Source: Pseudomonadota bacterium (lineage in GTDB: Bacteria; Pseudomonadota; Gammaproteobacteria; Burkholderiales; JACQAP01). Taken from it: a DNA stretch of 64,000 nucleotides. Location: contig JBBPIT010000005.1 of the NCBI GenBank assembly GCA_038040175.1, forward strand, positions 44,555 to 108,554, read 5' to 3'. A program made the position numbers and the translations under genes. The notes under the pieces are model-generated. The model ran no database searches. It was given only the letters and a program-made list of their open reading frames with translations, and was not told the DNA's origin. Positions 1 through 64,000 of the stretch are shown one piece after another (positions within the stretch are counted from its first letter, which is position 1; the number at the start of each line of letters is the position of its first letter).

Positions 1-459
1 CGCGCCTCGGCGCCGGCGCGGCGCATCGAGGCGATCCGGAGACTGGCGCAGGCCGGCGTGCCGGCCGGCGTGATGGTGGCGCCGGTAGTGCCGTTTCTGA
101 CCGATTCGGGAATCGAGGCCGTGCTTGAAGCGGCACGCGAGGCGGGTGCCGACCGTGCCGGCTACACCCTGATGAGGCTGCCCTGGGAGGTCAAGGACTT
201 GTTCAAGGACTGGCTCGAACACAACTTCCCGCTCAAGGCGGCACACGTGATGAGTCGCGTACGCGACATGCGCGACGGGCGCGAGAACGATCCGAATTTC
301 GGCTCGCGCATGCGCGGGGCGGGGGAACTGGCGGAGCTGCTGAGCAAGCGATTCAACATGGCTTGCCGCCGGCTTGGGCTGAACCACGTACGTCGCGGGC
401 CGCTGGATACGATGAAGTTCAAGCCCCCGAGACTCGACGGCCAGATGGATTTGTTCTGA
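1..459 (+). CDS. PA0069-family radical SAM protein, 5'-truncated by window edge
   Basis: Frame open from base 1. C-terminal motifs GVMVAPVVPFLTD, RLPWEVKDLFKDWL, RDGRENDPNFGSRMRG and terminal GQMDLF are typical of this family. Confidence 0.85.
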   Translation, partial: RASAPARRIEAIRRLAQAGVPAGVMVAPVVPFLTDSGIEAVLEAAREAGADRAGYTLMRLPWEVKDLFKDWLEHNFPLKAAHVMSRVRDMRDGRENDPNFGSRMRGAGELAELLSKRFNMACRRLGLNHVRRGPLDTMKFKPPRLDGQMDLF

Positions 460-764
460 TGGTCAAGATCTATTCCGCCGCGACGTTGCCGGACGCGCAT
501 CTGGTGCGTGGACTGCTGGGACAGGCGGGGATCGACGCCACGGTATTCAACGAGAACCTGCAGGGCGGGCTGGGCGAGATTCCGTTTACCCATGCCTACC
601 CCGAAGTGTGGATCGTGGACGAGCGTGACCTGCAACGGGCACGCGAAGTGATCCGTCAGATCGAGCGGCCGGCGCCCAGTTCGGGATCCGTGATCTGCCC
701 GCGTTGCCATGAAGGCAGTCCCGGACATTTTCAGGTCTGCTGGAATTGTGGCGAAGCGTTCTGA
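459..764 (+). CDS. DUF2007-like (putative signal-transducing) protein with C-terminal zinc ribbon
   Basis: ATG overlaps the upstream TGA. AHLVRGLLGQAGI...GEIP...PEVW, then CPRC...CWNC. Confidence 0.8.
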   Translation: MVKIYSAATLPDAHLVRGLLGQAGIDATVFNENLQGGLGEIPFTHAYPEVWIVDERDLQRAREVIRQIERPAPSSGSVICPRCHEGSPGHFQVCWNCGEAF

Positions 765-774
765 GCCGGATGCG

Positions 775-1806
775 ATGCGGCGCGAGCTGCTGCGGGGGAT
801 GGCGGCCGGCGTGCTCGCAACGGGAGCTACGACCGTGCTGATGTCGCGAAGAGTGCAAAGTGCCACGCCGGCGCAGGCGGCGCTTTACGTCGGCGAGGAG
901 CTGGCGCGCTATGGTTTTCCCGACGGTCATCCGCTCGAGGCCGACCGGCAGGGCGCGTTCTACAGGGAGGCCGCCGCCCAGGGGCTGCTGGAGAAAGTGC
1001 CGGTGCGGGCGCCGCGGGTCGCCACGCGCGAGGAAATCGAGCGCTTTCACAGCAAGCGCCATGTCGAAAAAGTAATGCACGCCGAGCGCGACCGGCTCGA
1101 GTATCTCGACAACGGCGACACGCCGGTATTCCCAGGCGTGTACCGGGCGTCTGCGACCGTAGTCGGGTCCGCTCTGGACGGCCTTGCCCGCATCATGGCG
1201 GGCGAGTGCGTGCGCACCTTTCAGCCGATCGGAGGGCTTCATCATGCCGGGCGCGATCATGCGGCCGGATTCTGCGTATTCAACGATCTCGGCGTGGTGA
1301 TCGAGACGCTGCGTTCCCGGTACGGCATCAGGCGCGTGGCCTACGTGGACATCGACGTGCACCACGGCGACGGCATCTTTTATCCGTTCGAGGACGATCC
1401 CGATCTGATTTTTGCCGACATCCACGAGGACGGCAATTATCTCTATCCCGGCACCGGACGCGAGGACGAAACCGGCAAGGGAAGCGCCAAAGGCACCAAG
1501 CTCAACATCCCGCTTGCGCCGCGCTCCGGCGACAGGGAGTTCATGCAGGTCTGGCCGCGGGTGGCGGCGCACCTGACCAGGTTCGAACCGGAATTCGTGG
1601 TGTTTCAGTGCGGCGCCGACGGATTGAAAGGCGATCCGCTGGCGCACCTCGAGTATTCGCCGGCCACGCACGCACACGCAGCGCGGAGCCTGGTGCAGAT
1701 CGCCAGGCGCTTCTCCAAGGGACGCCTGATGGCATTCGGCGGCGGAGGGTACGACCGAAACAATCTGGCCAAGGCCTGGAGTGCGGTCCTTCGAGAGATT
1801 GCTTGA
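775..1806 (+). CDS. Histone deacetylase/AcuC-family Zn amidohydrolase with Tat-like leader
   Basis: GGLHHA, GFCVFND, DIDVHHGDG, GADGLKGDPL and GGGGY motifs. N-terminus MRRELLRGMAAGVLA. Alternative GTG start at 748. Confidence 0.88.
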   Translation: MRRELLRGMAAGVLATGATTVLMSRRVQSATPAQAALYVGEELARYGFPDGHPLEADRQGAFYREAAAQGLLEKVPVRAPRVATREEIERFHSKRHVEKVMHAERDRLEYLDNGDTPVFPGVYRASATVVGSALDGLARIMAGECVRTFQPIGGLHHAGRDHAAGFCVFNDLGVVIETLRSRYGIRRVAYVDIDVHHGDGIFYPFEDDPDLIFADIHEDGNYLYPGTGREDETGKGSAKGTKLNIPLAPRSGDREFMQVWPRVAAHLTRFEPEFVVFQCGADGLKGDPLAHLEYSPATHAHAARSLVQIARRFSKGRLMAFGGGGYDRNNLAKAWSAVLREIA

Positions 1807-1875
1807 TCGTGTCGAACCGGGAACGCGTCCAACACCGAGAAAACACGTCGCGACGCGATTCGCAGAATTCTGCGT

Positions 1876-2883
1876 TTACTTCGGGTCGCTTTTTCGTCTG
1901 CGCGCTTTAACGGTGAGGTTGCGCGCCGCGGATTCCCATTCGTGAACTTTCTCGTGGGCCACGTTTGCCCCGCACAACACCACGACCACTTTCTCACCGG
2001 GTTTTACCGGGATCTTGCCCTCCATCAGCGCCGCGACCGAGCAGGAGGTCGCCGGTTCGGTGAGCAGCTTTTCTTCCTGAAGGATGGCAATCAGCGCGCG
2101 AATTGCCGCGTTGTCCGATACGGTGACCAGATCGGTAACGTATTGCGTGACGATCTCGAACTGGGTTTTCTCGGTCTTGCGTGCGCCCAGGGTCTCGGCG
2201 ATGGAGGTGATCGCCGGCAGTTCGACGATCTTTCCCGCCTTCCGGCTCTGGTACATCGAGTCCGCCCCCTCGGTCTCGACGCCGAATACGCGGGTGCCCG
2301 GCGAGTAGTGCTGAACCGCGGAGAGGATTCCGGAAATCAGCCCGCCGCCGCCGATTGAGGCGACGATCAGGTCCGGCTCCGGCAGTTGCGCCAGAAGTTC
2401 GGTTACGATCGTGCCTTGGCCGGCCATGACCATCGGATTGTCGAACGGATGGATGTAGGCACGGCCCGATTCCCCTGCGACTTTCATTGCCAGCGCGTTG
2501 GCGTCGTCCCAGGCGCTGCCGTGAACGACCATCTCGGGGCCGAAGCGGCGGATCGCGGCGAGCCTGGTCTCGGTAGCCGATTCCGGCAGGTACACGGTTG
2601 CGGGGATGCCGAGTGTGGTGGCGGCGTAGGCGACGGCCAGTCCGTGGTTGCCGCCCGAGGCGGTGACTACGCCGCGCTTCCTCTGCTTTTCGGTGAGTTG
2701 CGTGAGCGCGCTGAACGCGCCGCGAACCTTGAACGAGTGCGTGGGCTGCAACATCTCCAGCTTGAAGAATACGTTGGCCCCGAGTTCGCGGCTGAAATGT
2801 TGCGCGCGTATCAAAGGAGTCGGCGCGAGGTGCGCGCGGATGCGCTGCCCGGCGGTTTCGATCTCCCGTTTTGCGATCAGCAT
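1876..2883 (-). CDS. PLP-dependent threonine/serine dehydratase family protein
   Basis: SFKVRGA PLP lysine, ASGGNHG, IGGGGLISG. No regulatory ACT domain. Confidence 0.88.
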   Translation of the reverse strand: MLIAKREIETAGQRIRAHLAPTPLIRAQHFSRELGANVFFKLEMLQPTHSFKVRGAFSALTQLTEKQRKRGVVTASGGNHGLAVAYAATTLGIPATVYLPESATETRLAAIRRFGPEMVVHGSAWDDANALAMKVAGESGRAYIHPFDNPMVMAGQGTIVTELLAQLPEPDLIVASIGGGGLISGILSAVQHYSPGTRVFGVETEGADSMYQSRKAGKIVELPAITSIAETLGARKTEKTQFEIVTQYVTDLVTVSDNAAIRALIAILQEEKLLTEPATSCSVAALMEGKIPVKPGEKVVVVLCGANVAHEKVHEWESAARNLTVKARRRKSDPK

Positions 2884-2898
2884 CTGTCCTCCACGAAA

Positions 2899-2926
2899 GA
2901 ACGGGCGGCCGCAAGGCCGCCCGTTC
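2899..2926 (-). terminator. Strong GC hairpin just upstream of the dehydratase RBS
   Basis: GAACGGGCGGCC-GCAA-GGCCGCCCGTTC, 12-bp perfect stem. Followed by TTT and then the GGAGG RBS on the minus strand. Confidence 0.5.
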
Positions 2927-3166
2927 AGATCCGGATTTTTCAGTCCGGGGCGGTGACTTCATTGTAAATGGCTGAAGAGTCGTCGCTGATTGGGTAATTT
3001 CCGTCCGGGACGACGCATCACATGAATGCTTAAAGATACATGGAGTTAGCGACGACATTGGGGACAACCGGGTAGGGCACCTGGACTTAGCACCCGTCTG
3101 CGCCGGAGGACTTACGACGGAATCCACGTGGCAGACATGACGAAAAGCGCCAACCGGGGTTGGCAG

Positions 3167-4534
3167 CTAGGCAGCAGCGACAGAAGGCAGTCCGGCCAGC
3201 GCCATCGCCAGTTCGCTCTCGTCGTAACTCTTGTCGGTGAGCGTGCCGGCAAAGTAGTCGGAGTAGGCCTGCATGTCGAAGTGGCCGTGACCGGATAGGT
3301 TGAACAGGATGGTGCGCGCTTTGCCTTCGGCCTTGCACTTCAGGGCTTCGTCGATTGCGCCCTTGACCGCGTGGTTCGCCTCCGGCGCCGGGACGATGCC
3401 TTCGGCGCGCGCGAACTTCACTCCGGCCTCGAACACCTCGACCTGCTTGTAGGCGCGCGCCTCGATCAGTCCCAGTTCCTTGATATGCGAAACCAGCGGC
3501 GCCATGCCGTGATAGCGCAGCCCGCCGGCATGCACCGCGGGCGGAATGAAGGTCGATCCCAGTGTGTGCATCCTCACCAGGGGCGTCAGGTGGCCGGTGT
3601 CGCCGAAATCGTAGGCGTACTTGCCCTTGGTGAGTGAAGGGCATGCGGCCGGTTCGATGGCGACGATGCGGCGCTTCTTGCCGCCGCGCAGTTGCGCACC
3701 GAGGAAGGGAAAGACGATGCCTGCGAAATTCGAGCCGCCGCCGGTGCAGGCGATGATGATGTCGGGATCGTCGCCGGCCATTTCCATTTGTTTCATCGCT
3801 TCCTGGCCGACCACGGTCTGGTGCAGCAGAACGTGATTCAGCACCGAACCCAGCGCGTATTTGGTGTCGTCGTGGGTGGCGGCGACTTCAACGGCTTCCG
3901 AGATGGCAATGCCCAGGCTGCCGGTGCTGTCCGGCGTTTTCGCCAGGATCGCGCGGCCGACGTTGGTTTCCATCGAGGGACTGGCGATGCAGCGCGCGCC
4001 GTAAGTCTCCATCAATGCGCGGCGATAAGGCTTCTGCTGGTACGAGACCTTGACCATGAACACCTGGATGTCGATCCCGAACAGCGCGCCGGCAAACGCC
4101 AGCGCAGAGCCCCACTGGCCCGCGCCGGTTTCGGTGGCGATTTTCCTGATCCCCGCCTCGCGGTTGTAGAACGCCTGCGCCACCGCGGTGTTCGGCTTGT
4201 GCGATCCGGCCGGACTCACGCCTTCATACTTGTAGTAGATCTTCGCCGGGGTATCGAGGACCTTCTCCAGGCGGCGGGCGCGGTATAGCGGGCTCGGCCG
4301 CCACTGCTTATAGATTTCCCGCACCGGGCTGGGAATCTCGATCTCGCGATCGGCCGAGACCTCCTGCATGATCAGCGCCATCGGAAAAAGCGGCGCCAGA
4401 TCGTCCGGGCCGAGCGGCTTGAGCGTGCCCGGGTGCAGCGGCGGTGGAGGCGGTGACGGGAGGTCCGCCATGATGTTGTACCAGGACTTCGGAATCTGCT
4501 CTTCCGAGAGCAGGTATTTGATCGTGTCCACCAT
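3167..4534 (-). CDS. trpB2: TrpB-like PLP enzyme (tryptophan synthase beta type 2)
   Basis: [39 protein letters not shown]. Start placed at MVDTIKY after a GGAAGG RBS. Confidence 0.93.
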
Positions 4535-4717
4535 GATTCCTTCCCCAATATGGTTTCGTGGGCTCACGGAGGCAGATTAGCAGAACGCGACGCGAGGACC
4601 AAAACGCCGTGACGGCGCAGGTTAAAGCGCTTGGGGGAAAATTGAGGCGCCGACCCGGACTCAGAGCCGAGTAATTGTGCAATGTCCCTCGCGTTGAACG
4701 CTTTTCTGGATTTCGGT

Positions 4718-5074
4718 TCAGCCCTTTGATCCGGCCCGGCGGCGGCGCTCCGAAAGCGGTATCACGTTGTCCTTCCGGCGATCGGCCAGGCCGGCGCGCT
4801 TGATCAGGTCATTCCAGAACGATTCGCCCTGATCGGACTTGAACGTGACGTAGAGCGCCACCTGCTCCGGATAGGCCTCGCCCGAACCCAGACGCGGCAG
4901 GTGGCGGCTGGGGGAATCGCTCACGAAGGCCTGCCGGTCGGCTTCCCAGGCGTGCAGTATCGTGTGCCACAACGAGCGCTCGAACGGATCGTCTTCCTCC
5001 TCGAACCCGTACTGCCACTTCAGGAAAGAGATCTCGACCGGCGACAGGTCCTTGCTGCGGAACTGGATGCTCAT
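4718..5074 (-). CDS. Hypothetical protein (118 aa)
   Basis: GAGGAG RBS before the ATG and plausible composition. No family recognised. Confidence 0.6.
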   Translation of the reverse strand: MSIQFRSKDLSPVEISFLKWQYGFEEEDDPFERSLWHTILHAWEADRQAFVSDSPSRHLPRLGSGEAYPEQVALYVTFKSDQGESFWNDLIKRAGLADRRKDNVIPLSERRRRAGSKG

Positions 5075-5405
5075 ATCTCCTCGGCCTATTTAAGGGTGCT
5101 GACGGCTGTGACAGCCAATAATAAGGGGAGTTTGCGCCGAAGCCAACCAGCATGGGAACCAGTTCTGAGTCCTGAGCGAAAAACCAGGCCTACGGTACCA
5201 AGGCCGGGGACTGAGAAAGATCCGGAACCGGGACCACGGACCCAAGGCTGCAATGCTCCTGACAGGGCGCGAAGCGCCCTCAACTCAATTCGCCTTTGCT
5301 GACTTCCCGCCTGTAGGCGAACGATTGCAGCCGCCGCCGTCCTCGAATTGATCGCGGCCACCGGGCCGCGCCTGAAATTGGCTCGCAACAATGGCAGGTC
5401 GTAAA

Positions 5406-6869
5406 TCACGGCCGGCGTTGGCCCGTCGAATCGGCCGTCGGCCGCTGGCGCGGCTTCGGCCAGCCGCTGCCGCCCGTGATCTCGCCTCGACGCGTTGCGC
5501 TCCCGCCCATCCAGCGCAGCAGACCGGCCAGCCGCCACACCGCGACCAGTTGCCGGTAGCCGCAGTTCTCCATGATCACGGCGCCGAGCAGCCAAGCGAG
5601 CTGGCCCGGCTTGCGATAGATGTGGAAGGAGAGCTCTTCGAGCAGCAGCGCGCTCACCGAAACCATGATACCCATGCCGACTGCCACCAGCATGAAGGCG
5701 ACGAAAGCCTGCGCGGACACCAGTCCGAACAGCCATGCGGCCGTCATCAGGACATAGGCGAGCACTTCCAGCAGCGGCCCCAGCCATTCGAACAGGGCCA
5801 TGAACGGAAAAGCCGCCCAGCCGGCCGCGCCGCCGCGCGGATGCAACAGCAGCCTGATGTTGAGGAAAAGCGACTCCGACAGGCCGCGCTGCCAGCGCAC
5901 GCGTTGCTTCGCGAGCACCGCCAGCGATTCCGGCACTTCGGTCCAGAGAATCGGGTCGGGAACAAGAGCGATCCGGTACGGCAGCCCGGCCAGACGGTTG
6001 AGCCGGTGCAGCCGCACCACCAGTTCCATGTCCTCGTCCACGGCATCGCGGCGATAGCCGCCGGCCTCCACCACCGCTTCCTTTCTGAAGACTCCGAACG
6101 CGCCGGAGAGGATCAGCACCGCGTTCATCGGCGACCACCCCAGCCGGCCGAACAGGAAAGCGCGCAGATATTCGACGAGCTGGATCAGCGCCAGCGGATG
6201 GCCGGGCAAATCGACCTCGGCGATAAAGCCGTCGTTCACCGTGCAGCCGTTGGCGATGCGCGCAGCCGCGCCGCAAGCCACCGTGGTCGGGTCCTGCAGA
6301 AACGGCTGCACCAGGCGTTTGAGCGAATCGGCTTGCAGGATCGAGTTGGCGTCAAGTGCGCAATACAGCGGATAGCGCGCGGCATTGATGCCGGCGTTCA
6401 GGGCATCGGCCTTGCCGCCGTTGACCTTGTCCAGCACGCGCAGATTGGGGTGCAGGGCCGAACGGTAGATGCCGCGCACGGGCTGGATCGCCAGCCGCTT
6501 CCAGTACGCCTCGGGAAACGGCGCCAATGCGAACTCGCGGGTGAGCGCGGCCAGCGTGCCATCGGTGGAGCCGTCGTTGACGACCACCACCTCGAACTCC
6601 GGATACTCGAACTGCAACAGCGAGCGCACCGAGGCGGCGATGGTGGCCTCCTCGTTGCGTGCCGGCACCAGGATCGAAACCGGCGGCTCGAATCCCGAGT
6701 AAACGCGCGGCAGCGTTTCCAGTGCACGCGCTTCCATGTAGCGCTTGATGCCGGCGAGCGACAGCAGGTTGAGCAGGGTGTAACCGCCGTTGGCGCCGAT
6801 GAAGTAGAGCAGGAACATCCACTGCATTGCGCTTACCCAGGTCGCCAGGTCGGCAATCTGCCAGTTCAT
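5406..6869 (-). CDS. Membrane glycosyltransferase family 2 (PgaC/IcaA-like)
   Basis: VPARNEE, NDGSTD, NGGKADALN, EDMEL, QRVRW and flanking TM helices. Start at MNWQIAD overlaps the upstream stop. Confidence 0.9.
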   Translation of the reverse strand: MNWQIADLATWVSAMQWMFLLYFIGANGGYTLLNLLSLAGIKRYMEARALETLPRVYSGFEPPVSILVPARNEEATIAASVRSLLQFEYPEFEVVVVNDGSTDGTLAALTREFALAPFPEAYWKRLAIQPVRGIYRSALHPNLRVLDKVNGGKADALNAGINAARYPLYCALDANSILQADSLKRLVQPFLQDPTTVACGAAARIANGCTVNDGFIAEVDLPGHPLALIQLVEYLRAFLFGRLGWSPMNAVLILSGAFGVFRKEAVVEAGGYRRDAVDEDMELVVRLHRLNRLAGLPYRIALVPDPILWTEVPESLAVLAKQRVRWQRGLSESLFLNIRLLLHPRGGAAGWAAFPFMALFEWLGPLLEVLAYVLMTAAWLFGLVSAQAFVAFMLVAVGMGIMVSVSALLLEELSFHIYRKPGQLAWLLGAVIMENCGYRQLVAVWRLAGLLRWMGGSATRRGEITGGSGWPKPRQRPTADSTGQRRP

Positions 6870-7921
6870 GTCGACTTCCTCTCGGCCATGACCTGGTCGA
6901 GCATGTTGACCCCGAATTTGTCCTCCAGCGTCCAGCGCAGCCGCCATAAGTCGTCATTGGACAGAAACGGCAGCGCCACCAGCGACTGCGCGGCGCGATA
7001 GCGCACCCACCACACCGGGTCGGCCAGCATCTGCACCAGCAGTCTTTCGTCGCCGGGCAGTGCGGCCCGCAGTAGCGCCCGCGCCGCCTGGGTGCGCACC
7101 TGCCAGCTGGCATGGCGCGCAAAACGCGCGATCAGCTCGCGATCGGGCGGCACATGCACGGATTTCAGGCATGCCGTAAGCACTTCCTCGTTTTCGCTCA
7201 TCTCCAGCAGTTCGCGGATCCTGGGCATTGCGTCATTGGAACGCGCCACGGCCAGCAACGCGACCAGGCGCGGCAGCCGCTCGGGCGGCGTGAGATCCAC
7301 TGCGGCCGCAAGCTGGGCGGAGACCTTGTCCGTGCCGGCCTCTGCCAGCATCGTCTCGACGTGCGCCAGGGACCAGTCGCCGCGTCCGGTGAAATCCGGC
7401 AACAGCAAGGCCAGCGCTGCCGAAGCGTCGATCAGCAACAGGGCGCGTGCCGCCGCCAGCGACAGAAACGGGTGAGGCGACTGCGACAGGTCATGGAGCT
7501 TGTCCCAGGATTCGCGATCGCCGAGATGACCGAGCGTGAGCACCGCCATGAGGCGCACGCGGATGCTGCCGCGCGCCAGGAGCTTGCGCGCTGCTACATC
7601 CATGCGCAGTTGCAGGATCAGCGTCTTCAGACGCTGGCGCGCGGTTGCGGATCCCGATTCCTGGTACTGGTTCCAGAGCGACAGGAAAGTGAACCAATTG
7701 GCACGCGCGATTCGCGGCAGGCGCAGCGGAATGGCCTGCATGCTCTCCAGAAATCGCGGCCGCCAGCGCGCAGTGAAGCGGTTTTCGCGGCGCTGGCGCA
7801 GCGTAAGTTGCAGGCGCAGCAGCAATATATGCAACGTCATGAGAGTCGACAGCACCAGCACCGCCAGGCCTGCGGCCAGCGCGAAGCGCAGCAGGGGATC
7901 GGAAACGGTATCGAAATTCAA
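6866..7921 (-). CDS. Membrane-anchored HEAT-repeat protein
   Basis: N-terminal TM helix; HEAT-like WQVRTQAARAL and DPVWWVRYRAAQSL; coupled to the GT2 gene. Confidence 0.8.
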   Translation of the reverse strand: MNFDTVSDPLLRFALAAGLAVLVLSTLMTLHILLLRLQLTLRQRRENRFTARWRPRFLESMQAIPLRLPRIARANWFTFLSLWNQYQESGSATARQRLKTLILQLRMDVAARKLLARGSIRVRLMAVLTLGHLGDRESWDKLHDLSQSPHPFLSLAAARALLLIDASAALALLLPDFTGRGDWSLAHVETMLAEAGTDKVSAQLAAAVDLTPPERLPRLVALLAVARSNDAMPRIRELLEMSENEEVLTACLKSVHVPPDRELIARFARHASWQVRTQAARALLRAALPGDERLLVQMLADPVWWVRYRAAQSLVALPFLSNDDLWRLRWTLEDKFGVNMLDQVMAERKST

Positions 7922-8209
7922 GGCGAATACCCTGGCAGCCGCACATCGACAGCGGCGAGGCGTCGTTGTCGGTGACGAGCATGGAGTGCTGCATGCCGAA
8001 AAGGCTGGCGGGGTGTTTGCACGCGGGTTGCCGACGCGATATCGGCTTGCATTATAGCCTCGCGTGTCCTGCGACCCCTGCGCCCGGGCCCCGGCGCATG
8101 GCCCGCGCGATTGCCGGTCCAGCTTCGGCGTGTGCGCGACCAGTCTGCTGCTGCGGCGCGCAGGTGACTCACGTTACTGGCAGTACCGCGACAGGAGGGG
8201 CCGGCACAC

Positions 8210-8226
8210 CGCACCAAGTTGATGCG
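8210..8226. promoter_or_regulatory. NtrC-like enhancer site
   Basis: CGCACCAAGTTGATGCG versus consensus TGCACCA-N3-TGGTGCA, about 85 bp upstream of a sigma54 box. Confidence 0.55.
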
Positions 8227-8309
8227 CGGGCACCGGGTTTCGCACCAGCGTTTCCGCTGTTCAGCGTGCCGCCTGCAGCAACGCGTTGTTTCATCACGGA
8301 AAGGATCGG

Positions 8310-8325
8310 TGGCACGCGCGTTGCA
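8310..8325 (+). promoter_or_regulatory. Sigma54 (-24/-12) promoter
   Basis: TGGCACGCGCGTTGCA matches TGGCAC-N5-TTGCW exactly; upstream of ybiB. Confidence 0.8.
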
Positions 8326-8411
8326 TTGGGCGTGGGTAGCAAAGTTCGGGCGGGTTCGCGTGCGTAGTGCCGCGCACCCGACGGCAATCACTGCGGTTTC
8401 GACGGGAAGCC

Positions 8412-9440
8412 ATGAGCGTTGCGCGTTACATCAGGGAACTCACCGACGGGAGCGACGGCGCGCACGCCTTGACCGAGGAGGATGCTCACGACCTTTTCGC
8501 TGCCATGCTCGATGGCGGCGTGCCCGATCTCGAACTCGGTGCCTGCCTGATGGCGCTGCGAATCAAAACCGGGTCCGCTGCCGAGCTTCTCGGCTTTTAC
8601 CGGGCTGCGTCGGAACGCCTGTACACACTGCGGCCGCCCGCTACCAGCCTCAGGCCGCTGGTCTTTGCGACTTACAACGGTGCCCGGCATGAGCCGAATC
8701 TGCTGCCGCTGCTGGTGCTGTTGCTGCAGCGGATCGGCATCCCGGTGCTGTTGCACGGCACGCTGGAAGGCAGCGGACGGGTTGCGAGCGTGTACATATT
8801 GCGCGAGCTCGGCGTGTTGCCGAGTGCGTCGCTCGCGCACGCGCAGAAGTCCCTCGACGATGAGCTGCTGGCATTTGTGCCGACCGCGGTCTTGTGCCCC
8901 GGACTTGCGAATCTGCTTTCGCTCAGAAGCCGGCTCGGTGTGCGCAATCCCGCGCACCACCTCGTCAAGCTGCTCGATCCGTTCCAAGGCGCGGGCTTGC
9001 GCGTGGTAAGCGCCGGCCAGGTGCCGCATCTCGCCGCAGCAGAGGCGTTTCTTGCCGCAACGGGCTTCGACGCGCTGTTGTTGCGCAGCACCGAGGGGGA
9101 GTCCTTTGCCAACCCCCGGCAGCGGCCGAAAATCCAGTTGTTCCGGCATGGCGAAGCGAGCGTGCTTTTCGAAGAGGAATTGGCTTCTGCGAAACACATA
9201 CCGAGCCAGCCGGCGAGCATCGAAGCCGCGGTCACCGCGCAGTGGATCCGTCAGGCGCTCGCCGGGCGGGTGCCGGTGCCGCATCCGCTGGTGAATCAAC
9301 TGGCCTGTTGCCTGTACGCCGCTGGGTACACCGAGGACATGAACCAGGCGAAGGCCATCGCTGCGGTCGAGGCGGGCGGGCTGACGCCGTCCACGACAGG
9401 CCGTTCTGCTGAGGGCATGCGCCCGCGTACCCACACCTGA
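8412..9440 (+). CDS. ybiB: YbiB-family protein (anthranilate phosphoribosyltransferase-like fold)
   Basis: DLELGACLMALRIK, YNGARHEPNL, LGVRNPAH, TEGESFANP. Confidence 0.85.
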   Translation: MSVARYIRELTDGSDGAHALTEEDAHDLFAAMLDGGVPDLELGACLMALRIKTGSAAELLGFYRAASERLYTLRPPATSLRPLVFATYNGARHEPNLLPLLVLLLQRIGIPVLLHGTLEGSGRVASVYILRELGVLPSASLAHAQKSLDDELLAFVPTAVLCPGLANLLSLRSRLGVRNPAHHLVKLLDPFQGAGLRVVSAGQVPHLAAAEAFLAATGFDALLLRSTEGESFANPRQRPKIQLFRHGEASVLFEEELASAKHIPSQPASIEAAVTAQWIRQALAGRVPVPHPLVNQLACCLYAAGYTEDMNQAKAIAAVEAGGLTPSTTGRSAEGMRPRTHT

Positions 9441-9509
9441 AGAATCGATGCGACGCCCGGCCGGCGCGCCGATCACCAACGAAATTACGTATCTGACACC
9501 GAGGGACAA

Positions 9510-10304
9510 ATGATTGCCGAAGAGCCTCCCGCAACGAGTCCGGTCTACCTCGGGATCACACTCGGCAAGCCGTTGCTGCAGCTGCGATTCGGCCACGCCA
9601 GCATCGCCGTTCCGGGCAAGAGCAACGAGGATTTCTACGGCATCGTTACCGCGCTGGAAGAGCCGGAGGCGCAAACCAGGGGCGTCGCCGTGGCAATTGC
9701 CGACGGCGTAAGCGGAAGCGGCGGCGGACGGCTCGCTTCCGAAACCACGGTGAGAAGCCTGCTGCGCGACTTCTATGGCGCGCCGGTGCGCTGGAACATC
9801 GCGCCGACGATCGACAAGGTCTTGCGATCGGTCAACGACTGGCTGGCTGCGGAGAATGCGCGCAATCCCGAGCTGGAAGGCGTGGTAAGCACGGCCACGA
9901 TGATGCTGTTCAAAGGCAACTACTACTATCTCGCCCACGTCGGCGACACCCGCGCCTACCGCAAGCGTGGGCGGGTATTGAAGCAACTCACCATCGACCA
10001 TACCTGGCAGCGCGGCGACATGCGGCACGTGCTGAAGCGCGCAGTCGGGCTCGATACACATCTGGTGGTCGATTACAGCGACGGCGAGCTGATACCCGGC
10101 GATATCTTCGTCATGGCAACCGACGGCGTCTGGGAGGTGCTGGGCGAACGGGTCGTGCGCGAAGTGCTCGATGCGGGCGGCGACGTGCAGACCATCGCCG
10201 ACGAGCTGGTGCAGCGATCGGTCAGGAATCAGGTCCAGTACATGGGGCGCAACGACGCCACGGCCGTCGTGGTGGCGGTGGAGAAATCTGAACGCCAAGG
10301 CTAG
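9510..10304 (+). CDS. PP2C-family Ser/Thr protein phosphatase (stand-alone)
   Basis: NEDF, IADGVSG, AHVGDTRAY, LTIDH, TDGVW, NDAT motifs. Confidence 0.88.
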   Translation: MIAEEPPATSPVYLGITLGKPLLQLRFGHASIAVPGKSNEDFYGIVTALEEPEAQTRGVAVAIADGVSGSGGGRLASETTVRSLLRDFYGAPVRWNIAPTIDKVLRSVNDWLAAENARNPELEGVVSTATMMLFKGNYYYLAHVGDTRAYRKRGRVLKQLTIDHTWQRGDMRHVLKRAVGLDTHLVVDYSDGELIPGDIFVMATDGVWEVLGERVVREVLDAGGDVQTIADELVQRSVRNQVQYMGRNDATAVVVAVEKSERQG

Positions 10305-10587
10305 AAAAGCCCTGATCGAGTTCCACATGCGCGACCGAGGCGATTCGGGTCGCCCGGCCCGGCTCAGGACCGCACCGGAATACCATCGACAGGGTGTTTG
10401 CCGTGAACATCCGCGCGGCTGATGCGGGCCCCGTAACGGCGCCGGGATGCCGCGCAAGCCCCATCCTCTGCATTCCGGTGCCCCTTCCCTGGAAAGGGAT
10501 TAGCCGCCCATGACGTTCGACTGTTGCTCCCGTTCAGGCCGTCGCCTACACTGCCGGTGTCGCTTACATCGAAAGGGGGGGCAAGCA

Positions 10588-10686
10588 ATGAACAACCCGC
10601 TGGATTCGCTCTGGGGGACGGTGATCGCCGGACTGATCCTCACCGTCATCCTGTATTACGTCGTCAAGTCTCTGATCGGGGGTTGA
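10588..10686 (+). CDS. Small single-TM protein (32 aa), not in ORF track
   Basis: MNNPLDSLWGTVIAGLILTVILYYVVKSLIGG*. Preceded by G-rich RBS AAGGGGGG; in frame with the next gene. Confidence 0.7.
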   Translation: MNNPLDSLWGTVIAGLILTVILYYVVKSLIGG

Positions 10687-10689
10687 GCC

Positions 10690-11169
10690 ATGGAAATGCT
10701 TCCGGGAATATATCGCTGGATCCACATCCTGGCCGGTGTTATATGGATCGGTCTGCTTTACTACTTCAACTTCGTTCAAGTGGCGGCATTGAAGGCCGCA
10801 CAAGCCGACAGTACCGCGGCCGGAATCACCAAGCACGTAGCCCCGCGCGCACTGCTATTCTTCCGCTGGGCGGCGGTGGTGACCTGGCTGGCCGGCGCGG
10901 CCCTGCTCGGTGCCAACTTCGTTCCCGCGTTCACCTTCCAGGCCGGTTGGGAAAAGATCGGCATGGGTGCGTGGCTCGGCACCATCATGCTGATCAACGT
11001 GTGGGCGCTGATCTGGCCGAACCAGAAAAAGATTCTCGGCCTGGTGCAGGCAAGCGACGAGGAAAAGAACAAGGCGCGCCGCGTCGCCTTCCTCACTTCG
11101 CGGGTCAATACCATGCTGTCGATTCCGATGCTGTTCTTCATGGCGGCGCAGTCGCACATCACCATGTAG
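10690..11169 (+). CDS. Urate hydroxylase PuuD-like membrane domain (no cytochrome c domain)
   Basis: RWIHILAGVIWIGLLYYFNFVQ, FRWAA, GTIMLINVWALIWPNQKK, SRVNTMLSIPML. Confidence 0.85.
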   Translation: MEMLPGIYRWIHILAGVIWIGLLYYFNFVQVAALKAAQADSTAAGITKHVAPRALLFFRWAAVVTWLAGAALLGANFVPAFTFQAGWEKIGMGAWLGTIMLINVWALIWPNQKKILGLVQASDEEKNKARRVAFLTSRVNTMLSIPMLFFMAAQSHITM

Positions 11170-11191
11170 AAACCACGGCGGATGCCATGAC

Positions 11192-11220
11192 AACGCCCGG
11201 GCCCGTGCCCGGGCGTTTTT
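11192..11220 (+). terminator. Intrinsic terminator
   Basis: AACGCCCGGGC-CCGT-GCCCGGGCGTT followed by TTT. Confidence 0.75.
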
Positions 11221-11678
11221 CATTGCGGCGGCGGCAGGCGTTGCAAGCCTTCGACGCGGTCGCCGGCTTTTATGGCGCGTTTCCTGAACCAGCCGCGGTT
11301 CATCTCCAGTGCGTGCGCAGCCTCGCCGGCCGAGGCGTGCGCTTGCTCGGAGAACGGCTCCATGTCCTCGATGTTGAGAATGCGGCCGTTGCGATCGATG
11401 AACGCGACCGACAGCGCAACCCGGGTGTTCTTCATCCACATCGTGTTGACGCCGGCTTCCGGGTAACTGAACACCATCCCGCTGTTGTCGCCGAGTCCGT
11501 CGCGAAACATCAGTCCCCGGCGCCGGCTTTCTTCAGTGTTCGCGACTTCGGCGCGGATTTCATGATTCTTGATCCGCAGCGGATAGGTCAGGAGCGGATC
11601 GGCCGGCGTGGTCCCCGTGAAACCGATGAACACGGCGATCAGCACTGCGGGATACAGCGAGCATTTCACGGAATTCAT
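11220..11678 (-). CDS. DUF192-family exported protein
   Basis: AEVA...RRRGLMFR, GMVF, MWMKNT..LSVAFID, ALEMNRGWF...GD. Confidence 0.88.
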   Translation of the reverse strand: MNSVKCSLYPAVLIAVFIGFTGTTPADPLLTYPLRIKNHEIRAEVANTEESRRRGLMFRDGLGDNSGMVFSYPEAGVNTMWMKNTRVALSVAFIDRNGRILNIEDMEPFSEQAHASAGEAAHALEMNRGWFRKRAIKAGDRVEGLQRLPPPQ

Positions 11679-11995
11679 CGCGATTTCGACAGGTGAAACA
11701 AGAATTGGGTGCGCATGGGCGTCGAGTTTGACCGTTCATCCGGGATTTCGTCCAGCCCAACAGGCCGGGGCGGAATGGCGATGCCGCGCCTGCACAGGGC
11801 GCGTCTGCGGAGGGATGCCGGCCCGCCACGGAGGGCGTCGCGGTCCGCGGACGCGCTCGCAGCGGCAAGCACACGCTTGCCGCAGGACATCGTTCGCTTG
11901 TCGCCTCGCGTCGCCGGAAGGCGCAATGCGCGGTCGATGTTTGTGCGGCGCAATAAACTGGAAACCCAGTCCCGTCGCGGCTTCCAGGCAGAAAT

Positions 11996-12028
11996 GTGTT
12001 GACAACACCTAGGGCTTGCTCTTATTTT
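11996..12028 (+). promoter_or_regulatory. Candidate sigma70 promoter with palindrome over the -35
   Basis: TTGACA (11999) -18 nt- TATTTT (12023). Palindrome GTGTTG-A-CAACAC at 11996-12008. Confidence 0.4.
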
Positions 12029-12178
12029 TGAACTGCTGTGAAGCTTGTCTGAATGCTTCAGTTTCTAAAGGTTGGTTCAGCCTTAGCTTTGCGCATCCAA
12101 GTTGTAAATCAAAACCAATGCGTGGCGCCGCATTTCACTTCAGGGTGCTACGCACTTCTTCGGGAGGTTTTTAATAAA

Positions 12179-13930
12179 ATGGTGAAGCAATCGTTGCACT
12201 TCAAACGTGCTGCGGTGTCCCTCGCTGCAATCGCGGCGTTCGGTGCTTCCGGAGTAGTCTCCGCGCAAGGTGTGGATGTGCTTGAGTCCAAGCTCTATCC
12301 CAACTATGTCACGGACGACATGCTCCTGAATGCCGACAAGGACGCGCAGAACTGGCTCCACTACGGTCGTGACTATCAGACCACCCGCTACAGCCCGCTG
12401 GCCCAGGTCAATCGGGAAAACGTCAAGAAGCTGAGACCCGCCTGGAACCTGTCGTTCGGGGTTCTGGAAGGGCAAGACAGCCAGGCAGTCGCGGTGAACG
12501 GAATGATCTATGTCACCACTTCCTTCAACAAGGTCATTGCGGTCGACGCCGTCAGCGGCAGAACGCAGTGGAAATACGAACGCGAACTGCCGGGCGACGT
12601 GTTCCCGAAACTGTGCTGTGACGTGGTGAACCGCGGTGTGGCCGTCTACAAGAACAAGGTTTATCTGGCCACCCTCGACGCACACGTTGTTGCGCTCGAC
12701 AACACAACCGGCAAAGTGGTCTGGGACAAGAAGATGGGTGACTACACTTACGCCGAGACCTTCACCATCATGCCGATGGCGCTGCGCAACAAGATCATCT
12801 TCGGCACCGCAGGTGCGGAGTATGGCGTGCGCGGCTGGCTTGCGGCAATCGACGCCGACACCGGCGCTCCGGTGTGGAAGACCTACACCATTCCTGGACC
12901 AGGCGAGCCCGGCAACGATACCTGGGCCGGCGAATCCTGGAAGTATGGTGGCGGTTCCACCTGGATTACCGGTGCCTACGACAAGGAAACCAACACGCTG
13001 TACTGGCCGGTTGGCAACCCTGGGCCTGACTTCGACCGCCACGTGCGTCTCGGTGACAACCTGTTCACCAACAGCAACCTGGTGCTCGATCCGGACACCG
13101 GCAAGATCAGGAGTTATTTCAACTACACGCCCAATGATCCGTACGATTACGACGGCGTGAACGAGATGATCCTGGTCGACATCGGCGGCAAGAAGCTGTG
13201 GCTCCATGGCTCGCGCAACGGCCACCTGTACGGTATCGACCGCGTCAACACCTCGAGGGGCAAGGCCGGCAACGAGCACAAGTGCGTGTGGGTCACCGCA
13301 ATGCAGCGCGTGAACTGGACCAAGCCGATCACCCCCGCCAACAACTGCAAACCGATCTACAACTATCCTGAAAAGGATGTGGTGTACGACAAGGTGACCA
13401 CCGATATTGCTCCGTCCCTGGACGGCGGTAAGGAATGGCACCCCATGGCTTACAGCCACCGCACCAAGATGGTCTACGTCCCGGTGTACGACTTCGCCAT
13501 GGACCTCCAGGCCAAGAAGATGGAGTGGAAGCGCGGCGAGTGGTACCTGGGCGCGAAGGTCATCACCTTCAACGCAGGGGCGGGCATGATCAAGAGCTTT
13601 GACGCCGCGACCGGGAAGCTGGTCTGGGCCAAGTCCCAGAGCTATCCGGCCACCAGCGGCACCTTGGCGACCGCCGGCGGCCTGGTGTTCTACGGTGATC
13701 CGGAAGGCTATTTCAACGCTGTAAACGACGAAACCGGCGAACACCTGTGGTCGTTCCAGGTCGGTTCCGGAGTTCACGGCAATCCGACTTCCTTCAGCGG
13801 ACCGGATGGCAAGCAGTACGTTGCCATCGTCTACGGTGCAGGCGGCGGCGGCATCTGGCCCATTTTCTATTCAGAGTTCCTGAAGAAGAATCAGAAGGGC
13901 GGCGGCCTCATGGTGTTCACTGTCGAGTGA
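12179..13930 (+). CDS. PQQ-dependent alcohol dehydrogenase (methanol/ethanol family, type I), probably lanthanide-dependent
   Basis: Signal peptide; vicinal CCDVVNRG; GAEYGVRG; GNPGP; YDYDGVNE with the extra Asp; RNG; GGKEWHPMAYS. GGAGG RBS before ATG 12179. Confidence 0.92.
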   Translation: MVKQSLHFKRAAVSLAAIAAFGASGVVSAQGVDVLESKLYPNYVTDDMLLNADKDAQNWLHYGRDYQTTRYSPLAQVNRENVKKLRPAWNLSFGVLEGQDSQAVAVNGMIYVTTSFNKVIAVDAVSGRTQWKYERELPGDVFPKLCCDVVNRGVAVYKNKVYLATLDAHVVALDNTTGKVVWDKKMGDYTYAETFTIMPMALRNKIIFGTAGAEYGVRGWLAAIDADTGAPVWKTYTIPGPGEPGNDTWAGESWKYGGGSTWITGAYDKETNTLYWPVGNPGPDFDRHVRLGDNLFTNSNLVLDPDTGKIRSYFNYTPNDPYDYDGVNEMILVDIGGKKLWLHGSRNGHLYGIDRVNTSRGKAGNEHKCVWVTAMQRVNWTKPITPANNCKPIYNYPEKDVVYDKVTTDIAPSLDGGKEWHPMAYSHRTKMVYVPVYDFAMDLQAKKMEWKRGEWYLGAKVITFNAGAGMIKSFDAATGKLVWAKSQSYPATSGTLATAGGLVFYGDPEGYFNAVNDETGEHLWSFQVGSGVHGNPTSFSGPDGKQYVAIVYGAGGGGIWPIFYSEFLKKNQKGGGLMVFTVE

Positions 13931-13979
13931 CATTGAGCAGGAAGCGCCGTACCAGTAATTTGCACTGACAGCAGTACTG

Positions 13980-14015
13980 AAGGGGGGGCAAAGGAACTGC
14001 CCTCCCTTATTTTTT
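13980..14015 (+). terminator. Intrinsic terminator-like hairpin after the dehydrogenase
   Basis: AAGGGGGGGCA / TGCCCTCCCTT stem followed by ATTTTTT. Confidence 0.65.
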
Positions 14016-14131
14016 GTTGAGAAACGGCAAAGACCGTTGCACCCCGACATCGGGGTAAACCGACAAAGCCTCGAGAACGTTGACGCAATGACAAAGGGGA
14101 ACGACCTGACAGACTATCTAAGGAGTTCAAA

Positions 14132-14974
14132 GTGCGTAAGTTGCTGACACTATCAGGGCTCGCCCTGCTGTTGACCCTGGCTGCAGTCGCGGCCCGCGCA
14201 CAGGTGGCCGATCCCGATGAAATTGCCGACACTCTCGAACGCTCCAAAGCCAAGGGCAAACTGATTGCCTGTGCCGACCCCTATAATTTCCCCTACGCGG
14301 CGCAGAACTCCGACCCGCCCGGTTTCGACATCGAGATCATTCGCGAGATCGCCAAACGCGGCGGCATGCGGCTGGAAATGGTTTGGGCGGACACCGGCAC
14401 GCGCGGCGGAACCTCCCGCGCATTCCGCAATTCGATTCTGAAGAAGCGCTGCGACGTCTTCCTCGGGATGTCGGACAGCGGCGACGATGACATGCTGATG
14501 GGCCAGCTTGTGTTCACCAAGCCGTATGTGGGCATGGGCTACGTGCTGGTGGTGCAGGGCAAGGCCGCGGACATGAAGAGCGTTGCGGAGCTCAAAAACG
14601 CCAACATCAAGATCGGTGTGCCCATGTCCACGCCGATCGACGACTATCTGTTCACGCACGACATTCCGCGAGAGCTCTATGCCGACAACCGCCGTATCAT
14701 GCAGGGCATGGCCAAGGGTGAGGTCGACGCCAGTCTGGTATGGGCGACCGCGGTCTCGGTTGGGCGTCGCGAGTATCCGGACGCCAAATTCCGCCTGGTG
14801 GAAGGCTACGTGCCGGAAGCCGAACAGCGCTGGAACCTGAATTTCGTAGTGCGCAAACAGGACAAGGCGCTGATGGAGTTTATCAACGACGGCATTGCAG
14901 AACTGCTTTCCAACGGCAGGATGAAGCAGATCGTCGAGAGCTACGGCGTGCCGTTTTACCCGCCGTTTTCGTAA
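14132..14974 (+). CDS. MxaJ/XoxJ-like periplasmic substrate-binding protein
   Basis: CADPYNFPY, GFDIEI, CDVFLG, TKPY; signal peptide; AAGGAG RBS before the GTG start. Confidence 0.85.
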   Translation: MRKLLTLSGLALLLTLAAVAARAQVADPDEIADTLERSKAKGKLIACADPYNFPYAAQNSDPPGFDIEIIREIAKRGGMRLEMVWADTGTRGGTSRAFRNSILKKRCDVFLGMSDSGDDDMLMGQLVFTKPYVGMGYVLVVQGKAADMKSVAELKNANIKIGVPMSTPIDDYLFTHDIPRELYADNRRIMQGMAKGEVDASLVWATAVSVGRREYPDAKFRLVEGYVPEAEQRWNLNFVVRKQDKALMEFINDGIAELLSNGRMKQIVESYGVPFYPPFS

Positions 14975-15000
14975 GCAATTTTCAGGTAGGTTTGTTTGAT

Positions 15001-15486
15001 ATGGTTGGTTCGAAACTCAAGGCGTTTCTCGGGTGGTGGGCCGCGTTGGCTGCTGTGGGGCTCGCGCTTGGCCTGGGGGCCGCAGTTCAACCCGAGGCTG
15101 CACAGCACAAGGCCAATGAAAACGATATGGAAGTGCCGACCAACAACATGGAGATCGTGCAGCAGGGCAAGGCCAAGTTCGCGCAGCGCTGCTCGTTCTG
15201 TCACGGCGGCGATGGCCACGGCGGCAAAGGCCCGTGCCTGAGCTGCGGTGTCTTCAAGTACACCGGTAACACCAACTCCGAGATTTACGTCACGATCGCG
15301 GTCGGCGTTCCCAGGTCGCTGGGAGGCACGATGGGAGCCTTCGGAACGACCATGTCCCAGGAAGAAATTCTCAGTGTGATCACGTTCCTGCGTTGGGAGG
15401 AGAAGCGCCGCATTGCGGCGGGGGAGATTCCCGATCCGAAGTTGAACAAGGGCAACGATCTGCCGGTGTTCCCGACCACGAACTGA
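15001..15486 (+). CDS. Periplasmic c-type cytochrome (partner of the PQQ dehydrogenase)
   Basis: Signal peptide, CSFCH heme motif, distal Met in GTMGAF, additional CLSC. Confidence 0.85.
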   Translation: MVGSKLKAFLGWWAALAAVGLALGLGAAVQPEAAQHKANENDMEVPTNNMEIVQQGKAKFAQRCSFCHGGDGHGGKGPCLSCGVFKYTGNTNSEIYVTIAVGVPRSLGGTMGAFGTTMSQEEILSVITFLRWEEKRRIAAGEIPDPKLNKGNDLPVFPTTN

Positions 15487-15528
15487 CCGGGAGCACAGCG
15501 GCACGCGGTTGCCGTTCGCCAGAAAAGG

Positions 15529-15557
15529 AAAAGCCGGCGCGAGCCGGCTTTTTTCTT
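15529..15557. terminator. Bidirectional intrinsic terminator
   Basis: AAAAGCCGGC-GCGA-GCCGGCTTTT between convergent genes. Confidence 0.8.
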
Positions 15558-15576
15558 GCGGTCGTCGCGAGCCCGG

Positions 15577-16026
15577 TCAGTGCTTGCCGGTACTGCCGAA
15601 GCCCCCGGCTCCGCGCGCGCTCTCTGCGAACTGTTCCACGATGCTGAATCCCACCTGCACCACCGGTACCACAACCAGTTGTGCGATGCGCTCCATCGGG
15701 TTGAGAGTAAAGACACTCGATCCACGATTCCACACCGAGACGAAAATCTGGCCCTGATAGTCGGAATCGATCAGGCCAACCAGATTGCCGAGCACGATGC
15801 CGTGTTTGTGGCCGAGTCCGGAGCGCGGCAGCACCACCGCGGCGAGTCCCGGGTCATCCAGATGGATCGCCAGGCCCGAGGGGATCAACTCGGTCTGCCC
15901 CGGCTTGAACTCGATCGGCGCGTCGATGCAGGCGCGCAGGTCGAGCCCGGCAGATCCGGCAGTTGCGTAAGCGGGAAGCTGATCGCGCAGGCGCGCGTCG
16001 AGAATCCTGACGTCGATGGTGCGCAT
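15577..16026 (-). CDS. dut: dUTP diphosphatase
   Basis: [30 protein letters not shown]. Confidence 0.97.
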
Positions 16027-16055
16027 GAAACCTTCTTGTTGTCGTGGCGGGACGC

Positions 16056-17270
16056 CTAAGCCGTAACGGGGGTTTTGCGTGGGCGGTAAAGTTTGGCGAT
16101 ATGACGGATCAGGGCGCGCGCCAGCTCGAGCTTCGATGCGCGCGCCAGCCGGTGAACGCCATCGTCGTCGAACAACACCAGTTCGTTGTCGTCGGTGCCG
16201 ATCGCAGCCTGTGCAAGATTCGCCGCGACCAATGGCAGCTTCTTGCGGCGGCGCTTGGCTTCCGCGTTCTGCTCAAGATTTTCGCTTTCGGCGGCGAAGC
16301 CGACGCAGAACGGAGGGTTGGGACGCCGGGCAACCGCTTCGATGATGTCCGGATTGGGCACGAGTTCCAGCGTCGGGACTCCGCCGTCTTTTTTGATCTT
16401 CTGCTGTTTGCGATTGCCGACGTGATAGTCGGCCACCGCGGCGACGCCGACGAAGATGTCACAGCTACCGACATGTGCGTTTACGGCGTCGAGCATCTGC
16501 CGCGCCGTTTCGACGCGGACCAGTTGCGCGGATGACGGTGCCTCGAGCGATACCGGGCCCGAGATCAGCGTGACCTGTGCGCCTGCCTCCAGTGCGGCGC
16601 GCGCAACGGCATAGCCCATTTTTCCCGAACTGCGGTTGGTGATGCCTCGCACCGGGTCGATTGGTTCGAAGGTCGGTCCGGCGGTGATCAGCACGTGCGT
16701 GCCGGCAAGCAGGTTGGGTTGGAACCATGCGGCGATCGAGCGGGCCAGATCCGCCGGTTCGAGCATGCGCCCCATCCCCGTTTCCCCGCAGGCCTGGTCG
16801 CCGGAATCGGGGCCGAGCACGACGATGCCGTCCTGATGCAGTTGCGCGATGTTGCGCTGGGTGGCGGGGTTTTCCCACATCTGCCGGTTCATCGCCGGCG
16901 CCACCATCAGCGGGCACTCGCGCGCCAGGCAGAGCGTGGACAACAAGTCGTTTGCGGCGCCGTGCACCAGCTTGGCGATGAAGCCGGCAGTCGCGGGAGC
17001 GACCACGATGACGTCGCGGTCGCGCGACAACTCGATATGCGGCATGCCGTTTGGCACCCGGCTGTCCCACATATCGGTGAACACCGGCTTGCCCGACAGC
17101 GCCTGCATCGTCACCGGGGTAACGAACCGGCACGCCGATTCGGTCATGATGACTTGCACGTCAGCGCCCTGGAGCTGCAGTTCGCGCACCAGCTCCGCCG
17201 ACTTGTAGGCGGCAATGCCACCGGTGATCCCCAGGAGGATCCGCTTATTGCCGAGTTCGGTCATTTCCAT
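16056..17270 (-). CDS. coaBC: Bifunctional phosphopantothenoylcysteine decarboxylase / phosphopantothenate-cysteine ligase
   Basis: [47 protein letters not shown]. Confidence 0.96.
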
Positions 17271-17342
17271 AGCCTACCGGACTTTCCGGATCGGCAGTGT
17301 AAACTGTTGTTGGCAAATACAAAAGTGCTGACGGAGCGGTAA

Positions 17343-18017
17343 ATGGCGATCACCGACTGGCCGGAAGACGACAGACCGCGGGAGAAGTTGCTGGCCAAGG
17401 GGCCGGGCGGCCTTTCCGACGCCGAACTGCTCGCGATCTTTTTGCGCACGGGAGTGAAGGGAAAGAGCGCGGTCGACCTTGCGCGCGAGCTGCTTGCCAG
17501 ATTTGGCTCGTTGGGAGAATTGGTCGCAGTGAGCCGCGAGGGCTTCTGTTCCGTACCCGGCCTGGGAGACGCCAAGTATGTGCAGTTGCAGGCCGCGATC
17601 GAAATGGCGCGACGCGCGCTGGCCGAGGACATGAAGGCCGGAATCAACCTCAGTTCGCCCAAGGCAGTGCGCGATTTTCTGCGGCTGCAACTTCAGAATC
17701 GGCCGGTGGAAGTCTTCGTGGGCCTGTTTCTCGACGCCCAGAACCGGGTCATCGAGATCGAGGAGTTATTCTCCGGTACGCTGACCCAGACCAGCGTCTT
17801 TCCCCGCGAGGTGGTGAGGCGGGCGCTGCATCACAATGCGGCCGGCGTGATCTTTGCGCACAACCACCCGTCCGGCGTGGCGGAGCCCAGTCATGCAGAC
17901 GAAACCCTTACCCAGGCGCTGAAGCAGGCTCTGGCTCTGGTGGATGTCCGGGTGCTCGACCATTTCATCATCGGGCGCGGCGCGGTACTGTCCTTCGCCG
18001 AACGCGGGCTGCTCTAG
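17343..18017 (+). CDS. radC: RadC/JAB-domain protein
   Basis: [27 protein letters not shown]...S..D, LDHFII. Confidence 0.95.
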
Positions 18018-18136
18018 CCGACCGAATTCTCCGGAGGTTGAGCAGGTTGCCGGAAATGTGCTATAAAGCGCGCTCTCTGAATTTAGCGGAGCTGCCCTGG
18101 GCGGCTTCACCCGGAAACAAAGCTGGAGAAGCCATC

Positions 18137-18373
18137 ATGGCGAGAGTTTGTGAAGTCACCGGCAAGAAGCCGATGGGCGGCAACCATGTGTCCCACGCCA
18201 ACAACAAGACCAAGCGCCGCTTCCTGCCCAACCTGCAGTACCGCCGCCTCTGGGTCGAGAGCGAGAACCGCTGGGTGAGCCTGCGTTTGAGCCAGGCCGG
18301 CCTGCGCACCATCGACAAGAAGGGTATCGACGTGGTGCTGGCCGAAATGCGCGCCCGCGGCAACAAGATCTGA
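18137..18373 (+). CDS. rpmB: 50S ribosomal protein L28
   Basis: [34 protein letters not shown]. Confidence 0.98.
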
Positions 18374-18391
18374 GACAGGAGGGAAGAAAAC

Positions 18392-18547
18392 ATGCGAGAG
18401 AAGATCAAACTTGAATCGTCCGCGGGCACCGGACACTTCTACACCACCACCAAGAACAAGCGCACCACGCCAGACAAGTTAGAAATGAAGAAATTCGATC
18501 CGGTGGCACGCAAACACGTTCTCTACAAGGAAACGAAGCTCAAGTAG
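18392..18547 (+). CDS. rpmG: 50S ribosomal protein L33 (not in ORF track)
   Basis: Translates to [51 protein letters not shown]. Confidence 0.97.
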
Positions 18548-18568
18548 CCCGCCGTTCGTTGCAGGAAT

Positions 18569-18598
18569 AAAAAAAGCCCGCTTACGCGGGCTTTTTTT
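18569..18598. terminator. Bidirectional intrinsic terminator
   Basis: AAAAAAAGCCCGC-TTAC-GCGGGCTTTTTTT. Confidence 0.88.
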
Positions 18599-18611
18599 CG
18601 TCCGTCGATCC

Positions 18612-19814
18612 TTACGCGTAACAGCGCAGCGTCAGCGAGAACTCGCGTAGCGGCGCGATGCCGCTTCTTTCCGCGCGACGGCACCAGTCCTCGAGCTGCG
18701 ACAGCAATTGTTCCTTGGTCGCGGTAGAGCGTTGCCACAGCATGACCAGTTCCTGACGCATGGTGTAAACGGTGTCGAGCACCTTGCTGGTCTTCAGCAC
18801 TTCTTCCAGTTCGGCCTTCTCCTTGGCCGGAACCAGCTTGGCGTCGAGATGCAGCCAGCGCTTGACGCTCTGCAGATCAATGGCATGGCCAGGCCTGCGC
18901 TCGCGAAGTTTGCGCAGTTCGTCGGCGCAGGTGGCCTTCACCAGGCGGGTGAAGCGCGCCAACACGTCGTAACGATGGGTGATCACTGCCTGCAGGGTCT
19001 GCAGGTCGCACCTTACCTTGCCGGTCGCAATCTTCACGGTAGGGGTGAGTTTCTTGACGTCGGCCAGACCGACCATCTCCATCAGGCGGATGTACAGCCA
19101 GCCGATGTCGAACTCGTACCACTTGTTGGACAGCCGCGCGGACGAGGCATAGGCATGGTGATTGTTATGCAATTCCTCGCCGCCGATCAGGATGCCCCAG
19201 GGCACGATGTTGGTGCTGGCATCTTCCACCTGGAAGTTGCGGTAGCCGTAGTAGTGCCCGACACCGTTGATCACGCCTGCGGCGGTGACCGGAATCCACA
19301 GCATCTGCACTGCCCAGACCGTCAGTCCGATCGGTCCGAACAGCAGGACGTTGACGATCAGCATCAGCGCCACCCCGCCTTTGTCGCTGGCGGAATAGAC
19401 CTTACGCTCGATCCAGTCTTCCGGGGTACCGTGCCCGTACTTGTCCAAAGTGTCCTGGTTTTTCGCTTCCTTCCGATACAGTTCGCCGCCCTCAAGCAGA
19501 ACCTTCTTGAGAGTAAGCACTTGCGGACTATGCGGATCTTCCTCGGTTTCGACTTTGGCGTGGTGCTTCCGGTGAATTGCGGTCCACGCCTTGGTGGACA
19601 TGCCGGTGGTCAACCACAACCACAGGCGGAAAAAATGCGCGACAGCAGGGTGGAGGTCGAGTGCACGATGCGCCGAGTGCCGGTGCAGATAGATGGTCAC
19701 CGACGCGATGGTGATGTGGGTCAAAACGAGCGCCACGAACACGTAACCCCACCAGGGAAGGTCGATCAGCCCGCCAGCCCAGCTGGGCAGGTCCGTAAAC
19801 CCGTTCAGATTCAT
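18612..19814 (-). CDS. Acyl-CoA (delta-9) fatty acid desaturase, DesA-like
   Basis: His boxes HRHSAH, HRKHH, HNNHH. Confidence 0.92.
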   Translation of the reverse strand: MNLNGFTDLPSWAGGLIDLPWWGYVFVALVLTHITIASVTIYLHRHSAHRALDLHPAVAHFFRLWLWLTTGMSTKAWTAIHRKHHAKVETEEDPHSPQVLTLKKVLLEGGELYRKEAKNQDTLDKYGHGTPEDWIERKVYSASDKGGVALMLIVNVLLFGPIGLTVWAVQMLWIPVTAAGVINGVGHYYGYRNFQVEDASTNIVPWGILIGGEELHNNHHAYASSARLSNKWYEFDIGWLYIRLMEMVGLADVKKLTPTVKIATGKVRCDLQTLQAVITHRYDVLARFTRLVKATCADELRKLRERRPGHAIDLQSVKRWLHLDAKLVPAKEKAELEEVLKTSKVLDTVYTMRQELVMLWQRSTATKEQLLSQLEDWCRRAERSGIAPLREFSLTLRCYA

Positions 19815-19976
19815 GCAGTTAACCCCAAATAATCATGAAGATAAGTTAGGATTTTACAGTAACCCTTGCGACCCGCAAGCCTCAATTTGTAACGTCCGGT
19901 CGGAAACAGCCGGGGAGTGAACGTGGATCAGGCGGCAAAATCCGTTTAATTTCTCCGATACGCGGCGAAAATGCGG

Positions 19977-21296
19977 CTATTTGACCGGTTCTTGAGTTGA
20001 TCGGACAGCGGTTTGAACCGTCCCGACGATGCGGACGTCACGCTGCGGAAAGGGGATCTCGATTCCGTTGGCGGCAAAGCTCCTATACAGCGCAAGGTTC
20101 AGGTCCGACTGAAGGTTCAATTTTCCGCGCTCTGGGTCGTCGATCCAGGCCATGAGTTCCAGCTTGATGCCGTCGTCTGCGAAAGAGGTCATCAGGGCCG
20201 CCGGCGCAGGCTCCTTCAGCACCCGAGCATGGGAACGGGCAGCCTCAAGCATCAGCTTCATTGCAGTTTCGAGGTTGCTGCTGTAGCTGATCTGGACCGG
20301 GATGCGCATCAGCACCCGGCGGTTGGAGTAGGAATGATTGATCACCGTCGAGGTGATCACCTTCTCGTTTGGAATGATCGCCTCGGTGCCGTCCTGCCCG
20401 CGCACCACGATGCAGCGCGAAGTGAGTTTGGTCACCTCGCCGTAGAAACCCTCGATCGTGACCAGATCGCCGGGACTGACCGAGCGGTCGAGAAGGATGG
20501 TGAAGCCGCTGATGTAGTTGGATGCGACTTTCTGCAGACCGAAGCCGATGCCCACGCCCACCGCCCCGCCGAACAGCGACAACACCGTGATGTCGATGCC
20601 GACTATCGGCAGCGCAATGAGCACTGCGGTGACAACCAGGACGCTGCGGATGATCTTGGCGAACGCGAATCGCAGGTTGATCTCGAGGTGTTGCAAGGTC
20701 ATGATCCGCGTCTCGATCATGCGTCCGATCCAGAGCGCGGCGAGCAGCGTGAGCACGACGGTCAGCAGCGCGGTGAGCACCATCGCAAGAGAGACGCGCT
20801 GGCTGCCGACGCGGAAGGACGCGTCTTCGAGGAACCTGCCGATCTCCGGAAGCATCCCGGTCAGGTAAAGCGCTACCCCCAGCCAGACGATCCACGTGAC
20901 CCCCATTTCCCAGGAGCGCATCGCTCCGCCGGGATTGAACGTGTGCCTGAGCAGGTAGACCACGCCGCGAATGATCACCATCGCCAGCACCAGTGGGATG
21001 GCGATATTGAGCAGGTGCACCGGCTGGAAGTAGTGGAGTATCCAGCGGCCGGCCAGAAGGATCAGCAGCGCGGTCACCGGGAAAATCTCACGGTTCATCC
21101 CGCCGACGCTGATTCTCTGGGTGCCTTCGAGGTCGGTACCGGCTGCGGGGAGCAGTCCTTTGCGCAACCTGCGGGCGAGATGCCAGGCGGCAAGCAGCGA
21201 CAATGTGATGACGACGACCTGCCACAGGATCACTCCCCGCTGCAGGTCCTCGAAAAGACCGGTTAGCAGACGACTGATTTCGGACTGATTTTTCAT
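19977..21296 (-). CDS. MscS-family mechanosensitive channel
   Basis: GVGIGFGLQKVASNYISG, GD.V, IIPNE, IEIPFPQRDV. Confidence 0.92.
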   Translation of the reverse strand: MKNQSEISRLLTGLFEDLQRGVILWQVVVITLSLLAAWHLARRLRKGLLPAAGTDLEGTQRISVGGMNREIFPVTALLILLAGRWILHYFQPVHLLNIAIPLVLAMVIIRGVVYLLRHTFNPGGAMRSWEMGVTWIVWLGVALYLTGMLPEIGRFLEDASFRVGSQRVSLAMVLTALLTVVLTLLAALWIGRMIETRIMTLQHLEINLRFAFAKIIRSVLVVTAVLIALPIVGIDITVLSLFGGAVGVGIGFGLQKVASNYISGFTILLDRSVSPGDLVTIEGFYGEVTKLTSRCIVVRGQDGTEAIIPNEKVITSTVINHSYSNRRVLMRIPVQISYSSNLETAMKLMLEAARSHARVLKEPAPAALMTSFADDGIKLELMAWIDDPERGKLNLQSDLNLALYRSFAANGIEIPFPQRDVRIVGTVQTAVRSTQEPVK

Positions 21297-21326
21297 CGCT
21301 GTCCCCTATGACGGCGGGATTCTACG

Positions 21327-21908
21327 TCACTTCCCGTTGCCGCGCCGAAACGGAGTCGAGTGTTTGAAATGGCGCGTCCAGTTCTCCAGAAAGGCGCGCG
21401 TCAGTTCATGATTGCCGCGAAACACCAGCAGGTTCTCGGCATTGCGGAACTGGGCGGCGTGAGTGAAATTGAAGCTGCCGGTGATCAGGACCGGTGCTTT
21501 GGCGCCGGCGTCGATCACCATGACCTTGTTGTGGGCGGCCGCATGCTCCGCGTCGGCAAAAACAGCTACACCGGCATCGACCAGCCGCGGAATCACGTTG
21601 TGTTCGATGAGGTCGATCTGCCCCGGATCGGCGATGACCTGCACGTCCACACCGCGGCGTTCAGCGCGAATCAGCGCCCCGGCAATCCCGGCGTGCGTGA
21701 AGCTGAACGCCTGCACCAGGATCTGGGACCGCGCGCCGTCGATGGCACGTACGATCAACCCCGCGGCATCATCGCCAGGGGTAAAGGCATACTCGATGAT
21801 GCCGGTGGCGGGAACAATGTCCGACGCTTCAAATCCGCAGGCCGGGTGCGCCAGAACCAGCAGCACAAGCAGAAGTCCGAAAAGCCGGACTGGACGCGTG
21901 CGCTTCAT
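21327..21908 (-). CDS. Phospholipase D-family (Nuc-like) endonuclease, exported
   Basis: Single HNKVMVID (HKD) motif and TGSFNFT...NAEN; signal peptide. Confidence 0.88.
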   Translation of the reverse strand: MKRTRPVRLFGLLLVLLVLAHPACGFEASDIVPATGIIEYAFTPGDDAAGLIVRAIDGARSQILVQAFSFTHAGIAGALIRAERRGVDVQVIADPGQIDLIEHNVIPRLVDAGVAVFADAEHAAAHNKVMVIDAGAKAPVLITGSFNFTHAAQFRNAENLLVFRGNHELTRAFLENWTRHFKHSTPFRRGNGK

Positions 21909-23170
21909 TTCGGGCGAGGACGCCGCTCCAGTACCGCGGCGAAGAAAGCGTCGGTGTCGTGCCGTTGCGGACGCAGTTCCAGAAACACGCCGCTTTCGAG
22001 CGCGATCCGCTGCTCGTCCAGAATCTCCTGGCAGCTCACCACTTGGAAGTCCGCATGGGTGCCGAGGAACTGCTCGATGATGGCCTGGTTCTCCTCCGGC
22101 AGCACACTGCAGGTCGCGTAAACCAGGCGCCCGCCGGGTTTGAGCAGGGTCGCCGCGCCATTCAGGATCACGCGCTGCTTGGCGCTGAGTTCCACCACCG
22201 CCTCGGGCGACTGGCGCCATTTGAGGTCGGGATTGCGCCGCAGCGTGCCGAGCCCGCTGCAGGGCGCATCGACCAGCACTCGATCGATCTTGCCGGCGAG
22301 GCGTTTCACCTTGATGTCATTCTCCCCCTGGATCAGTTGCGGGTGCACGTTGGAAAGTCCGGAACGCTTGAGCCGCGGTTTGAGATTGTTGAGCCGCTTC
22401 TCTGAAACGTCGAGTGCGTACAGGCGCCCCGCCGACTGCATCAGCGCGCCCATCATGAGCGTCTTGCCGCCCGCCCCGGCACAGAAATCAACCACCATTT
22501 CGCGCCGCTTCGGCGCGACCAGGTATCCGAGCAACTGGCTGCCCTCGTCCTGAACCTCGACCGCTCCGCGGGTGAACGAAGGGTGGCGGTTGATCGCGGG
22601 TTTTCCGGCAAGCCGGATGCCGATCGGCGACCAGCGCGTCGGCTCGGCCGGGAATCCGCTGGCGCGGAGTTCCTCGAGCACCTGGTCCCGATTCGCCAGC
22701 AACGTATTGACCCGCAGGTCCAGCGGTGCGGACTTGAGCATGGCGCGGCCGAAGGCGACCGCTTCCTGCTCCGCATACTCGGCGACGAGACGCTCGTACA
22801 GCCAGTCGGGGAGGCTCAGCCTGGCTGCCGGAGGCAGCGATTCGACATCGGCGGACTTCAGTTGAACCGCCCAGTCGCGATCTTCAGCCTTGAGCAGGGG
22901 TTCGAGTTGACCGAGGCTGTAACCCTGCAGCTTGAGCAACGACCCCAACACCAGCTTGCGCGGGGTGGGCTGCGCAATCAGGCTCTCGAGCAGCCGCTTG
23001 TGGCGAAGCACGGTGAAAACCGTTTCAGCGACGAAAGCGCGGTCGTGGCTGCCGAGTTTGCGATTGACGCTGAAAAAATTGTGCAGGACCGCATCGGCCG
23101 GGTGCGCCAGCGGCAGCACCAGATCCACGGCGGCAGTGGCCACCTTTATCAATGCCGCCGCGGGTTGCAT
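21905..23170 (-). CDS. RsmB/NOP-family RNA m5C methyltransferase
   Basis: QDEGSQL, DFCAGAGGKT, DAPCSGLGTLRRNPD, YATCS. Confidence 0.93.
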   Translation of the reverse strand: MQPAAALIKVATAAVDLVLPLAHPADAVLHNFFSVNRKLGSHDRAFVAETVFTVLRHKRLLESLIAQPTPRKLVLGSLLKLQGYSLGQLEPLLKAEDRDWAVQLKSADVESLPPAARLSLPDWLYERLVAEYAEQEAVAFGRAMLKSAPLDLRVNTLLANRDQVLEELRASGFPAEPTRWSPIGIRLAGKPAINRHPSFTRGAVEVQDEGSQLLGYLVAPKRREMVVDFCAGAGGKTLMMGALMQSAGRLYALDVSEKRLNNLKPRLKRSGLSNVHPQLIQGENDIKVKRLAGKIDRVLVDAPCSGLGTLRRNPDLKWRQSPEAVVELSAKQRVILNGAATLLKPGGRLVYATCSVLPEENQAIIEQFLGTHADFQVVSCQEILDEQRIALESGVFLELRPQRHDTDAFFAAVLERRPRPK

Positions 23171-23863
23171 CTATTGGTAAGTGATGCTGGTGACGGTGGA
23201 ATCCACCATGGTGCCGTTCTTTTCGACGAAGCGAATCTTGACCGGAAGAAAGTGGCGGTCCACCGAAAGCCAGAATTCGAGGCCGCGCTTGTCGTCGGCC
23301 TCCCGCACTTTCTGGAAGTGCAGAGTTTCCAGTTTGCCGAGCGGGGTCTTGAGCGTCTCCTTGCCGATAATCCTGTACTCGTAGTCGGCCAGACGCCTGC
23401 CGTCGGCGACAAATACCTTCATGCTTTCCTGGTTCGACTGCGCGAATGCGAAAGCGTAGGGCAGGCTGGTCGGGTCGAAGGTGTTGGCGCTCAGTGGCAC
23501 GGTTTCAATCTTGTCGCCGTCGGTGAGCTTGACCTGCCCGGCATCCCAGTCGAAATCAGCGGCACGCCTGGGCTTGCGGCTGTTTTTCTCTTCAAATTGC
23601 AGCGGCCGCAGCCCGCCGGCCGTGAGCAAACCCCGGCTTTCGCGGCGGATGTTGAGCTTGTAGAAAAGCGCGGCCACCCCAACCGTCTTGGTCTCGCTGA
23701 CCACGGAGTACTTCTTGCCGTCGTGCTCGAGAAAATCGTGGCCCTCGCCCAATTGCATCGAGCCGGAAGTCACTGCATAGACGATTTGCACCTTTTGCGG
23801 CGGCTGCGCGGCCGCCAGCGGGCCTGCCAGCAGGAGGAGAACCAGTAAAGTGACGTGTTTCAT
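23171..23863 (-). CDS. DUF3108-family exported protein
   Basis: Signal peptide; ESRG...GLRP..F, D..S, FWL...LPVKIR; usual position between purN and the methyltransferase. Confidence 0.8.
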   Translation of the reverse strand: MKHVTLLVLLLLAGPLAAAQPPQKVQIVYAVTSGSMQLGEGHDFLEHDGKKYSVVSETKTVGVAALFYKLNIRRESRGLLTAGGLRPLQFEEKNSRKPRRAADFDWDAGQVKLTDGDKIETVPLSANTFDPTSLPYAFAFAQSNQESMKVFVADGRRLADYEYRIIGKETLKTPLGKLETLHFQKVREADDKRGLEFWLSVDRHFLPVKIRFVEKNGTMVDSTVTSITYQ

Positions 23864-23868
23864 CGCTC

Positions 23869-24495
23869 TCAGGGGCAGACCATTGCGTCCGGAGTGCTGC
23901 GGCCCGCGCTCACCGTGACGCGATTGCCTTCCAGCTCGAGCTTGCCGTCGAGGAACCAGCGGATTGCCTGGGGGTAGATGCGGTGTTCCTGCTCGAGCAC
24001 GCGCGCAGCGAGACGTTCCTCGTCATCGCCGGGCAGCACCGGAACCGCGGCCTGCACGATGATCGGACCATGGTCGAGCTCGGGAGTGACGTAGTGGACC
24101 GTGCAGCCGTGAATTCTGACGCCTTCCTGCAACGCGCGCCGGTGCGTGTCCACGCCCGGAAACGCCGGAAGCAGGGATGGATGGATATTCATGATCCGGC
24201 CGCCGAAGCGCTTGATGAAACCCTCGGTGAGAATGCGCATGAATCCCGCCAGCACCAGCAGGTCGGGACGGTGCGAATCTGCTTTGTCGGCGAGCGCGGC
24301 ATCGAAACTCGCGCGATCCGGGAACGCCCGGTGATCGATCACCGCAGTTTCCACGCCGAAGCTGCGTGCGATGTCGATGCCCCTTGCCGCAGGGTTGTTG
24401 CTGATCACCGCGGCAATCTGTGCGTCGAGTTTTGCATCCAGGATCGACTGCAGGTTGCTGCCGCGGCCCGAAATCAGGATAACGATGCGTTTCAT
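23869..24495 (-). CDS. purN: Phosphoribosylglycinamide formyltransferase
   Basis: ISGRGSNL, LAGFMRIL, NIHPSLLP, HGCTVHYV..ELDHGPII. Confidence 0.97.
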   Translation of the reverse strand: MKRIVILISGRGSNLQSILDAKLDAQIAAVISNNPAARGIDIARSFGVETAVIDHRAFPDRASFDAALADKADSHRPDLLVLAGFMRILTEGFIKRFGGRIMNIHPSLLPAFPGVDTHRRALQEGVRIHGCTVHYVTPELDHGPIIVQAAVPVLPGDDEERLAARVLEQEHRIYPQAIRWFLDGKLELEGNRVTVSAGRSTPDAMVCP

Positions 24496-24504
24496 CCTGT
24501 GTTT

Positions 24505-25554
24505 CTACAGCACCACAGTCTGCGGTTCGTCGCCCGCGCGGGAGCGGATCTCGCCGATGCGGAAGACGCTTTCTCCTTCGCGCTCGAGCGCCTGCTGCGC
24601 CCGGCCGGCATCCTCCGCGGCAACGATCGCCACCATGCCGATGCCGCAATTGAACACACGGTGCATCTCCGCCTCGGCGACATTGCCGTTTCTTTGCAGC
24701 CATTCGAACAGTTGCGGCCGCGGCCACGCGCTCCTCGCCAGCACCGCCTTTACGTTCGACGGCAGCACGCGCGGCACGTTCTCCACCAGACCGCCGCCGG
24801 TGATGTGCGCAAGACCCTTGATGCGCACCGCACGCATCGCCGCGAGCACCGGCCGCACGTATATGCGCGTCGGTGCCAGCAATGCTTCTCCCAACGTCCT
24901 GCCGTCGAAATCGGATGACAGGTCCACGCCGGAAGTTTCGACGATCTTGCGCACCAGCGAGTACCCGTTGGAGTGCGCCCCGCTGCTGGCCAGCCCGAGA
25001 ACCAGGTCGCCCGCAACAATGCCGGCACCATCGATGATCCCCGACTTTTCGACCACGCCGACCGCGAAGCCGGCGAGGTCGTATTCGCCGGCCGGGTACA
25101 TCCCCGGCATTTCCGCCGTCTCCCCGCCGATCAACGCGCAACCGGCCTGTTCGCAACCGGCGGCGATGCCCTTTACCACTTGTGTTGCGGTATCCACCGC
25201 AAGCTTGCCGCAGGCGAAATAGTCGAGGAAGAAAAGCGGCTCGGCACCCTGCACCAGGATATCGTTGACGCTCATCGCCACCAGGTCGATGCCGATGGTG
25301 TCGTGGCGATTCAGGTGAAATGCCAGCTTGAGTTTGGTCCCGACACCGTCGGTGCCGGATACCAGCACCGGTTCCCGGTATCCCTTCGGTACCTCGAACA
25401 GCGCGCCGAAGCCGCCGATGCCGGCGAGCACGCCGTCTCTGAGCGTGCGCCTTGCGAAGGGCTTGATGTTCTCGACCAGCTGGTCGCCGGCATCGATGTC
25501 CACGCCGGCGTCACGATAGGAAAGCGAAGCAGAGGAGGGTCGGTCGGTCTTCAA
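24505..25554 (-). CDS. purM: Phosphoribosylformylglycinamidine cyclo-ligase
   Basis: [44 protein letters not shown]. Confidence 0.97.
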
Positions 25555-25675
25555 GTTGAGCTGCCGGGTTCTTCGGGATAGAGTGGCGATCGAAATTCAG
25601 GGCCAATGTGGTGCCCGGATCCATTGCCACGCGTGATCCATTACCATGCCTGGCGCGCCGCGAATTTTACTCCAA

Positions 25676-25960
25676 ATGAACAGCATCTTCCGTGTGCGTT
25701 TTGCGTGGTACCTGGTCGCTGCGGTAGTCGCCGGGCTTCTCCTGTATCTGGTTGCGCCGATCCTTAGCCCGTTCCTGTTCGCCGCGATCCTGGTCTACAT
25801 CTGCCTGCCCTTGGTGGATCGGTTGGCGAAGTGGCTGCCGCGCTGGCTCGCGGTTTCAATCGTGCTGGTTCTGCTGGCGTTGCCTGCGAGTGCGGCCTTG
25901 TTGGTGGGCTTGCGGCATCTGCGCGCGCAATATCTGGCCAGCGATCTCTATAAATCCTAA
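25676..25960 (+). pseudogene. AI-2E (PerM) family transporter with large in-frame internal deletion
   Basis: N-terminal part (PILSPFLFAAILVYICLPLVDRL) joined directly to the family C-terminus (LLALPASAALLVGLRHLRAQYLASDLY). About 94 aa versus about 350 typical. Syntenic between purM and hda. Confidence 0.75.
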
Positions 25961-26661
25961 TGAGGCAGCTGGCTCTCGGACTGGCCCCATCCCCGGTGCC
26001 GGCGTTCGACAACTTTTTCCCGGGGCGGAATGTCGAGGCCGTTTCCGCATTGCACTCGGTTGCCACGGGCCACTCCGCCGAGCATTTCGTTTACCTCTGG
26101 GGAGAGCGCGGTTGCGGCCGGTCGCATTTGCTGCAGGCTGCCGTGGCGGCAGCTTCCTCGCGGGGAATCATCGCCCGATACGTTGCGGCGGGCGAGCCGC
26201 TACCGGGAGAGGATTCCGGTGTGCGCATGCTGGTAGTGGACGACGTCGAGAAACTGGACGCGCAGGCTCAGATCGAGTTTTTCCATCTGTATAACGCGTT
26301 GCGTGAATGCCAGGGCGCCGTGCTCGCGGCCGGCAACGTGGCGCCGGCGCGTCTGCAACTCAGGGCGGACCTGCTGACCCGGCTCGGATGGGGGCTGGTG
26401 TTCCAGGTGCATGCGCTTTCCGACGACGACAAGCGCGTTGCGCTCAAGCGCCACGCGGCCGCCCGCGCCTTCGATCTTCGCGACGAAATCGTCGAGTATC
26501 TGCTACGCCACCTGAAGCGCGATCTGCCCTCCCTGATGACGGTGCTGGACGCGCTGGACCGCTACTCGCTGGAAACCAAACGACCGATCACCTTGCCGCT
26601 GCTGCGCGAACTGCAGCAATCGGAGGGTGACGGCAATGGAAATCCGCCGCCCGGAATCTGA
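25960..26661 (+). CDS. hda: DnaA regulatory inactivator Hda
   Basis: QLAL clamp motif, FDNF, YLWGERGCGRSHLL, DLLTRLGWG, RPITLPL. Confidence 0.94.
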   Translation: MRQLALGLAPSPVPAFDNFFPGRNVEAVSALHSVATGHSAEHFVYLWGERGCGRSHLLQAAVAAASSRGIIARYVAAGEPLPGEDSGVRMLVVDDVEKLDAQAQIEFFHLYNALRECQGAVLAAGNVAPARLQLRADLLTRLGWGLVFQVHALSDDDKRVALKRHAAARAFDLRDEIVEYLLRHLKRDLPSLMTVLDALDRYSLETKRPITLPLLRELQQSEGDGNGNPPPGI

Positions 26662-26757
26662 CCGGTAAACGGGTCCGGAACTTCGGTCGCCACGGGCTTT
26701 TGAGCTATACTTTCAGCGCTTCTTCACGACCCCTCCGACCTCTTCCGCAATTCCCCC

Positions 26758-27414
26758 ATGCGGCTCGCACTGTTTGATCTCGACAATACACTCCTGGCCG
26801 GCGACAGCGACTTCGAGTGGGCGCAGTTTCTCATCGAGAAAGGCGCGCTCGACGGCGAGATACACGAGGCGCGCAACCGCAACTTCTACGAGGCTTACAA
26901 GGCCGGCACGCTCGACATCCACGAGTTTCTCGATTTCCAGCTCAAGCCGCTGTCGCGCCACCCGAGAAAGCAGCTCGACGAGTGGCACGTCGAGTTTATG
27001 CGGGAGAAGATCGTCCCGATCATCACCCGGAAAGCGCGCGATCTGGTGGAAAGCCACAACGAGGATGCGCGCGCCATCATCACCGCGACCAACAGTTTCG
27101 TTACCTGGCCGATTGCACGTGAGTTCGATGTCGAGAACCTGATCGCCACCGAACCGGAGGAAGAGGATGGCGAGTTTACCGGGAGGGTGAAAGGAATACC
27201 GTCCTTCCGCGAGGGCAAGGTTACCAGGCTCATGAGCTGGATGGCCGAGCACGGCATCTCCTGGGATGCGCTCGAGGAGACCTGGTTTTACAGCGACTCG
27301 CTCAACGATCTGCCGCTGCTTTCGATCGTCAGCCACCCGGTCGCGGTGGATCCCGACGAAACCCTCAAGGAACACGCGCTCAAGCACGACTGGCGCGTCA
27401 TCAGCCTCCGGTAA
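26758..27414 (+). CDS. HAD-IB family hydrolase
   Basis: FDLDNTLL, ITAT, GK, FYSDSLNDLPLL. Confidence 0.92.
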   Translation: MRLALFDLDNTLLAGDSDFEWAQFLIEKGALDGEIHEARNRNFYEAYKAGTLDIHEFLDFQLKPLSRHPRKQLDEWHVEFMREKIVPIITRKARDLVESHNEDARAIITATNSFVTWPIAREFDVENLIATEPEEEDGEFTGRVKGIPSFREGKVTRLMSWMAEHGISWDALEETWFYSDSLNDLPLLSIVSHPVAVDPDETLKEHALKHDWRVISLR

Positions 27415-27449
27415 CCGCCGCGGGCGGGGCAGCGCCGCCGACCCTCTAG

Positions 27450-28427
27450 ATGCCGCGCGCACTCGGTCTCGTCTCCTTACTGCTTATCGCCGGCGCCAGC
27501 GTGCTCGTGAGTCTGGCCCTGGGCAGCGTCTCTATTTCTGTCGAAGACACGTTGGCGGCGCTGTCCGGTTCGCTCTCCGGACCGGCGGCCGACATCGTGT
27601 GGAAGCTGCGGCTGCCACGAATCCTGGCGGCATTCTCCTGCGGTGGTCTGCTGGCATTGGCGGGCGTGCTGTTGCAGGTATTGCTGCGCAACCCTCTTGC
27701 CGATCCTTATATTTTCGGCGTGTCCGGAGGCGCCGCGCTCGGTGTGCTGCTGGCGATGCTGCTGGGGACCGGAACAATGATTCAGACCGGATCCGGGCTG
27801 GCCGGTGCGATCGCCGCGTCGGCCCTGGTATTCGGTTTGAGTTTCCGTGCCGGAAACTGGAATCCCTATCGTCTGCTGCTTACCGGAGTGGTGGTGGCAG
27901 CAGGACTCAACGCCGCCCTCAGCCTGATTCTGGTGCTGGCGCCGCAAACGGCAGTCAAAGGCATGCTGTTCTGGCTGATGGGTGATCTGGGGTATGCGGA
28001 GTATCCGCTGCCTGCGCTTCTGGTGCTGGTGGCGCTGCTCATTGTCGCTATGCCGCTGGCGCAGGCGATGAACGTCCTTGCGCTTGGCAGGATCAAGGCG
28101 CAGTCGCTGGGTGTGGCGGTAACCGGGACCGAAATCCTGCTGTATGGTCTTGCTGCGGTGGCGACGGTTACCGCGGTGCTGTTCGGCGGCACCATCGGTT
28201 TCGTCGGCCTGATCGTGCCGCATCTCATGCGCATGCTGGGAATGGCCGACCACCGCTGGCTCATGCCGTCTGCGGTCCTGGCCGGCGGCAGCTTTCTCAC
28301 GATTGCGGACACGATCGCGCGCAGCGCCTGGGCGCCTTTGCAGTTTCCGGTCGGCGTTCTGACCGCACTGCTCGGCGTTCCGGTGCTGCTGTTGCTTCTT
28401 GCGGGCAGGGGCAATGCTGCGCGCTGA
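27450..28427 (+). CDS. FecCD/BtuC-family ABC permease
   Basis: LRLPR, LRNPLADPYIFGVSGGA, FWLMG, GFVGLIVPH. Confidence 0.92.
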   Translation: MPRALGLVSLLLIAGASVLVSLALGSVSISVEDTLAALSGSLSGPAADIVWKLRLPRILAAFSCGGLLALAGVLLQVLLRNPLADPYIFGVSGGAALGVLLAMLLGTGTMIQTGSGLAGAIAASALVFGLSFRAGNWNPYRLLLTGVVVAAGLNAALSLILVLAPQTAVKGMLFWLMGDLGYAEYPLPALLVLVALLIVAMPLAQAMNVLALGRIKAQSLGVAVTGTEILLYGLAAVATVTAVLFGGTIGFVGLIVPHLMRMLGMADHRWLMPSAVLAGGSFLTIADTIARSAWAPLQFPVGVLTALLGVPVLLLLLAGRGNAAR

Positions 28428-29181
28428 ACGGCTGTCGCTGGGGTACCCCGGACGCACGCTGCTCGAAGGACTGACGCTGGAGTTCCGCCCGGGGCAGGTG
28501 TGGGCGGTGCTCGGCCGCAATGGCAGCGGCAAGTCCACGCTGCTGCATACGCTTGCTGCATTGAGGCTCCCGCAGGCCGGCGCGGCGCTTCTCGATGGCG
28601 CGCCGCTCGACTCGATGCCGCGTCGCCGGCTGGCGCGCCGCATCGGCGTGCTGCTGCAGGAAGAGACGCACGAATTCTGGGGCAGCGTGCGCGACTTCGT
28701 GCTGCTCGGCCGCTATCCGCATGCACTCAGTCCGTTCGGCTGGCACATGGACGACGAGGCGGTGGCCCGTGCCGAGATCGAGTCCCTGCATCTGGCCGGG
28801 CTGGCCAACCGGGCATTCGCAACGCTTTCCGGCGGCGAGCGGCAGCGCGCGCGGGCGGCGGCATTGTTTGCCCAACGGCCGCTCGTGTACCTGCTCGACG
28901 AACCGCTGCAACATCTCGATTTGCCGCACCAGGTGGCGGTGCTCGAGCGCCTGGCGCATGAGGCCCGCGAGCACGGCGCGGTGGTGGTGATGGTGGTCCA
29001 CGACCTGCTGTTTGCAAGCCGTTATTGCGACCGGTTCCTGCTGTTGTACGGCGACGGGCGCTTCGCGCACGGCGGCGCGCAGGAGGTGCTGGACGCCGGC
29101 CATCTTGGCGAGCTGTACGGCTTCGCGCTCGATGCGGTGGAGGCGGGCCGTGACCGGCTGTTCCTGCCGCGCCGGTCTTAA
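28414..29181 (+). CDS. Iron-siderophore/cobalamin ABC transporter ATP-binding protein
   Basis: GRNGSGKST, LSGGERQR, LLDEP, HD. Confidence 0.92.
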   Translation: MLRAERLSLGYPGRTLLEGLTLEFRPGQVWAVLGRNGSGKSTLLHTLAALRLPQAGAALLDGAPLDSMPRRRLARRIGVLLQEETHEFWGSVRDFVLLGRYPHALSPFGWHMDDEAVARAEIESLHLAGLANRAFATLSGGERQRARAAALFAQRPLVYLLDEPLQHLDLPHQVAVLERLAHEAREHGAVVVMVVHDLLFASRYCDRFLLLYGDGRFAHGGAQEVLDAGHLGELYGFALDAVEAGRDRLFLPRRS

Positions 29182-29241
29182 GGGCACATGCCGCATGTAT
29201 AATCGCCTCTTTTACACAGTACCAACTTCCCCCGATACTTG

Positions 29242-30600
29242 ATGATTCGGAAACTGCTTCGCCGGGTGTTCTCCGGCCGGTCATCACACTCCGCAGAACC
29301 GCAGGTCGTCCCGCGCAGCAAACACGGCGTTTCCCGGGACGGTATCAGTTCCAGCGCACGCCGGGTCATCAGCACTTTGCAGGAAAAGGGCTTCGCCGCC
29401 TACGTCGTCGGCGGCGCGGTGCGCGACCTGCTGCTCGGGCTCAAGCCCAAGGATTTCGACGTCGCCACCAGCGCCACGCCCGAGCAGTTACGCAGCGCAT
29501 TCCGGCGCTCGCGCATCATCGGCCGGCGTTTCCGGCTGGTGCACGTCATGTTCGGCAATGACACGGTGGAAGTTTCCACCTTCCGCGCCAGGCAGGGCAA
29601 CGACCCGGACGAACAGGTGTCGGACGAACACGGGCGCATCCTGCGCGACAATGTGTTCGGCACCCAGGAGGAGGATGCCACGCGCCGCGACTTCACCATC
29701 AACGCGCTGTTCTACGATCCGACCAGTGAAGAGATTCACGACTTCTGCGGCGGCCTGGACGACCTCAAGGCCCGGCGGCTGCGGATGATCGGCGATCCGG
29801 AACAGCGCTACCGCGAGGACCCGGTGCGCATGCTGCGCGCGGTGCGGCTTGCCGCCAAGCTCGGCCTGAAGATCGAAGCCAAGACCCGCGAGCCGATCAA
29901 GAAACTGGCGCCCTTGCTCGCCAACGTGCCCTCCTCGAGGCTGTTCGAGGAAATGATGAAGCTGCTGTTCTCCGGCCATGCCACGGCCTGTCTTCTGCAG
30001 CTTCGCCACGAGGGCCTGCATCACGGCCTGCTGCCGATGCTCGACGTGATCCTCGATCAACCGATGGGCGAGCGCTTCGTGATGCTAGCGCTGCAGCGGA
30101 CCGACGAGCGCATCCGCGACGACAAGTCGGTGTCCCCTGGCTTCCTGTTCGCGGCGCTCTTGTGGCACGAAGTGCTGGCGGCGTGGAAGCTGGCGCAGGA
30201 GGAGGGCCTGAATCCGATGCCGGCGTTGTTCAAGGCGATGGATCACGTGATCCACGTGCAGGCGGAGAAACTCTCGATCCCGCGCCGCTTCGGAACCGAC
30301 ATGAAGGAGATCTGGGCCTTGCAGCCGCGCTTCCTTGGCCGTTCCGGCCGGCGACCCTACAGCGTGCTCGCCCACCCGCTCTTTCGCGCGGGCTATGATT
30401 TTCTTGTGCTCCGCTGTGATAGCGGCGAAGTGGACGCCGAAGTCGCCGAATGGTGGGGAAACTTCCAGAATGCCGACGAAGAAACGCGTAAGCAGATGCT
30501 GCTCCCTGACCGCACTCCGCGCCGGCGGCGGCGGCGTCGCAAGCCCGGCGGCGACAATCCTCCGGACAGCAATGCTGTTCCCGTGCCGGCGGAATCCTGA
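29242..30600 (+). CDS. pcnB: Poly(A) polymerase I
   Basis: VGGAVRDLLLG..PKDFDVAT, IIGRRF.LVHV, RRDFTINAL, EDPVRMLRA, Arg-rich tail. Confidence 0.96.
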   Translation: MIRKLLRRVFSGRSSHSAEPQVVPRSKHGVSRDGISSSARRVISTLQEKGFAAYVVGGAVRDLLLGLKPKDFDVATSATPEQLRSAFRRSRIIGRRFRLVHVMFGNDTVEVSTFRARQGNDPDEQVSDEHGRILRDNVFGTQEEDATRRDFTINALFYDPTSEEIHDFCGGLDDLKARRLRMIGDPEQRYREDPVRMLRAVRLAAKLGLKIEAKTREPIKKLAPLLANVPSSRLFEEMMKLLFSGHATACLLQLRHEGLHHGLLPMLDVILDQPMGERFVMLALQRTDERIRDDKSVSPGFLFAALLWHEVLAAWKLAQEEGLNPMPALFKAMDHVIHVQAEKLSIPRRFGTDMKEIWALQPRFLGRSGRRPYSVLAHPLFRAGYDFLVLRCDSGEVDAEVAEWWGNFQNADEETRKQMLLPDRTPRRRRRRRKPGGDNPPDSNAVPVPAES

Positions 30601-31103
30601 TGCCCGGAAACGAACCGGCGGCGATTGCTTTTATCGGCCTGGGCAGCAATCTCGCCGATCCCCTGGTACAGGTAAGGCGGGCGCTCATGGAACTGGAATC
30701 GATCCCCGGCACCCGGGTAACCGCGCGCTCCTCTTTGTATCGCACGTTCCCGGTCGGTTATCTGGAACAACCCGATTTCATCAACGCCGTCGCGTCGGTG
30801 CAAACCACGCTCAAGCCGCAGGCGCTGCTTGCCGCGCTTCTTGCCATCGAGAATCGCCACGGGCGCAGGCGCGCGATGCGCAATGCGCCGCGCACGCTCG
30901 ACCTCGACCTGCTGCTTTATGGAGAAGAGGTCCTCGACCAGGACGCCCTGACGCTGCCGCACCCGCGGCTGCACGAACGCGCTTTCGTGCTGGCGCCGCT
31001 TGCCGAAATCGCCCCCGAGGCCATGGTTCCGGGGCGGGGGCGGGTTGGGGATCTGCTGGCGCGGGTGAATTGCAACGGAGTGAGCAGAATCGATGCTGCC
31101 TGA
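30600..31103 (+). CDS. folK: 2-amino-4-hydroxy-6-hydroxymethyldihydropteridine diphosphokinase
   Basis: IGLGSNL, QPDFINAV, PRTLDLDLL, LPHPRLHERAFVL. Confidence 0.96.
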   Translation: MPGNEPAAIAFIGLGSNLADPLVQVRRALMELESIPGTRVTARSSLYRTFPVGYLEQPDFINAVASVQTTLKPQALLAALLAIENRHGRRRAMRNAPRTLDLDLLLYGEEVLDQDALTLPHPRLHERAFVLAPLAEIAPEAMVPGRGRVGDLLARVNCNGVSRIDAA

Positions 31104-31464
31104 GAAATACCGCTGCATCACGCTCTCCGACGACGAATTGCATCTCTACCAGCAGATTTACGGCCACCTGACGCCGCAGGCGCCCACGCCGGACCTGGTG
31201 ATCTACCTGCAGGCAGCGCCTGGGAAACTGTTCGCGCGGGTGCGCAAGCGCGCGGTCGCCTACGAACGCAACATCTCGGAGCAATATCTCAGCCGGCTTG
31301 CCGACGCCTACCGCCGCTTCTTCTACCAGTTCTCCGCCGCACCGTTGCTGATCGTCAACAGCGACCATCTGAATTTTGTTGATGGCCCCAACGATTTTGA
31401 TTTATTGTTGCGCCGCATCACCGAAATGCGCGGACCCCGCGAGTTCTTCAGCCGCGGCGAATAG
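31093..31464 (+). pseudogene. Deoxynucleoside kinase lacking the P-loop region (in-frame internal deletion)
   Basis: MLPEKYRCI joined to TLSDDELHLYQQIY...PDLVIYLQA. No EGPIG.GKT Walker A. 123 aa versus about 210 typical. Syntenic between folK and panB. Confidence 0.78.
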
Positions 31465-31491
31465 TACCTCACCTGTGGTTTAGGGCTTTTT

Positions 31492-32283
31492 ATGAGAGTT
31501 ACGACGAGCGTTTTGCAAAAGATGCGGCAGGAGGGCGACCGCATCACCATGTTGACCTGTACCGATGCGAGCTTTGCCGCGCTGCTGGATGCCGCGGGCG
31601 TGGATACGTTTCTGGTCGGGGATTCGCTGGGGATGACGATCCAGGGTCACGACTCGACCTTGCCCGTGACCATGGACGACATGGTTTATCACACGCGCAT
31701 CGTGGCGCGCGGCGCCAACCGCGCGCTGGTGATCGGGGATATGCCCTTCGGCAGTTACCAGCAGAGCCCGCAAAAGGCATTCGAGAATGCCGCACGGCTG
31801 ATGAGCGCCGGCGCACAGATGGTAAAGCTCGAGGGCGGCGAGGTCATGGCGGAAACCGTCGCGTTCCTGAGCGCGCGCGGTATACCCGTTTGCGGCCACA
31901 TCGGATTGACGCCGCAATCGGTGCACGCGATCGGCGGCTACAAGGTGCAGGGCAAAACCGATGATTCCGCGCAACAACTGATCCATGCCGGCAAGGCGTT
32001 GCAGGATGCGGGAGCAAGCCTGATGGTAGTGGAACTGGTGCCTGCAGGCGTTGGCAAGGCGCTGACCGAAGCCCTGGCGATTCCGGTGATGGGTATCGGA
32101 GCGGGGTCGCACTGCTCCGGGCAGATCCTCAATCTCTACGACATGCTCGACATCTATCCCGGCAAGAAGCCGCGTTTCGTGAAGAATTTCATGGACGGCT
32201 CGGCTTCGATCCGGGCGGCGATCGAGCGCTTCGTAGCCGAAGTGAAGGCCGGCACTTTTCCTGGCCCCGAGCATTGTTTTTAA
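31492..32283 (+). CDS. panB: 3-methyl-2-oxobutanoate hydroxymethyltransferase
   Basis: [32 protein letters not shown]. Confidence 0.96.
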
Positions 32284-32291
32284 GAAACTGG

Positions 32292-32482
32292 CCACAGAGG
32301 ACACAGAGGAAGCCGCCTCACCCCCGCCCTCTCCAGCAAGCTGGAGAGGGCGGGGGTGAGGCGGCTTTGACCGTTTTTTCTCACCCTCTCCGCATCTTGA
32401 CCTTTCCTCCCTCTCCACTTGTGGAGAGGGGCGGGGTGAGGGCAGGGGGAGAGGGACGGGGTGAGGTGGGTGTCCTCTGTGG
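32292..32482. repeat. Nested REP-like palindromic element
   Basis: Outer 13-bp inverted repeat (CCACAGAGGACAC / GTGTCCTCTGTGG). It encloses a perfect 28-bp-arm hairpin (32310-32367) and a 72-bp CCCTCTCC-rich unit (32384-32455). Confidence 0.88.
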
Positions 32483-32494
32483 TGAAAGGTTTTC

Positions 32495-33328
32495 ATGGAC
32501 GTTATTAAGACAGTAAACGAACTGCGCGAGCGGCTGAAACGCGAATCGCGGGTTGCCTGCGTGCCGACCATGGGCAGCATTCACGATGGCCATTTGAGCC
32601 TGGTCAGGATCGCCCGCGAGCACGCACCGGTCACGGTCACCACGATTTTCGTCAACCGCCTGCAGTTCGGGCAGGGCGAGGACTTCGACAAGTACCCACG
32701 TACCTTCGAGGAAGACTGCGCCAAACTGGAAGCCGAGGGCAACACCATCGTCTTCGCCCCGGATGAAAAGCAGATGTATCCCGAACCGCAGGTCTTCTAC
32801 GTCGATCTGCCCAAGATCGCCAGCAAACTCGAGGGCCGCTTCCGTCCGGGCCACTTCCGCGGCATGGCCACCGTAGTGTTAAAGCTGTTCAATTCAGTAC
32901 AGCCCCAGATCGCCGTATTCGGCAAGAAGGACTATCAGCAATTGGCTATCGTGCGGCACATGGTCAAACAGTTTGCTCTGCCGATCACCATCATTCCGGC
33001 GGAGACGGTGCGCGCCGAGGACGGGCTGGCGCTGTCGTCGCGCAACCGTTTCCTGTCCCCCGCGGAAAGGAAGGAAGCGATACGCCTGCGCCAGGCCATC
33101 ATGCAGGTCAAGGACGCGGTGGAAAGCGGCGACCGCAACTTCATAGCGATGGAGTATGCGGCCGGCGAGCTGCTCGCGCGCCATGACTGGAAGGTCGACT
33201 ATGTCGTCGTACGTACCCGGCGCGCGCTGCTCCGCCCTGATCCGCAGGACAAGGAACTGGTGGTGCTCGGTGCCGCGAAGCTCGGCACCACACGGCTGAT
33301 CGACAATCAGGAAATCCTTGCGCCGTAA
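32495..33328 (+). CDS. panC: Pantoate--beta-alanine ligase
   Basis: VPTMG.IHDGH, FVNRLQF, RPGHFRG, FGKKDYQQ, GLALSSRN, RLIDN. Confidence 0.96.
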   Translation: MDVIKTVNELRERLKRESRVACVPTMGSIHDGHLSLVRIAREHAPVTVTTIFVNRLQFGQGEDFDKYPRTFEEDCAKLEAEGNTIVFAPDEKQMYPEPQVFYVDLPKIASKLEGRFRPGHFRGMATVVLKLFNSVQPQIAVFGKKDYQQLAIVRHMVKQFALPITIIPAETVRAEDGLALSSRNRFLSPAERKEAIRLRQAIMQVKDAVESGDRNFIAMEYAAGELLARHDWKVDYVVVRTRRALLRPDPQDKELVVLGAAKLGTTRLIDNQEILAP

Positions 33329-33414
33329 AAGCGGTGACGACGTGACGATCGTGACGGTCGTGACAAAAAAAATGCTGTTGGCTAGCGCCTAGATTCTCGC
33401 GCCCGCTATCTCTC

Positions 33415-34344
33415 ATGGCTATTCTCTTTTACAGCGAGGCAGAGTCGGCGGAGCCGTGGCGCGAGGCCTTTGCGCGCGAACTGCCGCGGATTCCGTTTCG
33501 TGTCTGGCCGGATTCGGGTCCGTTGGAAAGCGTCCGGTACGCGCTGGTGTGGAAACCCCCTCGGGGGTTTCTCGCGCAGTTTCCGAACCTCAAGGCAATC
33601 CTCGCACTCGGTGCCGGTGTCGATCCGATTCCGACCGATCCTGCTCTGCCGAAAGGCGTGCCGCTGTTGCGGCTGGTGGACGTGGGCTTCCCCGCGCAGA
33701 TGGCGGAATACGCGATCTACGCCGTGTTGCGCTTTCAGCGCCGCATGGGCGAAATCGAGGCCCTGCAGCGACAGGCCCGATGGAACCAGCTCGACCCCTT
33801 CTTCATCCGCGACTTTCCGGTCGGCGTGATGGGGCTGGGCGTCATCGGCGCGGTCGTGGCGCAGCGGCTCGCGGCAGCCGGCTACGCCGTCGCGGGATGG
33901 GCAAGGAGCCCCAAACAAATAGATGGCGTCGAGGTGTTTACGGGAAGCGAGACTTTCAAGAAGTTTCTCTCCCGCTCCCGCGTCGTAGTCAACGCGCTAG
34001 CGCTGACGCCGCAGACGGAGAACATCTTCGACGCTGCGGCCTTCGCCGCGATGCCCAGGGGAGGGTACGTCGTAAACATCGGTCGTGGCGCACATGTGGT
34101 CGACCGGGACCTGATCGCCGCTCTCGATGGCGGGCAACTGGATGGCGCAATGCTGGATGTGTTCCGCGAGGAGCCCTTGCCTTCTTCGCACCCGTTCTGG
34201 CGCCACCCCAAGATCGTCGTCACGCCGCATGTCGCGGCGCCAACCATCGCCTCCGAAGTCCAGGCGCAGGTGATCGAGAACATCAGGCGCCTGGAGCGTG
34301 GCGACCCGCCGATCGGTTTGGTCGATATCGCTCGCGGCTACTAG
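33415..34344 (+). CDS. Glyoxylate/hydroxypyruvate reductase A-like 2-hydroxyacid dehydrogenase
   Basis: GAGVD, GLGVIG, NIGRG, LDVFREEPL, TPHVAA. Confidence 0.9.
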   Translation: MAILFYSEAESAEPWREAFARELPRIPFRVWPDSGPLESVRYALVWKPPRGFLAQFPNLKAILALGAGVDPIPTDPALPKGVPLLRLVDVGFPAQMAEYAIYAVLRFQRRMGEIEALQRQARWNQLDPFFIRDFPVGVMGLGVIGAVVAQRLAAAGYAVAGWARSPKQIDGVEVFTGSETFKKFLSRSRVVVNALALTPQTENIFDAAAFAAMPRGGYVVNIGRGAHVVDRDLIAALDGGQLDGAMLDVFREEPLPSSHPFWRHPKIVVTPHVAAPTIASEVQAQVIENIRRLERGDPPIGLVDIARGY

Positions 34345-34490
34345 CCTCACCCCGGCGCGCGGACACGTTAGCGACGGAGTCGCCCGTTTGCGGGTAGCGC
34401 GCCTAAGCACTGCCTCCCGCCCCGGATCGCTTGGCGAACGCCGTGTCGGCAGTGCCCCTCTCCACGCACATGGCGCGTAGAGAGGGAGCC

Positions 34491-34520
34491 AAAAAAAAGG
34501 GCGACCAGTCGGTCGCCCTT
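34491..34520 (-). terminator. Intrinsic terminator
   Basis: AAGGGCGACC-(AGTC)-GGTCGCCCTT with an upstream A run, read as a U tail on the minus strand. Confidence 0.8.
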
Positions 34521-34530
34521 GCTTTCTGTT

Positions 34531-34602
34531 CCCTCTCCGCATCTTGACCTTTCCCCCCTCTCCACTTGTGGAGAGGGGCGGGGTGAGGCCAGGGGGAGAG
34601 GG
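34531..34602. repeat. Second copy of the 72-bp REP-like unit
   Basis: 70 of 72 bases identical to 32384-32455. Confidence 0.9.
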
Positions 34603-36252
34603 TTAGGGAGACGTGGCAGTCGGCAGCTTGTAATCCTTGAAGTCGTCGCGCAGCTTGGTCTTGAGCAGCTTGCCGGTGGCGGTGTGCGGCAACTGGTCCA
34701 CGAACACGACGTCATCAGGGATCCACCATTTCGCCACCTTGCCCTCGAAGAATTTGATCAGTTCCTCGCGGGTCACCTGCGCGTCCTTCTTCTTCACCAC
34801 GATCAGCAGCGGCCGCTCGTCCCACTTCGGATGGCGTATCCCGACCACCGCCGCTTCCGCGACCGCGGGGTGCGCGACCGCGGCGTTCTCCAGATCGATC
34901 GAGCTGATCCACTCGCCGCCGGACTTGATCACGTCCTTGGAGCGGTCGGTGATCTGCATGTAACCGTCGGGGTCGATGGTGGCCACGTCTCCGGTGGGAA
35001 ACCATTCCTTGCCTTTCTCGTCCTTGCGCATCGGGTCGCCGCCCTCGCCCTTGAAGTACCCGTTGCTGATCCACGGGCCGCGCACCAGCAGATTGCCGAA
35101 AGCCTTGCCGTCCCATGGCAGCTCCTTGCCGGCGTCGTCCACGATCTTCAAATCCACCCCGAAAATGGTGCGGCCCTGCTTGCTCTGGATCGCCAGTTTG
35201 CTGTCCTTCGGCAGATCCAGATGCCGCGACTTGAAAGTACTGACGGTGCCGAGCGGGCTCATTTCGGTCATGCCCCAGGCGTGCAGCACCTGAACGCCGT
35301 AGTCTTCCTGGAACGACCGGATCATCGCGGGCGGGCAGGCCGAGCCGCCGATCACGGTCCGGTTCATGGTGCTGAACTTGAGCTTGTTCTGGCCCATGTG
35401 CTGCAGCAGCGCGAGCCATACCGTGGGCACGCCGGCCGAAACAGTGACCCGCTCCGTCTCGAACAGCTCGAAGAGGCTCTTGCCATCGAGCTGGTAACCG
35501 GGCAGCACCATCTTGGTTCCGGCCAGCGCGCAACTGTAGGGCAGGGCCCAGGCGTTGGCATGAAACATGGGCACCACCGGCAGCATCACGTCACGCGACG
35601 AGACGTTGAGCGCATCGGGCAGCGCCGCCGCATAGGCATGGATCACCGTGGAACGGTGCGAGTACAGCACGCCCTTCGGATTGCCGGTCGTGCCCGAGGT
35701 GTAGCACAGCGAAGATGCGGTGCGCTCGTCCAGTTCCGGCCACTCGTAATCGTCCGGCTGCGCATTCACCAGGTCTTCGTAGCACAGCAGATTGGGGATG
35801 CCGGTCTGCGGCATGTGGGCGCGGTCGGTCATGACGATCCAGCCCTTCACGCTCTTGCACATCGGCGCGAGCTTCTCGATCAAAGGCACGAAAGTCAGGT
35901 CGAACAGCACATGGCTGTCTTCGGCATGGTTGACGATGTAGGTGATCTGCTCGGGAAACAGGCGCGGATTGATGGTGTGCATCACCGCACCCATGCCGGA
36001 AATTCCGTAGAAGGCCTCCAGGTGCCGGTAGCCGTTCCAGGCCAGCGTGCCGACGCGGTCGCCTTTTTTTACCCCGAGCGCACCGAGGGCGTTGGCAAGT
36101 TTGCGCGCCCGGCGATGCGCCTCGCGATAATTGTAGCGGTGTATCCCGCCTTCCACCAATCGCGACACGATTTCGGTGTCGCCGTGGTGGCGGTCCGCGT
36201 GCCCGATCAGAGAAGAAATCAGCAGCGGAACATCCATCATCAGGCCTTGCAT
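34603..36252 (-). CDS. Fatty acyl-CoA ligase, 3-(methylthio)propionyl-CoA ligase (DmdB)-like
   Basis: [42 protein letters not shown]. Start at MQGLMMD. Confidence 0.9.
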
Positions 36253-36630
36253 GGCGGGCTCCTCTCGTAGATGCATTCTTGTGTCGGGATTCTAGCAGCT
36301 TGCGCCCGGCGCTCAGTACCGCAGCCGTTGCCGTGGCCGAACCCTCGTTGCGGTGCAAAAACGGCGTCGCCAAGCCGTTTGCCGGGGTTTCGCTCGGTTT
36401 ACAAAGGCGCGGCTTTCCGACTAGAATCGGCACGCTGCAACGAAGCAGATGGCAGCCATGGCTGCACTCGACCCGGTCGGCGAGCAGCTTGCGTGCACGT
36501 CGCATATGCAGATAACTAAATCAGATGACGCCCACGACCGTGTCCATTCCGCAAACGTTTCCATTCGAAGTTGCCGGCGGCTCTTTGCGGGGCGGTCCGA
36601 TCTTGCGCGTCGATTAAGGGAGACCGAGCC

Positions 36631-37881
36631 ATGAAACCCAAGCACGCGCTGACCCTGTTCATGTGGATGGTGATGTCGTCGTTGGCGGCTACGGCACCGG
36701 CGCAGGACACCATCAAGATCGCCTTCATCGAAGGCCTCAGCGGCCCCTTCGCGAATGTCGGCGCGATCGGGCTGCGCCACTACCAGATTGCGACGGAAGC
36801 CGTGAATGCGCGCGGCGGCGTGCTCGGCGGCATGAAGTTCGAGATCGTGCCTTTCGACAGCAAGACCAATCCGCAGGAAGCGCTGCTGGTTCTCAGGCAG
36901 GCAATCGACCAGGGCATCCGCTACATCGCACAGGGCAACGGCTCCAGCGTCGCGCTGGCTTTGGCGGACGGGGTGGGCAAACATAATGCCCGCAATCCGG
37001 AGAAGAGCGTGGTGTTTCTGAATTACGCCGCGGTGGATCCGGCGCTGACCAACGACAAGTGCACTTTCTGGCATTTCCGTTTCGATGCCGATGTCGACAT
37101 GAAGATGCAGGCGCTGACGAACTACATGGCCACGCAGAAGGGCATCAAGAAGGTGTATTTGATCAACCAGGACTATTCGTTCGGCCAGGCGTTGGCGAAG
37201 GCCGCCCGAGCGATGCTCACCGCTAAGCGGCCGGATGTCGAGATCGTCGGCGACGACCTGCATCCGCTCGGCAAGGTGAAGGACTTCTCGCCTTACGTTG
37301 CCAAAATCAAGGCCACCGGTGCCGACAGCGTGATTACCGGCAACTGGGGCAACGATCTTGCCCTGTTGGTGAAGGCAGGCAAGGACGCCGGGCTCAAGGT
37401 GGATTACTACACGTACTATGCGGGTGCCGCCAGCGTGATTACCGCCATCGGCGAAGCCGGTGCCGGTCACGTCAAGCAGGTCACCACCTGGCATGCCAAC
37501 ATCGGCGGCAAGGGCGCGACCGAGCATACGGTGGCCTACCGGGCGCGTTTCCCCGACGTCAGGGACGACCTGTATTTCTCCTCCGTCCGGGTGTCGATCG
37601 ATGCGCTGGCCCGGGCGATGGAAAAGGCCAAAACCGCCGATCCGGCCAAAGTGGCGCTGGCGATGGAAGGCCTGACGCAAGAGGACGACTCCGGCGAAGT
37701 GACCATTCGCGCAGACAACCACCAGTTGATCCAGCCGCTGTACATATCCACGCTGGTTCGCGCCAACGGCAAGGATGTGAAATTCGATATCGAAAAGACG
37801 GGACTGGGCTTCCGTACCGATGCGCGCATCGAAGGCAAGGACACGGCGATGCCCACGACGTGCAAGTTGCAAAGACCGTGA
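36631..37881 (+). CDS. Branched-chain amino acid-type ABC substrate-binding protein
   Basis: Signal peptide; EGLSGPFA, QGNGS, FWHFRFDA, DFSPYVAKIK, TGNWGND. Confidence 0.9.
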   Translation: MKPKHALTLFMWMVMSSLAATAPAQDTIKIAFIEGLSGPFANVGAIGLRHYQIATEAVNARGGVLGGMKFEIVPFDSKTNPQEALLVLRQAIDQGIRYIAQGNGSSVALALADGVGKHNARNPEKSVVFLNYAAVDPALTNDKCTFWHFRFDADVDMKMQALTNYMATQKGIKKVYLINQDYSFGQALAKAARAMLTAKRPDVEIVGDDLHPLGKVKDFSPYVAKIKATGADSVITGNWGNDLALLVKAGKDAGLKVDYYTYYAGAASVITAIGEAGAGHVKQVTTWHANIGGKGATEHTVAYRARFPDVRDDLYFSSVRVSIDALARAMEKAKTADPAKVALAMEGLTQEDDSGEVTIRADNHQLIQPLYISTLVRANGKDVKFDIEKTGLGFRTDARIEGKDTAMPTTCKLQRP

Positions 37882-37886
37882 AAAGA

Positions 37887-38065
37887 GAGGGGCGAGGGAC
37901 GAGGGGCGAGGGGCGAGGGGTAGAGCGCGCAGCGCTATCTCTTCTTCTCGTTCGTGTATCTCGCGCGTCCTTGGCGCTCGAAGCGATTGAGTACGTACCG
38001 AAAACGATTCGTGCTCCGATCTTCGGCCTCGCCCCTCGCCCCTCGTCCCTCGTCCCTCGCCCCTC
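37887..38065. repeat. Inverted heptamer-repeat element
   Basis: (GAGGGRC)x5 at 37887-37920 and the complementary (GYCCCTC)x5 at 38031-38065, flanking about 110 bp. Confidence 0.85.
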
Positions 38066-38068
38066 ATA

Positions 38069-39016
38069 ATGGAGTTTTTCCTCGTCACCCTGCTGAACAG
38101 CCTGTCCTACGGGCTGCTGCTGTTCATGCTGTCCTCGGGGCTGACGCTGATCTTCAGCATGATGGGCGTGCTCAATTTCGCGCACGCCAGCTTCTACATG
38201 CTCGGCGCTTACTTCGCCTATCAGACCGGGTTGCATGTCGGGTTCTGGCCGGCGCTGTTCCTTTCGCCTCTGCTGGTGGGCGCACTCGGCGCGCTCACCG
38301 AGCGTTATGGGCTGCGCACGGTGCACAAGTTCGGCCACGTTGCGGAACTGCTGTTCACCTTTGGGCTGGCTTACGTCATCGAGGAGATCGTGCACCTGAT
38401 CTGGGGGCGCGCGCCCGTTGATTACCGCATTCCCGCCGAACTCGATTTCACTCTGTTCACGCTGTTCACCACCCAGTACCCGGCCTACCGCGGCTTCATG
38501 ATGATGGTGTCGGTCGGCATGCTCGCGGCGCTGTACCTGGGGCTCACCCGTACCCGCATCGGCCTGGTGATTCAGGCATCGCTTACGCACCCGGACATGG
38601 TGGAAGCGCTCGGCCACAACGTGCCGCGGGTGTTCATGCTGGTGTTTGCCGGCGGCGCCGCGCTGGCGGGGCTGGCCGGCGTGATCGGCGGCAATGCCTT
38701 CATTACCGAACCGGGGATGGCGGTGGCGGTCGGCAGCATCGTATTCGTGGTGGTCGTGGTCGGCGGCATGGGCTCGCTCACCGGTGCTTTCGTCGCTTCC
38801 CTGATCATCGGCGCGCTGCAGACTTTCTCGGTTGCGCTCGACTACTCGATGCTGGTTTTGCTTGAGAAGATCGGCGTAAGCGTCTCGCCGGATTCATCCT
38901 GGCACGGCCTGTGGTCGATCACGATATCCCAGACGGCGCCGGTGATGCCTTACCTGTTGATGGTGCTGATGCTGATCGTGCGGCCGCGCGGCTTGATGGG
39001 CACGCGGGAATCGTGA
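38069..39016 (+). CDS. LivH-type ABC permease
   Basis: GLTLIFSMMGVLNFAH, TRIGL, FVVVVVGGMGSL. Confidence 0.92.
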   Translation: MEFFLVTLLNSLSYGLLLFMLSSGLTLIFSMMGVLNFAHASFYMLGAYFAYQTGLHVGFWPALFLSPLLVGALGALTERYGLRTVHKFGHVAELLFTFGLAYVIEEIVHLIWGRAPVDYRIPAELDFTLFTLFTTQYPAYRGFMMMVSVGMLAALYLGLTRTRIGLVIQASLTHPDMVEALGHNVPRVFMLVFAGGAALAGLAGVIGGNAFITEPGMAVAVGSIVFVVVVVGGMGSLTGAFVASLIIGALQTFSVALDYSMLVLLEKIGVSVSPDSSWHGLWSITISQTAPVMPYLLMVLMLIVRPRGLMGTRES

Positions 39017-39065
39017 TGAAGAGCCACAACTGCATGGCCACGCACTGCGCCACGGGGCAACCGGC

Positions 39066-40328
39066 ATGAACCCGGTCATTACCAAACGCCGCATCATCTT
39101 CTGGGCCGCGGCCGTGCTGTTTTTCGCGCTTCTGCCGTTCGTTTTCACCCAGAGCTTTGCGCTGTCCATGCTGTCGCAGATGGGCATCGCGATCATTTTC
39201 GCGCTGTCCTACAACATGCTGCTCGGCCAGACCGGGCTGCTGTCTTTCGGCCACGCCGTATATTTCGGCCTCGGCGCATTTTTCTGTGCGCACGCATTGA
39301 ACTTCGTCGGCGCCGGTAAATTCTGGTTCCCGGTGACGTTCATGCCGCTGGTGGGCGGGCTGGCGGGGATGTTTTCCGGCCTGGTGCTCGGCTTCGTCAC
39401 CACGCGCCGCGCGGGCACGCCGTTCGCGATGATCTCGCTCGGCATCGCCGAGATGGTGGCGGCGAGTGCGCTCATGTTCACCGGATTCTTCGGCGGGGAG
39501 GGCGGCATCGCCACCGACCGCACCGTTGGCGGTGCGGTGATGGGCATCAGCTATGGCCCGCAGATCCAGGTCTTTTACCTGATCGCCGGATGGTGCCTGG
39601 TCTGCATCATCGGGATGTTTGCGATCACGCAAACGCCGCTGGGGCGCATGGCCAACGCCGTGCGGGACAACCCCGAGCGGGCCAAGTTCGTCGGCTACAA
39701 CCCCACGCGGGTGCGCTGGCTGATGATGACGCTGGCCGGGTTCTTCGCCGGCGTGGGCGGCGGGCTGGCCGCGATCAACTACGAGATCGTCACCGCGGAG
39801 ACGCTGGGCGTGATGGCCTCGGGCAACGTGGTATTGATGGCATTCATCGGCGGCATCGGCCACTTCTGGGGGCCGATCATCGGCGCGGTGCTGGTGACGC
39901 TGCTGCAATCCGCGCTTTCCAATTACACCCAGGCCTGGCTGCTCTACTTCGGACTGTTCTTCCTGGGGATCATCATGTTCTCCCCGGGAGGCATCGCCAA
40001 CCTGATCACGTTGCACAAACCGGTTTGGCAGGCGCGGCGGTTCAAGCGTCTGTTGCCCGCGTATTCGCTGTCGGGCGGCGCCGGACTGGTGATGTTGCTG
40101 GGATTCTTCGCCCTGATCGAGATGATTTATCACTTCGAGGCCAAAGAGGCCGCGAACAAGGCGTTCTCGTTTTTCGGCGTCACTCTCGATCCCACTCAGG
40201 CCACGTTCTGGATCGGCACGCTGGTCGTACTTGCGGCCGGCAGCGCCATGTTCTACGGAACGACGCGAGTGGTGAAGCGCGCCTGGGACGACATTACCGC
40301 CGAACTGCAGATGAAGGGGATGGTATGA
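39066..40328 (+). CDS. LivM-type ABC permease
   Basis: GQTGLLSFGHA, FAMISL, GGEGG, AVRDNPERA, GPIIGA. Confidence 0.92.
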   Translation: MNPVITKRRIIFWAAAVLFFALLPFVFTQSFALSMLSQMGIAIIFALSYNMLLGQTGLLSFGHAVYFGLGAFFCAHALNFVGAGKFWFPVTFMPLVGGLAGMFSGLVLGFVTTRRAGTPFAMISLGIAEMVAASALMFTGFFGGEGGIATDRTVGGAVMGISYGPQIQVFYLIAGWCLVCIIGMFAITQTPLGRMANAVRDNPERAKFVGYNPTRVRWLMMTLAGFFAGVGGGLAAINYEIVTAETLGVMASGNVVLMAFIGGIGHFWGPIIGAVLVTLLQSALSNYTQAWLLYFGLFFLGIIMFSPGGIANLITLHKPVWQARRFKRLLPAYSLSGGAGLVMLLGFFALIEMIYHFEAKEAANKAFSFFGVTLDPTQATFWIGTLVVLAAGSAMFYGTTRVVKRAWDDITAELQMKGMV

Positions 40329-41077
40329 CCAGCCCGGCACTGCAACTGAGCGACGTACGCAAGAGCTTCGGGCGTACCTCGATCATCAACGGGGTGAACC
40401 TGGCGATCGCCAGGGGCGAACGCCACGCCATCATCGGCCCGAACGGCGCCGGCAAATCCACGCTCTTCAATTTGATCAGCGGCCGTTTTCCAGTCAGTTC
40501 GGGTCGGGTCGACCTGCACGGCGAGGACATCACCGGGATTGAGCCGCACCTGATCAACCGCAAGGGACTGTCGCGCAGCTTCCAGATCACCAACATTTTC
40601 CCGCGCCTGTCGGTATATGAAAACCTGCGCTGCGCGGTGCTGTGGTCGCTGGGGTACAAGTACTCGTTCTGGCACCGCATCGGCGCGCTCAAGCAAGTGC
40701 GCGGCCGGACGGACGAGATCGTCGAGCGCATCGGCATGGCAACGCGCCGCGACCGGCCGGCCGGCGTGCTGACCTACGCCGAGCAGCGGGCGCTGGAGAT
40801 CGGCGTCACCATTGCGGGCGGAGCCGACGTGATCCTGCTGGACGAGCCGACCGCGGGAATGAGCCGCAGCGAAACCGACGACGCGGTGGAATTGATCCGC
40901 AACGTGACCGAGGGCAAGACCCTGGTGATGGTGGAGCACGACATGAGCGTGGTATTCAACCTCGCCGACCGCATTTCGGTGCTGGTCTATGGCGAGGTGA
41001 TCGCCAGCGGGACGCCGCAGGAAATCCGCGGCAACAAAGCCGTTCAGGAAGCCTATCTCGGCACGGAGCAGCACTGA
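40325..41077 (+). CDS. LivG-type ABC ATP-binding protein
   Basis: GPNGAGKST, RSFQ, LLDEPTAG, VEHDM, VQEAYLG. Confidence 0.93.
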   Translation: MTSPALQLSDVRKSFGRTSIINGVNLAIARGERHAIIGPNGAGKSTLFNLISGRFPVSSGRVDLHGEDITGIEPHLINRKGLSRSFQITNIFPRLSVYENLRCAVLWSLGYKYSFWHRIGALKQVRGRTDEIVERIGMATRRDRPAGVLTYAEQRALEIGVTIAGGADVILLDEPTAGMSRSETDDAVELIRNVTEGKTLVMVEHDMSVVFNLADRISVLVYGEVIASGTPQEIRGNKAVQEAYLGTEQH

Positions 41078-41772
41078 TGCTCGAAGTCAAAGACCTGCAC
41101 GCGTACTACGGCAAGAGCCACATCCTGCACGGGGTGCATTTGAACGTGCGCCAGGGCGAGATCGTCAGCCTGCTGGGGCGCAACGGCGTGGGACGCTCGA
41201 CCACCATCAAGTCGATCATGGGACAGGTTGAATCGACCGGTTCGGTCAAGTTCAAAGGCGAGGAGATCAACGGCCTGAAGACTTATATGATCGCGCGCAA
41301 GGGCCTGGGTTACGTGCCGGAGAATCGCGAAATCTTTCCGTCGCTCACCCTCAGGCAGAACCTGATGCTGGGAATGAAGAATGCGCGCCGCAGCGGCCGC
41401 TGGAGCGTCGACGACATGTTCAAGCTGTTCCCGGTGCTGCGCGAACGCACCGATGCGCTCGCAGGCGTGATGTCGGGCGGCGAGCAGCAGATGCTCACGC
41501 TGTGCCGCACGCTGATGGGCGATCCGGACCTGGTGATGATCGACGAGCCGACCGAAGGCCTGGCGCCGAAGATCGTCGAGCTGGTGGCACGCCTTTTCGA
41601 GGAAATCAAGAACCGCGGCGTGTCCATCCTGCTGGTCGAGCAGAAGCTCACGATCGCGCTCAAGATCTCGCAGCGGCTCTACGTAATGGGGCACGGCCGG
41701 ATCGTGTTCGAGGGCACGCCCGAAGATCTCAGGGCAAACGAGGCCATCCGCAAGGAATGGCTGGAGGTATAA
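41077..41772 (+). CDS. LivF-type ABC ATP-binding protein
   Basis: GRNGVGRST, SGGEQQML, DEPTEGLAP, LVEQ. Confidence 0.93.
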   Translation: MLEVKDLHAYYGKSHILHGVHLNVRQGEIVSLLGRNGVGRSTTIKSIMGQVESTGSVKFKGEEINGLKTYMIARKGLGYVPENREIFPSLTLRQNLMLGMKNARRSGRWSVDDMFKLFPVLRERTDALAGVMSGGEQQMLTLCRTLMGDPDLVMIDEPTEGLAPKIVELVARLFEEIKNRGVSILLVEQKLTIALKISQRLYVMGHGRIVFEGTPEDLRANEAIRKEWLEV

Positions 41773-41797
41773 CTTACTCTGTGGCTGAAAGGGTCTT

Positions 41798-43894
41798 ATG
41801 TCTTTAGTCGAGTACCAGAAGCAGGGCAGCGTCGGCGTTATCACGCTGAACAATCCGCCGGTCAACGCGCTGTCGGTGAACAAGGGCGTGGTGCAGGGCA
41901 TCCTCGATGGGCTCAAGGAGGGCGACCACGATCCGCACGTGCGTGCGTTCGTGATCATCGGCGCGGGCCGCAACTTCTCCGGCGGGGCGGACATCAGCGA
42001 GTTCGGAGGCGGCTACGACCCCGGCAAGGCCAAGCTGCCCGACGTGCTCGCCTACATGGACACGGTGACCAAGCCGATCGTGGCGGCCATTCATGGCCCG
42101 ACCATGGGCGGCGGCCTCGAGCTTGCGCTCGCCTGCCATTACCGCGCCGCGCTTCCCGGAGCGCAGATCGCGCTGCCCGAGGTCAAGCTCGGCATCCTGC
42201 CGGGCGCGGGCGGCACCCAACGCCTGCCGCGGCTGATCGGTGCCGAGAAGGCGCTCGACCTGATGATCGCCGGCGAATCGATTTCCACCGAGAAGGCCAA
42301 GGAACTGGGCGTGGTGGACGAGGTCGTCTCCGGCGACCTGCGCGCCGCGGCGCTTACATTCACCAACCGCCTCGTCAGGGAGGGCAAGGGCGTCCGGCGC
42401 GCCAGCCAGCTCTCGGTGGCGCTCGACCGGCCGGCTGCGGAGTTCTTCGAGCAGGCGCGTAAGCGCGTAGCCAAGGACTGGCGCGGCTATCCCGCGCCGC
42501 TGGCGATCGTTGCCTGCGTCGAAGCCGCCGTCAACCAGCCTTTTGCCAAGGGAATTGCATTCGAACGCCAGCAGTTCGAGAAACTGGTCAAGACCGACGA
42601 GTCGCGCGCGCTGCGGCACCTGTTCTTTGCCGAGCGCCAGGTAGCCAAGATTCCCGATGTGCCCGAGGACACGCCGGCGCGCGAGATCAAGTCCGCTGCG
42701 CTGATCGGTGCCGGCACGATGGGCGGCGGCATCGCGATGAACTTCGCCAATGCCGGCATTCCGGTGAAGGTGCTGGAGGTGAACCAGGAGGCGCTGGACA
42801 AGGGCCTGGCCATCGTGCGCAAGAATTACGCCGCAACCGTGTCCAAGGGCCGGTTGAGCCAGGAAGCCATGGACAAGCGCATGGGCCTGTTCAAGGGTGT
42901 GACCCGCTACGAAGACATCAAGGATGCCGACATCGTGATCGAAGCCGTGTTCGAGGACATGGCGGTCAAGAAGCAGGTGTTCGAGAAGCTCGACAAGGCC
43001 GCCAAGCCGGGTGCCATCCTCGCCACCAATACTTCGACGCTGGACGTCAACGAGATCGCTGCCGTGACAACGCGGCCGCAGGACGTGCTGGGGCTGCATT
43101 TCTTCAGTCCGGCCAACGTGATGAAGCTGCTCGAAGTGGTGCGCGCCGCGAAGACTTCGAAGGAAACGCTGGCAACGGCGATGAAACTTTCCAAGGCCAT
43201 CAAGAAGGTCGGCGTGGTGGCCGGCGTCTGCGACGGTTTCATCGGCAACCGCATGCTGCACGGCTACTTCCGCGAAGCCGGCTTCCTGCTCGAGGAAGGC
43301 GCATTGCCGCAGCAGGTGGACAAGGTGATCGAGGATTTCGGCTTCGCCATGGGCCCGTTCCGCGTCGGCGACCTCGCCGGGCTCGATGTGGGCTGGTACA
43401 TCCGCAAGCGCCAGGCCGCGACGCGGCCGCCGCACGTGCGCTATTCGAAGGTGGCGGACCAGATTTGCGAACTCGGGCGCTTCGGACAGAAAACCGGCGC
43501 AGGCTGGTACCGCTACGAGCCCGGCAATCGCACGCCGATTCCCGATCCCGCAGTCGAGGCGCTGATCGTGAAGGCCTCGAAGGAGGCGGGCATCAAGCGC
43601 CGCGAGATTTCCGGCCAGGAGATCCTCGAGCGCTGCATCTACGCGCTGGTCAACGAGGGCGCCAAAATCCTGGAAGAGGGCATCGCGCTGCGGGCGTCGG
43701 ACATCGACATCGTCTACATCTATGGTTACGGCTTTCCGCGCTATCGCGGCGGCCCGATGTTCCATGCCGACACCGTCGGCCTGGACAAGGTGTACGAAGC
43801 GGTGCAGCGCTATCATTCCGCCCATGGCGAATTCTGGAAGCCGGCGCCGCTGCTCGCGAAGCTCGCCGCCAAGGGAAAGAAGTTCAATCAATAG
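41798..43894 (+). CDS. Enoyl-CoA hydratase / 3-hydroxyacyl-CoA dehydrogenase
   Basis: GGGLELA, PEVKLGILPGAGGTQRL, GAGTMGGGIA, NTSTL, HFFSPA, GFIGNR. Confidence 0.94.
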   Translation: MSLVEYQKQGSVGVITLNNPPVNALSVNKGVVQGILDGLKEGDHDPHVRAFVIIGAGRNFSGGADISEFGGGYDPGKAKLPDVLAYMDTVTKPIVAAIHGPTMGGGLELALACHYRAALPGAQIALPEVKLGILPGAGGTQRLPRLIGAEKALDLMIAGESISTEKAKELGVVDEVVSGDLRAAALTFTNRLVREGKGVRRASQLSVALDRPAAEFFEQARKRVAKDWRGYPAPLAIVACVEAAVNQPFAKGIAFERQQFEKLVKTDESRALRHLFFAERQVAKIPDVPEDTPAREIKSAALIGAGTMGGGIAMNFANAGIPVKVLEVNQEALDKGLAIVRKNYAATVSKGRLSQEAMDKRMGLFKGVTRYEDIKDADIVIEAVFEDMAVKKQVFEKLDKAAKPGAILATNTSTLDVNEIAAVTTRPQDVLGLHFFSPANVMKLLEVVRAAKTSKETLATAMKLSKAIKKVGVVAGVCDGFIGNRMLHGYFREAGFLLEEGALPQQVDKVIEDFGFAMGPFRVGDLAGLDVGWYIRKRQAATRPPHVRYSKVADQICELGRFGQKTGAGWYRYEPGNRTPIPDPAVEALIVKASKEAGIKRREISGQEILERCIYALVNEGAKILEEGIALRASDIDIVYIYGYGFPRYRGGPMFHADTVGLDKVYEAVQRYHSAHGEFWKPAPLLAKLAAKGKKFNQ

Positions 43895-43901
43895 GAAGAA
43901 C

Positions 43902-44014
43902 GTGAAGGAGTGAATGTGTGAAGGCGTGAAGGGGGAAGGGGAAAGGGTGAAGGGTGAAAGCCTTACTGCCTTAAACGCCCTTACCCTTCACCCTTCCCCC
44001 TTCACGCCTTCACG
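43902..44014. repeat. Inverted short-unit repeat element (GTGAAGG / CCTTCAC)
   Basis: Tandem GTGAAGG-like units followed by complementary CCTTCAC-like units in an intra-operon spacer. Confidence 0.8.
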
Positions 44015-44032
44015 CACTCCAAAGGAGTCATC

Positions 44033-45208
44033 ATGGACGCAGTGATCGTATCTACCGCGCGCACGCCGCTATGCAAGAGCTGGAAGGGCGCGCTCAACAT
44101 GACCCACGGCGCCACCATGGGCGGGCACGTGGTGAAGGCCGCGCTGGAACGCGCGAAGCTCGATCCCGCCGAAGTCGAGGACGTGATCATGGGCTGCGCC
44201 ACCCCGGAAGGCGCGACCGGTCAGAACATCGCCCGGCAGATTGCGATCCGTGCCGGGATGCCGGTCACGGTCTCGGGCATGACGGTCAACCGCTTTTGCT
44301 CCTCGGGACTGCAGACGGTGGCGCTGGCGGCACAGCGGATTCTCACCGGCGAGGCGGAGATTTTCGTCGCCGGCGGCGTCGAATCGATCTCCTGCGTGCA
44401 GAACGAAATGAACAAGCACATGCTCGCCGATTCCTGGCTGACGCAAAACAAGCCCGAGATCTACTGGCCGATGCTGGCCACCGCGGAGAACGTCGCGAAG
44501 CGCTATAAGATCAGCCGCGAGCCGCAGGACCGTTACGGCGTCGACAGCCAGCTGAAAGCTGCCAAGGCGCGCGCCGAGGGCAAGTTCAAGGACGAAATCG
44601 TGCCGATCTCCACGCGGATGAAGGTCGTCGACAAGAACACCGGCCAGGAGTCGGTCAAGGAAGTCACCGCTGCCGAGGACGAAGGCATCCGGCCCGACAC
44701 CAACTACCAGGGCGTGTCGCAGATCAAGCCGGCGATCGAGGGCGGAGTCATCGCCGCGGGCAATGCCAGCCAGTTTTCCGACGGCGCGTCGGCGCAGGTC
44801 CTGATGAGCGACCGGATGGCGGCCTGGAAAGGCCTCAAGCCGATAGGCATTTTCCGCGGCTTCGCGGTTGCCGGCTGCGAGCCCGGCGAGATGGGTATCG
44901 GTCCGGTATTCGCCGTTCCCAAGCTCCTGAAACAGACCGGGAAGAAAATCGAGGACATCGGCCTGTGGGAATTGAATGAGGCGTTCGCGGTGCAGGTCAT
45001 CTACTGTCGCGACAAGCTCGGCATCCCCAACGACCGGCTCAACGTCGACGGCGGCTCGATCGCAGTCGGACATCCGTACGGCGTGACCGGCAGCCGTCTT
45101 GTCGGTCACGCGCTGATCGAGGGCAAGCGCCGCGGCATCAAGTATGTCGTGGTGACCATGTGTATTGGCGGCGGCATGGGCGCCGCCGGATTGTTCGAAG
45201 TGGTCTAA
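44033..45208 (+). CDS. Acetyl-CoA C-acyltransferase (thiolase)
   Basis: [25 protein letters not shown]. Confidence 0.95.
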
Positions 45209-45375
45209 GACAGCCAGATCAAGTTCTTTACAAGAAGAGTAGAACACAAGGTCGGGGCGGCCATCGTCCTTGCACGCGAGATACGCACCGTATTCATATA
45301 GGTCATTCCCTTTTTTTGGTTTTCCATTGCGTACCTTTGCGGCCTTTGCGTTGAAAATTTTTCTGGGGTCTATGT

Positions 45376-46152
45376 ATGAACGTGAAGAAACTGTTTGACC
45401 TGAGCGGCAAGACTGCGCTGATAACCGGCGGGTCTCGCGGACTGGGATTGCAAATTGCCGAAGCCCTCGGCGAGATGGGTGCCAAAGTGGCGATCACCGC
45501 CCGCAAGGCTGGCGAGCTGGCGGAGGCGAAGGCGCATCTCAAGGGCCTGGGCGTGGAGGTGCTGACCGTCGTCAACGACCTGCAGGACACCGCATCGGTT
45601 CAGCCGATGGTCGAACAGGTGCTGAAGAGTCATGGCCAGATCGACATTCTGGTGAACAACGCGGGCGCAGCCTGGGGCGCGCCGGCCGAGGATCATCCGC
45701 TGGACGCCTGGTACAAGGTGATCAATCTGAATCTGACCGCGGTGTTCCTGGTGAGCCAGGCCGTCGGCAGGCTCAGCATGATTCCGCGCAAGTACGGCCG
45801 GATCATCAACCTCGCCTCCATCGCCGGCCTGGTGGGTACCGATCCGCGCATGATGCCGACCATCGCCTACAACGCGAGCAAAGGCGGCGTGGTCAATTTC
45901 ACGCGGTCCCTGGCGGTGGAATGGGCGCATTACGGGATCACGGTGAACGCCATCGCGCCGGGCGTATTCCCGTCGAAGATGTCGCAGGGGATGATCGACA
46001 AGGCCGAGCAGGTCATCATGGAAATCACGCCGATGAAAAGGCTGGGCACGAATTACGATCTGAAGGGCCTGGCGGTGTTGCTGGCGTCCGATGCGTCCGC
46101 TTACATTACCGGCCAGATCGTCGCCGTCGATGGCGGACTGGTCGCGATGTAA
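45376..46152 (+). CDS. SDR oxidoreductase (gluconate 5-dehydrogenase-like)
   Basis: TGGSRGLG, NNAG, YNASK, NAIAPG. Confidence 0.9.
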   Translation: MNVKKLFDLSGKTALITGGSRGLGLQIAEALGEMGAKVAITARKAGELAEAKAHLKGLGVEVLTVVNDLQDTASVQPMVEQVLKSHGQIDILVNNAGAAWGAPAEDHPLDAWYKVINLNLTAVFLVSQAVGRLSMIPRKYGRIINLASIAGLVGTDPRMMPTIAYNASKGGVVNFTRSLAVEWAHYGITVNAIAPGVFPSKMSQGMIDKAEQVIMEITPMKRLGTNYDLKGLAVLLASDASAYITGQIVAVDGGLVAM

Positions 46153-46156
46153 CGCC

Positions 46157-46558
46157 ATGACAAAGGCGGCGACAGGCTTCGACATCCATGTGCCCTTCGT
46201 GGAGCACCTGGGCCTGCAGCTTCTCGAGAAGCGCAACGGCGTGGTTCGCATGCGGCTCCATCCACGGCCGGAGTTCGCGAACAGTTGGGGTTCGGTGCAT
46301 GGCGGCGCGCTGATGACGCTGCTCGACGTGGCGCTGGCGAGCGCGGGACGCTCGCTCGACGAGCGTTGCAACGGCGCGCTCACCGTAGAGATCAAAGTAA
46401 ACTTCATTGCTGCCGCGGGCGGGCCGGTGCTCGCCGAAGGCCGCGCCCAGCATGCCGGCCGTTCGCTGATTTTTTCCGAGGGCGAACTGCGCAGCGAAGA
46501 CGGTACCCTGCTGGCAAAGGCGACCGGCACGTTCAAACTGCTGTACCCAAAGGAATAG
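46157..46558 (+). CDS. PaaI-family thioesterase
   Basis: NSWGSVHGGALMTLLD hot-dog motif. Confidence 0.9.
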   Translation: MTKAATGFDIHVPFVEHLGLQLLEKRNGVVRMRLHPRPEFANSWGSVHGGALMTLLDVALASAGRSLDERCNGALTVEIKVNFIAAAGGPVLAEGRAQHAGRSLIFSEGELRSEDGTLLAKATGTFKLLYPKE

Positions 46559-46560
46559 AC

Positions 46561-47541
46561 ATGCCGCTCGATCCGCAGATCGAATTCGTCATCGGCCTGG
46601 TGAAGAAGGCCAATGCCCCTGAGTTCTGGCAGCTCACGCCCGATCAGGCGCGCGAGCAATACCTGCTGCGCGTAGCCAAGCTGGCAGTGAAAGAACCGAT
46701 TTTCAGGACCGAGGACCGGCGCATTCCCGGTCCCGGCAGTCACATCCCGATCCGCATCTACTCGCCGCGCGAGATCAAGCCCGGCGAAAAACTGCCGGTG
46801 CTGCTGTGGTTCCACGGCGGCGGCTTCGTCATCGGCTCGCTCGACACCCACGATTCCGCATGCCGGATGCTGGCCAACCAGGCCGACTGCATCGTGGTCT
46901 CGGTGGACTACCGGCTCGCGCCCGAGTACAAGTTTCCCGCGGCGGTGGAGGATTGCGAAGCGGCGTTGAAATGGCTGGCGCTGCACGCGGTGGAGTTCGG
47001 CGCGGATCCGCAAGCCATCGCGGTAGGCGGGGACAGCGCGGGGGCGAACCTGGCGACGGTGGTGGCCATTCTGGCGCGTGATGCCGGCCACCCGACGCTC
47101 GCGTTCCAGTTGCTGATCTATCCCTGCGCAGCGCCGGAACCGGAGACGCCTTCGCACTACAAGTTTGCCGAGGGCTATGTGTTGAGCCGCAACACCGTCA
47201 CCTGGTTTTTCAAGCATTACCAGCGCAGTCGGGCGGACTCGAACGATTTCCGCTTCGCGCCGCTGGTCGCCGACGACCTCGCGAATCTGCCGCCGGCGCT
47301 GGTGCTGGTGGCAGGCTACGATCCGCTGCGCGACGAGGGCGTGGATTACGCGAAGCGGCTGATCGAGGCCGGAAATCGCGTGCGGCTTGTCAATTACGAG
47401 GGCATGATCCACGGCTTCTACCTGATGGGCGGCGCAGTGGACGCGGCGAAGCGCGCCGTCGCGGAATCGGCGCAAGCGCTGCGCGAAGCGTTTGCGGGCA
47501 CGCGCGCAGTGGAGAAGAAGGACTCGGCGTTCGCGAAATAA
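46561..47541 (+). CDS. Alpha/beta hydrolase (HSL-family esterase)
   Basis: HGGGF, GDSAG, DPLRDE, HGF. Confidence 0.93.
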   Translation: MPLDPQIEFVIGLVKKANAPEFWQLTPDQAREQYLLRVAKLAVKEPIFRTEDRRIPGPGSHIPIRIYSPREIKPGEKLPVLLWFHGGGFVIGSLDTHDSACRMLANQADCIVVSVDYRLAPEYKFPAAVEDCEAALKWLALHAVEFGADPQAIAVGGDSAGANLATVVAILARDAGHPTLAFQLLIYPCAAPEPETPSHYKFAEGYVLSRNTVTWFFKHYQRSRADSNDFRFAPLVADDLANLPPALVLVAGYDPLRDEGVDYAKRLIEAGNRVRLVNYEGMIHGFYLMGGAVDAAKRAVAESAQALREAFAGTRAVEKKDSAFAK

Positions 47542-47552
47542 GAGGAGGCGCA

Positions 47553-48317
47553 ATGATATCGCTCACGGGAAAAGTGGCCTGGATTACGGGCGCCGGAACG
47601 GGGATCGGATTGGCCGGCGCCAAGGCGCTGGCGGAGGCGGGTGCGACGGTGGTGATGTCGGGACGCCGCAAGGAAGTGCTGGCGCTGGAGGCGGAGAAGA
47701 TCCGCATCAAGGGCGGCAAGTCCGAAGTCGAGGCGCTGGATGTCTCGGACGCGAAGGCGGTGAAGAAAACGGCAGCCGCAATCCTCAGCCGCCACGCCCG
47801 CGTGGACATTCTCGTCAACAGCGCGGGTTTGAACGTGCCGAATCGCTACTGGAAGAACCAGACCATCGAGGGCTGGAAGGAAGTGATCGGCATCAACCTG
47901 GACGGTTCGTTCTACACGACGCATGCGGTGCTGCCGTCGATGCGCGCCAAGAAAGACGGCCTGATCATCAACGTGTCTTCCTGGGCCGGCGTGTACCACC
48001 CGAAGCTGACCGGGGCTGCATACAACGCCAGCAAGCACGCTGTCACGGCGATGACCGAGACCATCAACATGGAGGAGTGCGCGAACGGCATCCGCGCCTG
48101 CGCAATCTGCCCGGCGGAAGTGGCGACGCCGATCATGGACCGGCGCCCGGTTCCGCCGAGCGCAGAAGACCGCGCGCGCATGCTCCAGCCCGAAGACCTC
48201 GGCAACACCATCCGCTTCATTGCCCAGATGCCGCCGCACGTGTGCGTCAATCAGGTGATCATCAGCCCGACATGGAACCGGCTCTACATCGGTGGTGAAG
48301 ACATCAAGAAGTCCTAG
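47553..48317 (+). CDS. SDR oxidoreductase
   Basis: TGAGTGIG, NSAG, YNASK, CPAEVATPI. Confidence 0.9.
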   Translation: MISLTGKVAWITGAGTGIGLAGAKALAEAGATVVMSGRRKEVLALEAEKIRIKGGKSEVEALDVSDAKAVKKTAAAILSRHARVDILVNSAGLNVPNRYWKNQTIEGWKEVIGINLDGSFYTTHAVLPSMRAKKDGLIINVSSWAGVYHPKLTGAAYNASKHAVTAMTETINMEECANGIRACAICPAEVATPIMDRRPVPPSAEDRARMLQPEDLGNTIRFIAQMPPHVCVNQVIISPTWNRLYIGGEDIKKS

Positions 48318-49609
48318 CGAGCCGAGAGGAAATCCACTGCCAGCGCCGCCAGCGAGCGCGCGCCTTGCAGCAGTCCTGATTCGTCGATGTAGAAGCGCGG
48401 CGAGTGGTTCGGCGCTGCGGCGGCCATGTCCTGGTCTTTCGGTGTAACGCCGACGAAATAGAACAGGCCCGGAATCTTTTCCTGGAAGTACGAGAAATCC
48501 TCGGCGATCATCACACGCTGGTTCATCCTCGATCCGCCCTCGCCGCCGATGCGCTTCAGCGTCGGAATCATCTTTTCGGTGAGCGCGGGATCGTTGACCG
48601 TAACCGGCGCCGCTTTTTCCACTTTCACGTCGGCGTGCGCATGGTTGGCTTCCGCGATCGACTCCGCGATGTGTTTGATCCGTGCATGGACGTCCCGGCG
48701 CATGCCCTCGTCGAAAGTGCGGATCGTGCCGGTCATCTCGACCTGGTCGGGAATGATGTTCTTGCGTGTGCCGCCGTGAATGGTCGCCACCGTAACGACC
48801 ACCGGTTCCTTGGAGACGTCGATCTGCCGCGCCACGATGTTCTGCAGTCCGGTGATGATCTGGGCGGAGGTCACCACCGGGTCGATCCCCGACCACGGCC
48901 ACGCACCGTGGGTCTGCTTGCCTTTCACGGTGATGTAGAGCCAGTCTGCGCTCGCCATGAACGGGCCGGAGCGATAGGTGATCATGCCCGCAGGTATCCC
49001 TGAAATGACGTGCAAGCCGAAAATGGCCGCCGGCTTGGGATTCTCCAGTACGCCTTCGGCAACCATCAGCGGCGCGCCGCCTGTTTCTCCGGGCGGCGGT
49101 CCTTCCTCCGCGGGCTGGAAAATGAACTTGACCGTCCCCGGAATCTGATCGCGCACGCCCGCCAACGCCTCGGCTACGCCCAGCAGGATGGCCACGTGCG
49201 CGTCGTGTCCGCAGGCGTGCATGACGCCGACCTGCTGGCCGAGATACTCCGTTTTCACCGTGGACTTGAACGCCAGGTCCGATTCCTCGGTCACCGGCAG
49301 CGCATCCATGTCGGCGCGCAGCGCCACCACCGGTCCTGGTTTGCCGCCCTTGAGCAGGCCGACCACGCCGGTTTTCGCCACGCCGGTTTTCACTTCGATG
49401 CCGAGCTTGCGCAGTTGATCCGCCACCAGCTTCGCCGTTTTCACCTCGCGATTGGCAAGTTCGGGGTTCTGGTGAATGTCGCGGCGCCAGGCGATGATCT
49501 CCGGTTCCAGTGCGCGAACCTTCTGATCGACGGTGGTGGCCAGATCCTGCGCCGGGGCGGGCATTGCGGGAATCAACAACAGCGGGGCGAGCAGGGCCAG
49601 ACAACGCAT
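48314..49609 (-). CDS. Exported M20-family amidohydrolase
   Basis: Signal peptide; HQNPEL, RADMDALP, HACGHD, FQPAEEG, AEDFS, NHSP. Confidence 0.92.
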   Translation of the reverse strand: MRCLALLAPLLLIPAMPAPAQDLATTVDQKVRALEPEIIAWRRDIHQNPELANREVKTAKLVADQLRKLGIEVKTGVAKTGVVGLLKGGKPGPVVALRADMDALPVTEESDLAFKSTVKTEYLGQQVGVMHACGHDAHVAILLGVAEALAGVRDQIPGTVKFIFQPAEEGPPPGETGGAPLMVAEGVLENPKPAAIFGLHVISGIPAGMITYRSGPFMASADWLYITVKGKQTHGAWPWSGIDPVVTSAQIITGLQNIVARQIDVSKEPVVVTVATIHGGTRKNIIPDQVEMTGTIRTFDEGMRRDVHARIKHIAESIAEANHAHADVKVEKAAPVTVNDPALTEKMIPTLKRIGGEGGSRMNQRVMIAEDFSYFQEKIPGLFYFVGVTPKDQDMAAAAPNHSPRFYIDESGLLQGARSLAALAVDFLSAR

Positions 49610-49759
49610 TGACGGACTCCTTCCAAATTCGATGTGTTTTTTTGAACGGGGTTGCAGGCGCAATGATACGGCGACTCGGCGCGAAGTGCTGGCAACTTCC
49701 CCGGTGCAACCCCATAATCGCTTCCCGAATCCATTCCCCGATATCCGCAAAGGCCAGCC

Positions 49760-50293
49760 ATGACCAACCTGAAACTGACCGTCGCATTTGCCGCCGCGAT
49801 GGTCTTGATCGTGGTGAGTTCGAACGTCCTGGTCCAGTATCCGCTCAGCGACTGGCTCACCTGGGGCGCGATCATCTATCCGTTCTCGTTCCTGGTCGTG
49901 GACCTCGCGAACCGCTATCACGGTCCGCGCGTGGCACGCAGAATCGTGTATGTCGGCTTCGTCGTCGCGCTGGTGCTGTCCGCCTGGCTGGCCACGCCGC
50001 GCATCGCCGTTGCATCGGGAACGGCGTTCCTGTGCGCCGAACTGCTGGACGTCACGATTTTCAACCGGCTGCGCCGCCACGCATGGTGGAAGCCTCCGCT
50101 GGTGTCTACCTTGTTCGCGTCAGTCGTGGACACCGCGATCTTCTTCACGCTCGCTTTCGCCGGCACCGACATGCCTTGGGTCACGCTGGCGTTGGGCGAC
50201 CTTGGCGTGAAGGTGGCGATCGCGTTGTTTGCGCTGGTGCCGTTCAGGGTTGCGCTGGCGCTGGTTCGCCCGCGACCCGACGCCGCAGGGTAA
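49760..50293 (+). CDS. VUT/YhhQ-family (queuosine precursor) transporter
   Basis: SN, TWGA..YP..FL..D, RIAVASGTAFL...LD..IF, DT.IFF..AF, D..VK. Confidence 0.85.
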   Translation: MTNLKLTVAFAAAMVLIVVSSNVLVQYPLSDWLTWGAIIYPFSFLVVDLANRYHGPRVARRIVYVGFVVALVLSAWLATPRIAVASGTAFLCAELLDVTIFNRLRRHAWWKPPLVSTLFASVVDTAIFFTLAFAGTDMPWVTLALGDLGVKVAIALFALVPFRVALALVRPRPDAAG

Positions 50294-50323
50294 CCGGCCA
50301 CGGCGGGGTGAGGTTGGGAGTGC

Positions 50324-51322
50324 TCAGGCGAGCTTGACGAGTTGTTTGCCCAGGTTCTGGCCCTTCAGCAGACCGATGAACGCCTTCGGCGCATTCTGCA
50401 GGCCTTCGGCGATGGTCTCGTGGTACTTGATCTTCCCCTGCGAAACCAGAATTGCGAGCTTCGGTATCGCACGCTGGTACAGATCGACGCGATCGAAAAC
50501 GATGAAGCCCTGCAGTTTCACCCGGTTCACCAGCAGCGAACGCATCATCGTCACGCCGTAGGCTTCGGTCGCGTTGTACTCGGCGATCAATCCGCACAGC
50601 GCCACGCGCGAAAACGGATTGAGCACCCTGAACGCGGCATCCATCACCTCGCCGCCGACGTTCTCGAAATAGTTGTCCACGCCGTTCGGGCACGCCGCCT
50701 TGAGATCGTCCAGGAGCTTGCCGGCCTTGTAATCCACGCAGGCGTCGAACCCGAGTTCCTTGACCGCGAACTCGCACTTCTTGGCACCGCCGGCGATGCC
50801 GACCGCGCGGCAGCCCTGCAGTTTCGCCAGCTGCCCGACCACGCCGCCGACCGCGCCCGTGGCCGCCGACACCAGCACGGTTTCGCCTGCCTTGGGGGCG
50901 CAGTGCTCCAGGAGTCCGATCCACGCTGTTCCGCCCGGCATGCCGCAGACGCCCAGATACGCGGATAGCGGAACCAGCTTGGGATCCACCACCGCAAGCC
51001 CTTCACCATTCGAGATCGCGTACAGCTGCCAGCCGAGCGAGCCGGCCACGTAATCGCCGACCTTGAACTTGGGATTGTTCGACTCGGCCACCTGACCGAC
51101 CGTGCCGCCGGTCATGACTTCGCCGATCTCCACGTACTTTGTGTATGACTTCACCGCGTTCATGCGGCCGCGCATGTAGGGATCGAGAGACAGCCACAGA
51201 TTCTTCACCAGAACTTCGCCGGGACCGGGTTTCGGAACATCGGTTTCGACGATCTTGAAGTTCGATTCTTCGACCCAGCCGGTGGGACGGCTGGCAAGCA
51301 GCACCTGCATGTTCCTGGCCAT
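50324..51322 (-). CDS. NADP-dependent oxidoreductase (CurA/PTGR1-like MDR)
   Basis: LSLDPYMRGRM, GMPG.TA, SAATGAVG, YFENVGG, GQNLGK. Confidence 0.92.
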   Translation of the reverse strand: MARNMQVLLASRPTGWVEESNFKIVETDVPKPGPGEVLVKNLWLSLDPYMRGRMNAVKSYTKYVEIGEVMTGGTVGQVAESNNPKFKVGDYVAGSLGWQLYAISNGEGLAVVDPKLVPLSAYLGVCGMPGGTAWIGLLEHCAPKAGETVLVSAATGAVGGVVGQLAKLQGCRAVGIAGGAKKCEFAVKELGFDACVDYKAGKLLDDLKAACPNGVDNYFENVGGEVMDAAFRVLNPFSRVALCGLIAEYNATEAYGVTMMRSLLVNRVKLQGFIVFDRVDLYQRAIPKLAILVSQGKIKYHETIAEGLQNAPKAFIGLLKGQNLGKQLVKLA

Positions 51323-51403
51323 GTTGACTCCCTGATGTTGTGGCAATTCGTATAGCATTCTACCGGACGCGACCCCTCAACCCTGTCATTGCCGGACGCC
51401 GCC

Positions 51404-51730
51404 ATGATCTATGCGCTGAACCTTTTCAATCTCATCCCCGGCAAGGAGAACGACTACCGCGACTACAGCGTCAAGGCCGGCAGAATCATTTTCGGCCTGG
51501 GCGGGAAGGTGGTGAGCGCCGGTACCGGCCCGCTGCGCGAGATGCACGGCGATACCACTCGCCGCCAGTTGATCGTCGTCGAGTTTCCCAGCCTGGAAGT
51601 GTTCGAACAGTTCATCGACGAGGCGGAGAATCAGAACATCCACCACCTCCGGGAGAATTCGACCACCGATTACATCTGGACCTTGTATGAGCCGTGGGAC
51701 ATGAAGAAATGGGTGAAGGCGGAAAGCTGA
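51404..51730 (+). CDS. DUF1330-family protein
   Basis: ALNLFN...Y..Y...GG.V, IVVEFPS. Confidence 0.7.
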   Translation: MIYALNLFNLIPGKENDYRDYSVKAGRIIFGLGGKVVSAGTGPLREMHGDTTRRQLIVVEFPSLEVFEQFIDEAENQNIHHLRENSTTDYIWTLYEPWDMKKWVKAES

Positions 51731-51798
51731 GGGATCCGCAGCAAAAAAACGGATCCCTTGCTGACCCAGGATTAACCGGGACCAAACGGAGGATGATC

Positions 51799-52170
51799 GT
51801 GAGCGCACGCACGCCCGACTGGAAAGATGAAAGCAAGCTGAAGCCGCTCTTGTCACGCTACGTCAAGACAGATTCACTGCCGTGGCGGCAGACGGCCTTC
51901 CCCGGAGTGGAGATCAAGGTGCTCCTGGAAGACCAGGACACCGGCCTCCTGACCACGCTCACGCGCATGGCCCCGGGCGCGGTGCTGCCATTGCACGAAC
52001 ACGCCGACGTGGAGCAGACCTACGTGATCGAAGGACGCCTGGTGGACCAGGAAGGCGAGGTCGCGGTCGGGGAGTATGTCTGGCGGCCGAAGGGCAGCAC
52101 CCACGTTGCGACCGCGCCGGAAGGAGCGCTGCTCCTTGGGATGTTTCTGCGGCCGAATCGCTTTCTGTAA
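51799..52170 (+). CDS. ChrR-like cupin protein
   Basis: PGAVLPLHEH..VEQTYVIEG, WRPKGSTH; GGAGG RBS before the GTG. Confidence 0.85.
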   Translation: MSARTPDWKDESKLKPLLSRYVKTDSLPWRQTAFPGVEIKVLLEDQDTGLLTTLTRMAPGAVLPLHEHADVEQTYVIEGRLVDQEGEVAVGEYVWRPKGSTHVATAPEGALLLGMFLRPNRFL

Positions 52171-52205
52171 TCCGCTGCCGGCCGTGAACGGCTGGCAGCA
52201 GCCGG

Positions 52206-52751
52206 TCAAAACTGATAGAACGCGCTGACCGAGATCATCTGGACAGTGTCCAGCTCTTTGATGTCGATCTGTTCGTACTCCGCGCGCACGCCGATGCCGA
52301 AAAGACTGAATCGGGCGCCGACGCCATACACCGGCGCGGTGCCGTCGAAACTGGTCTTCGCGCCGCCGCTGCTCTTGTCCAGGTCGTATTGCATGCCGCC
52401 GACGCGGGCGAACAATTCGACCGGGCCGAGGCCGATACCAGCGAGCGCGCCGTAGTCGAACCCGTTGACCTTGTACTCGGCCGCCGCGGTGTTCGGCTTG
52501 CCGAGGTCACGATAACCCGCTTCAGCGGAGAGGCTCACGATCGGCAGCAGATCGAAGCGATAACCGACGAATGCCTTCCATGCGACGTCGGATTCGTCGA
52601 ACGGCGTCCCGGCGGGATTGCCCACGCTGTCCTCGATGGCAGCCGTACCGACGCCACCGCCGACATAGAGGCCACCGGCGTGGGCCGCCGAGACGGGCAA
52701 CGCAACACAAAGAACTATTACAAGGGTAATGATCGGGTTGAGATAACGCAT
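52206..52751 (-). CDS. Outer-membrane beta-barrel protein (OmpA-like TM domain)
   Basis: Signal peptide, YVGGGVG, GYRF, YGVGARF, VRAEYE, terminal YQF. Confidence 0.85.
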   Translation of the reverse strand: MRYLNPIITLVIVLCVALPVSAAHAGGLYVGGGVGTAAIEDSVGNPAGTPFDESDVAWKAFVGYRFDLLPIVSLSAEAGYRDLGKPNTAAAEYKVNGFDYGALAGIGLGPVELFARVGGMQYDLDKSSGGAKTSFDGTAPVYGVGARFSLFGIGVRAEYEQIDIKELDTVQMISVSAFYQF

Positions 52752-52953
52752 AATTTCCTCCAGGTTTTCCTGCTTCGACTCCGGCTGATCTGCCGCATCT
52801 GAAACCACCGTCAGATTACACCTGTCCGTTACGTATTCAAAGGTGGCAAAGGAGCCGCAAAAGTCATGTTTCAGAAGCGTGAAAAAATGACTCGGACACC
52901 CGCCGCGCCGCCGAGGCACGATTGCGCAGCCGTTACGCCGGCGCGCCCTGGTC

Positions 52954-53013
52954 CTACTTGGCGAAATACTCGTTCAGAACCTCGAAGGCCTTGCCGAAGG
53001 TGCCGTTGCCGAC
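52954..53013 (-). pseudogene. Possible 3' remnant of an unidentified gene
   Basis: Strong GC3 codon pattern reading VGNGTFGKAFEVLNEYFAK*, with no convincing 5' part. Confidence 0.4.
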
Positions 53014-53017
53014 CGCA

Positions 53018-53182
53018 TCGATCAAGCCGGGCTATCTTGCCGACATGATCCTGGTGGACGGCAACCCGGTCGCCAACGTGAAGATCCTGCAGGACGCCAC
53101 CAAGCTGCTGGCGATCATGAAGGACGGGCAATTCCACAAGGAGCCGCACACCGCCTCGCAGTCGCAGCGGCAGATCGCGTAA
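53018..53182 (+). pseudogene. C-terminal remnant of a metal-dependent amidohydrolase
   Basis: SIKPGYLADMILVDGNP...IMKDG is the C-terminal signature of the amidohydrolase superfamily; the rest of the gene is absent. Confidence 0.75.
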
Positions 53183-53227
53183 CAGATAAACATAAAGAAA
53201 CAACAATAAACCTTGTAGTGAGGTTCG

Positions 53228-53250
53228 CGCCCGCTTGCGGGCGTTTTTTT
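53228..53250 (+). terminator. Intrinsic terminator
   Basis: CGCCCGC-TT-GCGGGCG-TTTTTTT. Confidence 0.75.
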
Positions 53251-53268
53251 ACCACCTCTCCCGCAGCC

Positions 53269-53562
53269 CTTGTATGTGCAATTATAGGTTTTGAGGACGC
53301 CAGATCGATCAGCCCAGGCCCTGTGCCGCGAGGCACAAGTTCGAGGGAGAGCGTGGATCGGCGAACTCAAGATGTTGGCTTTCGGGCGCGGGAGCCCGAA
53401 CGGTTGTACGGCTGCACGCCGCATTGAATACAAGGAAGGGAGACGCGCCATGGAAGCCAAGTTTGTTGGTATTGATGTCAGTAAAGCGACGTTGGACGTG
53501 GACTGTTTGCCGGTGAGTACACCGCGGCAGTTCAGCAATGATGCGGGCGGGATTGCGGCGGC
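53269..53562 (+). mobile_element. Truncated IS110-family element (left end plus first ~37 codons of recombinase)
   Basis: ATG 53450: MEAKFVGIDVSKATLDV...FSNDAGGI, the N-terminus of the DEDD RuvC-like domain. About 180 nt non-coding left end beginning CTTGTAT. Confidence 0.85.
53285..53440 (+). ncRNA. Putative IS110 bridge RNA
   Basis: Two stem/internal-loop modules. First: outer stem TTGAG..CGCC..GATC / GATC GGCG..CTCAA with inner TGTGCC/GGCACA. Second: contains ACGGTTGT, CGGC/GCCG and ATACAAG, which is complementary to the element end CTTGTAT. Confidence 0.65.
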
Positions 53563-53628
53563 AGTCGACGACGCGGCAGATGGTCCGCCACGTGGACGAC
53601 CATTGCGCCTATACAGTAGTATGACGAG

Positions 53629-54115
<487 letters not shown>

Positions 54116-54227
54116 AGCCCGGAGATGGCTGAAAGGGGCGCAGATAGACCCCATCAAACGCGGATTGTTGTATTTCCGGCGCGCCGTGCTAACCAGTACA
54201 ATGAAATCCTCGCATGGGGGTTAGACG

Positions 54228-54485
54228 ATGAACGACAGGATTTCGCTTTCCAGGGCTTTGATGGACCGCCTTGTGCGGGTGTCACGTCGCACGACGTTGA
54301 AGCCCGAGTCCATCGCTCGCAAGGCGATCGCCGAGCGGGTGGCGCATCTGGAGTGGGAGTCACGCGCGCTTGCGGTTGGTCAGAGGGACCTTGACCAAAG
54401 CCGAACGCTCCAAACCAAAGATCTGAGAACGGCTATTTCGGCTCAGCGTATTGCTCGTGGCAAGAAGGCCCCAAAAGCGGCTTGA
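54228..54485 (+). CDS. CopG/RHH-like antitoxin
   Basis: Small basic protein with pattern L..L...T....S.IARKAI.E....LEW...A...G..D; overlaps a ParE-like start. Confidence 0.55.
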   Translation: MNDRISLSRALMDRLVRVSRRTTLKPESIARKAIAERVAHLEWESRALAVGQRDLDQSRTLQTKDLRTAISAQRIARGKKAPKAA

Positions 54486-54531
54486 GTGGTCCTTTGAGGC
54501 GGCGCGAGACGTCCTTCAGCTCGAAGCGTGA
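54457..54531 (+). pseudogene. Truncated RelE/ParE-type toxin N-terminus
   Basis: GTG start overlapping the antitoxin 3' end: MARRPQKRLEWSFEAARDVLQLEA*. LEWS..A..DL is the ParE start pattern. Confidence 0.5.
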
Positions 54532-54727
54532 GAGAATCCAGATCGTCAAGCCTATGCTTTTTAGCTCGCGAGAACCTTTGCGCGGAGAGTGACGTGTGCA
54601 AAGGTGCCGATTGCTAAGTAAGCGGAAACAACTCCTTTCGCCGATCTCCCGCTCGTGCAGGCCTGTCTGGGGTTTCGTTCACCCTGTTAGACTTTCCCAC
54701 GCGTTTTCCAATAACCCGAGATACAGC

Positions 54728-55642
54728 ATGAAACTCGAATTCAAAGGTGTGTTCCCTGCTCCCCCTACGCCCGTTGCCGAGGGTGGGCGAATCCATGAGA
54801 AGGCCTTGCGAGCGCTGCTCGATGACAATATCTCGCACGGATGCGGCGGGTTCTGGATGGCCGGGAGCACCGGCGAAGGGCCGATCCTCACGGATGAGCA
54901 GCGGGACGCTGTCGCAAAAATCTCCGGGGAAGCGTGCAAGGGACGGGCGCTGGTCATCATGCAGGTGGGCGCCATGAGTACGGCCAGCGCGGTGAAGGCG
55001 GCGAGGACCGCCCGGGCGGCGGGTTGCGCGGCGGTGTGCTGTCTGCCGCCGTTGTTCTTCCGGAGCAGCGAGCGTTCCATCATCGAGTACTACAAGGCAG
55101 TGGCCGACGCGGCGGGCGACCTTCCGTTTTTCGTCTACAACCTCCCGCAGCTCACGCAGGTGGAGTTCGTCCCGGCGATGATGGAAAAGCTGGCGCGCGC
55201 GATTCCGACGCTGAAGGGTCTCAAACACTCTGCGCCAGATTTCTCCCTCATCCGTGTATTCACCGACATGGGGCTGACCTGCTTTTCTGGCAATGGGGCG
55301 TTTCCGCTGCCGGCGCTCACCATGGGCGCGGTGGGCACGATCGATGCGCCGCCCTCAATTGCGCCGTGGCACTACGCTGAGCTCTTCTCCGCCTGGGAGG
55401 CGGGCAACATGACCCTGGCCCAGTCGCTGCAGGACGGGGTGCGCAAATATGTCGACCTGGTGTGGATGTTCGGTGCGCCGGCCGATGTCTGCAAGACGGT
55501 GCTCTCGGCCAGGCTCGGCGTCGATTGCGGACACTCCATCCCGCCGGTGAATCGCCTGACCGACGAACAGCGACGTGAAGTGTTCCGCGCCGCGGAGGCG
55601 CTGGGCGTGACCGCGCCGCGGCGCAGTCGGGCGGTGGGCTAA
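54728..55642 (+). CDS. Dihydrodipicolinate synthase / N-acetylneuraminate lyase family aldolase
   Basis: GSTGE, YNLP, GLKHS Schiff-base Lys. Confidence 0.88.
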   Translation: MKLEFKGVFPAPPTPVAEGGRIHEKALRALLDDNISHGCGGFWMAGSTGEGPILTDEQRDAVAKISGEACKGRALVIMQVGAMSTASAVKAARTARAAGCAAVCCLPPLFFRSSERSIIEYYKAVADAAGDLPFFVYNLPQLTQVEFVPAMMEKLARAIPTLKGLKHSAPDFSLIRVFTDMGLTCFSGNGAFPLPALTMGAVGTIDAPPSIAPWHYAELFSAWEAGNMTLAQSLQDGVRKYVDLVWMFGAPADVCKTVLSARLGVDCGHSIPPVNRLTDEQRREVFRAAEALGVTAPRRSRAVG

Positions 55643-55748
55643 GAAAACAGGGACGAGACGAAAAGACAGAGGAAAGAGAGAAGAAGAACTCCGCAGCGTT
55701 CAAGCATCGCAAGCAACGCTGCAAGAACTCCAATGTCTCGCCTTGCAC

Positions 55749-57398
55749 TCAGGCGCTGAGGGTGAAGCCTTCATAGTTCCTGGCGGCAACATCGGCGCAG
55801 ATCTTCCGATAGTGCGCCATGCCGCCGGCGTACGGCATGAAGACACGCGGCTTGCCCGGCACGTTCGCGCCGAGATACCAGGAATGCTTTGCCTGCGGCA
55901 GTAGCGTTGCCTCGGCGGCCGCGTTCACCTGCGCCACCCAAGAGTCCATCGCCTCATTCGTCGGCTCGATGCGCTTCAGGCCATGCTGGCGCATGTGGGT
56001 GATGCAGTCGGTGATCCATTCGACATGCTGCTCGATGGCAACCGGCATGTTGCAAAGTACCGACGGGCTGCCGGGTCCCGTCACGCTGAACAGGTTCGGG
56101 AAACCCGCGATCTGCAAACCGAGATAGTTGCGCGGCCCCGCCGCCCACGCCTTCGCCAGCGACAGGCCGTCGCGTCCGCGAATATCCATGCGCAACAGCG
56201 ATCCGGTCATGCCGTCGAATCCCGTGGCGAAGACGATGATGTCCAGCGGATATTCGGCATCCCGCGTGCGAATTCCCCGCGACGTGATCCAGTCGATGGG
56301 TTCAGCCCTCACGTCAACCAGCGCCACGTTGTCGCGGTTAAACGTCTCGAAATAATCGGTGTCGATCGGCGGCCGCTTCGCCGCATAAGGGTGGTCGAAA
56401 TCGGACAGCTTGGCCGCCGTCGCCGGATCTTTCACGACCTCCCGGATCTTGCCGCGGATGAAATCCGCAGCGGTGTCGTTCGCCGCCTTGTCAATCACCA
56501 AATCGCGAAACGTGGCGCGGAATCGCAGGCCCCCTATATCCCAAGCCTTTTCATACAACGCCTGCCGTTCCGCCGGTGGGGTCTTCAGGGCGGAGCGCTC
56601 CGCGAGGGGCCACGGATGTCCATTGGCGGTCGAGTGCATCACCTGCCGGATCTCGGCGGTGTTCTCCCTGACGTAGCGCCTGAACTCCGGGGTCAGGGGC
56701 GCGTTGCGCGCCGGCACGCTGTAGTTCGCAGTGCGCTGGAAGACGGTCAGATGGGCGGCGGTTTCGGCGATCACCGGGGCGGCCTGGATGCCGGTGCAAC
56801 CGGTGCCGATCAGCCCAACCCGCTTGCCTCTGAAATCGACGCCTTCATGCGGCCATTGCCCGGTGTGGTACCAGCGCCCCTCGAAGGTGTCGAGGCCGGC
56901 AATGTTCGGGATATTGGCCGACGACAGGCAACCGACGGCGGTGATCAGAAACTGTGCCGTGAACACTTCGCCCGCGTCAGTGCTCACGTGCCAGAGATTT
57001 GCTGTCTCATCGTAGTGCGCGGCAATCACGCGGGTGTTGAAGCGGATGTCGCGCTTCAGGTCGAAGCGGTCGGCGACATGGTTGAGATAGCGCAGGATCT
57101 CCGGCGGGCCGGGATAGCGTTCCGACCATTCCCATTCCCGCATCAGCTCCTCGGAGAACGAGTAACAGTAGGAATGGCTTTCCGAATCGCAGCGCGCGCC
57201 GGGATAACGGTTCCAGTACCAGGTCCCTCCAATCCCGTCGGCCGCTTCCAGCACTTGGACCGAAAGACCCAGCCGATCACGCAAGCAGAGCAATTGATAT
57301 AGACCGGAAAACCCGGCGCCGATGACCAGCGCATCGAGGGTGCGTCCCTGGCGCGAATTGCCCTCCGGAGCGTCCGTGATGTCGCTTGTCATTGCCAT
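55749..57398 (-). CDS. Type I Baeyer-Villiger monooxygenase (cyclohexanone monooxygenase-like)
   Basis: GAGFSG, GGTWYWNRYPGARCD, FEGRWYHTGQWP fingerprint, ATGFD, SWYLGANVPGKPR. Confidence 0.93.
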   Translation of the reverse strand: MAMTSDITDAPEGNSRQGRTLDALVIGAGFSGLYQLLCLRDRLGLSVQVLEAADGIGGTWYWNRYPGARCDSESHSYCYSFSEELMREWEWSERYPGPPEILRYLNHVADRFDLKRDIRFNTRVIAAHYDETANLWHVSTDAGEVFTAQFLITAVGCLSSANIPNIAGLDTFEGRWYHTGQWPHEGVDFRGKRVGLIGTGCTGIQAAPVIAETAAHLTVFQRTANYSVPARNAPLTPEFRRYVRENTAEIRQVMHSTANGHPWPLAERSALKTPPAERQALYEKAWDIGGLRFRATFRDLVIDKAANDTAADFIRGKIREVVKDPATAAKLSDFDHPYAAKRPPIDTDYFETFNRDNVALVDVRAEPIDWITSRGIRTRDAEYPLDIIVFATGFDGMTGSLLRMDIRGRDGLSLAKAWAAGPRNYLGLQIAGFPNLFSVTGPGSPSVLCNMPVAIEQHVEWITDCITHMRQHGLKRIEPTNEAMDSWVAQVNAAAEATLLPQAKHSWYLGANVPGKPRVFMPYAGGMAHYRKICADVAARNYEGFTLSA

Positions 57399-57549
57399 CC
57401 AAATCCTTAATTGATCACCATGCCAAACCTGAATGCATTATCCCGCAACGGTTGGCAGCATAGCTGGATTGAGTGATGGAGTGATGGAGTGATTGAGGCT
57501 ACTGATTCGCCATTCACTTTTCACCATTCACTGTTCGCTGTCCACGTGG

Positions 57550-58824
57550 CTACTTCATCAATCGCGGCAGCCACAGGACCAGATCCGGAACGTAGGCGAC
57601 CAGGAGGATCACTGCCATCCAGGCCGCGATAAAGGGAGCCAGCATGCCGAGGGATGCGTTGTAGCTGATCCCCGCGATGCGGCTCGCGACCATAGCCAGG
57701 ACCCCGACCGGCGGCGTCACCGATCCGACCACCAGCAGCATGATGGTAATGATGCCGAAATGCACCGGGTCGTAGCCGAGATGGGCGATGAGCGGCCCCA
57801 TGATCGGCACGACGATGATCAGTGCGGGCACCGGCTCGAGGAAGGTTCCCAGCAGGAAGAAGAAGGCGATCAGCACGAGCATCGCGAGTTTGGGGTCGCT
57901 GGTGATCGACAGCATGAACTGGAGAGCGGCCTGACCAATGCCCGCACGGCTCAATACCCAACTGAACAGCGCTGCCCCGCCGAGCGTGATCAGCGCGCTC
58001 GCAGTCGTCTCTGCGGCCGCGGAGAAGTTGCGATAGAGCGAGGCGAAATTGTGCCTGCGGCCGATGACGCCGAACACCAGCGCATAGAGCGCCGCGACCG
58101 CGCTGGCTTCGGTCGGCGTGAAAGCGCCGGACAGTATGCCGCCGATGATGATGGCCGGCATGACCAGCGCGGGCAACGCCCGGCCCGTGGCCGACACCAC
58201 CTCGGCGCCTGAAGCCCGCGGCGACGGGCGGGCACCGGCGCGAGGCGCCAGGAACCAGGTGAGGAGCATCATCGACAATCCAGCCAACACGCCCGGAATG
58301 ACGCCGCCGAGAAACAGCGCGCCAATCGACACGCCGGTGACGGAGCCGTAGATCACCGCGATGATACTGGGCGGGATGATCGGTGCCATCATCGCCGCAC
58401 AGGCGGTCACCGCAACCGCGAAGGCCGGCTTGTAACCCTCGCGTTTCATCGCCGGAATCATTATCGAGCCAATAGCGGCGAGATCGGCCAGGGCGGAGCC
58501 CGAGATTGCCCCCATGAACATGTTGGTCAGGATGTTGGCCTGGGCGAGCCCGCCCCGCAGATGGCCGATCAACGCACGCGACATGCCCACCAGGCGCTCG
58601 GTGATGCCGGCGACGCTCATCAGCTCGCCGGCCAGGATGAACAGCGGCACCGCCAGCAGAGAGAAATTGTCGAGCGAATCGTAGAACTGCTGCGCCAGAA
58701 GCAGTACGGGAAGTTGGCCGTCGGCCACTATCGTCAAGATCGCCGCCAGGCCCATGCAATAGGCGATGGGCATGCCCAGAACCATGAAGACGAAAAACAG
58801 CACCAGCATCAAGCCGATGCTCAC
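57550..58824 (-). CDS. dctM: TRAP transporter large permease
   Basis: LLAVPLFILAGELM, SGSALAD, PIIPPS, GAFTPTEA, DPVHFG, TPPVG. GTG start. Confidence 0.92.
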   Translation of the reverse strand: MSIGLMLVLFFVFMVLGMPIAYCMGLAAILTIVADGQLPVLLLAQQFYDSLDNFSLLAVPLFILAGELMSVAGITERLVGMSRALIGHLRGGLAQANILTNMFMGAISGSALADLAAIGSIMIPAMKREGYKPAFAVAVTACAAMMAPIIPPSIIAVIYGSVTGVSIGALFLGGVIPGVLAGLSMMLLTWFLAPRAGARPSPRASGAEVVSATGRALPALVMPAIIIGGILSGAFTPTEASAVAALYALVFGVIGRRHNFASLYRNFSAAAETTASALITLGGAALFSWVLSRAGIGQAALQFMLSITSDPKLAMLVLIAFFFLLGTFLEPVPALIIVVPIMGPLIAHLGYDPVHFGIITIMLLVVGSVTPPVGVLAMVASRIAGISYNASLGMLAPFIAAWMAVILLVAYVPDLVLWLPRLMK

Positions 58825-59333
58825 AGCGTGCGATCCGTCGGTTCGTCGGCGGCGGGGATATCGTGGTTCCAGGTCAGGATCATCAGGAGCGACTCGAGCG
58901 CCGCGCCAACCGGGATCGCCAGGTAGACGGTCCATTTCGGCACGTCCAGGACCGGTGACTGCTGCATCCACGTGCGGTCGATGAACTGGATACCTGCCCA
59001 CAGCAGCGTGAGGGTGAAGGCAAGCGTCAGCACGTTGGCGGCCCACACTACAATGTGGCGCCCAGCCGGCGGCAGCATCAATTCGAGCACCTCGACGCGG
59101 ATGTGGCCGCGCGACGCCGCCACCAGCGCAGAGCTGAGCATGATCCCCCAGAGCATGGCGCCGCGCACGAGCTCCTCCGCCCAGAACAGGGACTCGTTCA
59201 GCACGTAGCGGAAGAACACTTGCAGCAGGACGAGAACAAAGTAGCTGGCGAGAAGCGCGACCGACACCGCGGTCAGCGCTGCGCGAAGACGGCCGAGGAA
59301 TGGCCCCGCCGAGCGAGCGGAAAGGATACTCAT
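58821..59333 (-). CDS. dctQ: TRAP transporter small permease
   Basis: QVFFRYV, WAEEL, HIRVE, four TM helices. Confidence 0.9.
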   Translation of the reverse strand: MSILSARSAGPFLGRLRAALTAVSVALLASYFVLVLLQVFFRYVLNESLFWAEELVRGAMLWGIMLSSALVAASRGHIRVEVLELMLPPAGRHIVVWAANVLTLAFTLTLLWAGIQFIDRTWMQQSPVLDVPKWTVYLAIPVGAALESLLMILTWNHDIPAADEPTDRTL

Positions 59334-59346
59334 CCTTCTTCGCGTA

Positions 59347-60357
59347 TCAGGCCTTGTCGGCGGCCTGCACGGCCTCGACCAGAGCCTTACCCTTTGGCCC
59401 GGCCTTGGCAACAAAGCCATTGATGACCGGCCCCATCTTCGAGCGGAAGCTTGCTATGTCGGGGTTCGGATTCGCCTTGATCAGTCTGGCGAGCTCGTTC
59501 CAGGCGTTCTGCTGCGCCTTGAGGTTTGCTTCCCACATGTCTTTCTGCACGGCTTCGACGGCCGCGTCGCGAATCACCTTCTGGACGTTGGGCGGCAGCG
59601 ACGCCATCTTCTTGGCGCTCGCCATCATCGACACCTCGGTGAAGATGTGGTGCGTGCGAGTTACGAAGCCGGCGACCTCGTAGTTCTTGCTGGAGTAGAT
59701 GTAGTCGGCCGGCGCCTCGAACGCGTCGATCACGCCGGTCTGCAGCGCCGTGTAAATTTCCCCCGCCGGGATCGGCGTCGGATTGGCACCGAGCGCCTTA
59801 GCCATTTCGACCCAGGTCGGAATCTCGGGTACACGCAGGCGCAGCCCGCGAACGTCGTCGGCCGTTTGGATCGGCTTCTTCGACAGGAAGACGCGAAAGC
59901 CCGAGGCGCCGAGCGAGAGCACCTCGACACCGAGGGAGTCCTGCGCGTCCTTGCAGACCTGCTGGCCGATCGGCCCGTACAGGACTGTCTTCACATGATC
60001 ATAGTTGTTGAACAGGAACGGCAGCGAGACGAACCCGAACTGCGGTTGCCAATTGCCCAGCGTGCCCAGGTCGGTCCAGCACAGGTCGAGCGTGCCGAGT
60101 TGCAGCGCCTCGGCCGAGGTGCGGAGATTAAAAAGCTGGGATGCAGGACGGATGCTGATCGTGACCGCGCCATTCGTGCCCTGCTTGACCTTCTCGGCGA
60201 ATTTCTCAGCCACGCCGTGGATCAGATGGGATGTCGGAACATGGTGCGAGAACACCAGATTGATCGGCGCCGTTTGTCCCCAACTCCGCCGCGACAGAGT
60301 CGCTACGCCAGCGGCCGCGGCGCCATACTTCAACAGGGTACGTCTGGAAATCGCCAT
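59347..60357 (-). CDS. dctP: TRAP transporter substrate-binding protein (Tat signal)
   Basis: SRRTLLK leader; SLPFLF, GLRLRVP, GANPTPI...EIYTALQTGVID. Confidence 0.92.
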   Translation of the reverse strand: MAISRRTLLKYGAAAAGVATLSRRSWGQTAPINLVFSHHVPTSHLIHGVAEKFAEKVKQGTNGAVTISIRPASQLFNLRTSAEALQLGTLDLCWTDLGTLGNWQPQFGFVSLPFLFNNYDHVKTVLYGPIGQQVCKDAQDSLGVEVLSLGASGFRVFLSKKPIQTADDVRGLRLRVPEIPTWVEMAKALGANPTPIPAGEIYTALQTGVIDAFEAPADYIYSSKNYEVAGFVTRTHHIFTEVSMMASAKKMASLPPNVQKVIRDAAVEAVQKDMWEANLKAQQNAWNELARLIKANPNPDIASFRSKMGPVINGFVAKAGPKGKALVEAVQAADKA

Positions 60358-60724
60358 TGTTACCTCCCTCCTTTGCGCGTCAGCGCGATGCGATGCCATC
60401 TTCTTGTGTGTCAGACGCAACGCCGCCGCCGCGCCACTGGCCTGTGTTCCCGATGCTGAAACCAGTTTAACGGCTCCAGCGCGCTGATGGCAATCCAAAG
60501 CCTTTTCCAACGGGGTTTGAGTCTGGGGAAATCAGAGGGTCAGGGCTATACGTTATAGGTGTCTGGCGGTTGATCTGTTTACAACTTTTCCACAGTCGAT
60601 TCCCGCGCGCTGACTCGCCTTGCTTCCAGCGCTCGACAAATGCGGACAGACCCTGAGGTCTATTAGTCAGTTCGGGGAAGAATCCACTAAGGTCCTGACC
60701 CTCGTTTAACTCCAGGATCGGGTA

Positions 60725-60765
60725 TCCCATGATGGGAACTAAATACAGTTCCCAAATATGGGAAC
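60725..60765. promoter_or_regulatory. Tandem palindromic operators upstream of higB
   Basis: TCCCATGATGGGA (60725-60737) and GTTCCCA-AATA-TGGGAAC (60748-60765). Confidence 0.65.
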
Positions 60766-60807
60766 TTTTGTGGTAGTGTGGCGTCGTGAAAGGTAAGAAG
60801 AACGCCG

Positions 60808-61101
60808 ATGCAGATAGTGGGGCGAGACAAGCTCGATGAATTCACTGGCGAGCACACGGATGCCAAATCCTGGATCGACAACTGGGTTGCCGATACCAGG
60901 TTGGCTACGTGGGAAAAGCCCCAGGACATCAAGAGCTCCTATGCATCGGCGAGTTTTCTGGCAGACAACGTGGTCATTTTTAGCGTGAAGGGCAATCGAT
61001 ACAGGCTGGAAGTGATTGTCGCCTACAAGACCGGGACGGTGGTGATTCTCAGGATCTCCACCCATGCCGAATATTCGAAGGCCAAGAAGCACAAGAAATG
61101 A
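60808..61101 (+). CDS. higB: HigB-family toxin (mRNA interferase)
   Basis: W..PQDIK..Y.SAS, VIFSVKGNRYRL, THAEY. Confidence 0.9.
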   Translation: MQIVGRDKLDEFTGEHTDAKSWIDNWVADTRLATWEKPQDIKSSYASASFLADNVVIFSVKGNRYRLEVIVAYKTGTVVILRISTHAEYSKAKKHKK

Positions 61102-62303
61102 TGGAACCGAAAATCGTCAAGACCGAAGATCAGTACAAGGCCTATCTGGCTGAGGTCGAGCGGTTCGCTGCCGAAGACCCTGCTCCGGGTACGCCGGATG
61201 GCGATCGCCTTGAACTTCTGGCGAAGCTCGTAGCGGACTATGAGGACGAACGTTACAAATTCGCCCGCCCGACCCCGGTCGAAGCCATTCGGTTTCGCAT
61301 GGAAGAAAAAGGGTTGAAGCAAAAGGACCTTGCACCGATCCTCGGCGGAAAGAATCGAGTCTCCGAGATTCTTTCGCAAAAGCGGCCTCTGACGCTATCC
61401 ATGGTACGAGCACTGAGCGAGCGGCTTGGCATATCACCAAGTCTGCTCATTCATGAGCCAAAGACACAGGAGTATGAGGACGAAGAACCGTACGAGAGCC
61501 AAATTTCACTACCCCATCTGGTCAAGTCGGGGTTGTTTCCGGATCACGAGGCGACGCGACTCACTACGAGCGCCATTGTTCAGCGGTATCTGAAGCCAAC
61601 GCATGGGCCCTTGTATCTGAAGCGCACGATTACATACGGTGCAACACCAACGACCAACAAGACCAATTTGAAGATTTGGGTTGGCAGGGTACGTGAGCTC
61701 GCCAACGCCTCCCGTCGAGAACGTGGGACTTGGCGCCAGGGGACGATTGATGAAGATTTCCTCTCTTATGTCGCGCATCTTAGCTGGATAGAAAAAGGAC
61801 CACGCCTCGCGCGCGAATTTCTCGCTGAGAAAGGTATAGCACTAATCATCTTGCCTGCCTTGGCTCAAACAAAACTCGATGGAGCGGCTATGCTCGATCA
61901 GGAAGGCGCGCCAGTTATTGGCCTGACAATTCGACAAGATCGCTTGGATAATTTTTGGTTCACGTTGCTTCACGAGATAGTTCATGCGTGGAAGCATCTG
62001 CCAGAGAACGACATAGCAATCACCGACGAGAGCGTCGAAGATGGGCATGACGACGACTCGAAAGAGACAGAGGCGAATCGTCTTGCGAGAGAAACGTTTA
62101 TCCCGAGATCGCTCTGGAAGCGTAACGAAGCTTTCCTGCGGCCTTCCTTTGAAACAATTCACGCATTGGCGGATAAACTAAAAATTAGTCCAGCGATAAT
62201 CGCTGGCCGCTTGCGTCGTGAGAAGACAGGCTATGGTGCATTCGGAAAACTGGTCGGCTACAACCAGGTGCGAAAGCTGTTTCCTGAAGTGAAGTGGGGT
62301 TAA
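61098..62303 (+). CDS. HigA-type HTH antitoxin fused to an ImmA/IrrE (M78) metallopeptidase
   Basis: PTPVEAIRFRMEEKGLKQKDL...VSEIL..KRPLTL, then DGAA, RLDNFWFTLLHEIVH and E.EAN. Confidence 0.9.
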   Translation: MMEPKIVKTEDQYKAYLAEVERFAAEDPAPGTPDGDRLELLAKLVADYEDERYKFARPTPVEAIRFRMEEKGLKQKDLAPILGGKNRVSEILSQKRPLTLSMVRALSERLGISPSLLIHEPKTQEYEDEEPYESQISLPHLVKSGLFPDHEATRLTTSAIVQRYLKPTHGPLYLKRTITYGATPTTNKTNLKIWVGRVRELANASRRERGTWRQGTIDEDFLSYVAHLSWIEKGPRLAREFLAEKGIALIILPALAQTKLDGAAMLDQEGAPVIGLTIRQDRLDNFWFTLLHEIVHAWKHLPENDIAITDESVEDGHDDDSKETEANRLARETFIPRSLWKRNEAFLRPSFETIHALADKLKISPAIIAGRLRREKTGYGAFGKLVGYNQVRKLFPEVKWG

Positions 62304-62305
62304 AT

Positions 62306-62518
62306 ATGCGCGGAGCCTATTGTTACTTGCCTATTCTCCCTGCAAGAGGTGGAGCGTTCCGCGCAGTAGGCGCTCTTTCGCCGTCCGCCCGCTCCCGCGT
62401 GACACCAATGTTTGACGTTCGAGCCGTTCTTCTTAAGAACGGTAAAACTATTGAGAGTTATCTTGGCGAGCGAGCCAAAGGAATCCACAAATGTTGGGAG
62501 CCAGAACGGCCAGTATAA
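62306..62518 (+). pseudogene. Truncated beta-family protein (T4 beta-like)
   Basis: Y.PIL..R.G...A...L....R..VTP.FDV matches the beta-protein N-terminus. The ORF stops at 70 aa inside a tandem repeat. Confidence 0.6.
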
Positions 62519-62557
62519 ATGAAGGGGTCAGGTCTTATAAATGAAGGGGTCAGGTCT
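62514..62557. repeat. 22-bp perfect tandem repeat of a GGGGTCAGGTCT-type REP
   Basis: TATAAATGAAGGGGTCAGGTCT twice. Confidence 0.9.
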
Positions 62558-62612
62558 TGTTTCTTGCAGGGATCAGAGGGACATCCCTCGGGACTTCGGC
62601 TACCCTGGGCAT

Positions 62613-62710
62613 GGCGCGTTGCTGTTCGACCTTTGGTTCGAGGTGCCGCACCGGCCGACCCGCGACGCGGACTTTCTCGGATTCGGCCCGCAAGATGCCG
62701 CGGTTCTCGG
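62613..62710 (+). pseudogene. Fragment of an AbiEii-type nucleotidyltransferase toxin
   Basis: GALLFDLWFEVPHRPTRDADFLGFG matches the KG.LL...R.T.D.D motif. Confidence 0.7.
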
Positions 62711-62761
62711 CGAACGTTGGGTGGATCTGAGCCTCGAGGACTCGATACGCCTCAGCGGCGC

Positions 62762-62925
62762 GCGGAGGCCTGGTTGAAGCAGCATCCCGACGACGTCGTG
62801 CTGCTGCTTACGCTGGGCCGGCTGTGCGCCCAGCTCGAGCTGTAGGGCAAGGGGCAGAGCTATCTCGACGCGAGCATCGCGATCGAGCCCACCTACACGG
62901 CGCATCGCGCGCTGGCGCAGCTGCG
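62762..62925 (+). pseudogene. 3' fragment of a HemY-like TPR protein with nonsense mutation
   Basis: AEAWLKQHPDDVVLLLTLGRLCAQLEL*GKGQSYLDAS. TAG replaces the conserved Trp of LWGKA. Confidence 0.7.
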
Positions 62926-63141
62926 CACGGTGTCGGGCGGCCGGCGGCGCATGCCGTTGTAGCTACGGGTGATGGGGTGACGAAGTGATACAGTGACGGG
63001 CTGACTCCAATGACCCGGGAAGCTGAATGTCAGACCCGAATCTCTGAACCCGAGCGCAGAAATCGAGTCTGACCCTTGGGTTCATCACATCACAAAAAAC
63101 GAGTCGGATCCTAGAGTTCATCAAATCAAGGCACACCATCC

Positions 63142-63351
63142 ATGAAAAAACCAATACGCTCCGCGAAAGCTCCTGCCAGCGGAAAAGGAAGTTTGCCTGG
63201 CGCGTTCAACAAACCCGGGCGCGGCGACCCGGACACCAGTGGGCCGGCCAACCGGCAGGAAGTCCGACAGGTGACCCACAGGGTGAATGTCCCCCGCACC
63301 TCACAGCGTCCCGTCGAACGCAGCAACCAACGGCGCAGCCGCCGCCCTTGA
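63142..63351 (+). CDS. Possible small basic hypothetical protein
   Basis: 69-aa ORF with ATG; no family recognised. Confidence 0.3.
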   Translation: MKKPIRSAKAPASGKGSLPGAFNKPGRGDPDTSGPANRQEVRQVTHRVNVPRTSQRPVERSNQRRSRRP

Positions 63352-63483
63352 TCGGATACGTCACTGCGCTACCGTAGAGCGGGTTGTCTGGTCACGCGTC
63401 ACGCCGCTCGCGGAGCGGGGTGAGCTCGAGGGCGGCGGCAATGACCGGCTTCGCCCACTCCGGTGCGCGCGGGCTGTTGCTTT

Positions 63484-63572
63484 TATCCTGAGCGCAGCAA
63501 AGGATCTGCTTTTAAAATCGATCAATCAGTTAGAAAAGCGGATTCTTCGTCGCTACGCTCCTCAGAATGACA
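63484..63572. repeat. REP-like element (TGTCATTCTGAG.../...CTCAGAATGACA family)
   Basis: ATCCTGAGCGCAGCAAAGGATCT ... GATTCTTCGTCGCTACGCTCCTCAGAATGACA imperfect inverted pair. Confidence 0.75.
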
Positions 63573-63573
63573 T

Positions 63574-63781
63574 TGACGCGCTGTTGCCGGTGGCGACACT
63601 CATCGATCTGAACCGGAAGCGCTCTGAATGGAACCCCAAGTTCGGGATCGGCGCGGGCTACGATTTTTCCAGCGGTCTGGGCCTGCGCCTGGTATATGAG
63701 CGCGTCAGCAATGTCGGCGACGCGAGGACCGGGGACGGCAATGTCGGCATGTGGTCGCTAGGCCTGACCAAGCGCTACTAA
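63574..63781 (+). pseudogene. C-terminal remnant of an OmpA-like beta-barrel protein
   Basis: KFGIGAGYDF...LRLVYER...VG...TG.GNV.MWSLGL..RY*; 5' part replaced by a REP. Confidence 0.7.
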
Positions 63782-63797
63782 ACCTGATTCGATCCGG

Positions 63798-63833
63798 ATA
63801 AAAAGCCCGGTCTTGGCCGGGCTTTTTATTTTA
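63798..63833. terminator. Bidirectional intrinsic terminator
   Basis: ATAAAAAGCCCGG-TCTTGG-CCGGGCTTTTTAT. Confidence 0.85.
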
Positions 63834-64000
63834 GTTGCAGTCCGAAGCCGCCGACGGCGCGCCCCTTGGAGGCTTCGCGTTTGGAGACAACGCGCCTCAA
63901 GCGATGCCGGCAAGCAGGCCCCGGTGAAGGTATTGCGAAACGCGCGGCGGGCCGCACTGGCCGCTATACTGGTGACATCCGCCTCGCTCCCCGGTCCCCA

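Follow-up and report, generated by a model that had tools for sequence, protein, structure and literature searches.

The closest described relatives of the element analysed here are IS621 and ISCro4 (IS622), in which the bridge RNA is encoded in the left end (PMC11208160, PMC11208158; PDB 8WT6, 9T56). The bridge RNAs of IS621, ISEc21 and ISPpu10 work when they are supplied in trans (PMC11208160; PMC11187229; 10.64898/2026.03.19.712850). A terminator upstream of the left end of IS621 abolished excision from the linear form, and low-level transcripts are seen from IS621 loci in linear form (PMC13626964). Insertion of IS110 elements into REP-type repeats has long been known (PMC1525189). A consensus has been given for the BoxC/PIT/TMECO repeat, which has 23 copies in E. 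coli K-12 and is called widespread (PMC4666352). Within the literature on orphan or truncated bridge RNAs, ISPpu9/ssr9 was the one relevant result found.

The window is a stretch of 64,000 nucleotides on contig C5 of assembly G000 (3.78 Mb in 129 contigs, 98.9% complete). An earlier note on this DNA described an orphan bridge RNA in front of a dead recombinase gene and proposed that it could act in trans. We find that the element is an ordinary young IS110 relic with a catalogued target. Very probably it is the left end of an IS621-type element whose insertion, at the CT core of a BoxC repeat, was followed by a deletion that took away the recombinase gene and the right end. Its guides still match the target, but it is likely silent and inert.

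Anatomy of the element and its deletion

Nucleotides 53269-53449 are the left end of an IS621-type IS110 element and are 96-98% identical to copies L026, L027 and the full-length L029 (coordinates are collected in Table 1). The region 53200-53700 is single copy within assembly G000. Every motif named in the earlier note lies where it had been placed: the left flank ends at 53268 and is followed by the core CT (53269-70) and TGTAT; CAGCCC is at 53310, CCAGGCCCT at 53314, GAGGGAGAG at 53343, ACGGTTGT at 53400, ATACAAG at 53428 and ATG at 53450; and the inner hairpin is at 53322-27/53332-37. The reading of this end as that of an IS621-type bridge RNA is borne out by near-identical copies at unrelated sites and by guides and structure that match those of relatives.

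When 37 genomes of the genus were searched, this region turned up in four others; one of these, L025, is an unrelated match of 26 bases. Scanning metagenomes with the opening bases of the left end gave five loci. Among 400 genomes of the class, the window's left end was the only one found. Differences from the window number 4/181 in L026, 6/181 in L029, 8/181 in L027 and 3/145 in L022. L029 is complete: its left end is followed by a 312-aa ORF, a right end of 8 nt and another CT. L028 and L030 represent a single, somewhat more distant element (89% at the amino acid level) at two different sites. In these intact copies (L028-L030) both ends lie at the CT core and removal restores the target, and right ends reading ACGGTTG-CT, as the earlier note had expected, are seen. 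The window has the left end and the core; the right end is absent from the window and from the whole assembly in blastn and tblastn searches with L029, and was not found in viral contigs.

The recombinase is dead, as had been claimed. Thirty-seven codons are left, their residues match L026 up to base 53559, where the ORF leaves the intact copies, and from there the frame runs through foreign sequence to 53644. Of the catalytic Asp residues only the first (D9) is left. IS110 recombinases carry a DEDD RuvC-like domain (PF01548) and PF02371 and are about 300-460 aa long; the remnant has no Pfam match and reaches E 0.043 with NF033542. The near-identical intact protein of L029 scores 207.9 bits with NF033542 and has full-length alignments to ISCro4 and IS621 (E 6e-40 and 1e-42).

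Table 1. Features of the element, its surroundings and other IS110 sequences of the assembly (window positions unless a contig is given)
Feature	Position	Strand	Basis or remark
BoxC-type repeat named in the earlier note (32326-32351)	32315..32353	+	Two mismatches to guide-read positions 3-14
Composite BoxC-type repeat	34531..34610	-	Best site has two mismatches
Intrinsic-terminator-like hairpin and T run	53227..53250	+	Prediction; at the orthologous place in 9/9 relative loci (L012-L020)
Left half of BoxC-type repeat	53252..53268	+	Left flank; left target arm 53262-53268
CT core and right donor arm (start of left end)	53269..53275	+	Same start in near-identical copies at unrelated sites
Predicted -10 box AATTAT (53280-85) with TG-n extension	53277..53285	+	17-nt spacing across the circle junction
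Target-binding module (outer stem, internal loop, inner stem-loop)	53291..53370	+	Comparative structure
Left target guide (LTG)	53308..53316	+	55/84 exact against 37.4 permuted; other offsets p 0.22-0.99
Right target guide (RTG) GGGAGAG (53345-51) and handshake CG (53352-53)	53345..53353	+	Follows right flanks
Donor-binding module	53386..53448	+	Comparative structure
Left donor guide (LDG) ACGGTTG(T)	53400..53407	+	Matches right end of intact copies
Right donor guide (RDG) ATACAAG (53428-34) and handshake GA (53435-36)	53428..53436	+	Motif match and comparison of left ends
IS110 recombinase gene, first 110 nt	53450..53559	+	ORF equals intact copies up to 53559
Deletion junction, 12-bp microhomology	53548..53559	+	Common to recombinase gene and upstream region of DUF4160 module
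DUF4160 and DUF2442 gene pair, not part of the IS	53629..54115	+	Joined to the remnant by deletion
IS110-family genes of other subgroups, intact	G000:C118:514-1545, C99:6289-7395
IS110 C-terminal fragment	G000:C21:50349-50706

Up to 53559 the window tracks L026, L027 and L029; from there on it matches the upstream region of the DUF4160-DUF2442 pair. The 12 bases common to both sequences point to a microhomology-mediated deletion, which would have removed the rest of the recombinase gene, the right end and the right repeat half. An assembly chimera, in which an intact element was joined to a neighbouring contig, might look similar, given that this is a metagenome assembly, that the junction is at a short repeat and that two of the four sequencing runs examined (X9 and X13) also have contigs that branch at 53559 and continue into the intact ORF. 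However, single contigs span the whole region both in X1, the possible source, and in X5, a soil run of an independent study, and X9 contains the junction; each of these has its own few differences (the X5 contig has three from the window). The junction is not an assembly artefact, and we regard a chimera as extremely improbable.

The remnant might instead have been kept for a role in cis, for instance as a structured leader or ribosome-binding site affecting the fused DUF4160-DUF2442 pair. The junction is common to strains in at least two other studies (X5 and X9) and the fused frame overlaps the start of DUF4160, which would fit such a role. Against this, relatives have the same gene pair in other contexts, behind unrelated upstream sequences (L007-L010), about 80 nt of the pair's own upstream region are retained, and the strains that share the junction differ at only 3-4 sites per kb, in keeping with recent common descent. 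A role in cis is very improbable. The left end differs from L026 at 4/181 sites and the dead ORF at 1/110; this similar divergence suggests a young relic, with no sign of selection on the RNA. The guide RNA would then look intact because it is young, not because it has been selected.

The surroundings show several further features. Within 53629-54485 the first gene of the pair is weakly like the toxin DhiT (E 0.028) and a later ORF is weakly like a RelB antitoxin (E 0.067), with an apparent broken partner beyond it at 54482-54600. On the other side, at 52922-53182, an amidohydrolase gene is reduced to the 86 codons of its C-terminal part (Pfam E 0.0014), and since relatives match from 53020 on, this side also appears to be a deletion scar. 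The 3' end of the amidohydrolase gene holds an A/C-rich tract (AAAGAAACAACAATAA) and the terminator (53190-53250), which are kept in 9/9 orthologous loci and in Rfam weakly resemble AgvB, the sponge of GcvB (23 bits, cut-off 56); this could be a 3'-derived small RNA.

Guides, fold and target repeat

Guides were mapped with the IS621 numbering of PMC11208158, which the window RNA fits almost base for base; A53302, G53307, A53338, G53343, A53393 and G53398 are the unpaired residues in this mapping. The RDG is the exact complement of 53269-75, GGGAGAG of the RTG is complementary to CT-CTCCC, and positions 3-8 of the LTG match the left flank and the C of the core. The earlier note had offered two left guides. 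We judged the LTG by an anchored test alone, because a position-free best-match scan often picked the false CCAGGCCCT register in C-rich flanks. Seventeen left ends entered the anchored test, 13 of them with a full 7-base left flank, which gave 12 distinct guide-flank pairs including that of the window. The LTG covaries with the real left flanks (p 5e-5, which is the floor of 20,000 permutations over kin that are not independent), in support of the CAGCCC register. The CCAGGCCCT register, at offset +6, gives 42 against 41.1 after permutation (p 0.40) and was rejected. By position, the matches number 3, 1, 6, 11, 10, 12 and 12 of 12, so that the first two bases of the guide appear to be poorly read.

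Both ends were resolved by best-match scans in 23 of the 41 loci examined, the other 18 being partial or unresolved. The LDG equals the left donor arm 7/7 in all 23, across five different arms. For the RTG, 20 loci show a 7/7 match to the right flank and three a 6/7 match, across ten different flanks. The handshake bases CG and GA are present in 17/17 anchored left ends; as in IS621, they complement G at donor position 7 and C at target position 7. LTG and RTG are complementary to the target arms and covary with them, and the same is true of LDG and RDG for the donor arms, with the LDG read in 23 of 41 loci. Assembly G049, which is flagged as unpublished, is the source of one of the 12 LTG pairs (L023) and of two rows of the guide scan (L023 and L056); the structure alignment A1 excludes it and no conclusion rests on it alone. 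The target read-out GCC-CT-CTCCC proposed in the earlier note is backed by the covariation of the LTG and by the RTG, which follows the right flanks.

Folded as a single sequence, the RNA is not significantly stable (z = -1.68, 11/200 shuffles as good); the minimum free energy structure pairs LTG with RTG, and a fold constrained to the bridge form lies 14 kcal/mol above it. An Rfam scan of 52900-53900 found no bridge-RNA family and gave two sub-threshold matches, one of which is merely the terminator. The case for the structure therefore comes from the relatives. When the two-module structure, two stem-loops with internal loops, was laid on 13 aligned left ends, 93.3% of 389 cells were paired compared with 26-42% in slid controls; the structure was drawn on the sequence of the window, which biases the figure in its favour. 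Two-sided changes occur in 10/32 pairs, and 0/500 shuffles reached the covariation score. Two guide-bearing internal loops with covariation to target and donor are thus upheld by the alignment of relatives, not by the single-sequence fold. The outer stem is present but extends over 53291-53306/53356-53370 and not, as had been proposed, to 53310; nucleotides 53307-53316 are linker and LTG. Two bases, C53320 and G53390, were considered as damage to the RNA and dropped: the position facing C53320 is unpaired in most relatives and the same C is found in L034 and L047, and G53390 lengthens the donor-module stem.

All seven near-identical copies (L022, L024 and L026-L030) have the left part of a BoxC-type repeat as their left flank, and the four with a right flank read CT-CTCCC (three) or CT-CTTCC (one). 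These insertion sites confirm insertion into the CCCTCTCCC repeat family. The site in the window retains only the left part of the repeat, in which G53263 deviates from the family and is C in a contig of run X9. There is an uninterrupted repeat at the orthologous place downstream of the terminator in 2/9 relative loci (L012 and L014).

The target repeats fit the reverse complement of the BoxC consensus (PMC4666352), with three CCCTCNCCC-type blocks. By inspection against that consensus they are intergenic and arranged as CCCTCNCCC-N3-CCCTCNCCC-N3-6-GGGNGAGGG; the flanks of L028, L030 and L066 fit this arrangement, as do many of the 57 such palindromes in assembly G000 (about 4 expected), often with mismatches. 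The element inserts in the middle block, and the variable bases of the LTG read the 3-nt linker. Loci in Cupriavidus and other Burkholderiales have the same target. The repeat is therefore not this genome's own, as the earlier note had it, since it fits the BoxC/TMECO consensus known from E. coli K-12.

Judged on guide-read positions 3-14, assembly G000 has two exact sites, neither BoxC-like, and 38 sites with one mismatch, 19 of them BoxC-like. The two exact sites (G000:C12:59597 and C44:25035) lie in a sequence that is duplicated without change and is not typical of BoxC repeats. The repeats at 32326-32351, which reads GCCCTCTCC-A, and at 34531-34610 had been named as the programmed target. 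They are members of the family but not its best sites, with two mismatches each over the 12 guide-read bases.

Three Cupriavidus contigs of 1146-1148 bp (L032, L034 and L035) contain nothing but the element and CC and CTCCC stubs, which is how an element present at several BoxC repeats would look once its copies had collapsed into one contig. The genus of the window also has more distant IS110 elements (L051, L053 and L054, in G011, G003 and G006), whose target is a different, TTCGTG-type repeat (CT-TCGTG or CT-CCGCG) and whose guides follow it.

Transcription and action in trans

By analogy with IS621, an intact element of this clade would excise to a circle, on which TTGACA of the right end and the -10 box of the left end would form a promoter, and the RNA would guide recombination of the donor ACGGTTG-CT-TGTAT with the target (CC)AGCC-CT-CTCCC. 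The junction promoter is predicted for the intact element (TTGACA-17-AATTAT), and A at position 2 and T at position 6 of the -10 box are found in 13/13 aligned left ends. The window lacks the right end and has TCTCCC at the place of the -35 box, so the predicted promoter cannot form there. The predicted terminator ends 18 nt before the CT core, and no promoter was found in the linear context of the window. Weak -35-independent transcription from the TG-n -10 box is possible. RNA runs X15-X20 contain 6-14% of the words of the region, a share that has no bearing on expression.

The earlier note had suggested that the RNA works with a recombinase encoded elsewhere. Assembly G000 has two intact IS110 genes (C118 and C99), 31.6% and 28.1% identical to the cognate recombinase. 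These and the C21 fragment were rejected as partners in trans, at 28-32% identity and with no bridge RNA of the clade alongside; at about 30% identity a recombinase and a bridge RNA would presumably be incompatible. We found no direct test of recombinases accepting non-cognate bridge RNAs in the literature as far as it was available, including 10.1101/2025.05.14.653916. Searches of G000 with L029 (tblastn and blastn) returned only the remnant, the donor end ACACGGTTGCT was not found in the assembly, and the clade covariance model gave no second bridge RNA among the 150 candidates scored out of about 1,200. An element in several copies can be lost from a 129-contig assembly that is 98.9% complete. 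We looked for traces of such a collapsed element, and none of the 258 contig ends of G000 carries an element end, there being only internal matches of 13-15 bp.

A partner missing from the assembly is the form in which the proposal could still hold: the orphan RNA, weakly transcribed from the extended -10 box, would load a cognate or sister recombinase from the same cell and contribute to BoxC insertion in trans. All guides and stems are intact, there is a TG-n extended -10 box, bridge RNAs of IS621, ISEc21 and ISPpu10 function in trans if supplied, and 19 of the 40 genome sites with at most one mismatch are BoxC-like. The communities sampled in X9 and X13 contain intact copies of the cognate element. 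Additionally, sister-clade elements (about 70% identity) use the same donor arm and RTG, and run X1 has one on a separate 1152-bp contig, which matches the window at 53449-53481, with ends like those of L031 and L038. That contig has a depth of 35.6 compared with 19 for the contig of the window, where depth is not copy number, and it may belong to another organism. However, neither a cognate or sister element nor a donor end or further bridge RNA of the clade was found in G000, no element end lies at its contig ends, the -35 box was in the deleted right end, and a terminator lies upstream. Any intact partner would also bring its own RNA of nearly the same specificity, to which the orphan would add little. 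Activity of the remnant RNA in trans is therefore unlikely. The inert relic is the reading that we prefer, and we infer that it neither excises nor guides because there is no -35 box, a terminator upstream, no right end and no cognate enzyme.

A wider possibility is that left ends without a recombinase are a recurring usable module, in which the window copy, transcribed from its extended -10 box, would guide a co-resident sister enzyme in trans and a 145-bp piece in assembly G052 would be a mini-element made by recombinase. This piece (L022:1505-1649, on G052:C445) is a left-end-only element that runs from CT to CT between two intact BoxC halves, and its removal restores the repeat. It ends at an internal CT inside the donor loop, with the right repeat half directly after, lacks the RDG and is single copy, and no other pieces of the element were found in G052, a 91%-complete assembly. 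It may have arisen by deletion at a 3-base microhomology, or else a recombinase may have acted at a non-matching CT (cf. half-match recombination, 10.64898/2026.08.31.748434). Most simply it is another relic, and a usable module is improbable.

Comparison with known systems

In supplementary files 4 and 5 of Durrant 2024, as far as they were available (PMC11208160), the BoxC repeat targeted here, with an identical central arm, is found in entries such as target_seq1795-1799 and 2082, an RNA in file 4 has the guides CCCAGCCCT and GGGAGAG, and donor entries such as donor_seq455-456 and a Cupriavidus-like left end match the donor junction of this clade. File 5 has 165 matches for CCCTCTCCC and 16 for the donor junction. 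The exact TBL strings of the subclade have 0 matches in the searchable text of these supplements, and the particular element of the window may be uncatalogued. The same targets and the donor junction of the clade being already present there, the remnant would not add a natural target specificity, as had been suggested.

As found, the locus carries little weight: it is one more decayed IS110 copy, with target and donor already published. Its intact relatives, with a 312-aa recombinase, an RNA of about 160 nt and a natural 7-nt right-target guide, are a compact set of orthologues for bridge-recombinase screens, and they link an IS110 clade by name to BoxC/TMECO repeats. Free guide RNAs acting in trans in nature would, if true, be a new route for the spread of IS110 specificity; this locus gives no positive evidence for it.

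MITEPpu9/ssr9 of Pseudomonas putida (PMC12288879) is, like the remnant, an sRNA-bearing piece derived from IS110 that has no transposase and lies in REP sequences. In contrast with the remnant, which has one end, one copy and no cognate enzyme or partner that we could find, MITEPpu9 has both ends, forms circles and is present in eight copies beside an active transposase. The remnant is thus not a non-autonomous IS110 derivative of the MITEPpu9 type.

The likeness to IS621 and ISCro4 (PMC11208160, PMC11208158; PDB 8WT6, 9T56) is closer, the remnant being a fragment of an IS621-clade element. The window element shares with them the left-end bridge RNA, the CT core, TGTAT as right donor arm, a pair of internal loops that hold LTG/RTG and LDG/RDG, conserved unpaired A and G residues spaced as in IS621, handshake bases that complement position 7 of the opposite substrate, and insertion into a palindromic repeat; a junction promoter, present in IS621 and ISCro4, is predicted for its intact form. 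Unlike IS621 and ISCro4, the clade of the window has the left donor arm ACGGTTG, a contiguous 7-nt RTG and RDG, a BoxC target, no separate 5' stem-loop, and an 8-nt right end in which the -35 box overlaps the stop codon. The remnant itself differs from them further in that its recombinase and right end are deleted.
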